A DNA stretch of 63,256 nt, filler included, from Candidatus Fermentibacterota bacterium (GTDB lineage Bacteria; JAFGKV01): the NCBI GenBank assembly GCA_016928395.1. It is 8 parts of 8 records of this genome, joined end to end, with 100 filler letters (N's around TTAATTAATTAA, not from the genome) between each part and the next. Parts side by side here need not be neighbours in the genome. Positions count along the whole stretch, not along the records: positions 37,446 to 43,357 come from JAFGKV010000035.1; 7 more parts are not named here. One strand, written 5' to 3'. The notes below the pieces were generated by a model, which had not been told where the DNA came from, did not search any database, and saw only the letters and a list, made by a program, of their open reading frames with translations. Shown here piece by piece: positions 1-63,256 of this stretch. How positions within the stretch are numbered: the first letter of the stretch is position 1; each line of letters begins with the position of its first letter. The translations under genes and the position numbers were made by a program.

Positions 1-381
1 CGCCGCCCGGCTCCCCCCCCCCCCCCCCGCAGCGACGATCCGCCCCGCCAGCGCACCCACCAGGCCGAGGGAGAGCGAGGAGACGAGCTTGCCCCAGAAT
101 GCAGGGTCGCGCCCGAGCATCGTCAGGTCGCCCAGCAGCAGCGCGAACAGGGGCGAGGTCCTGCCCAGGACCCGCTGTCCCGGATTGTAGACCAGGCCAT
201 GGCCCGATGCCAGGTTGCGGGCATACCGGTAGGTGATGTACGGATCATCGTTGTCAAAGCGCCACAACCAGACGCCGACGAGCACCCCCAGCACCGCAGG
301 AACACCCCACGCCAGGAGCCTGGTCGGCAACCCAGGGCTCTCCCGCCCCACCTCTTTCCTCCGCGACGCGTCGAGACTCAT
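1..381 (-). CDS. Membrane GT-C-fold glycosyltransferase (AftB-like), N-terminal part; runs off the window start
   Basis: Not in the ORF track. Manual translation from ATG 381 (RBS GGAGGAGG): MSLDASRRKE...WLWRFDNDDPYITYRYARNLASGHGLVYNPGQRVLGRTSPLFALLL, matching the DDxYIxxRYAxNxxxGxGLVYNPGxRVxGxTSPL motif. The frame is open to base 1. Confidence 0.7.
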   Translation of the reverse strand, partial: MSLDASRRKEVGRESPGLPTRLLAWGVPAVLGVLVGVWLWRFDNDDPYITYRYARNLASGHGLVYNPGQRVLGRTSPLFALLLGDLTMLGRDPAFWGKLVSSLSLGLVGALAGRIVAAGGGGGSRAA

Positions 382-617
382 TCTCCGCCTCCTCCCGAGA
401 GTTCAGGGGCTCTGCTCTGGAGCGCTTAGTTTTGGTTTTGCTCTCGGCTCAACGGCGGGGTCACGCACCCCGCCGCATGGCTCTAGCCACGCCGCTCCTT
501 GTATCCCCAGTGGGTAGGTGGTACTCAGGGAGAGATCGGAGGTCAAGGGACGTGACAGGCCGGCCGCTCCCAAGACGAACAATCCGAGGGCGTGTCGTGT
601 GACAGAGAGGAGGTTTG

Positions 618-739
618 GCCTCTCGTGTCCCCTGCGCCTTCGTGCCATACCGGGAAACCAGGAGATCCATCCTCCCCGCGAGGGCGAAGTTGCTCAACGT
701 AGCCGTGTCGAAGAAGTAGATGCCTGAACGTTCAGGCAT
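618..739 (-). pseudogene. Truncated PIN-domain (DUF3368-like) toxin remnant
   Basis: MPERSGIYFFDTATLSNFALAGRMDLLVSRYG resembles the PIN N-terminus (hhhDtsxLxnFaxxxxxdLL). Similarity is lost after about 40 aa. Confidence 0.4.
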
Positions 740-1161
740 TGGCGGCGTCCCGGTCACCGTCAGACCCTCAGCGTGAAGCTCCGCCACATGAGTCGGGTGG
801 TCCCGTAACATTCGACCTGCATTCGACCTGCGCGCCCACGATCACGAGACCCGGCGCGCGGCTTCAGAACTGTCCAGGGACGAACAGCACCTATCCATCA
901 TCGTACAGGTGCGGGCACTGCTGCACCTGCATGCGAGTTCCGTTGTCGTGCCGTCGAAGATCCGCCGTCCTGAACCCCACGCCTGCTAGCGATTTCGGTT
1001 CGCTTTGCTCCTGGGAGGCAAGGTGGGAGGAGAGGTGGGGAAGCAGTCAGGGTTCGGGATTCAGTCGGGCCTCTGAGGGCGAAGGCACTCAGATTCTCGG
1101 AGGTTAAGAGCACAGCGCTTTGCACATGGGCGGTGCGGGTCTCCTACAGTGTAGCCATGCC

Positions 1162-1188
1162 GCCCCGCATCCACAGGTGCGGGGGCAA
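1162..1188. repeat. Dispersed short palindrome CCCCGCATCC(A/G)CAGGTGCGGGG(G)CAA; other copies at 7766-7790 and 44003-44029
   Basis: Three near-identical intergenic hairpin copies read directly from the sequence. Confidence 0.75.
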
Positions 1189-1575
1189 CCTCTGCGGCGA
1201 GCCACACCGGCGGGCACAAAGTCCCGGGCAAAGGTCCGCGAGGAACCGTTGCCTCATAGGGGCAAAGCTCTGATTCCGCCCGCCTCGGGGTCGGTATCGA
1301 TATCGTTGTCGTGATCGATGAGCCGGGCCTTTGAGCACTGAATGATGGAACAATGGAACGTTGGATGATTCGACGAATGGATAGGCCTTCTGGATCCTGA
1401 ATGCCGCGCACGCCCGACTGCCGCCCTGGCCACGTCAGTCTCCAAGCCTGAGATGATCACGACATCTCTTTTGCTACCACCTTCCATCAGACTGGCACGT
1501 AACGTGCGTAACTGCAGCACGTTCGAGACGTAGCACCCTGCCGCGGCACCCTTTCTCTCCACAGGAGGGTTTCCT

Positions 1576-4146
1576 GTGAACACGACGTTGCTGGTAGCTG
1601 TTGCCGTGCCGTGCCTGCTTTTCGGCATTGCCTCCCCAGCCTCCGCTCTCCGCGGTTTTGCCCCGCACGGCATGGGTCCCGGCTATCCTGACTGCGCCAA
1701 CGGGCGTAAGACCACCCCGCCCTCACTTCCGGCTTGCCGGATCACGAACGGTGGCGTGTATATCGACGGGTATCTGACCGAGGAAGACTGGGTCTCGGCT
1801 CCCGCGGCCACGGGCTTCACCCAGTTCGAGCCGGACCGGCGTGGCGAGCCTTCCGAAGACACAGTCTTCAAGGTCCTCTACGACGATGATGCGCTCTACG
1901 TGGGGGTTGCATGCTTCCGATCCAACGGCGCCCCCGTGACGAGTTGTCTCTCCCGCCGGGACCACATCACCTCGTCCGACTTGATCCGCGTCTACCTGAG
2001 CCCCTATCACGACATGGTCACCGGGTACCACTTCCGCATCAATCCCGATGGTGTCATGGAGGACTACTACAACTACGGCGACCTCTTCCATGACGTGTCG
2101 TGGAATGGCGTGTGGCAGGCCGACACCCATGTGGATGACCATGGCTGGTATGCCGAGATGCGCATTCCGTTCTCCATCCTTCGATACCGTCCATCCGAGT
2201 CGATGACATGGGGATTCAACGTGTTCCAGCACATCATGAGTTGTGGCGAGCGGACCGCCTGGTCCAACTGGGGCCGCGATCAGCAGGGCTTCATGAGCCG
2301 CTCGGGCACGATCACCGGCATCGCCGGCATCAGGGCGCCCCGGCAACTGGAGATCATGCCGTACACGGTGGCAAGTCTCACCGATCCTTCGATCGTTGGC
2401 GAGGGCGACGAGCTGACCACCTATGGGAACATCGGCGCTGATCTGAAGTACGGCGTGACCGCGGATCTCACCTTGAACGCCACCCTGCAGCCCGACTTTG
2501 GCCAGGTGGAGGCTGACCCCTCACTGCTCAACCTCTCGCCCTATGAGACGTTCTACGAGGAGAAACGACCGTTTTTCGTCGAGGGAGCCCAGTTCTTCTT
2601 TCATCCCGATTTCACGGTGTTCTACTCACGGCGCATCGGCACAGGGAGCGAGTACTCGCGGATTCGGTATGCCGGCAAAATCACTGGCAAGACCGCGGGC
2701 AATATCTCGACGGCGGTGCTGGTTGCCGCCACCGACGAAGCCGGGGAGGGCCGATCCCACAACCCATTCCGGGCCGGCGTACACCGAGCCCACTATGCCA
2801 TCGGCCGGTTCGGCAAGCAGTTCCACCGAGGGATGCACCACCTCAACCTGATGCAGACCGCCGTAGTACGCGACGCGGACACCTTCGACGGCATGACGCG
2901 GAACGGCTACACCACCGGGGCAGACTTCGAGCTCAACTTCAGGGATCGGATGTACCAGGCCACGGGCTCCTTCGTGGGGAGCGTGGTGGACATTCTGCGG
3001 GACCCCGCAAATCCCTCTGTGGATCCAGCTCCTTCCTATGGCACCGGGAGCCGCCTGGAGTTCGAGAAGATGTCGGGGAATTGGCGGTTCGCGCTGACGA
3101 CGCGCCACCAGAGCGATGAGTTGGATATCAACGATCTCGGTTACATCAACAACCCGAACCACAAGGCAGTACAGGGCTGGATCTCCAGGGTCTTCAATGC
3201 CGACGACGAGAAGAGCTTCATCACCAATGCGAGCCTCCAGCTGCGATACTATCGGAGCTGGGTCTGGGCCGGGCGTCATGTGGTTCATCACGAAGACTCC
3301 TCGCGGACATTGTGGTCGTATGACCGCGGCCATGGCCTGCTGTCATCCCTCAACTTCGAGGCCAGCCTGGACGCCCGCAACTGCTGGGGGGCATGGTGCG
3401 GGATGACCTACAATGATGACTACACAGATCTCTTCTCGACCCGCAGGGCCGTCGATGGCGGGCAGGGGCCGCTCATGTCACGACCGAGAGAGCATCTTGC
3501 CTGGGCGGGGTTCTACACCGACTCGCGCAAGAACCTTCAGATGAACGTGAGCATCCAGCAGGGCGGCGACCGGGCCGGGGGTCGCGAACTCACCCTGGAA
3601 AGCTCCGCATCATGGATCCAGAATAGCAGGATGAACCATACGCTCTCTGGCCGGTTCTCGAGACGTCACGTCGATGCCCAGTGGATCGGCAACTTCGCGA
3701 ATCCCGGGGGCGGCATCGGTGGGACAAGCTATGTCTTCGCTGCGCTAGATCAGCGCCTGTGGAATCTCACTGTGCGGAGCAGCCTGCAGTTCAGCAGGGA
3801 CGCCTCGATCGAGCTGTACCTGCAGCCCTTTCTTACGGTGGGGAGCTACGCCAATGCCCGGGAGCTGGCTTTGCCGGATACGTATGATTTTGCCACCTAC
3901 CCATATGATGCTTCGTCGCATGACTTCTCCTACGGCGCAGTGAACCTCAACATGGTCTACCGCTGGGAATACGCGCCGGGGGCTACCGTGTACCTCGTGT
4001 GGACCCATACCAGGGACAGATTCGATTCCCGGGGAAATCCCGCGTCGAACGGCGGATTCGACAACGGGTTCGGCACCAGGCCCCTGTTCGACAACGAGCC
4101 TGAGAACCGCGTCATGCTCAAGGTCAGCTACTGGTTCTCGCTGTAG
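1576..4146 (+). CDS. Secreted CBM9-like + DUF5916 domain protein (probable outer-membrane carbohydrate-binding protein)
   Basis: Signal peptide; IDGYLTEEDW and WYAEMRIPFSILRY (CBM9-like); NATLQPDFGQVEAD...EKRPFFVEG...FYSRRIG (DUF5916); terminal KVSYWFSL barrel-like end; RBS AGGAGG. Confidence 0.85.
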   Translation: MNTTLLVAVAVPCLLFGIASPASALRGFAPHGMGPGYPDCANGRKTTPPSLPACRITNGGVYIDGYLTEEDWVSAPAATGFTQFEPDRRGEPSEDTVFKVLYDDDALYVGVACFRSNGAPVTSCLSRRDHITSSDLIRVYLSPYHDMVTGYHFRINPDGVMEDYYNYGDLFHDVSWNGVWQADTHVDDHGWYAEMRIPFSILRYRPSESMTWGFNVFQHIMSCGERTAWSNWGRDQQGFMSRSGTITGIAGIRAPRQLEIMPYTVASLTDPSIVGEGDELTTYGNIGADLKYGVTADLTLNATLQPDFGQVEADPSLLNLSPYETFYEEKRPFFVEGAQFFFHPDFTVFYSRRIGTGSEYSRIRYAGKITGKTAGNISTAVLVAATDEAGEGRSHNPFRAGVHRAHYAIGRFGKQFHRGMHHLNLMQTAVVRDADTFDGMTRNGYTTGADFELNFRDRMYQATGSFVGSVVDILRDPANPSVDPAPSYGTGSRLEFEKMSGNWRFALTTRHQSDELDINDLGYINNPNHKAVQGWISRVFNADDEKSFITNASLQLRYYRSWVWAGRHVVHHEDSSRTLWSYDRGHGLLSSLNFEASLDARNCWGAWCGMTYNDDYTDLFSTRRAVDGGQGPLMSRPREHLAWAGFYTDSRKNLQMNVSIQQGGDRAGGRELTLESSASWIQNSRMNHTLSGRFSRRHVDAQWIGNFANPGGGIGGTSYVFAALDQRLWNLTVRSSLQFSRDASIELYLQPFLTVGSYANARELALPDTYDFATYPYDASSHDFSYGAVNLNMVYRWEYAPGATVYLVWTHTRDRFDSRGNPASNGGFDNGFGTRPLFDNEPENRVMLKVSYWFSL

Positions 4147-4500
4147 GCCGCATGCAGGGTGGCAGTCGGGCCCAACATCGAGTCCCGAACCCTTGAGGCT
4201 GGCGTGCCCGCTGTGGGAGGCTGGTGCGGAACGCAAGACAATGTTGCCAGTGCGACAACCGCGGTACCGTGGCACCGACCTGGCACGGCATCTCGGTGTG
4301 GCGACATACCGCATCAATCGGCAGGTCGTGTCAGGAGAACTGAGTGACATCGCGCAGTCGATCGCAGACTCGTGGGCTGCGTAATGCACGTTCTGCATCA
4401 ATGTCCCCGAGGTCGCGCACGAATCACGTCTGGCAGTGAGGCTCGGCGAGGAGCTCGTTCACACGGAAGGTCTCACGCTGACCAACGTGCAGCAGGTTTA
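4147..4500 (+). pseudogene. Decayed C-terminal fragments of REP-associated tyrosine transposase (RAYT)-like genes
   Basis: Frameshifted fragments ...RYRGTDLARHLGVATYRINRQVVSGELSDI and ...AVRLGEELVHTEGLTL resemble the C-terminal HTH tails of RAYT-like proteins (recall-based). Confidence 0.35.
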
Positions 4501-4617
4501 CAACGTAGCAGCGTTCCGGGGTCGCGCGGGATTGAGGCAGTATCCTGTTGACAGTTCATTGGTATTTACCATACCCTTCTGGTGGCATACTTCGGCATGG
4601 GGACGAAAGGAGGATTC

Positions 4618-7542
4618 GTGGCTAGCCGCCTAATGCGATGGCGTAGTGCAACCCCTCGACCACTCGCCCTTCTTGTCGTTACGACTGTGTCTACCGCATC
4701 GATGGGTTGGGCTTCTTCCAACGTATGCATCCAGCTATCAGGCACCGCCGAAAGAATCTTCATTGAGTATGATCTAATGAATCATCAGGTGCGCCCCGTA
4801 CTCATTGCCGACGAGGAATTCGAACAGATCATCCTGGCCGGAGAGGCTTCCACCATGGAAGAGGGTGCTCCCAGCCTGCCCGTGGTGTGCAGAAGCGTCA
4901 TAATCCCCGATGACAGAAGCATTTCTGTTCGAGTCGTCACTGCTGACTACTATGAAGTATCAGCCAGGATTGCTCCATCAAAGGGCTCAATCTCGCGACA
5001 CCTCGACCCAGATGATGTTCCGTACAGGTTCGGCCAGGCGTACGAGCACGACTTCTTCTATCCCGAGAACGTGGTAACGCTTGGTGAACCGTATCTCCTG
5101 AGAGACTATCGCGGTGTGGTGGTGAAGTTTCACCCGTTTCGATACAATCCTCACACCCGTACACTCCGTGTCTATACCCGGGTAGCAGTTGAGCTGTTCG
5201 ACTCAGGGCCCCACGGGGAAAACCCTCTCCGGAGACGCACCAGACCGCGAACACCAAGTCGCGCGTTCGATCAGCTCTACACACATCAGTTCCTGAACTA
5301 CGATTCGTATTCACGGTACGAACCGTTGGACGAAGAGGGTGAGCTTCTGATTATCGCGTATGACCCATGGGTGCCCTATGTGCATCCCCTGATAGCACAC
5401 AAGGGCAGCATAGGTATCACGACGGAGCTTGTCCCGGTCTCAACCGTTGGCAACACTGCAGATGCCATCAAGGGGCTCATCCAGGATCGGTTCGACAACG
5501 GCAATCTGGCCTTCGTTCTCCTGGTTGGCGACGCTGAGCACGTGGCATCACCGGAGTACGTGATGTACGATGAAGTTGGGCCCTCTGATCCTACCTACTC
5601 CCTGCTGGCTGGTGACGACCCATACCCCGATGTCATGGTGGGCCGCCTGTCCGCCGAAAGCGCCGCCCATGTCATGACGCAGGTCGAGCGGATTATCGAG
5701 TATGAGCAGTTGCCGGCAACTGGAGAGGAATGGTTTTGGCGGGGAACTGGGCTCGGGTCGGATCAGGGACCGGGGGATGACGGCGAGATGGACTACGAGC
5801 ACATCGAGAACATCAGGCTCCTCCTCCTCGATCATGGCTATGCTGAAGTGGATCAGTTCTATGATCCCGGGGCATCGGCGGCCGATGTGCGTGACGCGCT
5901 GAACAATGGACGCGGAATAGTAAACTACTGCGGACACGGTGGACCCGGGGGTTGGAGCACCGGTGGCTTCAGTATCGGGCACGTGGACGCCCTGATCAAC
6001 GACAATATGCTGCCGTTTATATTCAGCGTTGCCTGCGGGACGGGCTCGTTCCAGGGCACCACGTGTCTAGGAGAAGCATTCTTGCGCGCAACACACGGGT
6101 CAGAACCGACCGGAGCCATAGGCTTCTTCGGGGGGAGCCTCTCACAGGCCTGGAGTGAGCCGATGGAGGCGCAGGATGAGTTCAACAGCCTCCTCGTGGA
6201 GGAAGCGTATGTCAGCTATGGGACGCTCTGTTATGCGGGCTGCTGTTCCATGATGGACCAGTATGGTGGTGGCGGCCTGCATATGTTCATGACGTGGCAC
6301 GTCTTCGGTGATCCGTCAGTGAGGGTTGTCGGCGCTTCCCCGCCACCCTCTGGTGTGCGTGTTGAGCCGTTCACCGGCCTGGTCTCATCGGGACCCATCG
6401 GTGGGCCCTTCACGCCCTCCTCTCTCCTCTTCACCCTCACGAATCTCGAGGGTGTTCCCATCACGTTCGAGGTGAGCACGACCCATTCGTGGATCGACGT
6501 GAGCACCATGGGAGGTATCATACCCCCGAGGGGTCAGGCACATGTCACGGTGACCATCAACGACCTCGCCGACGGTTTCGACGAGGGCCGCTACCAAGCA
6601 CAACTAGACTTTGTCAATACCACTGACCACGCGGGTGACACCCAGCGATTAGTCCTTCTCGACGTAGGAGTACCCATTCCCGTGCACAGCTTTTCGTTGG
6701 ATACCGATCCGGGCTGGTCGATGACGGGAGAATGGGCGTTCGGGCAGCCGGCCGGCGTGGGAGGGCATCTCTACGGCTATCCCGACCCAGACAGCGGGGC
6801 CACCGGAGTCAATGTGTACGGTGTCAACCTGAATGGGGACTACTCACCAGCACCCGGCGGCCCATTCTACCTCACAACGCCGGCAATGGATTGCCGCCAC
6901 GTCAGCCAGGTGAGCCTCCACTTCCAGCGGTGGCTCAATACCGATTTCCAGCCGTACACCTTTGCCACACTGGAGATATCGGAGAACGGAACGGAGTGGG
7001 TAATGATTTGGCAGAACGGGGGCGCCGAAATCGCCGAATGCGCGTGGGAAGAACACGCCTATGACATCTCGGCACTGGCTGACTCCTGCCATTCAGTCTA
7101 TGTGCGCTGGGGGTATCAAACCGATGGTCCCGCGTACCCATACTCGGGATGGAACATCGACGAGGTGAGGATCTTCGGGATGTGCCGTCTCACCGGGGTT
7201 CCGAAGAGCCCAGAAGGTGTCATGCTGGAAAGCGATGGCACCGGCGGCCTGCTCCTCTCCTGGAGCCCGGTCACCGAAGACATGATGGGGGCACCGATTA
7301 CCATCGATCGCTACGAGGTATTCCGGAATACGATCCCTCACTACTCGATCGCTTCTTTGCTACCTGTAGGCGCTTCCTTGACACCCCAGTTCGCGGATGA
7401 AGACGTCACGGGGAATCCCGAGACGAACTACTACTACAGAGTCACGGCGGTGACCGAGAGTGGTGTCGTGTCACCAGCGTCGGAACCCGTCGGAGAATTC
7501 GACTACCTACAGAGCATCCCATGTGGAACATTCGACCGATAG
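4618..7542 (+). CDS. Secreted C25 (gingipain-like) cysteine peptidase with propeptide, BACON-like and beta-sandwich domains and a C-terminal 'VGE' domain
   Basis: GTG 4618 after GGAGGA. Propeptide (GAPSLPVVCRSVIIP), FVLLVGD, VGRLSAES, catalytic His (NYCGHGG) and Cys (FSVACGTG), WHVFGDPS. Confidence 0.9.
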   Translation: MASRLMRWRSATPRPLALLVVTTVSTASMGWASSNVCIQLSGTAERIFIEYDLMNHQVRPVLIADEEFEQIILAGEASTMEEGAPSLPVVCRSVIIPDDRSISVRVVTADYYEVSARIAPSKGSISRHLDPDDVPYRFGQAYEHDFFYPENVVTLGEPYLLRDYRGVVVKFHPFRYNPHTRTLRVYTRVAVELFDSGPHGENPLRRRTRPRTPSRAFDQLYTHQFLNYDSYSRYEPLDEEGELLIIAYDPWVPYVHPLIAHKGSIGITTELVPVSTVGNTADAIKGLIQDRFDNGNLAFVLLVGDAEHVASPEYVMYDEVGPSDPTYSLLAGDDPYPDVMVGRLSAESAAHVMTQVERIIEYEQLPATGEEWFWRGTGLGSDQGPGDDGEMDYEHIENIRLLLLDHGYAEVDQFYDPGASAADVRDALNNGRGIVNYCGHGGPGGWSTGGFSIGHVDALINDNMLPFIFSVACGTGSFQGTTCLGEAFLRATHGSEPTGAIGFFGGSLSQAWSEPMEAQDEFNSLLVEEAYVSYGTLCYAGCCSMMDQYGGGGLHMFMTWHVFGDPSVRVVGASPPPSGVRVEPFTGLVSSGPIGGPFTPSSLLFTLTNLEGVPITFEVSTTHSWIDVSTMGGIIPPRGQAHVTVTINDLADGFDEGRYQAQLDFVNTTDHAGDTQRLVLLDVGVPIPVHSFSLDTDPGWSMTGEWAFGQPAGVGGHLYGYPDPDSGATGVNVYGVNLNGDYSPAPGGPFYLTTPAMDCRHVSQVSLHFQRWLNTDFQPYTFATLEISENGTEWVMIWQNGGAEIAECAWEEHAYDISALADSCHSVYVRWGYQTDGPAYPYSGWNIDEVRIFGMCRLTGVPKSPEGVMLESDGTGGLLLSWSPVTEDMMGAPITIDRYEVFRNTIPHYSIASLLPVGASLTPQFADEDVTGNPETNYYYRVTAVTESGVVSPASEPVGEFDYLQSIPCGTFDR

Positions 7543-7568
7543 CGCCTTCGGAGCCGCGCAGGGGATCC

Positions 7569-7755
7569 GTGGCGCCGGGGACGTAAGGCACGCGTCGGGG
7601 TAATCGGCGAGGTGGAGCGAATGAGAAAGTCGTACGGTGAAGGAGTAGCGAGCAACCTGTCTGCCTCCTGCCTGTGCGTGGCCGCACGCAGACAGGTGCC
7701 GGCACCGGCAGGCACCGGCCCTGAGTCATGCGGCGAAGGCAGCAAAGGAGCTGCT
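7569..7755 (+). mobile_element. 5' (domain I) remnant of a group II intron, with no RT ORF
   Basis: ATGAGAAAGTCGTACGGTGAAGGAGTAGCGAGCAA/CACCGGCCCTGAGTCATGCG matches a widespread bacterial group II intron domain-I segment once the 57-bp insert is removed. Starts with GTGGCGCC (intron 5' consensus GTGCG). Recall-based. Confidence 0.55.
7656..7712. mobile_element. Two nested ~27-30 bp palindromic micro-elements (CCTG...CAGG)
   Basis: Inner CCTGCCTGTGCGTGGCCGCACGCAGACAGG (7667-7696) lies inside outer CCTGTCTGCCT/TGCCGGCACCGGCAGG. A related CCTGCCTTCGGCAGGCAGG is at 7999-8017. Confidence 0.65.
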
Positions 7756-8190
7756 CAGGGTCAGACCCCGCATCCGCAGGTGCGGGGCAAGCTTTGCCAT
7801 GTGACAGGAGGATGGGGGGGGAAGCGATCTATGGGGGCGGTAACCGGCGCCATAGATCGAATGCGGAACGCGGAATTCGGATTGCAGCGCAGGAAGCCCG
7901 ATTGAGAGGTCGGCAATCTCCAATCGGCAGTCAGCCCATTGCGCAGGGGGGCATCCGCCTCCGCTGACGCTGCGCCGTGGCAGGAGCGCCGTTCGATACC
8001 TGCCTTCGGCAGGCAGGCGCACCAGGCTCTCCGAGTAGGCCGGCGAAGCCCCTTCGACTGATCAACACCCACGCCACGGCACCATACTGAGGTCAGAATA
8101 GTGCCGCCCACGAGCTCATCTGGCCTCTGGACGTAGCACCGTACAACCGCGAAGCATCCCGAGTTGGGGCCGGTCTAGTAAAGGTGCACC

Positions 8191-8439
8191 ATGAGAACTC
8201 AACTGATTCGGATCGGCAATTCCCGTGGGGTGCGAATCCCGAAGCCGCTTATAGAGCAAGCCGGATTGAGCGAGGAAGTCGAGCTACATGTTCGCAAAGG
8301 GCAGATCGTGCTCTCACGCCCGGCCTCGGCCCGCGATGGTTGGGCACGGGCGGTTGCTGAGCTTGCTGCCCGTGGCGAGGACACGCTTCTCGACCCGCCG
8401 ACGAGCACCTCCTTCGATCGTAACGAGTGGGAATGGTGA
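8191..8439 (+). CDS. mazE: MazE/AbrB-family antitoxin
   Basis: MRTQLIRIGNSRGVRIPKPLIEQAGL AbrB fold; ends in ...FDRNEWEW; overlaps the toxin start. Confidence 0.9.
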   Translation: MRTQLIRIGNSRGVRIPKPLIEQAGLSEEVELHVRKGQIVLSRPASARDGWARAVAELAARGEDTLLDPPTSTSFDRNEWEW

Positions 8440-8768
8440 CTGAGACCTAGGCTCGTCGCGGCGACATCTTCCTCGTAGGACTCGATCCGACTCGACGACA
8501 AGAGATTCGAACGACCAGACCTTGCCTCGTAATCTCACCCGACGAGCTCAACGAGTACATTCAGACAGTCATCGTCGCACCACTGACGACGGGTAGTCGA
8601 GCCTATCCCTTTCGAGTGGCCTGCACCTTTCAGGGAAAGCGTAAACACATCGTACTCGATCAACTGCGTACCGTAGACCGAACTCGGCTGTTTCGCCGGC
8701 TCGGAACGGTGACCGCATCGGTTGTGGCTCGTTCACTTGGGGTCCTCCAGGAGATGTTCGCGCCGTAG
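8427..8768 (+). pseudogene. mazF: MazF/PemK toxin with a premature in-frame TAG (8448-8450)
   Basis: Manual translation: MGMVTET*ARRGDIFLVGLDPTRRQEIRTTRPCLVISPDELNEYIQTVIVAPLTT...IVLDQLRTVDRTRL...LQEMFAP*. Confidence 0.85.
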
Positions 8769-8782
8769 GACGCCGCTTCAGG

Positions 8783-8860
8783 TCATCGCGAGGACCCGCG
8801 CCCGTCAGGCGGGGGACATGGCAATCTAGGTCGGAGATTGCCACGCTTCGCTCGCAATGA
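8783..8860. repeat. RPE/REP-like palindromic element
   Basis: Outer TCATCGCGAG...CTCGCAATGA and inner TGGCAATCT...AGATTGCCA inverted repeats, just after mazF. Confidence 0.6.
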
Positions 8861-9613
8861 AAGGCATTCCCCCGGAGTTTGTGGGCGGATTGAGAACATA
8901 GGGAAGACGCCAATTGCTGGCCAGAGTGGTGATCAGATCGGCATCGCCCGGGCTTTCCAGGTCAAAGCAGAAGGACGAATCGTCAACACGCCTCTGGCTC
9001 GTATGAACGGCAGCGATGCGGCATGGTCGTTTGTGTCGCAAGGAAGTTCTGCCCGAACAGGAATTCGCCATCGGGGTCGGCCGTCGCCGCGGCCCGAACC
9101 TCCCGCTCTGCCTCATGCCACTATTCTCACCATAGAATAGCTCCCCACGGACCTCCTGGGAGCCTTGACCGGCCGGAGATGCCCGCTCTGATCAGGGCAT
9201 TCCGGGGCGTACCAACATCGGCTGCACGCCGAAGAGCGCATCGTGAAGATGTGGCCCCTTCGGCTCCCGTTTCGCTTTCCGCCCACTGCCTGGATGGGCA
9301 CTTCCCAATTCTCTGGAGAGCCATGGGAAACCAACGCCTCCCTTGCGGAATGCGGCCCGCCCGGGAGTCTGGTTCAGCTTCCCTTCGGATGAGCAACCGG
9401 CCCATGCCCATGCGTCCGATCTCATCCAGTGAGCGAAGGAAGACACCTCTAAGGTCCTGTAGTCCACTCGTGCAGTATGGGCAGGTTCTGGGGTCGGTCG
9501 CGCAGCGGCCAAGGATTGCGGCCCCGGCACCATGCGAGGCGTGTGCGCGCAGCCTCGGGAAGAAACGAAGCGCGGCCGGATCGAATGCTCATCTGGAGCA
9601 AGGCAGAGATCGG

Positions 9614-9655
9614 TTGACAGAACCCATCGATTATCGTATTATCTGATTATACGAT
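9614..9655 (+). promoter_or_regulatory. Sigma70 promoter and overlapping operator of vapBC
   Basis: TTGACA (9614-9619), 17 bp, TATTAT (9637-9642). Inverted repeat ATCGTAT-N9-ATACGAT (9633-9655) covers the -10 box. RBS AAGGAGG follows. Confidence 0.8.
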
Positions 9656-9670
9656 TTCAAGGAGGTCGAA

Positions 9671-9952
9671 GTGAGCGCCGAGATTCTGACCGTCACCGAG
9701 GTTGTGCGGAGCTTCTCCGAGTACATAGGCCGAGTTGCCTATCGAGGCGAGTCGTTTTTGCTGCACAAGGGGAAGAAGCCTGTGGCGGAGCTTCGGCCGA
9801 TTCCGAGCGGCCGGCGGCTCGGTGACTTGCCGTCGATCCTTGGTTCCCTGCCGCACCTGTCCGAGACGGCCGCCGCGGCGTTCGCGAACGATGTGGACTC
9901 GGCTCGCCAGGAGCTGGCTCATGCCGAAGCGAGGGACCCATGGGGGTTCTGA
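9671..9952 (+). CDS. vapB: Phd/YefM-like antitoxin (VapB partner)
   Basis: LTVTEVVRSFSEYIGRVAYRGESFLLHKGKKPVAELRP; overlaps the PIN gene. Confidence 0.85.
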   Translation: MSAEILTVTEVVRSFSEYIGRVAYRGESFLLHKGKKPVAELRPIPSGRRLGDLPSILGSLPHLSETAAAAFANDVDSARQELAHAEARDPWGF

Positions 9953-10344
9953 TCGACAGCAGCGTGCTCATTCACTTCGAGCGATCGCGAACCGACGTCT
10001 CAGAGTATGTTCACGGACACGAGGAGGAAGATGTCTTTCTCTCGGTCATAACGGCCAGTGAGCTGCTGCATGGTGTCTGCCGTGCAGCGGACCGGAAGGT
10101 CAGAGCCACACGCCTTGCCTTCGTGGAGGCTGCCCTCGCCGCCTTCCCGATTCTCCCCATCGACCTGCGTACCGCGCGCTCCCACGCCCAACTATGGGCT
10201 GATCTCGCACGCGAGGGTCAGATGATAGGAATCCATGACTCCTGGCTGGCAGCAACGTGCCTGGCACACGGTCTCCGGCTTGCCACCAGCAATCTCCGGG
10301 AGTTTGCCCGGGTTCCCGGGCTCGATGTCGAGCAGTGGACGTAG
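9940..10344 (+). CDS. vapC: VapC PIN-domain ribonuclease toxin
   Basis: LIDSSVLI, SVITASELLHG, IGIHDSWLAA and LATSNLREFARVPGL: the conserved PIN acidic residues are present. Confidence 0.92.
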   Translation: MGVLIDSSVLIHFERSRTDVSEYVHGHEEEDVFLSVITASELLHGVCRAADRKVRATRLAFVEAALAAFPILPIDLRTARSHAQLWADLAREGQMIGIHDSWLAATCLAHGLRLATSNLREFARVPGLDVEQWT

Positions 10345-10490
10345 AGCATGTTGACTGAAACGGTCTCGGGCGTAGGCACAATGCCAACTCGTGAGGAGAG
10401 GAAGGTGGGCGCACGGGGAGTCCGCTCTCACTGTTGAGAGGCGCGTTGACAATGAACCACTATCCCCGATGCCCTTCCTCGTGATCACGC

Positions 10491-11903
10491 GTGGACGGGA
10501 TCCCCATGAACGGCATGACTGAGAAGAGCGGTACCCACACCGCGGCCGCCCTCGTGCGCCGCGGTGTGGGAGCGACGCTGTTCAACATGGCATTCCCGCT
10601 TCTTGCCGGCACCGTTGCCATGAATGCCTACAGCCTCACGGACACGTGGTTCGTGTCGCGGCTCGGTACACAGCCGCTGGCGGCCATGGCCTTCTCTTTC
10701 CCCGTGGTCATGCTACTGTCCTGCGTGGCCGCCGGGATTGGCAACGGCGTCATGACGCTGGTATCGCATTCCCTGGGCCGCAATGATCATCGCGGTGCAT
10801 CGAGGATGGTCGGGCATGGCGCCGTGCTCATGCTGATTGTCTCGACGACTATGGCGGTGCTGGGATATCTCTCGATTGATGCGGTATTCACACGTCTTGG
10901 CGCCGACGCATCTACCCGGCGCATGGTAGGCGCCTACATGCGCGTCTGGTACCTCGGCGCGTTCTCCATGGCGATGCCGATGATGGGGAACGGGATCCTG
11001 ATCTCCGCCGGCGATTCCCGCATGGCGGGCAGGATGATGATGCTGGGGCCTTTACTCAATCTGGTACTCGATCCCGTGATGATCTTCGGGTATTTCGGCT
11101 TTCCGGCACTGGGTCTGCAGGGTGCGGCTTTGGCGACTGTCATCTCGCAGGTCACCGCAACCGTGTGCATGTTTCTGCTTCTCCTCAAGAAGCACCGGCT
11201 TGTGGTGCTCGCCAGATGGCCACTGCGTGACTACCTGCTTTCCTGGAGGCGTATCGCGACGTTCGCCGCGCCCAACATACTGAGCCTCATCCTCATGCCG
11301 ATCTCCTCCACGGTGATCACCCGGATTCTGGGTGGTTTCGGCAACGAAGCGGTGGCCGCAGCCGGCGCCGCGGGACGCATCGAGATGTTCGCATTCGTTA
11401 TTCCGATGGCACTGGGGATTTCCTTGACGCCCTTCGTCAGCCAGAACTACGGCGCCGCTCGACTCGATCGCATTCGCAGAGCCATCCGACTCAGCGTGTC
11501 CTTCGCTCTGCTGTACGGTGGGTTCATCGCGATCTTGTTCTTCGCGGGCGCGCCCTGGTTTGCGCGAGCATTCAGCAAGGACCCAAAGGTTGTGGGAATC
11601 CTCGTGACGTATGTCCGGACGATCTCATTCGGATACGGCATGATGGAGGTGCATCGCTACTCTGGCTTCGTCCTCACCGGGCTCCACAAACCTGCCCTCA
11701 CGACCACGCTCAATGCAGTCCGCGTCGTGGTCGTCTTGATTCCGCTTTCCCTGCTCGGGGCACACCTGCATGGTGTCCGCGGGCTGTTCGTCGGCCGGCT
11801 CATTACGGATCTTGTCAGTGGGTGCATCGGGCTTGCCTCACTACGCTGGGTCTTCGCTTCACTGTGGCGCAACCCGTCGCCCCGATCCGTTGAGGGGCGA
11901 TAG
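10491..11903 (+). CDS. MATE-family efflux transporter (true start may be ATG 10506)
   Basis: About 12 TM segments; YSLTDTWFVSRLG, NLVLDPVMIFG, GAALATVISQ, QNYGA. Confidence 0.92.
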   Translation: MDGIPMNGMTEKSGTHTAAALVRRGVGATLFNMAFPLLAGTVAMNAYSLTDTWFVSRLGTQPLAAMAFSFPVVMLLSCVAAGIGNGVMTLVSHSLGRNDHRGASRMVGHGAVLMLIVSTTMAVLGYLSIDAVFTRLGADASTRRMVGAYMRVWYLGAFSMAMPMMGNGILISAGDSRMAGRMMMLGPLLNLVLDPVMIFGYFGFPALGLQGAALATVISQVTATVCMFLLLLKKHRLVVLARWPLRDYLLSWRRIATFAAPNILSLILMPISSTVITRILGGFGNEAVAAAGAAGRIEMFAFVIPMALGISLTPFVSQNYGAARLDRIRRAIRLSVSFALLYGGFIAILFFAGAPWFARAFSKDPKVVGILVTYVRTISFGYGMMEVHRYSGFVLTGLHKPALTTTLNAVRVVVVLIPLSLLGAHLHGVRGLFVGRLITDLVSGCIGLASLRWVFASLWRNPSPRSVEGR

Positions 11904-12202
11904 CTCGTGGGTGGGGGAGCACGCACAGGGTCAGGCCGATCCCGCGGCACAGGCAACGGGCTTGGGCACGTAGGTAGGATGGCAACCCACCGACCAGAAG
12001 GCCGAGTAGGTCGACACCGCGTGGGCCCACCAGGGCAAAGCAAGTTGACACGTTGCCAACGTCTTTCTCGTTCGCATGGTCGCTTATGTCACAAGGCCGG
12101 CCTGATCGAACTGGGCGACACAGGGGTTGTGCGGGGGGGTGAGAGGCCGCGGTGTCCTCGCCGCATCGGCACCTCCTCGGTGCCGTTCTGCCCTGACGGA
12201 GA

Positions 12203-14560
12203 TCACGGTATCGTAAGCTCGAAGTCGCCCTCCCCGACGCGAACCGACCGGGCCACTTCACCGTTCGCCCCATCCATCGCCAGAATGAGGTATGTCCAAT
12301 CGTACAGTGGATTCCCCGGTGAGTCCGTCGTAATCCAGGATGTTGCGTCTGGAGGCAGGACGGTCAGTCGATACTCGTATCCGGGCGCCGGGCCCGGAGA
12401 GAAGTGCGGGTGGTTCGCGGCGCCGTAGACCCAATAGGCAGCGGCCTGGGGGGATGGGATCCACGTGAGGTGGAGGGAGCCATCCAGAAGCTCCCAGTTC
12501 ATCATGAGATACGGCGGCGGCACCATCCGCACGTAGATCAGGTCTTCCATGTTCGGCCTGTAGTAGCACATGTGCGGGATACCGAAGTCATCCAAAGCGA
12601 CGTCGGTGCTCCACATGGAATAGCCATCAGGGTCCGCCGTGAGGAGATGCCACCCCAGGCCATCCTTGAAGGCGTATCGCAGGTCAAGATGAGGGGTAGT
12701 GCGGGAGTAGCCGATATGTGGGAATCCGGCTACATCCAGCGTAATGGAAGGTGAGGAGAGCATGGAGACACCCTCCTCCACGGTCTCCTTGTGCCACGCA
12801 CCGTCGATCCGACGCGCATAGACCAAGGCGGAATTCTCCCATGCAGTGAAACAGACATGGGGAATACCGGCGGCGTCGACGGCTATGGAGGCGTCCTGGA
12901 ACTGCCCCGGTTCAATCACTTCTATGTGCCAGGCGCTCTCGTCCCGCCATGCGTACTTGAGAAGCTCGACCGTGGCAAACGGGACGTAGACGACGTGCGG
13001 CCTTCCATTCGAGTCTAGCGCGATCGAGTTCCGGTCGCCTACCATCGATGCGTCATCGAAGGTCTCAGTATGCCAGCCCCCACCATCCTCATACGCGTAC
13101 TTCATGCTGTGGTCCCACGTCCAATCCCCATAGCTGATGTGGGGGAACCCGTCTGCATCAAGTGCCAGCGAGACCCAATGGCCCACGTTGCCCTCGCTGT
13201 CCACGGTGAACAGCGACCATCCTGTCTCAGCCTTGCGGGCGTACCGCAGATCGTCCTGGAGACCTTCGCTGTAGGCGATGTGGGCATGACCGGCCGCATT
13301 TAGGGCCAGTGAGCTAGTGAATCCACTCATTCCCGTAGTGTCCACAATCTCTGTGTGCCATCCCGTCCCGTCTTCCCACGCGTACTTGAGACCGTCGACG
13401 AGCTCATCAAAATGGTAGCTGAGGGAGGGGTAGTTCGAGGAGGAAATCGCGATGGAACAGCCCTGGCCGGCACTCCCTTCGGCATCAACCAATTCAGCGG
13501 ATGTCGATTCCGGGGTCTTGACCAGGTAGTAGAGGGCGTCGACGTTCAGCTCGTAGAAGCTGGCGTGCAGAGTACCGCCCTCGATGACCAGCGAAGGGGA
13601 GTCTCCTCCATATCCCGGTGCGTACAAGGGTTCGATGTGCCACCCGGCTTCGTCCTTGTATGCCAGTTTTAGATCGCCATCCCCCAGGAAGGCGACGTGG
13701 GGAACGCCGCTCTGGTCAAGGACGATGGACGCCGACGCCGCCTCGTCATTGACGAAGCCCAAGTTGTCCGTCTGCCAGGGATCGGCAGGCCCGGGCCTGA
13801 AGGCATACTTCAGTACGCATGCGTCAGGCTCCAGGCTGAACCGCGCAAGGAACGCGATGTGCACTGAACCATCGTTGCCCATGGCGAGGGATGTCTCGGT
13901 CGGCCAGTCATCGCCGACATCTGCGATCTGGATCGCCCATCCAGACCCGTCATTCCAGGCGTATTTCACCAGATTGTTCCCGAGTTCGCAGTAGCTGATG
14001 TGTGGGTGGTCTCCCGCATCGAGCACAAGCGATGGGCCCCTCCCCACGTTTCCGTTGGTATCCACGGTTTCGATGACCCAACCGGATGCTTCGCGGTGGG
14101 CGTACCGCAGGTCGTCGTTGTGGTCGTCATGGTAGGTGATGCAGGGAATACCTGACGAGGTGAGCGCCAGTGATGTGCTGTGGCCCACCACCGCGTCCAC
14201 GGTCTCCATCGTCCAGGCATCGCCGCGGTTGACGGCGTACCGAAGCCCCCCACTGCCCCGTTCGGCGTAGCTTATGTGGAGGGCGCCATCATCCCCGATG
14301 GCCAATGATGCGTGGAGTCCCGTAAGGTTTTCGGGGTCAACGGTCTCGTCGTTCCAGGACGTACCGTCGAACCACGCGTGATAGAGATGATCTTTGCCAT
14401 AGACCACATGGGGATGCAGCGACGAATCGAGCCGCAGGTGCCGGTCTCCCATGTCGCTGAACTGCTTCAGGGAGTCAACGCGCTGGATGAGCCACTCCAC
14501 GGCGCGGGCGGGTGACGCGCTTAGGGCAAGCGCAACCAAGAGAGCAGTCAGAGTATTCAT
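12203..14560 (-). CDS. Secreted beta-propeller repeat protein with a C-terminal 'VGE' domain
   Basis: Start MNTLTALLVALALSASPARA after RBS GAGGAG. Many W-x-x-E-x-VD...S-LALD-x-x-G-x-PHISY repeats. Confidence 0.8.
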   Translation of the reverse strand: MNTLTALLVALALSASPARAVEWLIQRVDSLKQFSDMGDRHLRLDSSLHPHVVYGKDHLYHAWFDGTSWNDETVDPENLTGLHASLAIGDDGALHISYAERGSGGLRYAVNRGDAWTMETVDAVVGHSTSLALTSSGIPCITYHDDHNDDLRYAHREASGWVIETVDTNGNVGRGPSLVLDAGDHPHISYCELGNNLVKYAWNDGSGWAIQIADVGDDWPTETSLAMGNDGSVHIAFLARFSLEPDACVLKYAFRPGPADPWQTDNLGFVNDEAASASIVLDQSGVPHVAFLGDGDLKLAYKDEAGWHIEPLYAPGYGGDSPSLVIEGGTLHASFYELNVDALYYLVKTPESTSAELVDAEGSAGQGCSIAISSSNYPSLSYHFDELVDGLKYAWEDGTGWHTEIVDTTGMSGFTSSLALNAAGHAHIAYSEGLQDDLRYARKAETGWSLFTVDSEGNVGHWVSLALDADGFPHISYGDWTWDHSMKYAYEDGGGWHTETFDDASMVGDRNSIALDSNGRPHVVYVPFATVELLKYAWRDESAWHIEVIEPGQFQDASIAVDAAGIPHVCFTAWENSALVYARRIDGAWHKETVEEGVSMLSSPSITLDVAGFPHIGYSRTTPHLDLRYAFKDGLGWHLLTADPDGYSMWSTDVALDDFGIPHMCYYRPNMEDLIYVRMVPPPYLMMNWELLDGSLHLTWIPSPQAAAYWVYGAANHPHFSPGPAPGYEYRLTVLPPDATSWITTDSPGNPLYDWTYLILAMDGANGEVARSVRVGEGDFELTIP

Positions 14561-14585
14561 GTGTCTCTCCTCGCGCGGCGAGTGC

Positions 14586-17500
14586 TCAGGGCAGCACGAT
14601 AAGGGGGCGGCCCCTGCGTTCGCCGTCGGCGTGGAGCACCACCACATAGGCGCCAGGGCCCGGGCCGTTGGCGCCGGCGAGGTTCCATGTCACGGTGTGC
14701 GTGCCCGCGGCCACAGTCTCATCCATGTCGATCCGTGCGCGGCGATGCCCCGCCAGATCCCACAGCTCCAGAGCAGGCGCGCCGGGCCGAGGCAGCGAGA
14801 AGGAGACCGTCGTCGTGCCCCTCGTTGGGTTCGGGATCGGAGGCGCCAGCGCAAGGCGCAGCACCGCGGGTTGAGGCTCGGGGAATGCGCCGACGACCGC
14901 GCTGTCCGCCACGGCGACGATCATAACCTGGTACGGATCAAGCACCAAAGACAAGGCCTGGAGCCCTTCGGTGGTCTGTACCTGGGTCTCGCCGGTGAGC
15001 AGGTCGGAGACTACCCAGTCTTCCCCGGGGTCGAGCCCCCAGAGTTCCACCGGCAGCGCCAGCTCCGCCGCCTGGGCAAAGGCCCGGCAGTTGGCGGCTA
15101 CGAAGACCCGCTGGTCGGCGGTATCCCGGGCGAAGCAGTAGACATTGGACGGGTTCGTGTTCGTGATGCCGCGGTACGCGCCGTGCCTCAGGCATGTTAT
15201 GGCTTCGCGGATGGCGCCCAGGGCATGGTAGAACGGTTGCAGGTTGTGGGGGTCGCTCCAGTCTATGTAGTACCGCTGGGTCAGTTCGCCCACCTCCTGG
15301 CCCGCATAGAGCAGGGGAAGCCCCGGCGATGCGTACAGGATCGCAGCGGCAGCTTTGGTGCGCGCGGGTCCGAACTCGGCGACAAACCGGGTCTCATCAT
15401 GGTTCTCGATGAATCGCAGGGCCAATGGCCCTTCCCCCATGCCGGGGAACGCCATGACGTGGCCGTGAAGTGCCGACGGTGTTTCAACTCCACGCATGAG
15501 CCCCTTGAGGTGGTTCATGTAGCCCCAGTCATATGCGGCATCGAACCGGCCGTCGAACAGCGAGGCGTCCTCGGTGGAGGCCTCAGCCAGCAGGAGCACA
15601 TTGTCCTTGGTCACCTTGAGCGAATCCCGCCACGCCTGCCAGAAGGCGGGCGTCCGCTCCTGGATGCCCCAGGCCACGTCGCAGCGGTATCCGTCGATGT
15701 CATACTGCTCGACCCAGAACTGCGAGGCGCGGATAGAGTAGTCCCACACCTCAGAGTTCCCGTAGTTCAGATTCGGGAGGTCGGCCCAGTAGTTCTGGTA
15801 GGAGCCGTCGGTATTCCAGAGGTAGTAGTCGCGGTAGATCGAGTTCTCGCCGTACCGAAGGGCATCGATCATGAAGGGGTGTTGGAGCGAGGTATGATTG
15901 ATTACCTGATCCAAAATGACCTTGATGCCCAGGCTATGGGCCGCGGCGATGAGCTGGGCTAAGGCTGTGCTGTCGCCCATGGAAGGATTCAGGTTGAAGT
16001 AGTCGGTAATGGCGTAGCCGTGGGCCTCGGGTGAGGCGAAAATGGGCGTCATCCAGAGAGTCTTCACACCCAGGCCCCTGATGCGCTCCATATCCGCCGT
16101 GATGGCGGCGAGATCACGGGTCGAGGAGTAGGAGACCGGGTAGATTTCGTACATGAGATTGTCGCCTGCCCACCGGGGATGCTGGGCGGGGAGCAAGGGC
16201 ACAGCTCCGGTGCTATCGATCCTGATGGTTGCCACTGATGAGCCTGTCCGCTCTTCATCGTCGACGGTCAGGCGTACTGCGTATTCGCCGGGCGGCTTGG
16301 GCAAGGTGAACGATGCCTGAATCGAGCTTGTTCCCGATAGGTTCAGTGCTGCGGGATTGCCCGGCTCTTCGCTCCATGAAAATGATGCAATGATGCCGTT
16401 GTCGGGATGGTAGGAGCCCGCGCCATCCAGGGTCACCGCGCCGGGCGTGCATCCCACGGCGATACGGGCCTTGGGACACAGGTCGGGCCGGCAGTCATAT
16501 CGCGACCAGGTGACGCTTCGATTGCCAGAGGCATCCGTCACATCCAGCCCGACATAGTTGGCGCCATTGGTCATCGTAATAGGAACGGCACACGTACCGT
16601 TGGTGATGGTGATAGGCCATGTTGAACGGTTGTGCATGAACTGCCCGGTCGTTACTTCTGGATCGGCCACCATGCCGGTGACAGTGAAGTCGCGCCAGAT
16701 CCGGGCGGCGCCTGCCGAGTAGAAGAGGACTTCAGGGCCGGTTTGCGGAAGACCCTGGATGCTGTCCGGATGCAGGGCCACGAGGCCGCGGCCCGTATTG
16801 ACGAGCGCCACTTCGCGAGGGCCACCCACCATGCCCGCCTCGATCCAGCTCCCGAGAATGCGTTGCTCCGAAGAGGGGACCGCGAAGAACGTCGCATCGT
16901 AGACGTCAGGATCCTCCTGAGCCAGCCAGCCGCCCTGTGCGGGTTCCAGCTCCACGCCGTCATCCGTGCGCAGCGTGGCGACCAGACCCCAGAACCACGA
17001 CCCGGTGTAGGTGCCCAGATGGCTCTCCAACTCCTCCAGCGGCAGAGACACGATGAATGAGCCCGCCGTCTCGGGATCCGAATTGATGCCCACGGCGGCG
17101 CCGACTATGAAAGGATCGGTGCCGAGGATTAGGCGGTTGTCAATGGCGTCATCGTAGTAGGGCGAAGAGGGCGGCACCAGCCAGATGAACACACCCTGGT
17201 CCTGCCAGGGCGGCCCCATGACGTCGATATCGCCGGGCAGCGGCATTGCCGGGCCGTCCAGAGACGAAGCAATGACCAGCCCTAATGCGGTATGCTGATT
17301 AACCGCCGCCATCTCGACGATGGCCTGGAGCGTGACGGGATCGAGCCTGGTCGAGGTTCCCACGTGAAAGGCCTTGATATCCGCGGCGCCGGGGGTTACT
17401 CCCGCAGGATAGCGGTAGCGGCCCGGGCCATCGTCGTCACCGAAGGAGTCCACCGCGTGAAACCCCGAGCCCGAGCCATACGCGCCGAAGGAGAACGTGT

Positions 17501-18749
17501 CCGTGCCCACGCGGCCGAACTCGTCGACCGCACGGACGACCACGGTGTGAAGCCCTGGTTCACAGAGCGGGAGGAGGAAGGATGCGAACAGGGTGTCCCC
17601 GGACTGATCCGGGGTGACCTGTTGGAGGAGGCCGTCCAGGGTGACGCTGAGCGAGTCAGGCACCAGGGCCGTGCCCCAGTCGCCGGGAACCACGCCGAAC
17701 TCCACAGGGGGCCCCTGCTGATCCGGCGGGATGATGCGGCCCTGCACCAGCGAGAGGTCGAGGATCCGCGGCGGCCCCAGGGGATTGGCGCGCCCGACGC
17801 TGACATACCAGTCGCCGGGATTGCGGAGTTCCATGGCCGGGTTGTCGGGATCGGGGAGATAGAGTGTGCCGTTTGCGATGAAGCGGTACAGGAAGTTCCT
17901 GCCGATCTCCATGCGGATGGAAGCCTCCCACACTCCGTCGTCTTCCGGGTCTTGGAATCGGGCCGGAGACGCGCCCCAGTTGCTGAAGTCACCGGTGATT
18001 TGCACACGGTCAATTGGAAGGGGTATGCCGAAGTTGGGGCTTTGTGTGTCCAAGGCAAAACGCATGTACATACGGGGAGGGCCCTGGCCCATCTGAAAGC
18101 GCGAGACCGCGGAGACAGACGCGCCGGCATTGTTGGCGCCGGAGAGTTCAAGGGTGTGCCAGCCCATGGCGAGGTCCGATCCAGGCAGGTACGACAAGCA
18201 GCCGGTTTCGGTGTCGAAGTCGGCGGATGCGGTGATGTCGACGCCGTCCAGCTTCATGGAGAGGCTCGTGACATCGAGGCCGGTCTGCACTCCGGCGGCG
18301 AAATTGGCCGAGAGAAGCGGCCGCGTGTCCTCCACCAGGCTGCTGTCCAGGGGAAGCACGTAGTAGATCATGGGGTCGACGATATTGAGCACCGAGTTGT
18401 TGTAGGCCGACCCGTCGGTCAGGGAGTTCAGCGGGTCGGGGTACCATCCGGTAACGTCGGGATAGCTGGCGTCGGGCGTGGGTTCGGTGGATGAGAGGGA
18501 CACGAATTTGTAGAAGTACGTGCCTTCTTCGAGTGTCATTGAACCGCGCCAGATATTGTCTTGATCGTCATCTTCGAACACGAGATATGATCCGTCAGGC
18601 GGCAAACCCCAGCTATTCATGGAGCCCAGCATGCCGGTGGCCACGTCGGGCGGCCCGACCTGGAAGGGGAACCGGAAGTGGACCTCCACATCGGAGGCAT
18701 GGAGCGGGACGGCGGTTAGAAGCAAAAGAGGAATGAGAAGCGCGCGCAT
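14586..18749 (-). CDS. Secreted multidomain GH13 alpha-amylase-family enzyme (CBM48/E-set, DOMON-like and Ig/PKD domains, T9SS/FlgD-type CTD)
   Basis: GH13 motifs DQVINHTS, GYRCDVAW, LAEA, FIENHDE; C-terminal PPIPNPTRG...LELWDLAG...GTHTVTWN...GAYVVVL. Confidence 0.9.
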   Translation of the reverse strand: MRALLIPLLLLTAVPLHASDVEVHFRFPFQVGPPDVATGMLGSMNSWGLPPDGSYLVFEDDDQDNIWRGSMTLEEGTYFYKFVSLSSTEPTPDASYPDVTGWYPDPLNSLTDGSAYNNSVLNIVDPMIYYVLPLDSSLVEDTRPLLSANFAAGVQTGLDVTSLSMKLDGVDITASADFDTETGCLSYLPGSDLAMGWHTLELSGANNAGASVSAVSRFQMGQGPPRMYMRFALDTQSPNFGIPLPIDRVQITGDFSNWGASPARFQDPEDDGVWEASIRMEIGRNFLYRFIANGTLYLPDPDNPAMELRNPGDWYVSVGRANPLGPPRILDLSLVQGRIIPPDQQGPPVEFGVVPGDWGTALVPDSLSVTLDGLLQQVTPDQSGDTLFASFLLPLCEPGLHTVVVRAVDEFGRVGTDTFSFGAYGSGSGFHAVDSFGDDDGPGRYRYPAGVTPGAADIKAFHVGTSTRLDPVTLQAIVEMAAVNQHTALGLVIASSLDGPAMPLPGDIDVMGPPWQDQGVFIWLVPPSSPYYDDAIDNRLILGTDPFIVGAAVGINSDPETAGSFIVSLPLEELESHLGTYTGSWFWGLVATLRTDDGVELEPAQGGWLAQEDPDVYDATFFAVPSSEQRILGSWIEAGMVGGPREVALVNTGRGLVALHPDSIQGLPQTGPEVLFYSAGAARIWRDFTVTGMVADPEVTTGQFMHNRSTWPITITNGTCAVPITMTNGANYVGLDVTDASGNRSVTWSRYDCRPDLCPKARIAVGCTPGAVTLDGAGSYHPDNGIIASFSWSEEPGNPAALNLSGTSSIQASFTLPKPPGEYAVRLTVDDEERTGSSVATIRIDSTGAVPLLPAQHPRWAGDNLMYEIYPVSYSSTRDLAAITADMERIRGLGVKTLWMTPIFASPEAHGYAITDYFNLNPSMGDSTALAQLIAAAHSLGIKVILDQVINHTSLQHPFMIDALRYGENSIYRDYYLWNTDGSYQNYWADLPNLNYGNSEVWDYSIRASQFWVEQYDIDGYRCDVAWGIQERTPAFWQAWRDSLKVTKDNVLLLAEASTEDASLFDGRFDAAYDWGYMNHLKGLMRGVETPSALHGHVMAFPGMGEGPLALRFIENHDETRFVAEFGPARTKAAAAILYASPGLPLLYAGQEVGELTQRYYIDWSDPHNLQPFYHALGAIREAITCLRHGAYRGITNTNPSNVYCFARDTADQRVFVAANCRAFAQAAELALPVELWGLDPGEDWVVSDLLTGETQVQTTEGLQALSLVLDPYQVMIVAVADSAVVGAFPEPQPAVLRLALAPPIPNPTRGTTTVSFSLPRPGAPALELWDLAGHRRARIDMDETVAAGTHTVTWNLAGANGPGPGAYVVVLHADGERRGRPLIVLP

Positions 18750-19245
18750 GGTTCACCTCGCAGAGAACGTGTGCCGTTATCCGGACTGGGGGTATCTCGT
18801 TTCTGCTGATGGCTCACAAGACACGCCCAGCACGACCTGTGTGCAACAGTCACACGCATCCTTCAGAGCGAAGCGACCACAGTCGGTCTCCCCGAAGTGC
18901 ACATGGCCGCGTGTGCCTTGATGCGCGGCTACACGCCACGGGCCATCAGGATCGGTTTAATCAGGCCGCGGCCCCGGGCCCGTCCGGACGATACATGCTG
19001 TGACCTCCACCCCCCGTCATTGCCAGACTTGGCCCCGCACCCCATTCGTTGGGTGCCGTGGCTCGTTCGGGCAATCCAGGCCACGCTCTGGATCACCCGG
19101 TCACGCCGGGTGATGACATTCGTGCTCCTCACCACACTCGCTTGTTCTGTGCCCTGGGTGGGACTGACGCGCCACCGCTCAGCGGGGAACGAGGGTGCTC
19201 GGGCGCCCACTCTCCGCCCCAGGGGGGGAGTACTATGTTCCCTTG

Positions 19246-22200
19246 CTACTCGGGCCTGGCGCGTTCCCGCGCCAGCTCCTTCTCACGAAGCTCCGGGTAG
19301 AGGTAGGGATCTCGCTCGCCGGCCGCGCAGTAGTCGAGGCGACTGGCCTCAGAGCCTCTGCGTTTGGCGACCACACGGTAGTCGAATGCCACACTGGAGC
19401 GTCCGTTGTGGAGCTCAACGACGTCAAACCCCGTCAGGCCCTTCTCCACGTAGACCCCCTCGCACTGCCCTCCGAGCTCGATGAACACCTTCATGGGGTT
19501 GGCCGCGTCGATGGTGACCGTCTCCAAGAAGAGCGGGTCCAGCTCGACATGGGTGCGACCGTTGATCAGTCGCTCCTCCCCAAAGTCCTCGACCCAGTCT
19601 CCCGCAGTTGCGTGCACACCCAGGCCGATAGGACCCTTGGTGGCGCGGACTACCGCCGTCATCTTTCCGGAGCCCCCCCAGCCGCCGGAGTAGTAGACGC
19701 CGAAGCCGCCAGGCGAATCCGTCCGGCCGTACACGCCGTAGTTGGTGCCTGAGGTTGCCGACGCGGTACCGTTGACGCCCCTTCCCGCAGTGGATTCATC
19801 CCACCCAATGACACCGTGAGTGTAACCCGTGTCGGACATGGAATACCCCTCGATTGCCGTACCGTCGGGGGATAAGCAGTAGCCGTAGATCCCTCGCGTG
19901 AAGCCCGTGATCGCATAGGCACAACCACGAACACCAGTTCCTCCACTCGCTGAGCTGCGGCCGTCCACGCCGACACTGCTCCCCGACGTGGCGGACGCTT
20001 CTGCGAACACCGCGACGCCGGAAGGTGCGCGGCTCACGCTGTAGACCCCATATGTCGACCCGGTCGTGGCCGAGGCCCACGCATAGAGGGCCCGGCCTTC
20101 CGTGGAAGCGGTCTCGGCATGGACTCCGTAGGCTGTTCCTGCCCCCGCACTGTTGTTTCCGTGGACGCCTACGCCATCCGAAGAGGAACTGACACCTTCA
20201 ACGCCGGTAGTGCTGCCGACCATGTGTGTTGCTTCGCCGTACACCGCCGTGCCCGCCGAAGAGCTGGTTTGGCCGTATACCCCGTAGCTGTCGCCGGCAG
20301 ATGAGTACGCGAAGCCGTACACGCCGTAGCCATTGGGGGAGTCACTCCTGCCGTAGACGCCCCTGGTGGCGCCGGAGCTTGCCTTGCACCATCCCACCAC
20401 TCCCCGGCCGGCAGATGATTCGCTTACGCCGTAGACGCCCTCGGTTTGCCCCGTGGTCGCGGCCGCATAGCCATACACTCCGGACGCGGTAGTCGAGGCA
20501 GTCTCCCCATGCACGCCATTGCCGGTGCCGGAATTGTTGCCTGTAATGATCGGACTTGCTGAAGCTCCCGCCAAGGAGAGAGGCACCGCGACGCCGATGT
20601 TCACGTCTCCCGTCGTACCCCCACCAGTTAAGCCGGTACCGACAATCACGCCGGTGATGTCGCCGAAGGTCGGCCCGATGAGATCCCCGTCCAGCGTAAG
20701 ATCGCCGGTGATCCGCGCATTGCCGGCGAAGTAGCCGGCATAGCCGGAGGTTGACGAGATCTCACCGTAGACTCCGTAGGTCGTTCCGGTCGTGGCGGTG
20801 GCCCAGCCGTACACACCTCGCCCCTCGGTCGATGCGCTCTCGCCGTAGATGCCGTAGGTGACGCCCGTCGTTGCCGTTGCCGCTCCGGATACGCCTTGGC
20901 CCTGGGCAGAGGCCGAGGCGCCGAGCACGCCGTACGTCTCGCCGGACGCTGCGGTGTTGTAGCCGCGCACCCCGCTTCCGGCCCCGCTGTTGGTGCCGGA
21001 GACCACGGGATTGGTGGATGATCCACTCAGTGCCAGTGGAACCGCGACGTTGAGCGTTACGTCTCCGGAGGTACCCCCACCTGTGAGCCCTGCGCCAGCC
21101 GTCACCCCGGTGATGTCGCCGAGGCTTGGCCCGATGAGGGAACCATCAAGGGTCAGATCTCCAGTGACGCGGGTGTTGCCGGCGAAGTAGCCGGCATACC
21201 CTGACGGGGACGCGGCGATGCCGTAGACCCCATATGTAGTGCCCGAAGACGCCGCCGCATATCCGAAGACACCCCGCCCATTCGTCGCGTCACTTCGCCC
21301 TTGAACTCCATAGGTGGTGCCCGTGGCGGCTGTTGCGATCCCGAATACGCCTCTGCCAGAGGTGGACCCGCTGTGGCCGAAGACCCCATACGTATCACCA
21401 GTGGTGCTCGATGCAGAACCTTGAACGCCGACACCTGCTGCAGACGCGCTCAGGAATATGCCGCCGTAGGTGGCTCCCGCAGTGGCAGTGGCCCAGCCGT
21501 GAACGCCCCGGCCTGCCGTGGATGCACTCTCTCCGTAGATGCCGTAGGTAACGCCCGCCGTGGCGAGAGCCGCACCGCTTACGCCCTGGCCCTCGGTGGA
21601 GGAGGAGCTTCCCATCACGCCGTAGGTCTCGCCCGACGCGGCGGTGTTGTAGCCGCGCATCCCACTTCCGGCCCCGCTGTTGGTGCCGGAGATGATGGGG
21701 TCAGCGCCTGATCCGCTCAACGCCAGCGGAGTCGCCACGCTCAGCGTGACGTCACCGGCGGCACCCCCGCCCGAAAGCCCTGTCCCGGCCGTTACTCCGG
21801 TTATGTCGCCGAAGGTCGGCCCGATGAGATCGCCGTCCAGAGTCAGATCGCCAGTGACGCGGGTGTTGCCGGCGAAGTAACCGGCATAGCCTGAGGTTGA
21901 CGTGGCCTCGCCGTAGACCCCGAAAGTGGTCCCCACCGTGGCAGTGGCCCAGCCGTACACTCCGCGCCCATCCGCTGATGCACTTTCCCCATAGAGGCCG
22001 TAGGTGACTCCTGTCGTGGCCGTTGCCGCACCGCTTACGCCCTGCCCCTCGTTGGATGCCGCAATCCCCATCGCGCCGTAGGCCTCGCCCGACGCAGCAG
22101 TGTTCTGGGCCTTCAGGGCCGCACTCGCAGCGACTGCGCCACTGATCTCAGTTCCCGGCACCAGGCCGCTGGCCATGTAGGCATAGCCCACGCTTCCAAG

Positions 22201-22542
22201 GCGCCGCCTTGGACTCTGGACATCCCCCTCGAACGTCACCTGAAGCCAGTAGTCTGTGTCAAACGAGAGACCAACAGCCGGTTGACCTGCACTACCGAGC
22301 ATCACGCTGAACACGCCCCCGGCGAGATCGACGCTCTGGTCACCGCTATCCCACAGTGACGTACCCCCGGTCAACTGATTGTAGATCTCGAACCGCATGG
22401 TGTAGGCGGCGTCCGTCACGGGAGCATTGCCGGCATCCGTCACCTTGCCCTGGTAGCTGATCATGGTGGGGATCTCGGCGTGGGTTGCTGAGCCGAGAAG
22501 AAAGAACAGGAGTAGGGACAGCAGGAGGGTTCCGGATCGCAT
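19246..22542 (-). CDS. Secreted Gly-rich repeat (GxGVYGxA) surface or fibre-like protein
   Basis: Start MRSGTLLL after GAAAGGAG. IPTMISYQGKVTD N-domain; dozens of YGVYG repeats; three AGYFAGN-RVTGDL blocks; C-terminal EDFGE...VELDPLF...FDYRVVAKRRG domain. Confidence 0.8.
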   Translation of the reverse strand: MRSGTLLLSLLLFFLLGSATHAEIPTMISYQGKVTDAGNAPVTDAAYTMRFEIYNQLTGGTSLWDSGDQSVDLAGGVFSVMLGSAGQPAVGLSFDTDYWLQVTFEGDVQSPRRRLGSVGYAYMASGLVPGTEISGAVAASAALKAQNTAASGEAYGAMGIAASNEGQGVSGAATATTGVTYGLYGESASADGRGVYGWATATVGTTFGVYGEATSTSGYAGYFAGNTRVTGDLTLDGDLIGPTFGDITGVTAGTGLSGGGAAGDVTLSVATPLALSGSGADPIISGTNSGAGSGMRGYNTAASGETYGVMGSSSSTEGQGVSGAALATAGVTYGIYGESASTAGRGVHGWATATAGATYGGIFLSASAAGVGVQGSASSTTGDTYGVFGHSGSTSGRGVFGIATAATGTTYGVQGRSDATNGRGVFGYAAASSGTTYGVYGIAASPSGYAGYFAGNTRVTGDLTLDGSLIGPSLGDITGVTAGAGLTGGGTSGDVTLNVAVPLALSGSSTNPVVSGTNSGAGSGVRGYNTAASGETYGVLGASASAQGQGVSGAATATTGVTYGIYGESASTEGRGVYGWATATTGTTYGVYGEISSTSGYAGYFAGNARITGDLTLDGDLIGPTFGDITGVIVGTGLTGGGTTGDVNIGVAVPLSLAGASASPIITGNNSGTGNGVHGETASTTASGVYGYAAATTGQTEGVYGVSESSAGRGVVGWCKASSGATRGVYGRSDSPNGYGVYGFAYSSAGDSYGVYGQTSSSAGTAVYGEATHMVGSTTGVEGVSSSSDGVGVHGNNSAGAGTAYGVHAETASTEGRALYAWASATTGSTYGVYSVSRAPSGVAVFAEASATSGSSVGVDGRSSASGGTGVRGCAYAITGFTRGIYGYCLSPDGTAIEGYSMSDTGYTHGVIGWDESTAGRGVNGTASATSGTNYGVYGRTDSPGGFGVYYSGGWGGSGKMTAVVRATKGPIGLGVHATAGDWVEDFGEERLINGRTHVELDPLFLETVTIDAANPMKVFIELGGQCEGVYVEKGLTGFDVVELHNGRSSVAFDYRVVAKRRGSEASRLDYCAAGERDPYLYPELREKELARERARPE

Positions 22543-22852
22543 GGAAGCGCTCCTTTCGTGCGCAAAGCAAACCGGCTGCTGTGCCTTGTGCTGGGAGTGC
22601 ACAGGGCACATCCCGCAGCTATGTAGGGAAGGGAATGTACTCAAGAGCCCGTGGTGCGCAATGGTACGCTGGAGGGGGGGGGGAGACCAGGGGAGTGACC
22701 AGCCGGGGAGACAGGGCGTAGCGGAATATGCGCTGTGCGCGGTCCGTTGTGCCTGCTGCCTTCGCCAGAACTCCCGTTGCAGCTCGATCACTACTCTGCG
22801 GCCACTCCCCGGGTGCGATCCATCGCAGGCCTCGTGATCCCCCGAAAAGGCA

Positions 22853-23146
22853 CTACCCCGAATCGGGCTCGGGTCTTGGCGTATCCTCGCCGCCTGCAAT
22901 GAGAGGAGCACCGCAACGCTTGCAGAACCTGGCGCCGACATCATGCTCCGAGGCGGTGCAGGCAGCGCATGTCCACGCAGGCGAACTGTAGCTCTGGCTC
23001 CGGGCTGCACGGGCCATTTCCACAGTGAGCCCATCCGTGGGCACGGGGATGACGCTGGAGCCGGCCAGCATCACCACCGAGGCGAGGACGCGGCCGAGAA
23101 GGGTCTGGGGCGAGAGATCGCCGTAGTCCACAAGAACCGCTGCCAC
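22853..23146 (-). pseudogene. C-terminal fragment of a potassium channel / ion transporter with a zinc-ribbon tail
   Basis: VDYGDLSPQTLLGRVLASVVML...CAAC...HDVGARFCKRCGAPL. The TVGYG filter has degenerated and the N-terminal TM segments are missing. Confidence 0.65.
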
Positions 23147-23203
23147 CGTGTCGGCATCCCGGTGCGCAGGAGGGCTTCAGTTCGATCCCCGAGCGGCCCT
23201 CTC

Positions 23204-23791
23204 CTAGAGCTTGCCAGTGACTGTCCTAGTCAATGCGAGCGCTCGATCCTTGAGGGTACCCGGGTCCTGTCCCGCCCCCAAGACCTGGATACTGGCAGCC
23301 AGTTCACCCTTGCGCACGCTGATCGTTGCGGTCGGGAGCGAGGCAGTCATGCCACCAATGTAGAAGGCAGCGTCGCCGAGCCCATCCACGTTCTCGCTTT
23401 TCCCTCCATAGAGTGACTCGAACGCGGTGCGCGAGCTTTCATAGCTCACGGCCGTGGGATAGAGCTGAACGATGGCGATCGCCCCCGTGGGATCGCTCCA
23501 CGTACATACACTGGCGTTTCCGCTGCGGGAGGATTCACCGGGAGCCGTGATGCCGGTGGCTGCGAGGAGCTCCTGGGCGTTGATCATCTCGCACGGGGTG
23601 CGTGGAGTCTGCAACGTCTCGGGGGGGGCGGCCGGCGCGGCTGCTCGCGGAGCACTCTCCGCCGCGGGGCGCGGAGCTGCTTGGCTTTGAGGATCCGGCT
23701 TGTCGCCCGAGCATGCAGCGAGTACCGCGAGACAAATCACGGTGGCGCACAGCATGGGAATGCTTCGATGGAAGCCCGGCACCGAGTACAT
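23204..23791 (-). CDS. Lipoprotein (DUF3558-like)
   Basis: Lipobox LAACSG, Pro/Ala linker, PCEMI...CTW...VDGLGDAAF. Confidence 0.65.
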   Translation of the reverse strand: MYSVPGFHRSIPMLCATVICLAVLAACSGDKPDPQSQAAPRPAAESAPRAAAPAAPPETLQTPRTPCEMINAQELLAATGITAPGESSRSGNASVCTWSDPTGAIAIVQLYPTAVSYESSRTAFESLYGGKSENVDGLGDAAFYIGGMTASLPTATISVRKGELAASIQVLGAGQDPGTLKDRALALTRTVTGKL

Positions 23792-24043
23792 GAGCACCTC
23801 TGGAGTTGGGGAACAGCGAAAGACCGTGTTCAAGGGGACGAAATGTAACAGTGTGAAGCAGCGGTTCCAATGGTATCGTCGCGCGGCGTCAGACCCGTGC
23901 CGCACAAGGCCGCAATGATTACCGCATATGCCGCATGGACCCGTTGTCGGCAGGCTCGGCTTGGCCAGGGGTGGAGTGCGCGCGGCCGATTTCTCAGCAG
24001 CCCGCCGTGACGGCGCGGCCGCCCTCGCCTCGCTCAGCTGTGT

Positions 24044-24361
24044 TCACGACTCGACCGGGGTGTTCTCCGGATACGATTGACCGTGCTCTTCATAGGCATA
24101 CGTGATGCTGACGTCTTGCCGTTTTCCTTTGGCATCGGGAATATTGGATATTCCTTGGTATTCGAGGAGCTTCTTGGTTTTCGCATCATACACCAGACGC
24201 AACTTCGGGGCGAACAGCCTGAGGATCCGGTTGTCAATCTTCAGCACGGCCCTGACGAGGTCGCCCGAGGCCCCGACCTGTTCCACCTGGAACGTGTAGG
24301 CCTTCAGTTCCGAAGGAAGGATCAGATCGAGCTTCAGGTTGCTCTGGGCCAGCAGGTCTAG
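24044..24361 (-). CDS. Hypothetical protein, C-terminal part (5' end cut by the contig edge)
   Basis: Open frame to the gap; ...RILRLFAPKLRLVYDAKTKKLLEYQGISNI. Confidence 0.6.
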   Translation of the reverse strand, partial: LDLLAQSNLKLDLILPSELKAYTFQVEQVGASGDLVRAVLKIDNRILRLFAPKLRLVYDAKTKKLLEYQGISNIPDAKGKRQDVSITYAYEEHGQSYPENTPVES

Positions 24362-24461
24362 NNNNNNNNNNNNNNNNNNNNNNNNNNNNNNNNNNNNNNN
24401 NNNNNTTAATTAATTAANNNNNNNNNNNNNNNNNNNNNNNNNNNNNNNNNNNNNNNNNNNN
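24362..24461. other. Artificial contig spacer N44-TTAATTAATTAA-N44; also at 29848-29947, 33453-33552, 37346-37445, 43358-43457, 47788-47887 and 58722-58821
   Basis: Seven identical 100-bp linkers with stop codons in all six frames. Confidence 0.98.
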
Positions 24462-25477
24462 CCCGCATAGGTGCCTTGCACGATGATGTCAGGGCTCACA
24501 TTGGCGGGGCCGCGCACCCGGATGGCCGTACCATTGAGGAACACGCCGTCATACGCCAGATTCAGCGTATCACTGTCGGGGATCCCCCTGTAGTTTCCTT
24601 GGAAATGCCCGACGTACTCGGGCCAGAATCCCCTGTACGGCTGCGTGTGCGGATTCTTGATAAGCACCGAGCCGTTGGGCCGGAAGATCAGCCTGGTCTC
24701 CCCGGTCAGGGTCAGCCCGCCCATGGCGCCGATGCAGGAAACCGTGTTCGCCAGGCTCGGCGGCCAATCATGACCCTCGACCTCAGTTTCGTATCCCTCA
24801 TAGAACGAGGCGTAGCATGCGGGGTCGCCTCTGGTGTAGTGCGGGGTGCCGGCCAAACGAAACGCCGGCTCCACGATGGTGACCCTGCCCCAGAACTGGG
24901 CGCCCGTCCAGGAGGGAGGATCCCGTTGCGAAAGCCACAGCCGGCAGTTGCTGTGCACGGGCCCGGTGACACGATCCCAGTCGCCAAACCAGGCGGTGCC
25001 GGGCGGATCGGGGCAGTATTCGCCCAGGTAGATGGCGTAGCAGGTGAAGTTTTTCCGCTGGACAATGGCCTTCAGCTCCACGGTGGCATTGCGCTGGCTG
25101 CCGGTCGTGCCCACCGACCGGATGGTGTAGCCCCAGCCCTGATACTGGTTGCTGCAATCATTGGTATCGGCATAGGTGATGGTCGGATAGGCAGTGCCTG
25201 ATGTGCCGATGGCCATGGTTCCCAGAGGCGAGATGGTGCCGCTGTTCTGGCAGGGGGGGGGCGACGAGTTGACAAGCCACTGGAACGCGGCGCGGGCGCC
25301 GCCGTCGGCAAGCTGAACCGCAGACGTGGCCTGGATCTCATTCAGCGACATCCGATGCTCCGTGATGGAGCCCACGATGAAGCCTGTCGCGAGGATCCCC
25401 AAAATGACGAGGGAAAGCGCGGCCATCACCAAGGCAATGCCTCGCTGGCGCGCCCGTGACGAGGAAAAGAAACGCAT
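24462..25477 (-). CDS. PilX-like / DUF4900 minor pilin (3' truncated by the contig edge)
   Basis: RQRGIALVMAALSLVILGILA prepilin-like leader; AVQLADGG; TGPVHSN. Confidence 0.8.
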
Positions 25478-25488
25478 GAGGAACCTCC

Positions 25489-25995
25489 CTAGCGCAGGTT
25501 GCGCGGCGCGATGAAGCCGCTGAGTTGGAGCGAATCACGCCGGTCAGGCTGTGTGACGATCAGGCGGATGTGGATGCGCTTGACCTGCTCATCGTTGGCA
25601 TTGGTGATGGGCAGGGGCACCTCCGTGCCGTCAACCATGAGGTAGCGGAATCGGAGCAAAGTCGCATTGGGTACGATCTCCTGCATGCCGCCGCCTCCGG
25701 CCTCCCGGCGCAGCGACCCCTCTCTGATGGCATACTTGTAGCGCTGCGAAACACCCCCAACCATGGCGCGGAACTGCACGGAGTCAGCCACGCCATGCTC
25801 GATGGCATTGGTGTGGCGCAATTCGCGGGCCAGCACGTCGTAGGCGGCCCGGGCGTCATGGACCATGATCTGCTGGGTCTGCAGCGGCCTCGACATATTG
25901 ATGTGACCAGTGAACACGACAACCAGGGCCCCACCGACGATGCCCAAAATCACCATCGCCACCATGGTCTCAACCAAGGTCATGCCCTTTTTCAT
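25489..25995 (-). CDS. PilW-like minor pilin
   Basis: MKKG/MTLVETMVAMVIL prepilin cleavage and methylation motif. Confidence 0.85.
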   Translation of the reverse strand: MKKGMTLVETMVAMVILGIVGGALVVVFTGHINMSRPLQTQQIMVHDARAAYDVLARELRHTNAIEHGVADSVQFRAMVGGVSQRYKYAIREGSLRREAGGGGMQEIVPNATLLRFRYLMVDGTEVPLPITNANDEQVKRIHIRLIVTQPDRRDSLQLSGFIAPRNLR

Positions 25996-26005
25996 GGCGT
26001 CTCCT

Positions 26006-26371
26006 TCACAGTGCCGCGGCGATGATGCTGCCCATGCGAACCGCGTACATGCGTCCCTGCCAGGGCCATTGCACCACGACATGGGCATACTTTGTATTGA
26101 TGATCGGGCCGCGGCTGATCGTCCACGTGATCTGGTAGCGGCCCTCGGTGGCGGTTCCCGATGTCGGAGGATACGGCCCGGCGTCGATCGTTTCCAAGGT
26201 GCGCTCAGCAATGGTGGATGCCTCGGTCTGCCATTCGCTCATGAAGCCCAGTCGTGCGCCCATGGGCCACTGGGCGACCACCGCCAGCACGCCGATCAAA
26301 AGCAAGACCATGGCAACCATCACCTCCACCAGGGAGAACGCGCGATTTCTTCGGAATCCAACGTGCGGCAT
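26006..26371 (-). CDS. PilV-like minor pilin
   Basis: RNRA/FSLVEVMVAMVLL motif. Confidence 0.85.
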   Translation of the reverse strand: MPHVGFRRNRAFSLVEVMVAMVLLLIGVLAVVAQWPMGARLGFMSEWQTEASTIAERTLETIDAGPYPPTSGTATEGRYQITWTISRGPIINTKYAHVVVQWPWQGRMYAVRMGSIIAAAL

Positions 26372-26387
26372 ACATTCTCCTCCCGGG

Positions 26388-26813
26388 CTAGTGATCCGTG
26401 ATGCGCACGCGGCTCACCACATTGACGACGACATCCTTCGCATCGCTGGCGTCGCCCACGACGATCGTCGCTCCCAGCGAGGTGCCGCGCGGGAAAAAAG
26501 TCGGCGTTCCGGTGGCGCTAATCACGGTGGCGCCGCCGGGGAGACCGAAGTGATACAAGGTGTCACCCGTCGCCGAGTTTATGACGCTTACTTTGCCCCA
26601 TCCCGGCACCGCGGCTATCGTCACGGTCTCGCGGAGCGTGACCGCCATTTGGCGGGCGAAGCGCATGGCGCGGGCTACCTGCTCTCCCGCCGTCTCCACT
26701 CGGGAGCTTGATATGGTCGACATGAAGGTGGGAATGGCCGTGCCCGCGAGGATCACGATGATCACCACCACGATAGCCAACTCGACCATCGTAAATCCTT
26801 TGCTCCGGCGCAT
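26388..26813 (-). CDS. FimT/GspH-like minor pilin
   Basis: MRRSKG/FTMVELAIVVVII...AMRFARQMAV...FFPRG. Confidence 0.85.
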   Translation of the reverse strand: MRRSKGFTMVELAIVVVIIVILAGTAIPTFMSTISSSRVETAGEQVARAMRFARQMAVTLRETVTIAAVPGWGKVSVINSATGDTLYHFGLPGGATVISATGTPTFFPRGTSLGATIVVGDASDAKDVVVNVVSRVRITDH

Positions 26814-27449
26814 AGGCTCACCGCCTTTCCAGCCTGTACCAGGCCGCACTCCGTGGTCGTCATCAGATAACATACCGCAGCCCGCAGCACTTAACAGCAA
26901 GCATCGTGCCGGTCCCTCAGCCCTGGGGCACGTAGGCGAGCCGGCGCGGAAGCTAGTGGCATCAAGGCCTTGTGCCGGCCTCGCCGGCCCCTCCATTACA
27001 GCCTGGCCTCGACCCCACGAAACGCCTTTCACCCATGTGAAGCGGCGTTCACCCCCTCCGCCGTCCGGCACTCGCGCTCGCACGACAGGTGAGGAGATCA
27101 GAGTCTTTGTGTGCGGCCCCACGGCGCAACCACCGTTCCACCCTGTGTGCCCGTGGGGCCTGGACTTCGTGTTTTCCGTTTCGGATTCCCTGCGTCCCCG
27201 CGGGCTCCGTCCATCCCTCCTTTCATCATTCTCCTCGCCCGTTGTTCCCGCATTTCCACCGCGCCTTCGCCGCCCGGGAGGATTGACGGACAAAGTTGCC
27301 ACCTTGTACATTGTAGCGCACCATGTCAAAGGAGATACGATCAAAGCGGCGCAGCGCGCCGGTGTCCACAGAGGAACTGGAGTGCACCGTGTGGGAATCA
27401 GCCGTGGCGCGCCCGCGGTCCCGCCGTGCCTCTCACCCGGGGGATCCTG

Positions 27450-28013
27450 ATGAGTGAGGAAGCCAACGTGTCAGGAGAGGAAGTCCTCCGGGAATCAGAG
27501 AGCGGCATAGTTGGCCGGCAACCGGGCTACTGGTTGACCCTGCATTCCAATCCGCACAAGGAATACGCCGTTCGGGATTTCCTGGCGAGCCAAGGGCTCA
27601 CGGCGTACGTTCCCGAAGAGCTCAATGCTAGCCAGCGCCGCGACCGGCCACCTCGCCGGCCGTTCTTTCCGCACTACCTCTTTCTCCTGTACCCTGGGCC
27701 TGAGTGGGTGGAAAGAATCCAGTGGACACCCGGGCTGCGTCGGATCGTGACCTTTGGCAACCGGCCTGCTCTCGTTCCAACCGAGATCATCCTCCATATT
27801 CAATCGCGGCTCGAGGCCATGGCCGCGACCCGCGATGGCCCCTTCCGGCCTGGCGAGCCCCTGGTGATCACGAAGGGTCCCTTCCGCGGCCTTGACGCTG
27901 TCTTCGATCGGGGTGTGAGCCGGGCCGATCGAGTACGCGTGTTCCTGGATTTCGCCGGCCGGCTGGAAGTGCCCGTGGAACTAGACATTGATGCCTTGAA
28001 GACACGAAACTGA
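27450..28013 (+). CDS. rfaH: RfaH/NusG-family transcription antiterminator
   Basis: NGN domain (WLTLHSNPHKE...PFFPHYLF...TPGLRRIVTFG) and KOW (FRPGEPLVITKGPFRG); upstream of a sugar epimerase. Confidence 0.8.
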   Translation: MSEEANVSGEEVLRESESGIVGRQPGYWLTLHSNPHKEYAVRDFLASQGLTAYVPEELNASQRRDRPPRRPFFPHYLFLLYPGPEWVERIQWTPGLRRIVTFGNRPALVPTEIILHIQSRLEAMAATRDGPFRPGEPLVITKGPFRGLDAVFDRGVSRADRVRVFLDFAGRLEVPVELDIDALKTRN

Positions 28014-28112
28014 TTTCTGCGCTGGGCTCACACGCCCGCGTGCGCAGCCACGGAGAAGTCATTCCTTACTTGGAGGGTAGGGCCGGGTTCGACACCTGGC
28101 GGCAACGAGACA

Positions 28113-28310
28113 CGGAATGGTGGAAAGATGGAATGCTGGAGCAAGGCAAGGGTTGGTTCAGAGTTCTCAGGGGTGACGTCAACGCCCCTTCATTCCAACC
28201 CTTCCATCCTTCCAGCAATCCATTCTCAGGATTTCGGCGCACTGGGTTCCCGACAGGCATGCCCGCGGCATTCCTGAACCCCGCACTGAACCCTGAACCC
28301 TGAACCCTGA
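28113..28310. repeat. Short tandem 7/8-mer repeats: GGAATGGT-type tract with its inverted CATTCCA tract, and (CTGAACC)n
   Basis: Read directly between rfaH and the epimerase gene. Confidence 0.65.
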
Positions 28311-28542
28311 GTATCTGTGAGTGTGCCCTCCTAGGCCGGTCTTGGGCGGTTGTCCATCATGCCGACCGAGTGCCGGCTGACGGCCGCCGTGAAAAGAAAA
28401 CTGACAGGCCGCCCTTGTCAGATGGGCGGAGCATGCCCACGCGCGGGGAAACAACCTGCGCCATTGTACCGTAACGCGCCGCGAGACGCGCTCCGCACCC
28501 TTCGGAGACGGCAGTCCCCCCGGCGAACACACCGAGGAATCC

Positions 28543-29589
28543 ATGCCTGAATCAACTGGAATGCCCTCGGGGGCACCAGAGTTCTCCCAAACTCCGTCAT
28601 TGACGCGGGGCTCCCCGATCTTGGTCACCGGATCCGCGGGCTTCATCGGCTTCCATCTGGCCAGGGCTTTGCTCGACGAAGGCCACGAGGTGGTCGGCTA
28701 TGACAACTTCAACGACTACTACTCGGTGCAACTCAAACGCGACAGACACGCCATCCTTCAGCAATACTCACGGTACCGAGGCGTCGAAGCCGACCTATGC
28801 GATGGGGCGTCATTGAACCCCGTGTTCGACGCATCGGGGTTCGAAGTGGTGTGCCACCTTGCGGCCCAGGCGGGCGTCCGCTACTCATTGACCCACCCCC
28901 ATGTCTACCAGCGCTCCAATCTGGAGGGCTTCCTCAATATCCTAGAGGCGTGCCGCCATCACGGCGTGGGTCGCCTGGTCTACGCCTCCAGCTCCAGCGT
29001 ATATGGGGGGAACACGAAACTCCCCTTCAGCGAAACCGACCCGGTGGATACGCCCATCAGCCTCTACGCGGCGACCAAGAAGGCCAATGAGCTCATGGCT
29101 CATACCTACAGCCACCTGTACGGGCTGCAGACCGTCGGCCTTCGGTTCTTCACGGTGTACGGGCCATGGGGTCGGCCCGATATGGCCATGTGGCTATTTA
29201 CCGCCGCAATGTTGGAAGGTCGGCCGATCCCCGTGTTCAATCATGGCGACATGCGCCGGGACTTCACCTACATCGACGACATCGTTGCCGGAGCCCACGC
29301 CGCACTCTTCGCGAAGTGCCTCTCGCCCTGCGAGGTCTTTAATTTGGGAAATCACCGATCAGAGCATCTGCTCGACATGATCCAAATCCTCGGCGACCTC
29401 CTTGGCGTCGAGCCGCGGATGACCCTCTTGCCCATGCAGCCCGGAGACGTGCAGGCCACCTATGCCGATATCGATCGTGCCCGCACCGCGCTCGGCTTTG
29501 AACCGACCACCCCTATCTCCGCGGGCATTCCCCGTTTCGTCTCCTGGTATCGGGACTACCATGCCGACCCACAGCAGGCAAGCACATAG
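28543..29589 (+). CDS. UDP-glucuronate 4-epimerase (NAD-dependent epimerase)
   Basis: VTGSAGFIG, HLAAQAGVRYS, YASSSSVYG, YAATKKANE, LRFFTVYGPWGRPDMA. Confidence 0.92.
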   Translation: MPESTGMPSGAPEFSQTPSLTRGSPILVTGSAGFIGFHLARALLDEGHEVVGYDNFNDYYSVQLKRDRHAILQQYSRYRGVEADLCDGASLNPVFDASGFEVVCHLAAQAGVRYSLTHPHVYQRSNLEGFLNILEACRHHGVGRLVYASSSSVYGGNTKLPFSETDPVDTPISLYAATKKANELMAHTYSHLYGLQTVGLRFFTVYGPWGRPDMAMWLFTAAMLEGRPIPVFNHGDMRRDFTYIDDIVAGAHAALFAKCLSPCEVFNLGNHRSEHLLDMIQILGDLLGVEPRMTLLPMQPGDVQATYADIDRARTALGFEPTTPISAGIPRFVSWYRDYHADPQQAST

Positions 29590-29768
29590 GGAAAGCCCCC
29601 GTGCCGCCTTCTCCTCACTCATCACTCCTATCCCCTCACTCATTAGCCTCGCTTCGCTCGCAGTTGTCAGTTCTCAGTCATCAGTAAGGCCTCTGGATGC
29701 GAGAGCACCCAGGTTTTTCGAGGTTGAGAGTACGGCGCATCGGACGTGCGCGGTGCCGCGGCTTCTCT

Positions 29769-29825
29769 GTAGGAGCGGCTTCAGCCGCGACACGCAACCC
29801 CCGTCGGGCCTGAAGGCCCTCCTAC
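29769..29825. repeat. GTAG-family REP doublet (REPIN)
   Basis: GTAGGAGCGGCTTCAGCCGCGAC...GTCGGGCCTGAAGGCCCTCCTAC inverted pair. Confidence 0.8.
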
Positions 29826-30028
29826 TCTGTTCATGCACCCCCCGTCGNNNNNNNNNNNNNNNNNNNNNNNNNNNNNNNNNNNNNNNNNNNNTTAATTAAT
29901 TAANNNNNNNNNNNNNNNNNNNNNNNNNNNNNNNNNNNNNNNNNNNNCTCGGAAAAGCCGTCCCGCAAATCGTCGTCGAGTTCGGAGAGCCGTGGAAATC
30001 CGTCGCGGAAATCGCGCCGTCAAGAGAT

Positions 30029-30103
30029 TGGAGCGGGAGACGGGGATCGAACCCGTGACGTTCAGCTTGGGAAGCTGACATTCTGCCACTGAATTACTCC
30101 CGC
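30029..30103 (-). tRNA. tRNA-Gly (anticodon CCC)
   Basis: GCGGGAG acceptor stem, TCAGC-TTCCCAA-GCTGA anticodon arm, GGTTCGATCC T-loop, encoded CCA. Confidence 0.97.
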
Positions 30104-30174
30104 TCTCGGGATGTCTTAATGCTACCGGAATGAGGCCGGATGTCCAGTGGATTTGTGACGAAGGGGCAAGCGCC

Positions 30175-30531
30175 CTACCCCTGCGCGGCGAGTTCTTCCA
30201 GGGCATCGGCGCGGGTCGGGACGACGGTCAGGATGGCATCGATCCTGAGGCGCTTGAGCGAGCTGGCCACGGATCGGCTGGGTGCGCAGACCACGATCCT
30301 CCCTGTCCCCAGGCAGCTCTGGCGGTGGTATTCGATGAGAAGCCCCATGGCATGGCTGCAGATGTAGGTCACCTGCGAGCAGTCCACCACTCCTCTCACG
30401 TTCCGGCTTCGGAAGGCCGGTCCCAACACGCCGTCGAACGTGTTGACGGTGGCGGCATCCACCGCCCCCTTCACGGAGAAGACCACGATGTCCCCCATCT
30501 CCTCCTTTGTGACCTCGAGCTTACTGGCCAT
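30175..30531 (-). CDS. STAS-domain anti-sigma factor antagonist
   Basis: VFSVKGAVDAATV...VVDCSQVTYICSHAMGLL. Confidence 0.88.
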   Translation of the reverse strand: MASKLEVTKEEMGDIVVFSVKGAVDAATVNTFDGVLGPAFRSRNVRGVVDCSQVTYICSHAMGLLIEYHRQSCLGTGRIVVCAPSRSVASSLKRLRIDAILTVVPTRADALEELAAQG

Positions 30532-30672
30532 GGCTCCCCCCCTCCCCAGCGACTACCGTACCCCCCTCCCACAGCCGGGGTAAAGCCATCTCCCACTCGG
30601 CCGCCGCTTCTCGACTGTGCGCCTAGCGCCAGGCTCAGCCGCGGGGTACTCATTGTATCCAGGGAGTCCACG

Positions 30673-32475
30673 ATGAAAGGCCGGGGCAACGCGACGAGGG
30701 GCGGGGCAAAAGCCTGCTGGCTCGTCGCGGCCCTCATCCTGTTCCTCCTTCCTCGCCTGCCCGGTCTCGCCCTCACCCTCACCGTCAGCAACACGGTGGC
30801 GGGAAAGACCCCCCAGTACATCGGCGGCAACGAGGGCGCCGCTTTCCGGGCAAGCGACCTCCAGGACAGCGGGATGAACCTGTACCGGGTTTGGGCAACC
30901 ATGGGCGAACTCGAGTACTACGATGACGACTGGGTATCTGCCGGCTACCCGGGCTGGCCTACCTATCCCACCTCGACCTACTACGGCACGCCGACCATCG
31001 CCCAGATCAAGGCGGATCCCGGTGTCATCCCCTGGAGCGTCTGGAGCAATGCGTTCGCCCGTGCCCGCTGGACCGGCGCTGTTTCCTTCAAGGATGTCTT
31101 GGCAGGATGCCGTGCGGCGGGTGTTGAGCCTCTGCTGGTACTCCGGCCCAGAGGGCCCGGCGAGGAATGGATCACGTGGATCCCGGGCGCGCCCGACGGC
31201 GAGGCGTTCTGGGCGGAATGGTGGGAGTACTGCTTCGCCGTGGCCCACTGGTGCAATGTCAGCAACAACTGGGGCATCACGCACTTCGAGGTACATAATG
31301 AGCCCGACCTCTCCGCGCAGGGCTGGACCGGGACAGCGTCGCAGTACGTCCAACTCGTAACCTCCGCTCACGATGCCCTGGCCTTCGCCAACAGCGCGGC
31401 CGGCCTCCCCGTGTACCTCCACGCCCCGCAGGTGTCCGACTACGGGTCGTCCTACCTCTCGTACTCGCTCGACCATGCGGACACGAACATCGACGTCGTG
31501 GACTACCACGTCTACGACAAGTACCACTCGCTGACCGCCAGCATCGCATCCGTGAAGGGGACCGTGCTGAGCCACAACCCCGACGGCGTCGCGGAACCCG
31601 TCTGGATATCGGAGTGGGGCGACCTGGACGGGCAGTACGACACGGTGGCGAGGGGTCTGCTGACGGCGCAGCATCTCTGCCAGATGGCCCAGGGAGGGAT
31701 CACCGGCGCGGCCATCTTCATGTGCTACGACTGGGGCGCGGCGCAGAGCGGGCTGATCAGCACGAACTTCGTGCCGTATGACTCATACTACGCGTTCCGC
31801 CTGGTCCTGCAGGGCCTCGGCGGCGGGCGGGACATCCTGGAGGCCGGCTCAAGCGATCCCTCGAAGCAGGTCATCGTCACGCGGAACGCCACCGGGGTCT
31901 GGGTCCTGGCCGTGGCCGTCGGCACCAACGTGGATGTCGACCTCTCCCAGGCGGGTTACCACTGGGCCACGGCCGAGACGCGGGAGTACTCCGCGACGCA
32001 CAAGGACGTCCCGACGGGAACCCTGCGGCTGACCAACGGCGTGCTGTCGCTTGACTGTTCTACCCAGCAGGTGATCGGTGCGTTCCTTTCGGCCGACCAG
32101 CTCGATACGGATGACGACGGCATGCACGACAGCTGGGAGCTTCTGTTCTTCCCGTCGCTGACCAACGCCGACTCCGCCTCGGACTACGACCAGGATGAGT
32201 TCCCGGACCTGCACGAATTCCTGGCGGGCACGTCCCCCACGGACAGTTCGTCCCTGCTCAGGATCAGCGGCGTGGCCCATCCCGATCCCGCTGCGTTCAT
32301 CATCTGCTGGCCTTCCGCCAGCAGCCGGGTCTACGGCGTCCAGGGCTGTGCGGATCTCGCCGGGGGCTTTGCCGACCTGACCAACGGCCTTTCAGCGACT
32401 TGGCCGGAGAATTCCTTCACCGACGCCGTTGATGCTCTGCCCGCGCGCTTCTACCGCATTCAGCTCGAACCCTAG
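30673..32475 (+). CDS. Secreted clan GH-A glycoside hydrolase (GH5/GH39-like) with a Verrucomicrobia-type C-terminal domain
   Basis: Signal peptide; HFEVHNEPD (acid/base) and VWISEWG (nucleophile); tail DTDDDGMHDSWE...EFLAGTSPTD...RFYRIQL. Confidence 0.8.
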   Translation: MKGRGNATRGGAKACWLVAALILFLLPRLPGLALTLTVSNTVAGKTPQYIGGNEGAAFRASDLQDSGMNLYRVWATMGELEYYDDDWVSAGYPGWPTYPTSTYYGTPTIAQIKADPGVIPWSVWSNAFARARWTGAVSFKDVLAGCRAAGVEPLLVLRPRGPGEEWITWIPGAPDGEAFWAEWWEYCFAVAHWCNVSNNWGITHFEVHNEPDLSAQGWTGTASQYVQLVTSAHDALAFANSAAGLPVYLHAPQVSDYGSSYLSYSLDHADTNIDVVDYHVYDKYHSLTASIASVKGTVLSHNPDGVAEPVWISEWGDLDGQYDTVARGLLTAQHLCQMAQGGITGAAIFMCYDWGAAQSGLISTNFVPYDSYYAFRLVLQGLGGGRDILEAGSSDPSKQVIVTRNATGVWVLAVAVGTNVDVDLSQAGYHWATAETREYSATHKDVPTGTLRLTNGVLSLDCSTQQVIGAFLSADQLDTDDDGMHDSWELLFFPSLTNADSASDYDQDEFPDLHEFLAGTSPTDSSSLLRISGVAHPDPAAFIICWPSASSRVYGVQGCADLAGGFADLTNGLSATWPENSFTDAVDALPARFYRIQLEP

Positions 32476-32724
32476 CGCGAGAGCTTGTCGCCCATGCAAT
32501 AGGCGGGCTAGGATGACCGCATGAGGGGGGCTGAAAACCGGCAGACAACCATTCAGAGAATGAGAGCTCTGAAAAGGACGCAGAGGCTGGTGCAGTACCG
32601 CAAAGGCGCGAAGCGCGCGGCGATCTCGCGCAGGCCTCCCCGTAAGGCGGGGTCTGTTCACGGCCTGTCGTGACTTCAGCAGCAACAGCTGCCTAGGTGC
32701 CGGGGCGGGACGAACGCCGCGTGC

Positions 32725-32766
32725 AAGAAACGGAGCGCCCCGGATTCCAAGGGAACCCGGGGCGCT
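32725..32766 (-). terminator. Rho-independent terminator of the RRM gene
   Basis: AGCGCCCCGG/CCGGGGCGCT stem followed on the minus strand by a short T-rich tract. Confidence 0.65.
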
Positions 32767-32798
32767 TGATTATCTGTTTGTTTGCTTGGTTAGGCCGG

Positions 32799-33182
32799 CT
32801 AGAACCGGCGGGAGAAGTCACGCTTGCCGTGACCACCGCCGTGACCACCGCCATGGCCGCCGCCGTATCCGCCGCGGCCGCCACCGCCGCCGTGCCCGCC
32901 ACCACCGTACCCGCCGCCGCCACCGCCACGCTCCTCGCGGGGCCGGGCCTCGTTGACCGTCAGCGCGCGGCCGTCAACGTCCTTGCCGTTGAGCTCGGCG
33001 ATCGCCTTCTTGGCCTCCTCCTGGGACGCCATCTCGACAAAGGCGAACCCGCGGGACTTGCTCGTGAACCGATCCAGGATCAGTTCGCAGCTGGACACAT
33101 TGCCACACTGCGCGAACAGGGCCTTGAGGTCGTCCTCGGTCGTCTGATATGACAGGTTGCCGACGTATAACTTGCTACCCAT
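32799..33182 (-). CDS. RRM RNA-binding protein with a Gly-rich tail
   Basis: RNP2 KLYVGNL, RNP1 RGFAFVEM, LTVNEARPRE. Confidence 0.95.
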   Translation of the reverse strand: MGSKLYVGNLSYQTTEDDLKALFAQCGNVSSCELILDRFTSKSRGFAFVEMASQEEAKKAIAELNGKDVDGRALTVNEARPREERGGGGGGYGGGGHGGGGGRGGYGGGHGGGHGGGHGKRDFSRRF

Positions 33183-33321
33183 GATGTACTTTTCCTCTTT
33201 CTGCGCTGACAGGAGGCTCGGGTGACTGTTTCCGCCTCATGCGGATTTCGGATCGTCACCTACACGGAGGAAGGACTGACAATCTACCAGGCTCACTCTG
33301 AATCGCTCTGCAGCCACTGTA

Positions 33322-33349
33322 ATAATACTTAGTTCTAGGCGAGGTGCAA
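33322..33349 (-). promoter_or_regulatory. Putative sigma70 promoter of the RRM gene
   Basis: TTGCAC, 16 bp, TATTAT on the minus strand, about 140 bp upstream of the ATG. Confidence 0.5.
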
Positions 33350-33553
33350 CAAGATTACGCGACTTTGTCGTGGTGCAAACAAAACCGGAGTTTCCTGTGC
33401 GATCAAAACCGGAATTCTTCAGGGAGGGGGTTGTGGATGCCTGGGAGGGGCCNNNNNNNNNNNNNNNNNNNNNNNNNNNNNNNNNNNNNNNNNNNNTTAA
33501 TTAATTAANNNNNNNNNNNNNNNNNNNNNNNNNNNNNNNNNNNNNNNNNNNNC

Positions 33554-34897
33554 GATCGATCGTCGCTGGGGCTGGTCGCCATGGATGCCGAGGCCCGGTT
33601 TTTTCTGTTCAACTCCGAGGCCGAACGGCTCACGGGTCTTTCGCGGGCAGACGTCATCGGCCACAGTTGTCGGTCCGTTTTTCCACCCCACGGCATCTGT
33701 GGCGCCGCATGCATGTTCGCGGCAAAATCGGGGTGCCCGGCAACCGACCATGAACACGTGGTTGGTCTTGCGTTGCCATCGGGTCTACCACGCCCCTTCC
33801 GCGTACAGATTGCGCCCTTGCGCGGTAGTGGGATTCCGTCTCGTGTCACAGTGGCAGTGCTCCATGACACAGGTGGCATGCCCTCGTCCGCGCCCGCGCC
33901 CGGGCGGGCTTTTCATGGCATGGTTGGCAGGTCACGAGCCTTGCAGGAGACCATTGCCGTACTGCTGCCCGTGGCGCGGTCAGACTACCCCGTGCTTATC
34001 ACCGGCGAGAGCGGGACAGGGAAGGAACTGGCCGCCAAAGCGATTCATTTGGAGAGCCGCCGCAGTGGCGGTCCTTTCGTCCCTATCAACTGCGGCGCTC
34101 TGCCTGAGCACATCCTGGAGAGCGAGCTATTCGGCCACGTCAAGGGCGCGTTCACCGGCGCCATTCGAGACAAGAGAGGCCGTTTTGAGCTGGCGGATAG
34201 CGGCACTTTGCTTCTGGACGAGGTCGGCGAACTCTCGCCGGCCTTCCAGGTCAAACTTCTGCGGGTACTTCAGGAAAAGCGATTCGAGCGCGTCGGAGGT
34301 GAGCGTTCCCTTCTAGTCGATGTCAGGGTGATCAGCTCAACCAATCGTGACCTTCGAGCACTGGTGAAGCAAGGCTCCTTCAGGGAGGACCTCTTCTACC
34401 GCCTGGCGGTAGTGCCGCTGACACTCCCGCCGTTGCGCGAACGAGTGGAGGACATCCCTGCCTTGGTGCATCACGCGCTGGCCGAGATCCGCAAGGATTC
34501 CGGCGCGACGATACGACGCGTCAGTCCTGCCGCCATGGACCTGATGAAGGGCCACTCCTGGCCAGGCAATATCCGTGAGCTCATTAATGCTCTCCAGTAT
34601 GCGTCTGTTCACTGCAGGGGCGATGAGATCGAGCCTGAACATCTTCCCTTCGAGATCTCAGGCCTGCGTCCCACCGTGACCTTCGAACCGCTGGACGATG
34701 AGACACTGCAAAGTGCCGAGACACCGGCTGTCACCACCGGCGACGAACTCGCCGGAGGAGCCGCGGCGCTCACGCCAGAGCGGGTCGCGGAGGCCATACG
34801 ACAGGCGGAGGGCAACAAGCTCAAGGCCGCCAAGACCCTGGGAATAGGACGCGCCACACTCTATCGATTTCTCGACAAGCATGGGGCGCGCCCGTGA
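33554..34897 (+). CDS. PAS-domain sigma54-dependent activator with Fis HTH (5' truncated; OrpR-like Cys-rich PAS)
   Basis: PAS (FNSEAERLTG) with C-x9-C-x3-C-x7-C; Walker A GESGTGKE; GAFTGA; LLLDEVGE; WPGNIREL; AAKTLGIGRATLYR. Confidence 0.92.
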   Translation, partial: DRSSLGLVAMDAEARFFLFNSEAERLTGLSRADVIGHSCRSVFPPHGICGAACMFAAKSGCPATDHEHVVGLALPSGLPRPFRVQIAPLRGSGIPSRVTVAVLHDTGGMPSSAPAPGRAFHGMVGRSRALQETIAVLLPVARSDYPVLITGESGTGKELAAKAIHLESRRSGGPFVPINCGALPEHILESELFGHVKGAFTGAIRDKRGRFELADSGTLLLDEVGELSPAFQVKLLRVLQEKRFERVGGERSLLVDVRVISSTNRDLRALVKQGSFREDLFYRLAVVPLTLPPLRERVEDIPALVHHALAEIRKDSGATIRRVSPAAMDLMKGHSWPGNIRELINALQYASVHCRGDEIEPEHLPFEISGLRPTVTFEPLDDETLQSAETPAVTTGDELAGGAAALTPERVAEAIRQAEGNKLKAAKTLGIGRATLYRFLDKHGARP

Positions 34898-34915
34898 CGG
34901 GGAGTCGACTGTCTA

Positions 34916-34931
34916 CGGCATGGGCCTTGCT
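34916..34931 (+). promoter_or_regulatory. Sigma54 (-24/-12) promoter upstream of nifU
   Basis: CGGCATG-GGCC-TTGCT gives GG-N10-GC, matching TGGCACG-N4-TTGCW. Confidence 0.75.
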
Positions 34932-35099
34932 TTCGGTGAGTAGGGTGTGGTTTACTTCCTGTCGACTGGGCACGATAGTCACTCAACGGCAGCGAGTGTG
35001 TCGTGACAGCAGACCGGCGATGGCTCCACTGCAGCGAACCCGAACGAGAACAGGCCCAGGAAATGGCCGAGGCAGCACGTCAGCTCAGGAGGACATCAC

Positions 35100-35948
35100 G
35101 TGTGGGATTACTCCGAAAAGGTAAGAGATCACTTCCGTAATCCGCGCAATGTCGGATCAATAGAAGACCCCGACGGCGTAGGCGTGGTGGGGTCTTTGGC
35201 CTGCGGCGATGCGCTGAAGCTTATGTTCAAGTTGGACGATGAGGGCCGCATCGCGGATGTGAAGTTCCAGACCTTCGGGTGCGCGAGTGCCATTGCTTCT
35301 TCTTCTGCACTGACCGAGATGATCAGCGGCATGACGTTGGAGGAAGCGGAGAAGGTTACCAACCAGGACATCGCAGCCTATCTGGGCGGGCTGCCGGAGC
35401 AGAAGATGCACTGCTCTGTCATGGGCCGTGAGGCTTTGGAGGCCGCCATCGCCAACTACCGGACCGGCTCACAGGGTGCCCGCGAGCTGGAAGGGAGGGT
35501 GGTCTGCACCTGCTTCGGCGTGACCGAAGCCGAGATCGAGCGGGTAGTACGGGAGAACGGGCTCACTACTGCGGAGCAAGTAACGCATTATACGAAAGCT
35601 GGTGGCGGATGTGGCGGCTGCGTGGGGGAGATCGAGCGGATCATTTCTCGGATCACGGGCGCCGCTCCAACGGCCGAATCTCAACCCCTGCCGAAGAGCC
35701 GCCGTATGACCACCATAGAAAAGATACGATTGATAGAAGAAACCCTCGAGCGCGAGGTACGTCCCAAACTGCGGCGTGACGGGGGTGATGTGGAGCTGAT
35801 AGATGTGGTGGGGGATACGGTAATCGTCTCGCTCCGGGGGAGTTGCGCCAACTGCCTTATCTCCCAATTCACCCTCAAGGGGGTAGTCCAGAGCAAACTC
35901 CAGGAGTTTGTCTCCCCCGACATCGTGGTGGTGGAGGAGGAGACCTGA
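35100..35948 (+). CDS. nifU: Fe-S cluster assembly scaffold NifU
   Basis: MWDYSEKV; IscU domain (ACGD, FGCASA, MHCS), BFD domain (CTC...CGGC), Nfu domain (DGGD...CANC). Confidence 0.96.
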   Translation: MWDYSEKVRDHFRNPRNVGSIEDPDGVGVVGSLACGDALKLMFKLDDEGRIADVKFQTFGCASAIASSSALTEMISGMTLEEAEKVTNQDIAAYLGGLPEQKMHCSVMGREALEAAIANYRTGSQGARELEGRVVCTCFGVTEAEIERVVRENGLTTAEQVTHYTKAGGGCGGCVGEIERIISRITGAAPTAESQPLPKSRRMTTIEKIRLIEETLEREVRPKLRRDGGDVELIDVVGDTVIVSLRGSCANCLISQFTLKGVVQSKLQEFVSPDIVVVEEET

Positions 35949-37135
35949 TGAGAACGGTGTACCTCGATAACAATGCGACAACCATGGTCGCCCCGGAGGC
36001 AGTGGAGGCGATGAGGCCCTTGTGGTGCGATCTCTACGGTAATGCCTCCAGCATGCACAGCTTTGGCGGCCAGGTGGCCTCCTACATCACCGGCGCGCGG
36101 GAGCAGGTTGCTGCACTCGTGGGCGCGGATCCCGCCGAGATCGTCTTCACCAGTGGCGGTTCCGAAAGCGACAATCTGGCCATCAAGGGGACCCTGGATG
36201 CCTTTGATGGAGCCAAGCGCCATGTCGTCACCACCCGGGTGGAGCATCCTGCCGTGCTCGGCCTGGTTCGGCATCTGAGTCAGAGAGGATACCGGGTCAC
36301 GGAGCTCCCCGTTGACCCTGACGGCTCCTTGGACCTTGGCCTCCTTGACCGTTCGATCACCCCTGACACTGCCATCGTCAGCGTGATGTGGGCGAACAAC
36401 GAGACCGGGGTTGTGTTCCCTATCCCGCAAATAGCCGATATCGTCAAGTCCAGGGGCGTGGTGTTCCATACGGATGCCGTCCAGGCCGCAGGGAAGATGC
36501 CGATCGACCTGGCGAAGGTACCGGTGGATCTGCTCTCAATATCAGGGCACAAGCTTCATGCGCCCAAGGGTATTGGGGTTCTGTACGTACGCAAGGGCAC
36601 GAGACTCATGCCCCAGGTGATCGGAGGGCATCACGAATCCAACCGCCGCGCGGGCACAGAGAACGTGCCCGGCATTGTTGGATTGGGAATGGCCGCCGAA
36701 CTGGCGCGTGCCCAGCTTCCCAACGAGCACCGCATAACTGCGCTTCGTGACAGGCTCGAGGCAGGTATCCTGGCCTCATGTCCCGGTGTGCGCATCAACG
36801 GCGCGAATCGCCTGCCCAACACGCTCAACGTGAGCTTCGAGTTCGTGGAGGGTGAAGCCATTCTGCTCATGTTGGATGATCTGGGTATTGCCGCATCGTC
36901 GGGTTCCGCATGCGCCTCGGGATCGCTGCAACCATCGCACGTGTTGCGCGCCATGGGCGTGCCGTTCACCTTCGCCCACGGCTCGATTCGATTCAGCCTG
37001 AGCCGGTACACCACCGGTGAGGAAATTGACTTCGTGCTCCGGCACCTGCCGGGGATCATTGAGAGGCTTCGGGAAATCTCCCCGTTTGCCAAGGACGGCG
37101 AGTTCGAGAGGGCCTTGGCGGCAGACCATGTCTGA
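35948..37135 (+). CDS. nifS: Cysteine desulfurase NifS
   Basis: YLDNNATT, HTDAVQ, SGHKLHAPKG, SSGSACASG; TGATG overlap with nifU. Confidence 0.96.
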   Translation: MRTVYLDNNATTMVAPEAVEAMRPLWCDLYGNASSMHSFGGQVASYITGAREQVAALVGADPAEIVFTSGGSESDNLAIKGTLDAFDGAKRHVVTTRVEHPAVLGLVRHLSQRGYRVTELPVDPDGSLDLGLLDRSITPDTAIVSVMWANNETGVVFPIPQIADIVKSRGVVFHTDAVQAAGKMPIDLAKVPVDLLSISGHKLHAPKGIGVLYVRKGTRLMPQVIGGHHESNRRAGTENVPGIVGLGMAAELARAQLPNEHRITALRDRLEAGILASCPGVRINGANRLPNTLNVSFEFVEGEAILLMLDDLGIAASSGSACASGSLQPSHVLRAMGVPFTFAHGSIRFSLSRYTTGEEIDFVLRHLPGIIERLREISPFAKDGEFERALAADHV

Positions 37136-37186
37136 GCAGGAGCCTTCCCGGCAAGCCGGCGTTCGTTTTCTTGAAGGAGGGAATGC

Positions 37187-37345
37187 ATGAAGTACGAGTG
37201 CACGGCGTGCGGTTACGTGTACGACCCCGCCAAAGGGGATCCAGACAGCGGTATTCAGCCCGGGACAGCGTTCGAAGACCTGCCCGATGACTGGGTCTGC
37301 CCCGTGTGCGGCGTCGGCAAAGACATGTTCGAGCCGGTAGACTAG
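37187..37345 (+). CDS. Rubredoxin (52 aa)
   Basis: Below the ORF-track cutoff. [62 protein letters not shown]. Confidence 0.96.
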
Positions 37346-37502
37346 NNNNNNNNNNNNNNNNNNNNNNNNNNNNNNNNNNNNNNNNNNNNTTAATTAATTA
37401 ANNNNNNNNNNNNNNNNNNNNNNNNNNNNNNNNNNNNNNNNNNNNCGACGTCGGCGCTCCCGCGCCCGTCTCCGGCGCACCGCTCGCTGGTGGACAGCGC
37501 AC

Positions 37503-39863
37503 CTATCTCCTCACGAGGCGGAAGCCCAGGCCATTGCCGCGGCTGCCGGGGCCGTACCCGTAGCGACTCGCCGACCGGCAGCCCCTGGCGATGCCGTACC
37601 AGCCGCCGCCGCGGTAGACCCGGAACGAGCCTGATGATGCCCCCTTTGGATCGGTCTGCGAGCCTGACGAATAGGAGCCATACCAATCCCAGCACCACTC
37701 CCATACGTTCCCATGCGTGTCATACAACCCAAATGCGTTGGCCTGCTTGCCCCCGACATCATGCGTCTGGCTGCTGGAATTGCCGGAGTACCACCCCGCT
37801 CGCCCTAACGCGGCCTCCCCGCTCCCGGTATTGTACTCCCCCGTCGTCCCCGCTCGGCACGCATACTCCCACTCCGCCTCCGTCGGCAACCGATACCCGT
37901 TGGCGCCCCAGTTGCACGTAACGCTGCTTCCCGATCCCGAGTAGCACCGCGTGAGCCCCTCCCGATCCGACAGCTTTTTGCAGAACTCCACCGCGTCATT
38001 CCACGACACCTGCTCCACCGGCCGCTTCGCCCCCTTGAAGCGCGACGGGTTCGTCCCCATCACCGCCTGATACTGCTCCTGCGTCACCTCATACTTCCCC
38101 ATCGAGAATGACGAGACCGTCACGCTGTGCACCGGCTTCTCGTCCGAATCCCCGTCGTTCGACCCCATCTGGAACGTCCCACCTTGAATCCGCACCATCT
38201 CCACCAACTGCCGCGCCGCTCGTTCCCGGGCCTCCTTCTCCAACCGAACTCGCTCCGCCTCCGCCTCGCGTGCCGCTCGTTCCCTCGCTGCCGCTGCTTC
38301 ATGTTCTCGCCGCGTCTCCTCCGCCTGCCGCACGCACTCCGCAAGGCGTACGCTGTAGTCTGCGTATCCCCCCACCTTTCTCAGCGCCCCCGCATGCTCC
38401 TCCGCCTTGGCGCATTCCCCTGCCGCAAGCCTGCCCTCGATCATGCCCTCGTATGCCGCCTGCATCTGTCGGATCACATCCGCACGCACCGCATTCCCCG
38501 GATCCAACCTCCCCAGCTCCTCGCACGTCTCCCACGAATTGTCTCCGATGGGGCTCGTGTACTTCTTCCCCGCCAGTTGGCTGCGCGCCTTCCCCTCCAG
38601 CTCCATGATCCGCTGCCGCCTGGTATCAGTGGCAGGAGGAGTCGGCGTCGGCGTAACCGGTCCGGACGTCGTTGCGGGCGGCTGGATCGTGTTTCTCGCC
38701 ACGGGTGCCGGTGCCTGCGACTTCCGCGTCTCCCGCAGCAGCAAACCCCCCAGTATTGCCACCAATACCACCAGCGCGCTCCCCAAAATCACCAACTGCC
38801 GATCCACTCCCCTCCGAGGGCCGGTGGGAGCCGGGCGAGGCTTCGGCTCCCGTTCAGCCGCTCGCGGCGGAGCAGCCTTCACCTTGTACGTTCGGTCAGA
38901 CTCAGGATGGGGCGAGACTCGCGGGGGCTCCGGGCGCGAGGCCTGAGGAGGCCGAGTCGAGGGAGGTGGCTGCCGCGGCGGCGCCTCGTATGGTAGAGCC
39001 TGCACTGCGCCCCCGAACGCTGCTTGACCCGATGGCACATACGCCGGTAACCGGCTCGGATCCTCCAACCCCCGGATCAACTCCTCGGCGCTCCGTACTC
39101 GCCGCCCCGGATCCTTCACCATGCACGCACCGATCCACCGGATCGCCTCAGGCGGCATTCCCGTAAACGAGGGGTCGCTCTGTGTTTGGTTGTACATCAC
39201 CGACATCGGATCGCCCACGAACGGCGTGTGCCCCGCCAGCAGCTCGTACGCCATGCACCCGATGGCATACAGATCCGTGTGAAACCCGATCTCGCTCCCC
39301 CCTCGAATTGCCTCCGGCGCCATGTACGCCGGCGTGCCGCTGATCGTCGCGTCCTGTGAGATCCGGCTCATCGAACTCATGATGCTCTTCGAGATCCCGA
39401 AGTCCGCCACCACCGGTGTCCCATCCTCCCGAAACAGGATGTTCCCCGGCTTGATGTCCCGATGCACGATCCCGGCTTCGTGTACCGCCTGCAGCCCCTT
39501 CAGGATCGGCAACATCAATGCCTTGACTTGCTCCCAGCTCAGCGTCCCGTACCTACGCCGGTACGCCGCCAGATCTCCCCCCTTGGCCCATTCCATCGTC
39601 ACGAACCGCCCACCCTCGCCATCATCCCACAGATCGTACACCCGCAGGATATTCCGACCCGATACCTTGCGCGCCCGCTTCACCTCTCGCGCAAACTGGC
39701 TCACCGCCTCAGGATCTCCCGCCATGGCATCCGGTAGGAACTTCAGCGCCACCTCATCCAACTCCCGATCCTGCGCCCCGAACACGATCCCCATGCCTCC
39801 GGCCCCAAGCTTCTGCCGAAGCTCGAATCGCCGCACAACTATCTGCCCAGGTTGATAGCTCAT
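37503..39863 (-). CDS. Membrane Ser/Thr protein kinase with a C-terminal FGE-sulfatase (CLec-fold) domain; candidate DGR target
   Basis: GAGGMG, VALK, HRDIKPGN, DFG, GTPAYMAPE; TM LVILGSALVVLVAILGGLLL; FGE motifs FQMGS, RLPTEAEWEYACR, GNVWEW, RGGGW...GFRL. Confidence 0.93.
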   Translation of the reverse strand: MSYQPGQIVVRRFELRQKLGAGGMGIVFGAQDRELDEVALKFLPDAMAGDPEAVSQFAREVKRARKVSGRNILRVYDLWDDGEGGRFVTMEWAKGGDLAAYRRRYGTLSWEQVKALMLPILKGLQAVHEAGIVHRDIKPGNILFREDGTPVVADFGISKSIMSSMSRISQDATISGTPAYMAPEAIRGGSEIGFHTDLYAIGCMAYELLAGHTPFVGDPMSVMYNQTQSDPSFTGMPPEAIRWIGACMVKDPGRRVRSAEELIRGLEDPSRLPAYVPSGQAAFGGAVQALPYEAPPRQPPPSTRPPQASRPEPPRVSPHPESDRTYKVKAAPPRAAEREPKPRPAPTGPRRGVDRQLVILGSALVVLVAILGGLLLRETRKSQAPAPVARNTIQPPATTSGPVTPTPTPPATDTRRQRIMELEGKARSQLAGKKYTSPIGDNSWETCEELGRLDPGNAVRADVIRQMQAAYEGMIEGRLAAGECAKAEEHAGALRKVGGYADYSVRLAECVRQAEETRREHEAAAARERAAREAEAERVRLEKEARERAARQLVEMVRIQGGTFQMGSNDGDSDEKPVHSVTVSSFSMGKYEVTQEQYQAVMGTNPSRFKGAKRPVEQVSWNDAVEFCKKLSDREGLTRCYSGSGSSVTCNWGANGYRLPTEAEWEYACRAGTTGEYNTGSGEAALGRAGWYSGNSSSQTHDVGGKQANAFGLYDTHGNVWEWCWDWYGSYSSGSQTDPKGASSGSFRVYRGGGWYGIARGCRSASRYGYGPGSRGNGLGFRLVRR

Positions 39864-39962
39864 GATCGACTACTCAACAAAAAGCTCATGAGTATTGGCG
39901 CACTGCCTTCCATCTCGAAGCTCCTTCGATCCAAACGCTCCACGACCCCTCCCCGCGTTCCC

Positions 39963-39991
39963 GTTCGATGCTCGACGTTCAATGTTCAATG
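39963..39991 (+). repeat. Heptamer tandem repeats (GTTCRAY)n; further tracts at 41025-41065, 41151-41196 and 43331-43357
   Basis: GTTCGAT/GTTCGAC/GTTCAAT units, all in the same orientation. Confidence 0.8.
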
Positions 39992-40038
39992 TAGTACCTG
40001 CGCTGTTGAGCGCGGAATGACGCCGACGCGCTTCGTCA

Positions 40039-40266
40039 TCAGAGGTTCTCTATAAACTCCTCGGGTGAGACCTCGGCCTGCCTGAGAATGCCACGGAGAG
40101 TCCCAATCGCCAGCTCTCGGTGGAGAGGAACCGCGCACCCCACGTCGCCTTCAGGCCTCTTCCGCCGGAGTATCACGTGACTTCCTCGTTGCCTGGCTCT
40201 TACGAAGCCCAATCTCTCCAATGCACGGATCGCTTCACGCCCCGAAACGCGTCGGAGCTCAGGCAT
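40039..40266 (-). CDS. hicA: HicA toxin
   Basis: LERLGFVRARQRGSHVIL...VPLHRELAIGTLRGILRQA. Confidence 0.92.
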   Translation of the reverse strand: MPELRRVSGREAIRALERLGFVRARQRGSHVILRRKRPEGDVGCAVPLHRELAIGTLRGILRQAEVSPEEFIENL

Positions 40267-40471
40267 TGACCGCCGCTTCGAAGACCGTCAGAATGGGCTT
40301 TGAGGTCTCTGGCATGGGGAACTCCTCAAGGTAGAGCTCGGTCGCCTCTCTAAGATTGACCACCGCCTCGTCGGCAGTGCTCCCTTGGCTCACCGTGCCC
40401 ACTTCGGGGCACTCCGCAACGTACAAATCATCTTCCCGATGCACGACCGCGCTGAAGATCCTGGTCGCCAT
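40259..40471 (-). CDS. hicB: HicB antitoxin (short form)
   Basis: MATRIFSAVVHREDDLYVAECPEVGTVSQGSTADEAVVNLREATELYLE; has its own RBS GGAGGTGA. Confidence 0.9.
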   Translation of the reverse strand: MATRIFSAVVHREDDLYVAECPEVGTVSQGSTADEAVVNLREATELYLEEFPMPETSKPILTVFEAAVNA

Positions 40472-40559
40472 TTCTTCACCTCCGTGACCGGTGGAACACC
40501 TTCTCCCCCCATCTTTTGGCGCGTGCTGCCATCTTGCCCTTCTCCAAGGGCTGCCGACT

Positions 40560-40855
40560 CCCTCCGTAGAAGCGCCGATTCCTCCTCTCGCGCGCGCTCT
40601 CGCGCGCGCAACGGGATGCGGGATGATGTCAACAGGAATCCGCCGCGACAGTCCCCGCACTCGGCGACGGTACTTCAGTGCCAGCGGCAAATACCCCTCC
40701 GGGCTGTCCTGAAACACCGCGACATCCATGTCGTGTGGATGCTCGCTCTTCAGGAATGACCCGAAGACGATGATCTTCTTGATCTCCTTCTCCACCCGAA
40801 GACACCGCACCAGCTCACGCTTCAGGGCCTGCTTCTCATCGCTCGACAGCGTCAC
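40560..40855 (-). pseudogene. Minimal nucleotidyltransferase (MNT), frameshifted by a 7-bp duplication and read in frame into hicB
   Basis: IIVFGSFL...HDMDVAVF...IPVDIIP; tandem CGGGATG x2 (40612-40625) and TCTCGCGCGCGC x2 (40586-40609). Confidence 0.7.
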
Positions 40856-41087
40856 GGCGTCCTCCTCTGGCCGGCTTCACCGCAGTAGTCGAGCGACCAG
40901 ATCCGCTCAACACATCACCCGAATGGCAGGCGTAGAGGATAGGGCATCCGCGACCCTCTGTCACCCCTCACCCCTTTCACTCATCCGTGCGCCTATCCCA
41001 TCTGTCCAGCATTCGATCTCCATCGTTCGGTGTTCGATGTTCGACGTTCGAGGTTCAATGTTCACCTCTCCCTCTCCCTTCGCAAAT

Positions 41088-41110
41088 GTAGGAGCGGTGT
41101 CAACCGCGAA
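41088..41110. repeat. Single GTAG-family REP
   Basis: GTAGGAGCGGTGTCAACCGCGAA, identical to array unit 5 at 43869. Confidence 0.75.
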
Positions 41111-41215
41111 CCCCCCTTTCTCCAGAAGCGAAGTCGAGGGGAATCCCGTCCTTCGACGTTCGATGTTCAACGTTCGACGTTCAATGTTGAGCGTTCCCTT
41201 CAAGCGCCCTCGCGC

Positions 41216-43207
41216 CTACCCCGCACGATACTCCAACTCCGTCTCGCCGATCTTGATCCGATCGCCGGGCACGACCGGCGCCGACTTCACCGGCTTCCCA
41301 TTCACCAACGTACCATTGGTGCTGCCAAGGTCAATGATCTTCGCGCCTCCCGCCCTTCGTTCGATCTGGGCATGGCGCGCCGACGTCTTGCCGTCATCTA
41401 TCACGATGTCGTTGCCCGGCGATCGCCCCAGCGTCACCACGGGCTTCGACAGATTCCACGCCCCGCCTCGCGGCCCAATCCCGACCAGCCTCGCCCAGAC
41501 AACTTCCGGAGGCGACGGCTGTACCTGAACCGCGGCCACCACTGGTGCGTGCGTGCCCTGCCTCCTTCGTGCGGCTACCACGGCGATGGCTCCAAGCGAC
41601 AGAATGCCGACCCACAGAGCGCCCAGCACGTACCACAGCGGGTTCGTGCCTTTCCGCACCAGAACCACGTCGGGCGGTTGAGGGCCAGGCCCGGTCGACA
41701 TCCCGACTTCTCCCTCCCAGTAGTGAACCTCGGTCGTCGCCTTGGTCAACGCCTGCACAAGCTGGACGACGTTCTCGGCCCGGTGAAACGTTCCCTGGCC
41801 AGCGTGCGCGATGGCTTCGAGCTGGCGCTGCTCCTTGGGCTCAACATCGAACGCGATGACCACGAACCGAATGGGCGTCGACTGGTCGGCCGCATACGCC
41901 GTCGCGGCCAGGTGGTTCAGAATCATGCTCAACCCCCCAGTGCCTTGCAGATTCAACTCGCGAGCCGCCTGCACCGGATCGCCATTGCACGTCTCCATGC
42001 CATCCGAGATGAGGATCAGGCTGAGGTTGGTCGCCGATGGTCGGTCGCGTAGCAGTTGCGCCCCGCGCCTGATGGCCAGTTCGATGGGCGTGCCTCCACT
42101 TGGCCGCAGGGGCGCAATGGCAGTTGCGATGGCATTCGCGTCGCTGGTGAAGTCTTTAACCAGCTCCGTCTCGCAGCTCCCACCAAAGGTCAATAGCCCG
42201 AACTCATTGCCTGGCAGAGCGACGAGCTGCTGAAGGGCGGTGTTGAGCGCCTCCTTGGCCGCATCGATCTTTCGCACCGCCGATCCCGGCGCAGGGTCAT
42301 CCATGCTCCCGGAAACATCCAGCAGGAAGAGTATGGTGGCATTGCTCATGGGATCGACGGGCACGGGCCCTCCGAGCTGGAATCTGGCTGCCTCCGCTAT
42401 CCTGGTTCGGTTCAGCTCTTCGACGCGAGCGATGAAGCTCACGTAGGGCTGGTATGCCATGAGGCCCACGCGCCTGGCTTCCAGAATGTCGCCCACATCC
42501 TTGATGAAGAACGCCGTCTGCGTGAGCGGGAGCGCCCGATCGATGCCCAGGTAGCTCTGATAGTGTACGTCGAACTGCTGGAGCAGCTCCTCGGTCACCT
42601 TCCTCGCCAGCAGCCCATCCACTGAGTAGTCCTGCGTCCGCGACTCGTTGTAGAGAGCTCGTGCGATTGCAAGTTTGAACAATCCCCACCGCCGGTCCAA
42701 GAACTCCAGCGCATCATCTCTCGAAAGCGGCGTACCCCCGAGGTACCTCCTCGCGATGGCGTAGGCGATCGCATAGTCCGCCAAGCCCTCTTTGATGACC
42801 GTCCGACTCAATCCTTGGCAAATCGTCCTGGGGGTTTTCACCGATGACTCGATCACGTGGAGGATGAAGTCCTCTCCGATCGAAGCTCCAAGCTTGTAGA
42901 ATCCTCCCGTAACCATGTCAACTGCCAGCTTCGGGCTTTCCAGCAGCACATACGCCCCGCCATACATAGCGACAGTGGCCCCTATCGTGTAGACACTGAC
43001 CGTCAAGCCGTAGCCAATGGGGGTCCAGAATCCCTGAGTTTTGGCGATCACCTCTTGCGCAAGCTGAACGGGGTCGCCAAACGACATCGTCCATCCCTGA
43101 TCCAACGAGATCGGCGGAAGCTGGCTCTCATCCGGCGGCTGTGCAAACACAGCCGAAACCGCCAGTGTCAGCACAAGCCCTGCCGCAGTCCACGACCTGC
43201 TTCTCAT
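41216..43207 (-). CDS. Signal peptide - VWA - TM - FHA membrane protein
   Basis: MIDAS LLDVSGSM...GGTP...LISDG; TM LWYVLGALWVGILSLGAIAVVAA; FHA LGRS...TSARHA...DLGSTNGT. Confidence 0.9.
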   Translation of the reverse strand: MRSRSWTAAGLVLTLAVSAVFAQPPDESQLPPISLDQGWTMSFGDPVQLAQEVIAKTQGFWTPIGYGLTVSVYTIGATVAMYGGAYVLLESPKLAVDMVTGGFYKLGASIGEDFILHVIESSVKTPRTICQGLSRTVIKEGLADYAIAYAIARRYLGGTPLSRDDALEFLDRRWGLFKLAIARALYNESRTQDYSVDGLLARKVTEELLQQFDVHYQSYLGIDRALPLTQTAFFIKDVGDILEARRVGLMAYQPYVSFIARVEELNRTRIAEAARFQLGGPVPVDPMSNATILFLLDVSGSMDDPAPGSAVRKIDAAKEALNTALQQLVALPGNEFGLLTFGGSCETELVKDFTSDANAIATAIAPLRPSGGTPIELAIRRGAQLLRDRPSATNLSLILISDGMETCNGDPVQAARELNLQGTGGLSMILNHLAATAYAADQSTPIRFVVIAFDVEPKEQRQLEAIAHAGQGTFHRAENVVQLVQALTKATTEVHYWEGEVGMSTGPGPQPPDVVLVRKGTNPLWYVLGALWVGILSLGAIAVVAARRRQGTHAPVVAAVQVQPSPPEVVWARLVGIGPRGGAWNLSKPVVTLGRSPGNDIVIDDGKTSARHAQIERRAGGAKIIDLGSTNGTLVNGKPVKSAPVVPGDRIKIGETELEYRAG

Positions 43208-43457
43208 CTCACTCCCCCTTTGCGGGAATCACCCGCCGCTACAGGTTGACACGCCATGGTTCGCTGCCCACCCGCCCGTCTCCCTCCCTTTCGCAAAGAG
43301 AGGCCGGCTGGGATTCTGCTCGGTTGCTCCGTTCGATGTTGGACGTTCGACGTTCGANNNNNNNNNNNNNNNNNNNNNNNNNNNNNNNNNNNNNNNNNNN
43401 NTTAATTAATTAANNNNNNNNNNNNNNNNNNNNNNNNNNNNNNNNNNNNNNNNNNNN

Positions 43458-43891
43458 ACCCAACCCACCCCTTCGCGCTTCACAGCGCTCCAACATCGTC
43501 CGTGCACCGCATTCCCAACTGTAGGAGCGGCTTCAGCCGCGAACGCAGCTCTACCCCTTCGCGCTTTACAGCGCTCCAACATCGTCCGTGCACCGCATCC
43601 TCCGGGGTAGGAGCGGCTTCAGCCGCGAATGCAGCCCCACCCCTTCGCGCCTTACGGCGCTCCAACATCGTCCGTGCACCGCATTCCCAATTGTAGGAGC
43701 GGCTTCAGCCGCGAACCCAACCCACCCCTTCGCGCCTTACGGCGCTCCAACACCGTCCGTGCAGCTCATTCCCACTTGTAGGAGCGGCGTAAGCCGCGAA
43801 CGCAGCCCCACCCCTTCGCGCCTTACGGCGCTCCAACACAACATCGTCCGTGAACCGCATCCTCCGGGGTAGGAGCGGTGTCAACCGCGAA
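43458..43891. repeat. BIME-like tandem array: five ~86-bp units of alternating inverted GTAG-type REPs
   Basis: GTAGGAGCGG..CCGCGAA at 43521, 43607, 43693, 43778 and 43869, each preceded by inverted TTCGCGCCTTACGGCGCTCCAAC-type REPs. Confidence 0.88.
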
Positions 43892-43901
43892 TGCAGCTCT
43901 G

Positions 43902-43984
43902 TGGAGTGCGGTGGCGTGCCGCAGCTTTCAAAAGCGGGAGCTGAGCTCCCGCGAAACACAGCGCAACCAAGGTTGCGCACTCCA
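43902..43984. repeat. Second palindromic repeat family (TGGAGTGCG...CGCACTCCA) with internal hairpins
   Basis: Terminal 9-bp inverted repeat plus GCGGGAGC/GCTCCCGC and GCGCAACC/GGTTGCGC hairpins. Confidence 0.65.
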
Positions 43985-44321
43985 AAGCGGGAGGCCGTGG
44001 GAGCCACGCATCCGCGGGTGCGGGGGCAAACCGTTGTACGCCGCGCATGCGGCCCTTCTTTGCTGAGCCATCAACACGACGATGCACCCCGAGACGTCCC
44101 TCCACCCCGATCTGCGGGTTGTCAGCCCTGTGAATGTGAGAGCAACAGGTGTTGCCACGAGCGCCTACCGATACTCCGCGAGCAGACGGGTCTTGACGCG
44201 AGCCTACCTGGAATGTACGGTTCGCCATTGAAGGAGCAAAGGCAGGGTCGTTCCGGCCTCTCCATTGCCCCAGTTGAGGTGAACACGCATGACTGAGGCG
44301 CTCTTCGATCACGATACGCAG

Positions 44322-44363
44322 CTGTCCGTTGACTATTCTAATGTTAGAATAGTCAACGGACAG
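44322..44363. promoter_or_regulatory. Perfect 20-bp inverted repeat upstream of the RM gene (putative operator or cruciform)
   Basis: CTGTCCGTTGACTATTCTAA-TG-TTAGAATAGTCAACGGACAG. The repeat is certain; a regulatory function is inferred. Confidence 0.55.
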
Positions 44364-44446
44364 GCCGGTCCTCTGATCGCGGTGATCATCACCGGACTCC
44401 CCGATCCGCGCCAGGCACGGTCTTCCATCTTGAGGAGCAGTGACGA

Positions 44447-47446
44447 ATGAACCCGTCGGGCAGAATGAACGTCGCGCAGTTCATCGCGAAGTGGTCGAAG
44501 TCCGAGCTTTCAGAGCGAGCTGCGGCTCAGCAGCATTTTCTGGATCTCTGCGAGCTGCTGGAGCACCCCAAACCTGCCGATGTGGACCCTACGGGTGATA
44601 CCTTCACCTTTGAGCGCGGTGTTACGAAGACAGTCGGCGGTGATGGATGGGCCGACGTGTGGAAGAAGGGCTTCTTCGGCTGGGAGTACAAAGGCAAGCA
44701 CAAGGATCTCGACGCTGCCTACCAGCAACTCCTCCAATACCGAGAGGCGCTGGAGAATCCTCCCCTGCTGGTTGTGTGTGACATGGAGCGCTTCGTTGTC
44801 CGCACGAACTTCACGAACACCCCGGCGACTCATCACGAGGTGTGGCTCAGGGACCTTGGTGCACCGCGAAGTCTGGAGATTCTCCGTGCCGTCTTCTTCG
44901 ATCCGGAGAAGCTGAAGCCCGGCAGGACCAGTCAGGCCATCACTGAGGAAGCCGCTCGGCACCTCGCCGAGATTGCGCAGCGCCTCCGCGACCGGGGCAT
45001 CGATCCGACGGAAGTCGCCAGATTCCTCGACAGGCTTGTGTTCTGCCTCTTTGCCGAAGACATCGAGCTGCTTCCCGGGAACGTCTTTTCCCGGACCGTA
45101 GAGAAGATGAGGCGGGAACCGGAGCGATTGCAGAAACACCTCGATGATCTCTTTCTCTCGATGGCAAAAGGTGGCGAGTTCCTGCTCGAGGACATCCCGT
45201 GTTTCAACGGCAATCTCTTCGACGGAACAAAGGCTCTGCTTCTCACGGAACCTGAGATCGCGAGCATCCAAAGGGCTGCGCAGCTCGACTGGAGCGCAGT
45301 GGAGCCTGCGATCTTCGGGACGCTCTTCGAACGGGGGCTTGATCCCTCCAAACGGTCGCAGATCGGTGCTCACTATACGAGTCGAGAGGATATTGAGACG
45401 CTTGTTGAGCCTGTCGTGATGTGGCCCTTGCGCCGCGAGTGGGAAGAGACTCGGCGGATGGCCGAGAACCTCCTCACGACCGGCCTCAAGAACCCGGACC
45501 GGAAGAGCAGCCGAGCAGGAGGGCCAGAGAAGCGCCGAGAGGGCTCCTTCACACCCACGAAAAAGGTCGTAGACGAGGCCGACACGCTCGTTCAGAGGTT
45601 CCTTCACCGCCTTCGGAGTGTGAAGATACTGGATCCGGCATGCGGTTCGGCGAACTTCCTCTACGTGAGCCTTCAGAAACTGAAGGACCTCGAGAAGGAG
45701 GTCATCACGTGGGCGACCGATCATGGTCTGGGCGGCCTGCTACCGTTCGTAGGTCCGTGGCAGCTCTTTGGCATCGAGGTCAACCCCTACGCCTATGAGC
45801 TAGCCCAGATGGCCATCTGGATCGGCTACCTGCAGTGGTCGCGCGCCAACGGGTTCGGCTACCCAATGGACCCGATCCTCCGCCCCATGGTGAGCAACTT
45901 CCAATGCAAGGATGCCATCATCGATCTGTCTGACTCGGAGAACCCGAGGGAGCCCGAGTGGCCAACGGTTGACTTCATCGTCGGCAATCCACCGTTTCTC
46001 GGCGACAAGATCATGCGAGGAGGTCTGGGTGACGACTACGTGGACCGGCTCCGATCTCTATACGGTGGCCGCATCCCCGGCCAATCCGATCTGTGCTGCT
46101 ACTGGTTCGAGAAGGCCCGCGCCCACATCACCTCCGGCAAGTGCAAGCGCGCCGGGCTACTCGCCACCCAAGGAATACGCGGCGGCGCGAACCGCGAAGT
46201 CCTGAAACGCATCAAGGACGGCGGCGGCATCTTCTGGGCGGAGAGCGACCGCCCTTGGATTCTGGACGGCGCCAACGTTCACGTCAGCATGGTCGGCTTT
46301 GATGATGGAGAAGAGAGAAACGCCATTCTGGACGGTCGACAGGTCTCCGTGATCAACGCCAACCTGACGGCTGCTGCTGACATAGGCAGGGCGTCCTCCC
46401 TTGAAGACAATCTGGGCATCGGTTTCATTGGGGTCGCGCAGAAGGCTCCCTTCGACGTAACTCACTTCAGTGCACTGGGGATGTTGGACAGACCTAATCC
46501 CCACGGCCGTCCCAACTCGGACGTGCTGGTTCCGATACGGAACGCGAAGGACCTGACACAACGGGTGCGAGAGGTCTGGAACATCGACTTCGGGTTGGAC
46601 ATGCCACAGCGTAGTGCCTCTCTCTATGAAGCGCCGTTCTCTCATGTGACGGCGGTGGTTCGACCGCTCCGTGTAGACCATAGGGAAGCCCGGCAGGCGA
46701 AGTACTGGTGGCTCTTCGCTCGCCCCTGTCCCGACATGCGGAAGGCTCTCGCCGGTCTTGGGAGATTCGCGGCCACGCCGAGGGTTTCCAAGCACAGGGT
46801 CGTGGTCTGGCTGCCGCCTGAGGTCCTGTGCGATAGCGCCCTCGTCGTCTTCGCCCGATCCGACGACCTGTTCTTCGGCATCATGCACTCGCGATTCCAC
46901 GAAGTCTGGGCTCTGCGCATGGGGACCCGTCTGGAGACGAGGCCTCGCTATACCCCATCCACCTGCTTTGAGACCTTCCCATTTCCGACGGGCGTCATCC
47001 CGGAGCCCCAAACCCTAGCTCCCGATTCCCCCCTCACCGAGATAGCCTCCTCTGCCAGAGAGCTGAACGATCTCCGCGAGAACTGGCTGAATCCCCCGGA
47101 GTGGACACGGACCGAAATCCTCGAATTCCCCGGCACGGTCGGCGGGCCGTGGGACCGCTACATTGATCCGGCGACGGTTGAGGAACGCGGCACATTCAAG
47201 ATCGGCACCGTCCGCTATCCCCGCCTTGTACCACGCGACGCGGATTGTGCCGCCCGCCTGAAGCAGCGGACCCTCACGAAACTCTACAACGAACGCCCGG
47301 CATGGCTTGCGAATTGCCACCAACGCCTTGACGCTGCCGTCGCCGCCGCCTACGGCTGGAGTCCCGACATCTCAGACGACGAGATCCTCGAACGCCTCCT
47401 GGAACTCAACCTTGAGCGATCGGCAGCGCTGCCCAAACATCCCTGA
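44447..47446 (+). CDS. MmeI-like (Type IIL/IIG) fused restriction endonuclease / N6-adenine methyltransferase
   Basis: N-terminal nuclease (GWADVWKKGFFGWEYK), GAHYTS, motif I LDPACGSANFL, motif IV IVGNPPF, target-recognition domain, RYTPSTCFETFPFP, LTKLYNERP tail. Confidence 0.88.
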   Translation: MNPSGRMNVAQFIAKWSKSELSERAAAQQHFLDLCELLEHPKPADVDPTGDTFTFERGVTKTVGGDGWADVWKKGFFGWEYKGKHKDLDAAYQQLLQYREALENPPLLVVCDMERFVVRTNFTNTPATHHEVWLRDLGAPRSLEILRAVFFDPEKLKPGRTSQAITEEAARHLAEIAQRLRDRGIDPTEVARFLDRLVFCLFAEDIELLPGNVFSRTVEKMRREPERLQKHLDDLFLSMAKGGEFLLEDIPCFNGNLFDGTKALLLTEPEIASIQRAAQLDWSAVEPAIFGTLFERGLDPSKRSQIGAHYTSREDIETLVEPVVMWPLRREWEETRRMAENLLTTGLKNPDRKSSRAGGPEKRREGSFTPTKKVVDEADTLVQRFLHRLRSVKILDPACGSANFLYVSLQKLKDLEKEVITWATDHGLGGLLPFVGPWQLFGIEVNPYAYELAQMAIWIGYLQWSRANGFGYPMDPILRPMVSNFQCKDAIIDLSDSENPREPEWPTVDFIVGNPPFLGDKIMRGGLGDDYVDRLRSLYGGRIPGQSDLCCYWFEKARAHITSGKCKRAGLLATQGIRGGANREVLKRIKDGGGIFWAESDRPWILDGANVHVSMVGFDDGEERNAILDGRQVSVINANLTAAADIGRASSLEDNLGIGFIGVAQKAPFDVTHFSALGMLDRPNPHGRPNSDVLVPIRNAKDLTQRVREVWNIDFGLDMPQRSASLYEAPFSHVTAVVRPLRVDHREARQAKYWWLFARPCPDMRKALAGLGRFAATPRVSKHRVVVWLPPEVLCDSALVVFARSDDLFFGIMHSRFHEVWALRMGTRLETRPRYTPSTCFETFPFPTGVIPEPQTLAPDSPLTEIASSARELNDLRENWLNPPEWTRTEILEFPGTVGGPWDRYIDPATVEERGTFKIGTVRYPRLVPRDADCAARLKQRTLTKLYNERPAWLANCHQRLDAAVAAAYGWSPDISDDEILERLLELNLERSAALPKHP

Positions 47447-48078
47447 GCCGCTTGGCTGTCACGTCTTATAGAGAGGGCGGCCAGCGCACCCATCATTTTG
47501 ACCTCCCGGGCCCGGTGGGGCGTTGATCCCGCACGCGGAACTGCCAAGCGTCCAGGGCTTCCACGCTCGGTCCCGACTCCGCGGGACACGGGGCAGGCGG
47601 ATGGGATCGGTGCGCCGTGCGACCAACCCCGCGGCGCCTCCCCCGCGCCGTCGGTCGCGCCACCTACCAGAGCGGGGGAGTCGGCTCTCTTCGACCGGGG
47701 GGGCCCCGGTGCGGGTGCCGGGGGCTGAACGGGCGCCGGACTCCCGCGGCCTCCGTGAAGGCCGCGGCTCTGCTGATGCCCGTGCTCNNNNNNNNNNNNN
47801 NNNNNNNNNNNNNNNNNNNNNNNNNNNNNNNTTAATTAATTAANNNNNNNNNNNNNNNNNNNNNNNNNNNNNNNNNNNNNNNNNNNNCCGCGTCTCTCCA
47901 GAGTCCATTGACCGCCTCTACCTGCTCCATTCCCCTCCAGAAACTTGACATTTTACCTACGTCCCGGGGGCCCAGAAGATCGGCCCGCGCGTGCGCAGAG
48001 CAACGGTCATATAGGACATGTCCTATGTATGACACGTCCTATATGCTTCAGAGCCGCGATCCTTGCAGAGACGCCGGA

Positions 48079-49695
48079 TCACCGCCGTTGGACGGCTTTG
48101 CAGTGCTGCGTGAGTTCAGCCTGGAGGGCGCTGAATCGCCGGTACGTCGTGCGGATATCGTCCAGCCACGCCTCTGTTTCGGGAGTGGGTTCGGCTGCGA
48201 CACATGCGGCTGCGAGCATTGCCGCGTGGCCGTAGTGGCTCCGGCGCTTGTGCTTCGTGACACCTGCAATGCGCTTCTCAGCGGCCGTACGCAGGGCCTT
48301 CAGAATGGCCGTGCGATCCGCGGGGCAGAGGTCCCCGCCGATTCCCGCCAGCGCGATGATCTCTTCGACAGTGGGGTCTGCAAGGACAGGGCCGTGGGGT
48401 TCCACGTCCCGCACCTCCTCCTCATCGATGCCATTGCCTGGGCCGAGTCGCGGGATGCCCTCCGACCGCGACTCCGCAGCCGCGACGCCGAGAAACCGAC
48501 AGAAGAGGGAAACGAGCAGGTGCCCGGGATGTTCATCGTTCGACCAGCCCATCCCAGGGGCTGATGCCAGCAGCTTCGCTGCCCGCGTGAGCTCGCCGAG
48601 AAGCACATGAAGCAAGGCCCGCTGGCGCTGAGCCGGCGTGGGACACACCCCAATCGCCTCCGAAGCTCTCTCCTTCGCCACGGTACTGCTGTCGGACGAG
48701 CCGAGCCATCGCCGAAGCCGCAGCAAGCTGGGAGCTTCCCGCCATGCGCGCTCGAGGCGTTGCGGCAGGTCGCCCCGTCCCAGCTCTTGTGCCGCGAGAG
48801 CAGCCCCCTCGAAGAAGCGCCCCCGCCAGTGAACATCCGCAGACACGATCTGGGCTGCTTCCTCACACCCAGCGAGGGCGGCCTCCCAGTCCTTCCTCTC
48901 AACCAACGCCCGACACCATTCACTGAGGTCCTCCGGTCGCTTCGTCGTGCGTGCGATCCTGGCCAGCCCATCAGGGCCTTCCAACCGACCAACAACCTCA
49001 CGTAGCCACCGGTCTTCATCCGTGTCATGGTCGCGGTGTCGCTCCACCCGGGGGCTAGACTCGAGAAGCGCTTTCCACTGGGAGAGGAACTGGTCCAGCT
49101 CGGGCAGCGGCTCCACTGCCACGCGCTCCATCTTGCGCAGCGGCTCCCAGAAGCTTCCGATGGATTGGATCTCGTTGAGAGCAGCGCGAACAGCCTCAGC
49201 GCGCCGTCCGGCATGTTCGGTCATGTAGGTGGCAACGACGTAGTGTGCCGCACAGGCGGCGACATCGACATTGAGGACCTCATCGAGCATCTCGTGTTCG
49301 CCAAGGTGTATCGCTCCCTCGCCCATGGGGAGGAGCAGTGCCCGGAAGATCCGCAACGCAGCTCCATAGTCCCTGGCAAGGAATGCGTTGGATGCCTGCC
49401 GCAGGCAGTCGTCGACCTCTTCTGGGTCGGCGTATCCGTCCCGAACGGCGGATTCGGCGAATGCGAGGATCCGAGCGATGTTCCGCTCCGTCGGCGGCGC
49501 AGGCGCCCATCCCGAGTCACTGTGGCTCGCGCGCGCTATCACCATGTTGGCCAGTCGCGAATGCGATGCCTCTTCGAGCCAAGGGATGATATCACGAATG
49601 AGCTGTCGGAGCTCGTCTTCGCTCATCGTTTCCAGTGCGGCGTCAGCGTCAGACGAATGCCGCGGCGACACGGGTGTCCGCCTTCGTCGTCTCAT
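48079..49695 (-). CDS. Hypothetical alpha-helical protein (538 aa)
   Basis: Long ORF coupled by a 4-bp overlap to the upstream gene; C-terminal KRRSHYGHAA...RRFSALQAEL. Confidence 0.75.
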   Translation of the reverse strand: MRRRRRTPVSPRHSSDADAALETMSEDELRQLIRDIIPWLEEASHSRLANMVIARASHSDSGWAPAPPTERNIARILAFAESAVRDGYADPEEVDDCLRQASNAFLARDYGAALRIFRALLLPMGEGAIHLGEHEMLDEVLNVDVAACAAHYVVATYMTEHAGRRAEAVRAALNEIQSIGSFWEPLRKMERVAVEPLPELDQFLSQWKALLESSPRVERHRDHDTDEDRWLREVVGRLEGPDGLARIARTTKRPEDLSEWCRALVERKDWEAALAGCEEAAQIVSADVHWRGRFFEGAALAAQELGRGDLPQRLERAWREAPSLLRLRRWLGSSDSSTVAKERASEAIGVCPTPAQRQRALLHVLLGELTRAAKLLASAPGMGWSNDEHPGHLLVSLFCRFLGVAAAESRSEGIPRLGPGNGIDEEEVRDVEPHGPVLADPTVEEIIALAGIGGDLCPADRTAILKALRTAAEKRIAGVTKHKRRSHYGHAAMLAAACVAAEPTPETEAWLDDIRTTYRRFSALQAELTQHCKAVQRR

Positions 49696-50912
49696 GTGAG
49701 CTCCAACCTCCTCCCGAGCATCTGTGTGACGAAGCCTCCTGGTGATCTGTCCTCGGAGACGAGTTCCCGGATCCGGCCAAAGGTCTCGTCGGCACGGCCT
49801 GCGTGCTCAGCCGCCTTCATGGTGTGGGTGTAGGCGGCGACTACATCGAATCCGGTGATCTCGTAGCCGTATCCTTTGACCAACCAACGCAGGGCCGCCA
49901 TACCGGCTTCAATGGCGAACGCGGGGTTCTTCTCGGCATAGTCGCGGGCGGCCCGGGTCAGTGTCTGCGGTGCGCAAGGGTTCGCGTTGGCCAGCGCAAT
50001 GGCCTCATCGAGCATTCCGGCGTCCTTCGCTGCCGCGAACCACTTGCCTTCTTCGCCGGGCGTCAGCCTCACCAGGTCGGCCAGGATCTCGGCTTTCTCC
50101 TTGTGGGGATACTTCTTTGCCACCGCCCGGAACCACGCGAGGTAGGTTCCCGCCCGATTGGCAGTCAGCCCGTACCGTCGATACGCGTCTTCAGCAAAGC
50201 CGGAGGAGAGAAGGGCTTCCTCGCACAACCGGTCAATGGCCAGGTCGTTGGCCCACGGGTTCCGGCAATCTTCCGCGTATCGAAGCGCCTCGGCCCTCTT
50301 TCCCCGCGCTATGAGAGCCTTTGCGGCCCACTGCCGGTAATGCCAGAGCCGGGCGCCTTGGGCCAGTTCGAGCAGTTCATCGTAGCGCCCGGCGGCATAC
50401 AAGGCCGACAGGCATGCCGTCGCGCCGTGGAAGTGGTGGCCCGGCGGACTCTGCGGACTCAGCACCCTTCGCGTGATGTCGATGAGCTGATCCGCCCACC
50501 GCGATGCCACCTCAGGCGACGCACACAGCTCGCCCCAGTAGTCCGCCAGCAGCTCGATGTAGGGTATCCCATCGTCGGCATGGGCCTGGAACAGCCGTTC
50601 CAGCCACGCTTCGCGGGTGCTATCATCTGCCGGTGCCTCGGCAACAATCTTCACCAGAACATCGATGGCATGGTTGACCGCGGTGCCGATGGCGCCCGAC
50701 GAGCTGTCCACCTGCTCCAACGCAGGCGAGACCTTCTCCAGGAAGAGCACCGCGCCCTCTGCAGCGAGCAGCGTGTCAGTCCGAGACACCTTCCGGATCT
50801 CTGACACCGCTTCCTTGACACGGGTGATGGCCGGCTGCGACCTCCACCCGAATGCATGCCGACGGAAACGGGCCTTGAACTGCCAAGGGTGTGCTGTTTG
50901 TCGCGTACTCAT
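49692..50912 (-). CDS. Conserved hypothetical TPR-like helical protein (406 aa)
   Basis: WQFKARFRRHAFGWRSQPA...EQVDSSSGAIG...GKWFAAAK...GYGYEIT; RBS GAGGAGGG. Confidence 0.8.
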   Translation of the reverse strand: MSTRQTAHPWQFKARFRRHAFGWRSQPAITRVKEAVSEIRKVSRTDTLLAAEGAVLFLEKVSPALEQVDSSSGAIGTAVNHAIDVLVKIVAEAPADDSTREAWLERLFQAHADDGIPYIELLADYWGELCASPEVASRWADQLIDITRRVLSPQSPPGHHFHGATACLSALYAAGRYDELLELAQGARLWHYRQWAAKALIARGKRAEALRYAEDCRNPWANDLAIDRLCEEALLSSGFAEDAYRRYGLTANRAGTYLAWFRAVAKKYPHKEKAEILADLVRLTPGEEGKWFAAAKDAGMLDEAIALANANPCAPQTLTRAARDYAEKNPAFAIEAGMAALRWLVKGYGYEITGFDVVAAYTHTMKAAEHAGRADETFGRIRELVSEDRSPGGFVTQMLGRRLELT

Positions 50913-51043
50913 GCTCCCTCCTCAAGGTGCCGCCTCACCTCGCGTAGGCGGCTCTAGAGGTCACTCATGTCCGCCACCACGATCGCTGAAGAACGACCCA
51001 ATCTCATGGGGGGCTCGCCAGCAGCCACGTGCCGTGATCGGCG

Positions 51044-51706
51044 TCAGCCCATGTGCTCACTCCTCGGCCGCCGCCTCGCGGCGTATGCCTTCAAGAGGAG
51101 GGGTGTTTCGCCTTCAGCGTGGCCAGAGACAGGAAACTCAAGCTCCCTCAGGAGATCCAAGCCGTTCTCCCGAAGTAGCGCGCCGATTTGCTCTTCTCCA
51201 TGCCGGAACATGGTTACTCGCGTGTCTGCGTGCTGGACCTGGAAGTCGGAACTCTCACCGATGCGGCGATGTGCCACCACAAAGGCGAACACCCCACCAG
51301 CTCTCAGAATCCGGGATGTCTCGTGGAACATAGGGCCCAGATCTTCGAAGTGATTGAGCACGCCGGCGCAGACGGCGTGGTCGAGCGTCGCGGAGGCGTA
51401 GGGGTAGGGCGCTTCGTTCAGATCGTGTACCTTCAGATCCTTGGCAAACCCCTTGTTCCGGCACACATCCAGCATCTCGGGCGACATATCCATGCCGAAA
51501 ACGTCGAGCCCGGCCTTGTGGAACAGCACCGAACCGAGCCCGGTACCTATGCCGATGTCGAGCACCGATTGACCTGGTTCCACGAAGGCGTACGTGAGAC
51601 CGAAGACCACCTCCGGGCCGCGCCAGCCCTGCGCGTCTTTGCTGCGGTCATACTCGTTGGCCATTTCGCTGCATCGCGAGGCAACGGACTCTTCTCCACG
51701 GCTCAT
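51044..51706 (-). CDS. Class I SAM-dependent methyltransferase
   Basis: VLDIGIGTGL, GMDMSPEML, LRAGGVFAF. Confidence 0.88.
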   Translation of the reverse strand: MSRGEESVASRCSEMANEYDRSKDAQGWRGPEVVFGLTYAFVEPGQSVLDIGIGTGLGSVLFHKAGLDVFGMDMSPEMLDVCRNKGFAKDLKVHDLNEAPYPYASATLDHAVCAGVLNHFEDLGPMFHETSRILRAGGVFAFVVAHRRIGESSDFQVQHADTRVTMFRHGEEQIGALLRENGLDLLRELEFPVSGHAEGETPLLLKAYAARRRPRSEHMG

Positions 51707-52056
51707 TCAGCCCGCCTTTCTTGAGAATCCGGGATGCCTAATTGACACACATCCGGCCTCGGAAGAACGGCACAGAGCAACCCTGTGTCATCCATGGGCT
51801 TCGCGGATCCCCCCCTCGCGCATGATCGCTAGGAAGCGAAGATCCGCCCGGCGCAGTCTGTCTTGGTTCAGACTGCTCCAGACTCGCCGGATGACCGCTC
51901 ACCTCAGGAACACAGGGATCAGGCGGAACGACGCCGTCACAGTTCGGAGCACTCGGGTGCCCCCGGGTGTACGAGACACGGAGCAATTCTTGATAGTCAT
52001 TGCGGCACACTGCAACGCAGCGGGGAGCGGCCTGGTCACCAACTCCCACGTCCGCC

Positions 52057-52420
52057 ATGATACATCGTCGCGAGTCACTGCTGATCGTCGCCGGCACGAC
52101 CTGCTTGGCACTGGCCGTGGCGGGCATCCTCCTTCGTGTGGTGCCCACGACTCCGTTTCTGTCGCTCGCAGCCGTCTGCTACGCCCGGAGTTCCCGGCGC
52201 TCCTACCATCGGCTCATGACCAATCGGCGGCTCGGTGCGCATCTCAGCGAATAGAGAAGGGGCCTGGGCATCTCGTGGAGGCAGCGAATCCTCACCGTGC
52301 CGCTTCTCTGGTTGACCATTGGGTATGCCAGTTGGTGCGTGGTCTCCCTGACCTGACTCCGGGTGATTCTAATCGATATCGCGACCGACGTCACAGTCAA
52401 CATAGTGACGATCAAGGGAC
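52057..52420 (+). pseudogene. ybaN: YbaN/DUF454 membrane protein pseudogene
   Basis: LAVAGILLRVVPTTPFLSLAAVCYARSS; in-frame TAG (52252-52254) and a later in-frame TGA interrupt the frame. Confidence 0.7.
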
Positions 52421-52699
52421 ATGGTCGGGAGAGCCGGGCCAATAGCGGTTCTTCGGTGCTCACCAGACGTGCCATTTGCCTTCGAATGCCGTCTGGGATA
52501 GCTTCTCCAAATCGAGCCATGAGTAACCCTCCTTTGGCGCGGGTACGCGTTCATCTGCGGAGGAATCGCATCATGGCTTGTGCTCGTTGAATGGCTCGAC
52601 GCTGCCTACGTCCCACTTGGAGCACGGGGTGTTCGTATGGTGAGTGGGTTGGCAGACGATGCCCGCCTCGTATGACGCAGAGATCGATAGGAGGATTTC

Positions 52700-55600
52700 G
52701 TGACACGTTACTCCACTCGCGTTCTTCATCGCATCATGGCCGTGGTTGCGCTGCTCACCGGAACCGTCGTGACCGCGGCAGGAGGAAGCGTGGATGAACA
52801 GGTCGTGGACGCCTCCGGGGATCGGTGGGAGCAACGAAAGGCGTGGGCCGGGGTGTCGCTGCCGGCGGGGGGTTCTTCCGCGGAACACGGTAGTGATCTG
52901 AGAGGGCCGTCGCCCGGTGCCGAGCCTGTATGTCCCGAGGGCATCGATCCCGGGTGGTGGGGAACGGTGCAGCGCGACGTCGCCGCGGATATCGCGGCAT
53001 CGGAGTACCATATCCGCTGGAACGAGAATGCGGGCGCATACCAGTCGCCGAACCGGGCGCAGAACCTGCGATTTACGTTTTGGGGAGACGGTTTCGCGGC
53101 ACAGCCCCTGGCCCAGGAGGAGGGCGACCATTCCTGGAGGCTGGCCCTGAGGCTTGCGGCGTGGGGGCGGGAGGATGCGACTCAGGAGTTTCAGGCAGGA
53201 GGTCTTCGGGTTGATAATAGCCGTGCGGAGGCCGAGGGCCGCGGCGTGACGGTGATGTACCGGAACGACCGCGAGGGCATGCGGCAGGACTTCCTGGTCA
53301 GGGAGCGCCCGGGTGGAACGGGGCCGCTGCGGGTGTGGGTGAACCTGGAGATAGACGGTGCCGTCATGGAGGTGGAGCCGGACGGCCGTCATGTCTCGTT
53401 TCGGAAGGAAGTCGCGGGTGGTGCACGGGTGATGTCATACGGAGACTTGAAGGTTACCGATGCGGCGGGCCGCGTGCTCGAGGCAGCGATTGAGAGGGAT
53501 GGCGACGGGTGTGCCATCGTGGTGGATGATGCCGATGCCGTGTATCCCGTGTTGATCGATCCCTTGTCGTCTTCGCCGGACTGGACGGCCTCGGGGGAAG
53601 GGACCGGCGACGCTTTCGGCTATTCGGTGGCGACGGCCGGCGACGTAAACGGCGACGGCTACTCAGACGTGGTGGTCGGGGCATGGGGGGTTTCGATCGA
53701 TGTGGGGAAGGCGTATCTCTACCTGGGGAGCGCGTCGGGACTGTCGGCCACGGCCTCCTGGATAGCGTTGGGGCAGGGCCCCGACAACTGCTTCGGCCGT
53801 GCGGTGGGAACAGCGGGTGATGTAAACGGCGACGGCTACTCAGACGTGGTGATCGGGGCCGACGGGTACGCGAGCAATACCGGGAGGGCGTACGTGTATC
53901 TGGGGAGCGCGTCGGGACTGTTCGCCACTGCCTCCTGGACGAAGTCCGGCGAGGCAGCCAGCAACTACTTCGGCCGTGCGGTGGCGACGGCGGGTGATGT
54001 GAACGGCGACGGCTACTCCGACGTGGTGGTCGGGGCCTACGCGAGCGCAACGGGGGCCGGGAAGGCGTACCTGTATCTGGGGAGCGCATCCGGACTCGCG
54101 ACCACTGCCTCTTGGACGAAGTCCGGCGAGACGGCCAGCAACTACTTCGGCTACTCGGTGGCGAGTGCGGGGGATGTGAACGGAGACGGCTTCTCCGATG
54201 TGGTTATCGGCGCCCACAGGCATGGCAACTATACCGGGAAGGCGTATCTCTACCTGGGGAGTGCCTCGGGACTGTTGGCCACAGCATCCTGGACGGCCTC
54301 GGGGGAGGCGACGCTCAACTACTTCGGCTATTCGGTGGCGACGGCGGGCGACGTGAACGGAGACGGATTCTCCGACGTGCTGATCGGAGCCCACAGGAAC
54401 ACGAGCATGGCCGGTAGGGCGTACCTGTATTTGGGAAGCGCGTCGGGGCTCGAGGCCGCGGCATCCTGGACCGCCTCGGGGGAGGCGGCCAGCAACTTCT
54501 TTGGCCGCTCGGTGGCCACAGCCGGCGACGTAAATGGCGACGGCTACTCCGACGTGGTGATCGGGGCCGACGGAAACGCGATCAATACCGGGAAGGCGTA
54601 CGTCTACCTGGGGAGCGCGTCGGGACTGTCGGCCACGGCCTCCTGGATTGCGCTGGGGCAGGGCCCCGACAACTGCTTCGGCCGTGCGGTGGGAACAGCG
54701 GGGGATGTGAACGGCGACGGCTACTCCGACGTGGTGGTCGGCGCCTGGGGGAACACGAGCGAGACCGGGAAGGCATACCTGTACCTGGGGAGCGCATCGG
54801 GGCCGTCGGCCACAGACTCCTGGACGGCCTTGGGGGAGGGGACCGACAACCGCTTCGGCTGTTCGGTGGCGACTGCGGGGGATGTCAATGGAGACGGCTA
54901 CTCGGACGTGGTGGCCGGAGCCTGGGGGTACGCGGGAGATATGGGGAAGGCGTACCTGTACCTGGGGAGCGCGGCGGGGTTGTCGACCACAGCCTCCTGG
55001 ACGGCCACGGGCGAGGGGGCCAATAACTACCTCGGGAATTCGGTGGCGAGTGCAGGCGACGTGAACGGCGACGGCTACTCGGACGTGGTGGTCGGCGCCT
55101 GGGGGTACCTGGGCTACAGCGGGAAGACGTACCTGTACCTGGGGAGCGCGTCGGGGCTGTCGGCCACTGCCGCCTGGACGGCCACGGGCGAGGGGGCCAG
55201 CAACCACTTTGGCCAATCGGTGGCGAGTGCAGGCGACGTGAATGGAGACGGCTACTCCGACGTGGTCGTCGGGGCTGAAGGGTACGCGGGGCGTACGGGA
55301 AAGGCGTACCTGTACCTGGGGAGCGCGACGGGGCTGTTGCCCGCGGCCTCCTGGACGGCCACGGGAGAGGGGGCGAACAACAACCTCGGGAATTCGGTGG
55401 CGAGTGCGGGGGACGTAAACGGAGACGGCTACTCCGACGTGGTGGTCGGGGCGTGGGGGAACGCGGGCAGTTACGGGAAGACGTACCTGTACCTGGGGAG
55501 CGCGTCGGGGCTGTCGGCCGTGGCCTCCTGGACGAAGTCGGGGGAGGCGACCAGCAACTACTTCGGCTATTCGGTGGCGAGTGCGGGGGACGTGGATGGC

Positions 55601-56725
55601 GACAACTACTCCGACGTGGTGGTCGGTGCCTATGGGAGCGCGAACTATACCGGGAAGGCATACCTGTACCTGGGGAGTGCGGCGGGGTTGTCGACCACTG
55701 CCTCCTGGACGGCCACGGGGGAGTCGTCCTACAGATACTTCGGCTATTCGGTGGCGAGTGCGGGGGACGTAAACGGAGACGGCTACTCCGACGTGGCAGC
55801 CGGGGCGTGGGGGAACGCGGGCAGTTACGGGAAGACGTACCTCTACCTGGGGAGCGCGGCGGGGCTATCAGCCGTGGCCTCCTGGACGAAGTCGGGGGAG
55901 GCGACCGGCAACTACTTCGGCCGTGCGGTGGCGAGTGGGGGCGACGTGAACGGAGACGGCTACTCCGACGTGGTGGTCGGAACCGACAGGCACACCAGTA
56001 ACACCGGGAAGGCGTACCTATTCTACGGCAATGACGGTGACGGTCTCCACGTGCTTCCCCGCCAGTGGAGCCCCGATCTCGTCACCCCGGTGATCCCTGC
56101 CCTGAAGACCCGATCTCCGAGCCAGGCGGGGGTGGGGCTCCTGGCAAGGACCTTCTTCGGACGAAGCGACCTCAGGGTCCAGTTCGAGGTCAAGCCTCTG
56201 GACACGCCCTTTGACGGGATGGGCCTGGTGACAACCGACTGGGCTGACGCGGGTACCACGGGGATCGCGGTGAGCGAGGTCATCGAAGGGCTGAGCGACG
56301 CTACCATGTACAGATGGCGCGCACGGGTCGGATACCGCATGAACAACGGCGCGCCGCAGCCGTACGGCCGCTGGGTGTACCAGCCGTACAACGGCGGTCT
56401 GGGCGAGGCCGACTTCCGGGCAGGGGACTACGTTCCCCCCGGCGCTCCGGCGGTGCACATCGTGCCATTGAGCCCCACCCAGTGCCGGCTGTGGTGGCAC
56501 CCGGTCTCGGGCGCCCTGTCGTACGACCTGTACCGCGGCACGTTCGCGTACTTTGTGCCGGGGGCGCCGTGGCAGACGGTGGCGGCGCCGGACACGACCT
56601 ATGACTTCACCGACGGTGTCGGCGACCCGGCCACGACGTACTATTTCCTGAGCCGCACCGTGGGCACCGCAGGAGAGTCAGACGACTCCGGCAGGGTCGG
56701 CGAGCACGAGGTTGCATTGCCCTGA
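52700..56725 (+). CDS. Secreted FG-GAP (integrin-alpha-like) repeat protein with 14 repeats and a C-terminal 'VGE' domain
   Basis: 14 x ~59-aa FG.SVA.AGDVNGDGYSDVVVGA...GKAYLYLGS repeats; N-terminal domain ending YPVLIDP. Confidence 0.92.
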   Translation: MTRYSTRVLHRIMAVVALLTGTVVTAAGGSVDEQVVDASGDRWEQRKAWAGVSLPAGGSSAEHGSDLRGPSPGAEPVCPEGIDPGWWGTVQRDVAADIAASEYHIRWNENAGAYQSPNRAQNLRFTFWGDGFAAQPLAQEEGDHSWRLALRLAAWGREDATQEFQAGGLRVDNSRAEAEGRGVTVMYRNDREGMRQDFLVRERPGGTGPLRVWVNLEIDGAVMEVEPDGRHVSFRKEVAGGARVMSYGDLKVTDAAGRVLEAAIERDGDGCAIVVDDADAVYPVLIDPLSSSPDWTASGEGTGDAFGYSVATAGDVNGDGYSDVVVGAWGVSIDVGKAYLYLGSASGLSATASWIALGQGPDNCFGRAVGTAGDVNGDGYSDVVIGADGYASNTGRAYVYLGSASGLFATASWTKSGEAASNYFGRAVATAGDVNGDGYSDVVVGAYASATGAGKAYLYLGSASGLATTASWTKSGETASNYFGYSVASAGDVNGDGFSDVVIGAHRHGNYTGKAYLYLGSASGLLATASWTASGEATLNYFGYSVATAGDVNGDGFSDVLIGAHRNTSMAGRAYLYLGSASGLEAAASWTASGEAASNFFGRSVATAGDVNGDGYSDVVIGADGNAINTGKAYVYLGSASGLSATASWIALGQGPDNCFGRAVGTAGDVNGDGYSDVVVGAWGNTSETGKAYLYLGSASGPSATDSWTALGEGTDNRFGCSVATAGDVNGDGYSDVVAGAWGYAGDMGKAYLYLGSAAGLSTTASWTATGEGANNYLGNSVASAGDVNGDGYSDVVVGAWGYLGYSGKTYLYLGSASGLSATAAWTATGEGASNHFGQSVASAGDVNGDGYSDVVVGAEGYAGRTGKAYLYLGSATGLLPAASWTATGEGANNNLGNSVASAGDVNGDGYSDVVVGAWGNAGSYGKTYLYLGSASGLSAVASWTKSGEATSNYFGYSVASAGDVDGDNYSDVVVGAYGSANYTGKAYLYLGSAAGLSTTASWTATGESSYRYFGYSVASAGDVNGDGYSDVAAGAWGNAGSYGKTYLYLGSAAGLSAVASWTKSGEATGNYFGRAVASGGDVNGDGYSDVVVGTDRHTSNTGKAYLFYGNDGDGLHVLPRQWSPDLVTPVIPALKTRSPSQAGVGLLARTFFGRSDLRVQFEVKPLDTPFDGMGLVTTDWADAGTTGIAVSEVIEGLSDATMYRWRARVGYRMNNGAPQPYGRWVYQPYNGGLGEADFRAGDYVPPGAPAVHIVPLSPTQCRLWWHPVSGALSYDLYRGTFAYFVPGAPWQTVAAPDTTYDFTDGVGDPATTYYFLSRTVGTAGESDDSGRVGEHEVALP

Positions 56726-56787
56726 ACGTGGAGTCGGCGCGTACAGGGAGGAGGAGACATTCGGGAGGCGTGGAGGACACTGAAGAA

Positions 56788-56884
56788 CCGGCTGCGACCT
56801 CCACCCGAATGCGTTCCGTCGGAAGCGGGCTTTGAACTGCCAAGGGTGTGCTGTTTGTCGCGTACTCATGCTCTCCCCTCAAGG
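56788..56884 (-). pseudogene. Truncated 5' copy (RBS + 27 codons) of the 49692-50912 gene
   Basis: 97-bp direct repeat of 50831-50927 with 7 mismatches. Confidence 0.85.
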
Positions 56885-57376
56885 CGCCTCGGCGCTACGC
56901 AACGTCGCGGAAGGTCACGCAGGCCTGACAAGGCGGTGGCCGGACGGCTTCCTCGTGAAGAAGGTGGCCTAGGGACGTAGGTAAACTGTCAAGTTGCGGG
57001 GAGCCGCAGGCACTGGTTCCGAAGTTAGCGAACGAGAATCTGCGCTGTGGATGGACACGTGCGTGCGGTTCGGGAACGTTCCTGAAATCAGGACTTTCTC
57101 TCCACTGGCAACGGGTGGGTCTTGTGCACTGCGGAGGGGTGACGCCGGCAGAACGACAGGAAGCCGGCTTGGTCGACACGCGAAGTACGCTGGTTGACAT
57201 GAGGATGGGCGAGATCGTATCCATCACGGCACCTGGGTGAGAGTCGGTCGCACTCGGCGGTATCCAAGGAAGGCCGGCCCGTGTGCCCCGTCAAGCGGAC
57301 GGGGATGGGGGCTGTCGGCCGTCAGCTCAATCCCGTGGCATCCACTTAAGGTTGGCCGCAAAGCGTAGAGGTGCAG

Positions 57377-57778
57377 CTAACTCGAAGTCTCGTTCGATTC
57401 GGTTGTTGTGTGCAGCCTTACCCATTCCGTGAAGGCAGTGCGGGATAGATCCCCTGCAGCAAGCAGGAGAATGACCTTCTCCTGCTCATCAACACCACAC
57501 TGGATCTCATAACCGTTGAGAAGGAGAAAGGTCTCCATGGCTGCGTGGCCGACCCGTTTGTTCCCGTCCACGAAGGCATGATTCATCACGAGCGAGTAGC
57601 CCAAGGCTGCGGCCTTGGCGACGAGGTCCGGATAGAGGTCTTGGCCGCCGAAGGCTGCATGTGGCTGACCGACCGCCGACTCAAGTGCACCGAGGTCGCG
57701 GATCCCAGGGGCCCCGCCGGAGGCGGCACGCAGACGCTCGTGGAGATCGAGGACTTCGGCTACAGAAAGGAAACGCAT
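57377..57778 (-). CDS. doc: Doc (death-on-curing) Fic-family toxin
   Basis: GIRDLGALESA, HAFVDGNKRVG. Confidence 0.92.
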   Translation of the reverse strand: MRFLSVAEVLDLHERLRAASGGAPGIRDLGALESAVGQPHAAFGGQDLYPDLVAKAAALGYSLVMNHAFVDGNKRVGHAAMETFLLLNGYEIQCGVDEQEKVILLLAAGDLSRTAFTEWVRLHTTTESNETSS

Positions 57779-57975
57779 CAGGCGAGCCGTGTATAGAGCT
57801 CACGGTTCTTCGCCAGAACTCGGTCAGCGGCGTGGTCGAAATCGGCATCAGGCTGCGCGATGAGATCGTCCACAGACGCCCTGAGAAGCTGTTCAGGTTC
57901 CAACCCAACGCGCTGCGCTCTCTTGCGCAAGGCCTCGGCTTTCGCATCATCCAGTTGCAGGGTTATCGTTGTCAT
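57778..57975 (-). CDS. Antitoxin partner of Doc
   Basis: 65 aa ending VLAKNRELYTRLA; TGATG overlap with doc. Confidence 0.85.
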   Translation of the reverse strand: MTTITLQLDDAKAEALRKRAQRVGLEPEQLLRASVDDLIAQPDADFDHAADRVLAKNRELYTRLA

Positions 57976-58040
57976 GTGTTGTCTCCTTGTCCTTATCAGA
58001 ATACCATCACTCTAGGGCGCGTCGTTCAATCCATTCCTAA

Positions 58041-58152
58041 GGCACACAACGGGTCCGCGGGTGAACCCTCACCCGGAGGGCCTTCGGCTCGACTCGCTGG
58101 TTCGGGCGCCGCGGGCAGCCGCAATCAACGTCGGTTCAGTCGCCTGCTGGGC
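58041..58152 (-). mobile_element. Degenerate attC-like site upstream of the phd/doc pair
   Basis: Minus strand GCCCAGC...TGAACC...GGTTCA...GTTGTGT is an imperfect RYYYAAC/GTTRRRY pair with complementary inner boxes. Confidence 0.3.
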
Positions 58153-58903
58153 AAGCACGACATGAGCAAACTGCGAGCAAGTCATACTCATCCACGATTA
58201 TGTAACTGCTCCGCAAACCCCGCCTCGAATCTCGGCTCCTCGACGGAATCTGCGCAGCCTCAGGGCAGAAGGGAGCCCTGGGACGACAATAACACGCCCA
58301 GTCCTTAGCCGAAGAGCGCTGGAATCGGGCCGTTTTCCGCATGACACGCACCCGGCCGCGCCCAGAGGCCGGCGGGGTGCGTTGTGATCCTTGGCCTTCC
58401 ATCGTTCCCAACGAAGCAATCCTTCGTCTTGTGCAGATCCGCATGATCCCACTTCTCTCAACCCCAGAACGCGTTCATCCGGGCTGCGGACGCGAGCGAG
58501 TGGTCAGCCTTCAGTTGTCGGTGATCAGTCAAGCGCAGAGGAACCGATGGTAGGGAACTGGGGAAGACCCTCCGCTCTACGACGGAGCCGGCGGTGGAAG
58601 GAGCCACAGTGTGTCGAAAAACACGCGCGAGAGATCCGATCGTATCCATCACTGCCCCTGGGTGAAGGTGACTCTTGAGTGAGGAGATAGGAGTAAGGAG
58701 TGAGGAGATGAAATAGTCAAGNNNNNNNNNNNNNNNNNNNNNNNNNNNNNNNNNNNNNNNNNNNNTTAATTAATTAANNNNNNNNNNNNNNNNNNNNNNN
58801 NNNNNNNNNNNNNNNNNNNNNGAAGGGTAATACACCAACCTCTCAGAAACTCGTTGTCCTACAACCCCTCCGAGGTTGTCCTCCTGCGTAACTAGGAAAC
58901 GGG

Positions 58904-59554
58904 GGCTATGGCTTGACACAAGCCCCGCTTGTCACGTTGAACCGGCTCGGGCGCAACAGGATCGGCACAGTGGGACAACCGCTTCCCGAGACAGAGGTCC
59001 TCATCGTGGATGGCGAGATCCTCGTTCGGGGACCACAGGTGGCCCGCAGCCTACTCGATGCTTCAGGCGATACCGGAAGATGGCTCTTTACCGGTGATCT
59101 TGGCCACCGCACGGAAGACGGCTACCTCGTGATCGATGGCCGCCGCAAGGAGATCATAGCGACCTCGTATGGGAAGAAGGTGCCCATAGGCCCTATCGAG
59201 GCTGCGCTCCGTGGCGTACCGGGCGTGGCGGACGCCATGCTGGTCGGCGAAGGCCGGCCGTACTGCGTCGCCTTGCTCTGGGTGGCTGGGGCGTGGACAA
59301 CGGAGCTGCGGGCCGCCATTGATCGCGGGATGAACGAGGTCAATCGGCAGCTGGCCAGGCCGGAGCAAGTCCGCCGCTGGGCAGTTGTGTCCGGATGCCT
59401 CTCCATCCAGCGCGGCGAACTCACCGCCAATCTGAAGGTGCGGAGGCAGGCTGTGGCAGCGGCCCATGAGGCGATCATCGAAGGGCTGTACCAAGGTAGC
59501 CCGCTGCCCGGGGTCCATCACGTGGGAACTCTCTTCTCCGAAGCGGGATCATGA
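58904..59554 (+). pseudogene. C-terminal fragment of a long-chain acyl-CoA ligase (AMP-binding enzyme)
   Basis: GYGLTQ, GTVGQP, GEILVRGPQV, TGDLG, IDGRRKEII, GELTANLKVRR. Upstream sequence is unrelated and has an in-frame TAA at 58889. Confidence 0.75.
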
Positions 59555-60084
59555 ACGTCGGGATTCACGTCTTGAACTGGATTCCACCACCACTTCTTCG
59601 GCGGTGGGCCGTTCTGGAGCTGAGCAGGGTTGTGGCCAGGGCGTCGGGGGAATCTCCTCCCTCGTTCTCGGCGCCGGATGGGCCGTGCGCGCAATTCGCC
59701 CTGTTCAGCCGCGACCTTGCGGCACGGGCAATCGCTTCGGGAGCTACCCATGACTTCGCTTCCTGTCTGCGGCAGGGAGCACGGGACCTGGGGATGCGGT
59801 GGAGGGGAAGGCTCAACATCCACGACGTGTCCGACGGCATGGCCGCGGCCCAAGCCCTCTATCGGCTCATCGGCATCGATTTCCGGGCGGATTCTCAGGG
59901 GAGGATCGAGATAGTGCGGTGCGCGTTGAGCGCGGTCTATTCACCAGAGATTTGCGCCGTCATGTCGGCCATGGATGAGGGAATCCTGGCGGGGCTGGCC
60001 GGGGAGGGATCGCTGTCCTTTGCCTGCAGGATCACGGAAGGGCACCCTGCCTGTATGGCTCGATTTGTCAGGCGAACGGCATGA
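59551..60084 (+). CDS. Hypothetical protein (V4R/ATC-hydrolase-like Cys pattern)
   Basis: ATGA overlaps at both ends; RC...IC...MDEG...ITEGHPAC. Confidence 0.7.
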   Translation: MNVGIHVLNWIPPPLLRRWAVLELSRVVARASGESPPSFSAPDGPCAQFALFSRDLAARAIASGATHDFASCLRQGARDLGMRWRGRLNIHDVSDGMAAAQALYRLIGIDFRADSQGRIEIVRCALSAVYSPEICAVMSAMDEGILAGLAGEGSLSFACRITEGHPACMARFVRRTA

Positions 60085-61454
60085 AGACCGCGGTGGTCGT
60101 AGGCAGCGGCGCCGGGGGCGCGACCGTGGCCAGGGAGCTGCAGGGAGCGTTTCAAGTGACCGTCTTGGAAGCCGGAGGGCGGTTCGAGCCCTACGGCATG
60201 TCGTTGGGCACCATGCAGCGGTTGAAGCGAGCCCGCCTGCTGGTTTCTCCGCGGCTCATACGCGTGTTCTTCCCGCCTATGAGGGTGGCCGCGACTGGGG
60301 ATATGCTCGTTGTCTCGGGCCGAGCAGTCGGAGGCACCACCACCCTGAGCACGGGTAACGCCGTCCGTGCTGACAGTGCACTTCGGGCCATGGGCATCAA
60401 TCTTGACGATGAGTTCCGGCGTCTCTATGGCGAGCTCCCCATCGGCACGGGGCACCAGGCCAGATGGCGTCCGATCACTCGACGCCTTTGGAGTGCTTTC
60501 AAAGGGGCAGGGCTCTCTCCACAACCCATGCCCAAGGTCGGCGAGTATCACGAATGCGTGCAATGTGGCCGGTGCGTGCTGGGGTGCCCCCGGGGCGTGA
60601 AGTGGGACAGCAGGCGGCTCATCGCTCAGGCCCAAACCGCCGGCGCAGAGCTTCACACGGGATGGTTTGTCACCCGGGTCCAAAGGCACGGAGGTGAGGT
60701 TTCGGGCGTGTGGGCACGCCGGGGGCCGCTTTGGCGTTTCTTCCCTGCCGACGTCGTGGTCTTGGCCGCCGGCGGGTTGGGCACGCCCGCCATACTGCAG
60801 CGATCGGGCCTACCTTTCGAGAAGCGGCTCTTCGTGGATCCCGTGCTCTGCGTGGCGGGCCTCCAGGAGGGTGTCGCCCAGTGTGAAGAGCTGCCCATGC
60901 CCTTCTACACGTCCCACGATGGCTTCATGCTGTCGCCGTACTTCGATTTCGTGAGTTTTCTGTTTGACCCATCGTGGCCTTCTGGAGCCAGGGGTATTGT
61001 GGGTGTCATGATCAAGCTGGCAGACACGCCCACCGGATCAATCGACGGGACGCGGATTGACAAGAGGCTGAGTTCACGTGACATGGGTCGTCTCGATGAG
61101 GCGGGCGATATCTGCTCTGAGGTTCTGGAGCGCATCGGTGTCGCTCCCGGGCATCAGTTTCGCGGCCTGCTCAACGCCGGGCATCCTGGAGGAATGGTGC
61201 GGCTCACCGGGGGTGACACGGCGACCTTGCACCCAGCCGGGCTACCCCCCAACCTGTTCGTGGCCGATGCATCGCTGTTTCCCACATCTCTGGGAGCGCC
61301 GCCTATCATGACCATCATGGCATTGTCGTTGCGGATCTCTGGGCGGATCTCCGCGCAACACTCGCCCACGGCCAAAGGCCGGCGAGCCGCTTCTGAGGCG
61401 CGGGAGAACGGCCTCGCATCCGGCCACGAACCCCGCTCCTCGATCTCTCAGTGA
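60081..61454 (+). CDS. GMC-family FAD oxidoreductase with a ferredoxin-like Cys motif
   Basis: VVGSGAGG, GRAVGGTT, CVQCGRCVLGCP, LAAGGLGTP, HPGG, VADASLFP. Confidence 0.85.
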   Translation: MKTAVVVGSGAGGATVARELQGAFQVTVLEAGGRFEPYGMSLGTMQRLKRARLLVSPRLIRVFFPPMRVAATGDMLVVSGRAVGGTTTLSTGNAVRADSALRAMGINLDDEFRRLYGELPIGTGHQARWRPITRRLWSAFKGAGLSPQPMPKVGEYHECVQCGRCVLGCPRGVKWDSRRLIAQAQTAGAELHTGWFVTRVQRHGGEVSGVWARRGPLWRFFPADVVVLAAGGLGTPAILQRSGLPFEKRLFVDPVLCVAGLQEGVAQCEELPMPFYTSHDGFMLSPYFDFVSFLFDPSWPSGARGIVGVMIKLADTPTGSIDGTRIDKRLSSRDMGRLDEAGDICSEVLERIGVAPGHQFRGLLNAGHPGGMVRLTGGDTATLHPAGLPPNLFVADASLFPTSLGAPPIMTIMALSLRISGRISAQHSPTAKGRRAASEARENGLASGHEPRSSISQ

Positions 61455-61461
61455 GGACCAC

Positions 61462-63222
61462 ATGAGGAATGAGCTTCGAAACGAGGTGATGCGGTCGGAT
61501 TCCGCCGATCTGGGCCGCCTGGTGGCGGCAGCGCGGGGGGAGACGGTTGTTGACCTGCTTTTGGCCAATGCCCGGGTGGTGAATGTGTTAGCCGGGGAGA
61601 TCCATGAGACCCATGTGGCAGTGCATGACGGGCGGGTTGTGGGCTTTGGCGACTATGATGCCCGCAAGGTGGAGGACCTGGGCGGGGCATACCTTTGCCC
61701 CGGTCTCATCGATGCCCATGTGCATCTGGAATCCAGCATGGTCACCGTGCCGGAGTTCGCCCGGGCGGTTGTTCCCCACGGTACTACCGCCATTTTTGCC
61801 GATCCCCATGAGATCGCCAATGTTCTTGGGCTTGACGGCGTACGATTCATCCTGGACTCCAGTGAAGCCGTGCCCTTATCGGTCTTTGTCATGCTGCCCT
61901 CCTGCGTGCCCGCCACCCACATGGAAACCGCGGGCGCCCGGCTCAATGCCGGGGACCTGCGCATGATCCTCGGGCATCCGCGGGTCATCGGGCTGGCGGA
62001 GATGATGAACTTCCCGGGAGTGATCAATCACACGCCCGAAGTGATGGCCAAGCTTGCCGTTGCGGGCGATCGCCCCATCGATGGCCACTCGCCGGGTTTG
62101 TCAGGGCGACCCCTGGCGGCCTATGCGGCGGCGGGAATCGGCTCCGACCATGAGAGCACAACCCTGGAGGAGGGCAGGGAGAAGCTGAGAATTGGGCTTC
62201 ATCTCATGATACGGGAGGGATCGACCGCCCGAAATCTCGATGCCCTGGTACCTGTGGTTACCCCGCTGAACGCCGCGAGGTGCAGCCTGTGCACCGATGA
62301 CACCCATCCCGGCGATCTCTTGGCCCGCGGGCACATCGACCACCTCGTGCGCCGGGCCATCCAAAGCGGCATGGATCCCATATCCGCGGTGCAGATGGCC
62401 ACGATCAACACGGCCCGGTACTTCGGTCTCCGCCGGCTGGGTGCGGTCGCCCCTGGCTATTGGGCCGATGTGGTGGTAGTGGATGATATGAGTCGCTTCT
62501 CAGCGCGGCAGGTGTATCGTCGCGGGGTCAAGGTTGCACACGACGGCGTATACCTCGCTGAGACCGCTGGTTTCGCATCGAACAGCTTGCGCAGCACGAT
62601 GAACGTTGACTGGTCTGCCACCGACTTCATGATCCCGGCGCCCGACGGCGCCGGAGACGGGGCCATGGCCCGGATCATCGAGCTTGTTCCGGAACAGATC
62701 GTCACCCGGGCGGCTGTCGACCGGGTACCGGTGCATGCGGGCATGGCCTGGGCAGATCCATCCCGTGATCTGCTGAAGATTGCGGTGGTTGAGCGGCACT
62801 TGGCCTCGGGCAATGTGGGCCGGGGCTTTGTGCGCGGGTTCGGCCTCACCAGTGGGGCCTTGGCGTCCAGCGTTGCCCACGACTCCCATAACATCGTAGT
62901 GGTCGGCGTTGATGACGCTGACATGCTCGCCGCCGCGACCCACGTGGCTCGGATGAGGGGCGGGCAGGTGGTAGTGAATCGTGGGGAAGTACTGGCGTCG
63001 GTGCCACTGCCTATTGCGGGCCTGATGGCCCAGCTTCCCTTGGAGGAGGTAGGCGACAGAGTAACGGCCATGACTGCCGCGGCTCATGAATTGGGATGCC
63101 GGCTGCCTGATCCGCTCATGACCATGTCGTTTCTGGCCTTACCGGTGATTCCCGAGCTGAAACTCACCGACAAGGGCTTGGTGGATGTCGGTCGTTTCGA
63201 GATCGTGCCGCTCTTCGTGTAG
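61462..63222 (+). CDS. ade: Adenine deaminase
   Basis: IDAHVHLESSM, DPHEIANV, LAEMMNFPG, DGHSPG, SDHE, IREGS, CTDD, SSVAHDSHN, ALPVIPELK. Confidence 0.96.
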   Translation: MRNELRNEVMRSDSADLGRLVAAARGETVVDLLLANARVVNVLAGEIHETHVAVHDGRVVGFGDYDARKVEDLGGAYLCPGLIDAHVHLESSMVTVPEFARAVVPHGTTAIFADPHEIANVLGLDGVRFILDSSEAVPLSVFVMLPSCVPATHMETAGARLNAGDLRMILGHPRVIGLAEMMNFPGVINHTPEVMAKLAVAGDRPIDGHSPGLSGRPLAAYAAAGIGSDHESTTLEEGREKLRIGLHLMIREGSTARNLDALVPVVTPLNAARCSLCTDDTHPGDLLARGHIDHLVRRAIQSGMDPISAVQMATINTARYFGLRRLGAVAPGYWADVVVVDDMSRFSARQVYRRGVKVAHDGVYLAETAGFASNSLRSTMNVDWSATDFMIPAPDGAGDGAMARIIELVPEQIVTRAAVDRVPVHAGMAWADPSRDLLKIAVVERHLASGNVGRGFVRGFGLTSGALASSVAHDSHNIVVVGVDDADMLAAATHVARMRGGQVVVNRGEVLASVPLPIAGLMAQLPLEEVGDRVTAMTAAAHELGCRLPDPLMTMSFLALPVIPELKLTDKGLVDVGRFEIVPLFV

Positions 63223-63256
63223 CATGGGGGAATCAGTGCACGAGTACGAGTCTTCC

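Follow-up and report, generated by a model that had tools for sequence, protein, structure and literature searches.

The last ~122 nucleotides of a receptor-type Ser/Thr kinase gene probably constitute a DGR-type variable region (VR). The gene lies in the window, the name used here for the whole 63-kb stretch of DNA that was analysed, which consists of 8 contigs joined by N linkers. The encoded protein has the domain order of a kinase followed by a membrane helix and a C-type-lectin (CLec) domain, and the 3' end of its gene has the anatomy of a VR, DNA kinship with real sets of VRs and template repeats (TRs), and divergence limited to adenine codons; we infer that retrohoming wrote this copy of the VR. 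A DGR variable region had been suggested here in a preliminary description of the DNA, and the match to VR/TR anatomy, the differences from the homologue P0122 and the GRNA-loop hairpins downstream all support that reading. The further proposal that a Fermentibacteria-like bacterium uses the gene as a live DGR target, with the outward lectin tip of a membrane-spanning Hanks kinase being continually rewritten, is held tentatively and falls a little short of probable.

Gene product and limits of the variable region

The N-terminal domain of the product is a Hanks-type Ser/Thr protein kinase (PF00069) with intact catalytic motifs, as GAGGMG, VALK, HRDIKPGN, DFG and APE are all found (5/5, at residues 20, 38, 134, 154 and 182). 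The helix given in Table 1 is the sole strongly hydrophobic 19-residue stretch of the protein (KD mean up to 2.84), the other stretch above the KD cut-off of 1.2 reaching 1.23 and lying inside the kinase domain, and its position is kept in seven aligned homologues. No Pfam family matched the ectodomain segment, the first part of which is common to five kinase-only homologues and P0122. The Pfam FGE-sulfatase match extends to residue 785 of 786, and the VR is thus placed at the 3' end of the gene, within a CLec/FGE-type fold. Pfam and hydropathy therefore agree with the order of kinase, one transmembrane (TM) helix and CLec domain that had been proposed. Among solved structures, the C-terminal domain is closest to 2y3c_A, variable protein 1 of Treponema denticola (TvpA; E 4.2e-49), the best match to a true FGE structure (E 2.2e-19) being thirty orders of magnitude weaker. 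Where the aligned FGE chain has C-x-x-x-R-C, the cysteines of which we take to be the catalytic pair, this protein has C, a three-residue gap, R and S, so that the first Cys alone is retained; the domain appears to lack the active-site cysteine pair expected of a catalytic FGE. Upstream of the kinase gene, on the same strand, lies the gene of a VWA-FHA membrane protein.

Table 1. Features of the kinase gene, its downstream tail and its neighbour (window coordinates)
Feature	Position	Strand	Basis
Receptor-type Ser/Thr kinase gene, 786 aa	37503..39863	(-)	ORF; Pfam Pkinase E 6.2e-47, FGE-sulfatase E 2.1e-53
Hanks-type kinase domain (predicted), residues 13-260	39084..39827	(-)	Pfam
Single transmembrane helix (predicted), residues 357-376	38736..38795	(-)	Hydropathy and aligned homologues
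Helical/coiled-coil ectodomain segment (predicted) between Pro/Thr-rich linker and CLec domain	38205..38621	(-)	Structure inferred from sequence
FGE-sulfatase/C-type-lectin-fold domain, residues 554-785, TvpA-like	37509..38204	(-)	Pfam; best solved relative
Probable DGR-type variable region (VR), ~122 nt	37510..37631	(-)	Codon change-point; TR alignments; synonymous-site conservation; P0122 differences
Hairpin a, GCGCCG-GAGA-CGGGCGC, 6 pairs and one-base bulge, GAGA loop	37462..37478	(-)	Sequence; motif scan
Hairpin b, 9 pairs and 2-base bulge, GGGA loop	37447..37470	(-)	Minimum-energy fold
VWA and C-terminal FHA membrane protein gene	41216..43207	(-)	Pfam FHA E 4.5e-18, VWA_2 E 3e-17

The codon tract on which the first suggestion was based occupies the minus strand from 37631 to 37506 and is followed by TAG at 37505-37503. 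The 5' limit of the VR is set at the codon change-point, and its 3' limit by analogy to three real DGRs, where VR/TR homology stops at GTGAG. An unsupervised scan of third bases places the best boundary before codon 745, that is, at 37631 (LLR 19.5, equalled in 0/500 shuffles of the ectodomain part), which is where an abrupt change in codon style had been noted and which coincides with the start of TR-VR homology in the alignment with G003, a genome carrying such a set. Over the last 42 codons, Gly is encoded by GGC in 11 of 12 instances compared with 13 of 76 in the other 744 (Fisher p 7.9e-7), codons ending in C or T number 30/42 compared with 243/744 elsewhere in the gene (p 9.2e-7), and adenine makes up 13 of 126 nt compared with 435 of 2232 in the rest. 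The outlier in codon usage for the window is nevertheless the gene body and not the VR: in the body, 421 of 744 third positions are G and the GC skew of the coding strand is 0.3-0.4, whereas the VR is near the usual style of the window, because the 19 other large ORFs also favour GGC (666/1448 Gly codons) and third-position C (5594/13418). The shift is thus real and correctly positioned, but it is not, as had been supposed, the VR that departs from the style of the host; that the shift is owed in part to an unusual gene body counts against the DGR reading. The description of the variable positions as adenine-derived NNC and NNT codons holds in that the VR agrees codon by codon with real DGR VR/TR sets, yet it was drawn too narrowly for a GGG codon, which is no exception to the template-adenine pattern because a related template has AGG at that site.

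Relatedness to template and variable-region sets

A degenerate pattern built from the VR scaffold and scanned for related stretches matched four metagenome and three genome stretches, some of them in sets with a template. The VR of the window is 71-77% identical in DNA to VRs that have adenine-specific templates. The behaviour of such sets is illustrated by G003 contig 3, on which two VRs depart from their own template, one at 17/31 adenines and 1/97 other bases and the second at 15/32 adenines and 1/98 other bases. Against two foreign templates, the window VR is changed at 20/29 adenine and 15/95 other sites for one and at 16/22 adenine and 14/92 other sites for the second, and against three foreign templates overall it differs at 68-73% of template adenines and 15-23% of other bases. 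True VRs compared with the template of another lineage show 17/89 to 25/103 other-base differences, so the window VR is no more diverged than these, and when two foreign templates are compared together the adenines are kept (4/27 changed). Judged from the aligned bases, the differences from the three templates have the pattern of a VR whose DGR is related but not the same. In comparisons with four target genes, third codon positions are 34-43% identical upstream of the VR and 76-83% identical within it, and identical codons at conserved residues in these genes rise likewise from 34-47% to 75-87%; even scaffold codons that end in G (CGG TCG GCG) recur unchanged in the foreign templates. When 30 FGE-domain loci of three genomes were compared with the window VR, scores of 80-108 bits were reached only by the 9 in VR sets, the remainder comprising one locus at 59.9 bits and 20 at 17-49 bits.

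Among 72,556 plasmids, only pPAES01 (NC_011061.1) of Prosthecochloris aestuarii DSM 271 matches the window VR, in the VR of an FGE-family gene that has annotated avd and RNA-directed DNA polymerase genes after it; the DGR of this plasmid comprises an FGE-family target, HRDC, avd, an RNA-directed DNA polymerase, a TR and a second FGE-family target. The TR of this plasmid and its VRs have adenine-only differences (other bases 0/58 and 1/56), and the window VR differs from the same TR at 13/19 adenines and 13/57 other bases. The two systems share VR DNA that is 71.5% identical over 144 nt (E 3e-11), the scaffold codons, 18 of the 19 final bases of the VR, with VR/TR homology ending at GTGAG, and an FGE-type CLec target with its VR at the extreme C-terminus. 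They differ in that the pPAES01 targets have ~300 and 263 codons by annotated coordinates and no annotated kinase domain, that a TR and a reverse transcriptase (RT) adjoin them whereas none is in view in the window, and that a TTTTAC-rich motif lies downstream of the plasmid VRs where the window VR is followed by a GRNA hairpin.

The nearest same-architecture protein among the matches listed is P0122, with which 145 of 191 residues of the CLec domain upstream of the VR are identical. Within the VR, at the protein level, 14/17 template-adenine codons differ and 0/25 others do (p 1.3e-8), so that divergence from the nearest homologue appears confined to template-adenine codons; mismatches beyond such positions, which the preliminary description had named as evidence against its reading, are absent from this pair. 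The pattern is not proof by itself, because rapid divergence at the surface of a binding domain does not require a DGR. Across 103 family tails, the same VR columns exceed 3 bits of entropy and contain nearly no K, E, Q, M or W. In a search for shorter protein fragments, none of the 120 matches listed exceeds 67% identity, so they include no same-species variant of the VR. Alignment with TvpA (PDB 2Y3C) spans residues 17 to 240 of the 242 queried, the VR tail included; the TvpA chain, of 294 residues, differs in having neither kinase nor TM helix, because the CLec alignment covers it almost fully. TvpA is reported to be a lipoprotein and a DGR target.

Downstream hairpins and the search for a template

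Beyond the stop codon the contig continues for 57 nt, as had been noted, and the composition shift lies 179 nt from its end. The hairpin with a GAGA loop reported in this tail is present (hairpin a), and the minimum-energy fold is an overlapping hairpin with a GGGA loop (hairpin b), which extends to the contig end and is mutually exclusive with it. Hairpin a starts 31 nt past the presumed VR end, the GRNA-loop hairpins lying at 31-39 nt. Hairpin b is the only GRNA hairpin with at least five perfect pairs in the 57-nt tail; the whole window holds 7 such hairpins on both strands, ~0.003 being expected per 57 nt of one strand. The fold energy of the region is ordinary (z -1.44, 19/200 shuffles folding as well). 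No T run follows hairpin b, and a scan for terminator-like sites found none. Two further GRNA hairpins, at 19256-19275 and 40590-40609, have no VR-like tract preceding either of them.

Sections of PMC3240598 describe DGR target hairpins as having a GRNA loop, a spacing of 4-34 bp and a stem of 7-10 bp; by that description, the loop and spacing of hairpin a fit and its stem is shorter. As at mtd of Bordetella phage BPP-1, in the same sections, a GC-rich VR end is followed on the sense strand by a GC hairpin with a 4-nt GRNA loop, and the window hairpins lie within or just past the spacing given there. They differ from the 7-10 perfect pairs of the phage element in having stems of 6 or 9 pairs with bulges, and from its arrangement, so far as these sections describe it, in that the tail has two mutually exclusive hairpins; they are candidate elements. 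The elements of target recognition, a GC-rich VR end and a GRNA hairpin, thus seem to be present, with imperfect stems.

Neither a TR nor an RT was detected in the 63-kb window by blastn, Pfam or tblastn, which agrees with the preliminary description. The best non-self blastn match of the VR within the window scores 30 bits; the stretches at 32325-32368 and 32856-32921 (30 bits), being 44-66 nt long and 64-70% identical, were dismissed as possible templates. Pfam detected no reverse-transcriptase domain in 19 of the 79 window ORFs of at least 150 aa, and with four RT ORFs taken from RT loci in two other genomes as tblastn queries, no match on the window was better than E 0.22. Rfam found nothing on the 5.9-kb contig. 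A cognate template, with near-zero other-base differences, was found in none of the metagenome, genome, viral-contig, plasmid and phage collections, the scaffold pattern having 0 matches to viral contigs and the VR no blastn match to phage records; these collections do not contain this organism, because the window's own VR is absent from them too. Logan contigs of two sequencing runs, aligned to the window at 80% likeness, were mostly conserved FGE motifs from other organisms; rare variants are dropped from such contigs. One of 250 nt over 37516-37590 has 14 differences that are not adenine-specific and is not the template, and another, of 368 nt, covers 37503-37870 across the VR boundary with 0 differences (sediment sample, run depth ~7x; the run is perhaps the source sample of the window, and the contig is not fully independent). 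Given a VR written by a DGR, the cognate TR and RT are slightly more probably still in the genome than gone from it.

Alternative origins and possible function

The VR could have been written once by a DGR whose TR and RT have since been lost or have decayed, so that it now serves as a binding site of the ordinary, fixed sort. Such an origin still counts as DGR authorship and disputes present activity only, and we regard it as unlikely, though by no means far-fetched. The window holds no TR or RT, and orphan VRs would be common, because in passages of PMC7517822 VR/TR homology marks only 121 of 219 cyanobacterial CLec orthologues as apparently diversified. A long-frozen VR is harder to reconcile with the absence of drift towards the gene's own G-ending style (third base C in 28/42 codons compared with 154/744 in the rest of the gene), with change at 15-16% of non-adenine sites relative to foreign templates when template-bearing VRs show 19-24%, and with an open frame, an intact 3' recognition sequence and hairpins, although these points leave the last rewriting undated.

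It is improbable that the gene encodes an ordinary FGE/CLec sensor that has no DGR history, in which a conserved scaffold bears fast-evolving contacts and the codon shift is due to chance or local composition. Such an origin has in its favour that FGE-sulfatase domains are very common (protein searches gave at least 7966 and at least 8000 matches at E <=0.001) and that NNC codons are favoured in GC-rich genomes and also in the window's other genes; yet synonymous sites are conserved with the VRs of other bacterial groups only within the VR, the scaffold codons CGG TCG GCG recur in foreign templates, 20 of the 30 other FGE-domain loci are without comparable DNA similarity, and the change-point sits where TR-VR homology starts in the G003 alignment. 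A 3' cassette derived from another CLec gene by recombination or horizontal transfer, or a chimeric assembly, without retrohoming in the lineage, is very improbable indeed: it would account for the abrupt composition change near the contig end and for a gene body of atypical composition for the window, but the separate 368-nt contig crosses the boundary without a difference, subject to its incomplete independence, and P0122 shares both the junction and an identical scaffold, so the join predates the split of that protein and the window protein.

If the gene is a live DGR target, an RT with Avd would copy the RNA of a template repeat, misreading its adenines, and the cDNA would be swapped in for the VR, guided by the GC-rich VR 3' end (GGGCTTCCGCCTCGTGAG) and by a GC hairpin with a GRNA tetraloop located downstream. 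Codons rewritten in this way would fall on the ligand-binding face of the TvpA-like domain, which from the predicted topology should be extracellular, beyond the single TM helix, and its binding state may be relayed to the intact cytoplasmic Hanks-type kinase. The kinase may in turn signal to the FHA-domain membrane protein encoded upstream, a possible phospho-dependent partner. A cell with such a live target could evolve new extracellular ligand specificities for phospho-signalling, the output of which may reach the VWA-FHA protein, and ongoing overwriting would have left a visible trace in the sharp change from G-skewed gene body to template-like VR. With the retroelement present and active, a barely studied uncultured lineage would possess a receptor kinase whose extracellular sensor can evolve, adding to the case that cellular DGRs tune signalling, beyond phage tail fibres and adhesins. 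The analysis also shows that the template is not needed to recognise a DGR-type VR on a fragmentary contig, the signs here being a third-base change-point, synonymous-site conservation with foreign VR/TR sets and divergence limited to adenine codons.

Kinase-lectin DGR targets have already been published, and this gene is of the expected kind. Cyanobacterial Ser/Thr-kinase-CLec proteins, in passages of PMC7517822, share the N-terminal Hanks-type kinase and the VR-bearing C-terminal CLec domain, as a kinase-domain target of Thiohalocapsa PB-PSB1, in excerpts of bioRxiv 10.1101/2023.09.22.558884, shares the combination of kinase and VR-bearing C-terminal CLec domain; by the same portions of both sources, such targets include remote ones, away from the RT. 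Most of the cyanobacterial variable proteins are predicted to be cytosolic (passages of PMC7517822), whereas the window protein has a TM helix between kinase and CLec domain, so its variable face should point outwards. A search of main texts in a paper collection gave none linking DGRs with Fermentibacteria. The lineage also differs from those of the cyanobacterial and Thiohalocapsa targets, the nearest named homologue of the window protein being from Candidatus Fermentibacteria.

A kinase gene with a distinct 3′ end

The gene lies on one of the eight contigs that, with N-TTAATTAATTAA-N linkers between them, make up the 63,256 bases of the window, and its product combines a kinase domain in which all five Hanks motifs are complete (GAGGMG, VALK, HRDIKPGN, DFG, and APE) with a C-terminal C-type-lectin (CLec) domain of the formylglycine-generating enzyme (FGE)-sulfatase family. 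Because a kinase needs ATP, its domain would be cytoplasmic, and the single helix would then place the C-terminal half outside the membrane in this predicted topology.

Features of the kinase locus and of other parts of the window
Feature	Position	Strand	Remarks
Contig with kinase gene	37446-43357		5,912 bases; variable region at low end
Kinase ORF	37503-39863	-	786 residues
Putative variable region (VR)	37510-37631	-	
Protein kinase domain	residues 13-260		Pfam E 6.2e-47
Strongly hydrophobic stretch, single	residues 357-376		
FGE-sulfatase domain	residues 554-785		Pfam E 2.1e-53
Downstream hairpin	37478-37462		GAGA loop; 6 pairs with bulge
Overlapping hairpin	37470-37447		GGGA loop; 9 pairs, 2-base bulge; minimum-energy fold
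VWA-FHA gene	41216-43207	-	663 aa; signal-like N-terminus, VWA, second hydrophobic stretch, C-terminal FHA
HicA region	40039-40855	-	HicA toxin gene (E 1.8e-17)
Perfect palindrome	40590-40609		8-bp GC stem, GAGA loop
Perfect hairpin	19256-19275	-	8-bp GC stem, GGAA loop
MmeI-like restriction-modification gene	44447-47446	+	999 aa; next contig

The preliminary description had read the last codons of this gene, which are confirmed on the minus strand as quoted, as the VR of a diversity-generating retroelement (DGR), set off from the preceding sequence by an abrupt shift in codon style. A change-point scan of third-base usage, run blind to the DGR hypothesis, placed the best break before codon 745 (LLR 19.5, a value reached by 0/500 ectodomain shuffles), which is window position 37631 and exactly the boundary noted. 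Of the 12 glycine codons among the final 42 sense codons, 11 are GGC, whereas the preceding 744 codons have GGC at 13 of 76 (p 7.9e-7); the same comparison gives C-ending codons at 28/42 and 154/744 and adenine at 13/126 and 435/2232 bases. The shift is real, but the outlier is the gene body and not the VR, because 19 large ORFs elsewhere in the window resemble the VR in their use of GGC (666/1448 glycine codons) and of C-ending codons (5594/13418). In the body (37632-39863, minus strand), where the GC skew of the coding strand amounts to 0.3-0.4, G is the third base of 421/744 codons (57%, against 28-44% in those 19 ORFs) and GGG makes up 47/76 glycine codons. On sequence grounds, the codon style of the VR appears to be that of the rest of the window and of DGR cassettes elsewhere, and the odd composition of the body could reflect horizontal origin, a contig foreign to the bin, or strand bias.

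Comparison with VRs and templates of other genomes

Scanning metagenome, genome, and viral contigs with a degenerate pattern built from the VR scaffold matched four metagenome and three genome stretches and no viral contig. The window's own VR was absent from the matches in the metagenome and genome collections, which therefore lack this organism, so that a missing cognate template there is uninformative. Clear sets of VRs and template repeats were found among the matches. On contig 3 of G003 (a genome titled Rhodobacteraceae MAG), an AAC-rich copy lies between two divergent target genes, whose VRs disagree with it at 17/31 and 15/32 of its adenines and at only 1/97 and 1/98 other bases, and on contig 1 of a second matched genome, G001, three VRs are followed by a template from which they depart at 15/23, 15/25, and 15/24 adenines and at 13/105, 6/105, and 5/103 other bases. 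Both genomes carry reverse transcriptase (RT) genes of DGR size, and FGE-domain ORFs adjoin two of those in G001. Of 72,556 plasmid records, only pPAES01 of Prosthecochloris aestuarii DSM 271 matched the window VR, at the 3′ terminus of a gene of the FGE family (71.5% over 144 nt, E 3e-11); the annotated order there is this gene, HRDC, ‘diversity-generating retroelement protein Avd’, ‘RNA-directed DNA polymerase’, and a second FGE-family gene, with the template directly after the RT. Between that template and the two plasmid VRs, 8/23 and 11/17 adenines are changed, against 0/58 and 1/56 of the remaining bases. Their homology stops at GTGAG, and the window agrees with 18 of the last 19 bases of the plasmid VR end; by analogy, the limits of the window VR can be set as tabulated.

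The window VR aligned with the G003 and G001 templates gaplessly or with one 3-base gap, differing at 20/29 and 16/22 adenine sites and at 15/95 and 14/92 other sites (p ~1e-7); against the pPAES01 template the counts were 13/19 and 13/57. In five cross-controls, in which true VRs were set against the template of the other lineage, the changed fractions ranged from 13/26 to 21/30 for adenines and from 17/89 to 25/103 for other bases; compared with each other, the G001 and G003 templates keep their adenines (4/27 changed) and differ at 27/105 other bases. By these counts, the window sequence behaves as a mutated VR belonging to a DGR that is related to these but distinct, and not as a template, and its decay is no greater than that of VRs whose template survives.

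A shared preference for C-ending codons could also make such sequences alike. In codon alignments with four target genes of G001 and G003, third-position identity is 34-43% in the CLec domain upstream of the VR (169-175 codons), where 21/61 to 37/78 conserved residues have identical codons, and rises to 76-83% inside the VR, with 12/14 to 20/25 identical codons. The likeness is thus one of conserved sequence, since the G-ending scaffold codons CGG TCG GCG are also the same in the window and in the proteobacterial, Rhodobacteraceae, and Methanoperedens-titled matches. As a negative control, 30 FGE-domain loci from three genomes (G001-G003) were compared with the window VR; nine, in VR sets with the CRSAxR scaffold, scored 80-108 bits, one scored 59.9 bits, and 20 scored 17-49 bits, although many of the latter encode a recognizable RGGSW...GFR tail.

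It is likely that a DGR has written this VR on a receptor-type Ser/Thr kinase and, granted that, the chance that the element is still present outside the window is a little better than even. Inside the window neither a template nor an RT was found, as had been observed before: the best non-self match of the VR is 30 bits, Pfam detected no RT domain in the 19 ORFs searched out of the 79 that reach 150 aa, and tblastn with four RT ORFs returned nothing better than E 0.22. One sediment-metagenome run, as contigs only, contains 0.97 of the window's sampled words.

Protein relatives and the CLec domain

Residues 1-560 best match a Candidatus Fermentibacteria protein named as a kinase (57% identity, no CLec) and P0122, a relative of 764 residues with kinase and FGE domains. 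Five kinase-only relatives (P0121, P0123, P0124, P0126, and P0127) share the kinase, the transmembrane helix, and the first ectodomain segment with the window protein (44-57% identity) but end in two CxxC pairs, in place of which P0122 and the window protein align a coiled-coil-like stretch followed by the CLec domain; the sensor end has been exchanged within this family. Upstream of the VR, the CLec domains of P0122 and the window protein agree at 145/191 residues. Within the 42-codon VR, they differ at 14 of the 17 codons for which the G003 template has A as first or second base and at 0/25 others (p 1.3e-8), which bears out the expectation that mismatches among homologues would be confined to template-adenine positions. 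The GGG codon of the window VR aligns with AGG of that template. No same-species fragments with other VRs were found among the best 120 shorter proteins (67% identity at most).

The closest solved structure to the C-terminal 242 residues is 2Y3C, Treponema denticola variable protein 1 (E 4.2e-49, against 2.2e-19 for the best true FGE). In an alignment to one FGE, the C...RC segment of the enzyme, whose cysteines are presumably the catalytic pair, has its second cysteine replaced by serine in the window protein. Entropy exceeds 3 bits in 103 C-terminal tails from a protein search at the same columns as the window's variable codons, and Y, S, N, D, G, and F are common there while K, E, Q, M, and W occur at 0-6%, a repertoire that, from these sequences, looks as expected of NNC codons. 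The RGGGW variant remarked on earlier is shared by P0122, and 27/103 tails have glycine at that position. The 17 presumed variable codons, which include seven GGC (Gly) and four TAC (Tyr), carry G 15 times, A 10 times, T 8 times, and C once at their first two positions; C hardly occurs there, and glycine is far more frequent than on average in the tails. A misincorporation bias, a template unlike those used here, or selection favoring a Gly/Tyr/Ser surface could account for this.

Kinases with a CLec VR are an already known kind of DGR target, of which the window gene is a further member. Earlier studies describe cyanobacterial kinase-CLec variable proteins, including remote targets, that are mostly predicted to be cytosolic (PMC7517822), list a kinase-domain target in Thiohalocapsa PB-PSB1 (bioRxiv 10.1101/2023.09.22.558884), and report from a global survey that most cellular DGR targets are membrane-anchored (bioRxiv 10.1101/2020.04.01.020958). 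No paper among those searched mentions both ‘Fermentibacteria’ and ‘diversity-generating retroelement’, though loci of this kind may appear in supplementary tables.

Downstream hairpins and neighboring genes

The GAGA hairpin reported downstream of the gene is present and is overlapped by a second. The fold energy of the region is ordinary (z -1.44; 19/200 shuffles fold as well), and GRNA-tetraloop hairpins with at least five perfect pairs number seven on both strands of the window, or ~0.003 expected per 57-nt tail. A scan for a terminator downstream of the gene was empty, with no T run after the hairpin. According to PMC3240598, DGR target hairpins lie 4-34 bp from the VR and have GC stems of 7-10 bp with sense-strand GRNA loops of 4 nt, whereas the window stems have 6 or 9 pairs with bulges and lie 31 and 39 nt from GTGAG; they lend the DGR target reading moderate support. 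Within ~10-40 nt downstream of the VRs in the stretches L002, L003, L005, L007, L028, L029, and L071 lies a T-rich motif of the TTTTACCC or TTTTACTC type, often present twice and conserved across proteobacterial, Rhodobacteraceae, and Prosthecochloris sets. Neither their templates nor the window contain this motif, which may represent a further class of target-recognition element. Both ends of L029 (G003 contig 3, 7119 bases) lie ~100 bases or less past a VR, and the window contig likewise ends 57 nt past the kinase gene; assemblies may tend to break just past VRs.

Phospho-threonine is the ligand of FHA domains, and the VWA-FHA protein encoded upstream on the same strand may therefore be a partner of the kinase. 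Between the two genes, the HicA toxin gene is accompanied by a weak HicB-like antitoxin, into which runs a weak nucleotidyltransferase-like ORF under the Pfam cut-off; the palindrome at their join has no VR-like tract ahead of it. The hairpin at 19256-19275, likewise with no VR-like tract, overlaps the final codons of an ORF of 1262 aa to which no Pfam family was assigned. The contig after that of the kinase encodes the MmeI-like protein.
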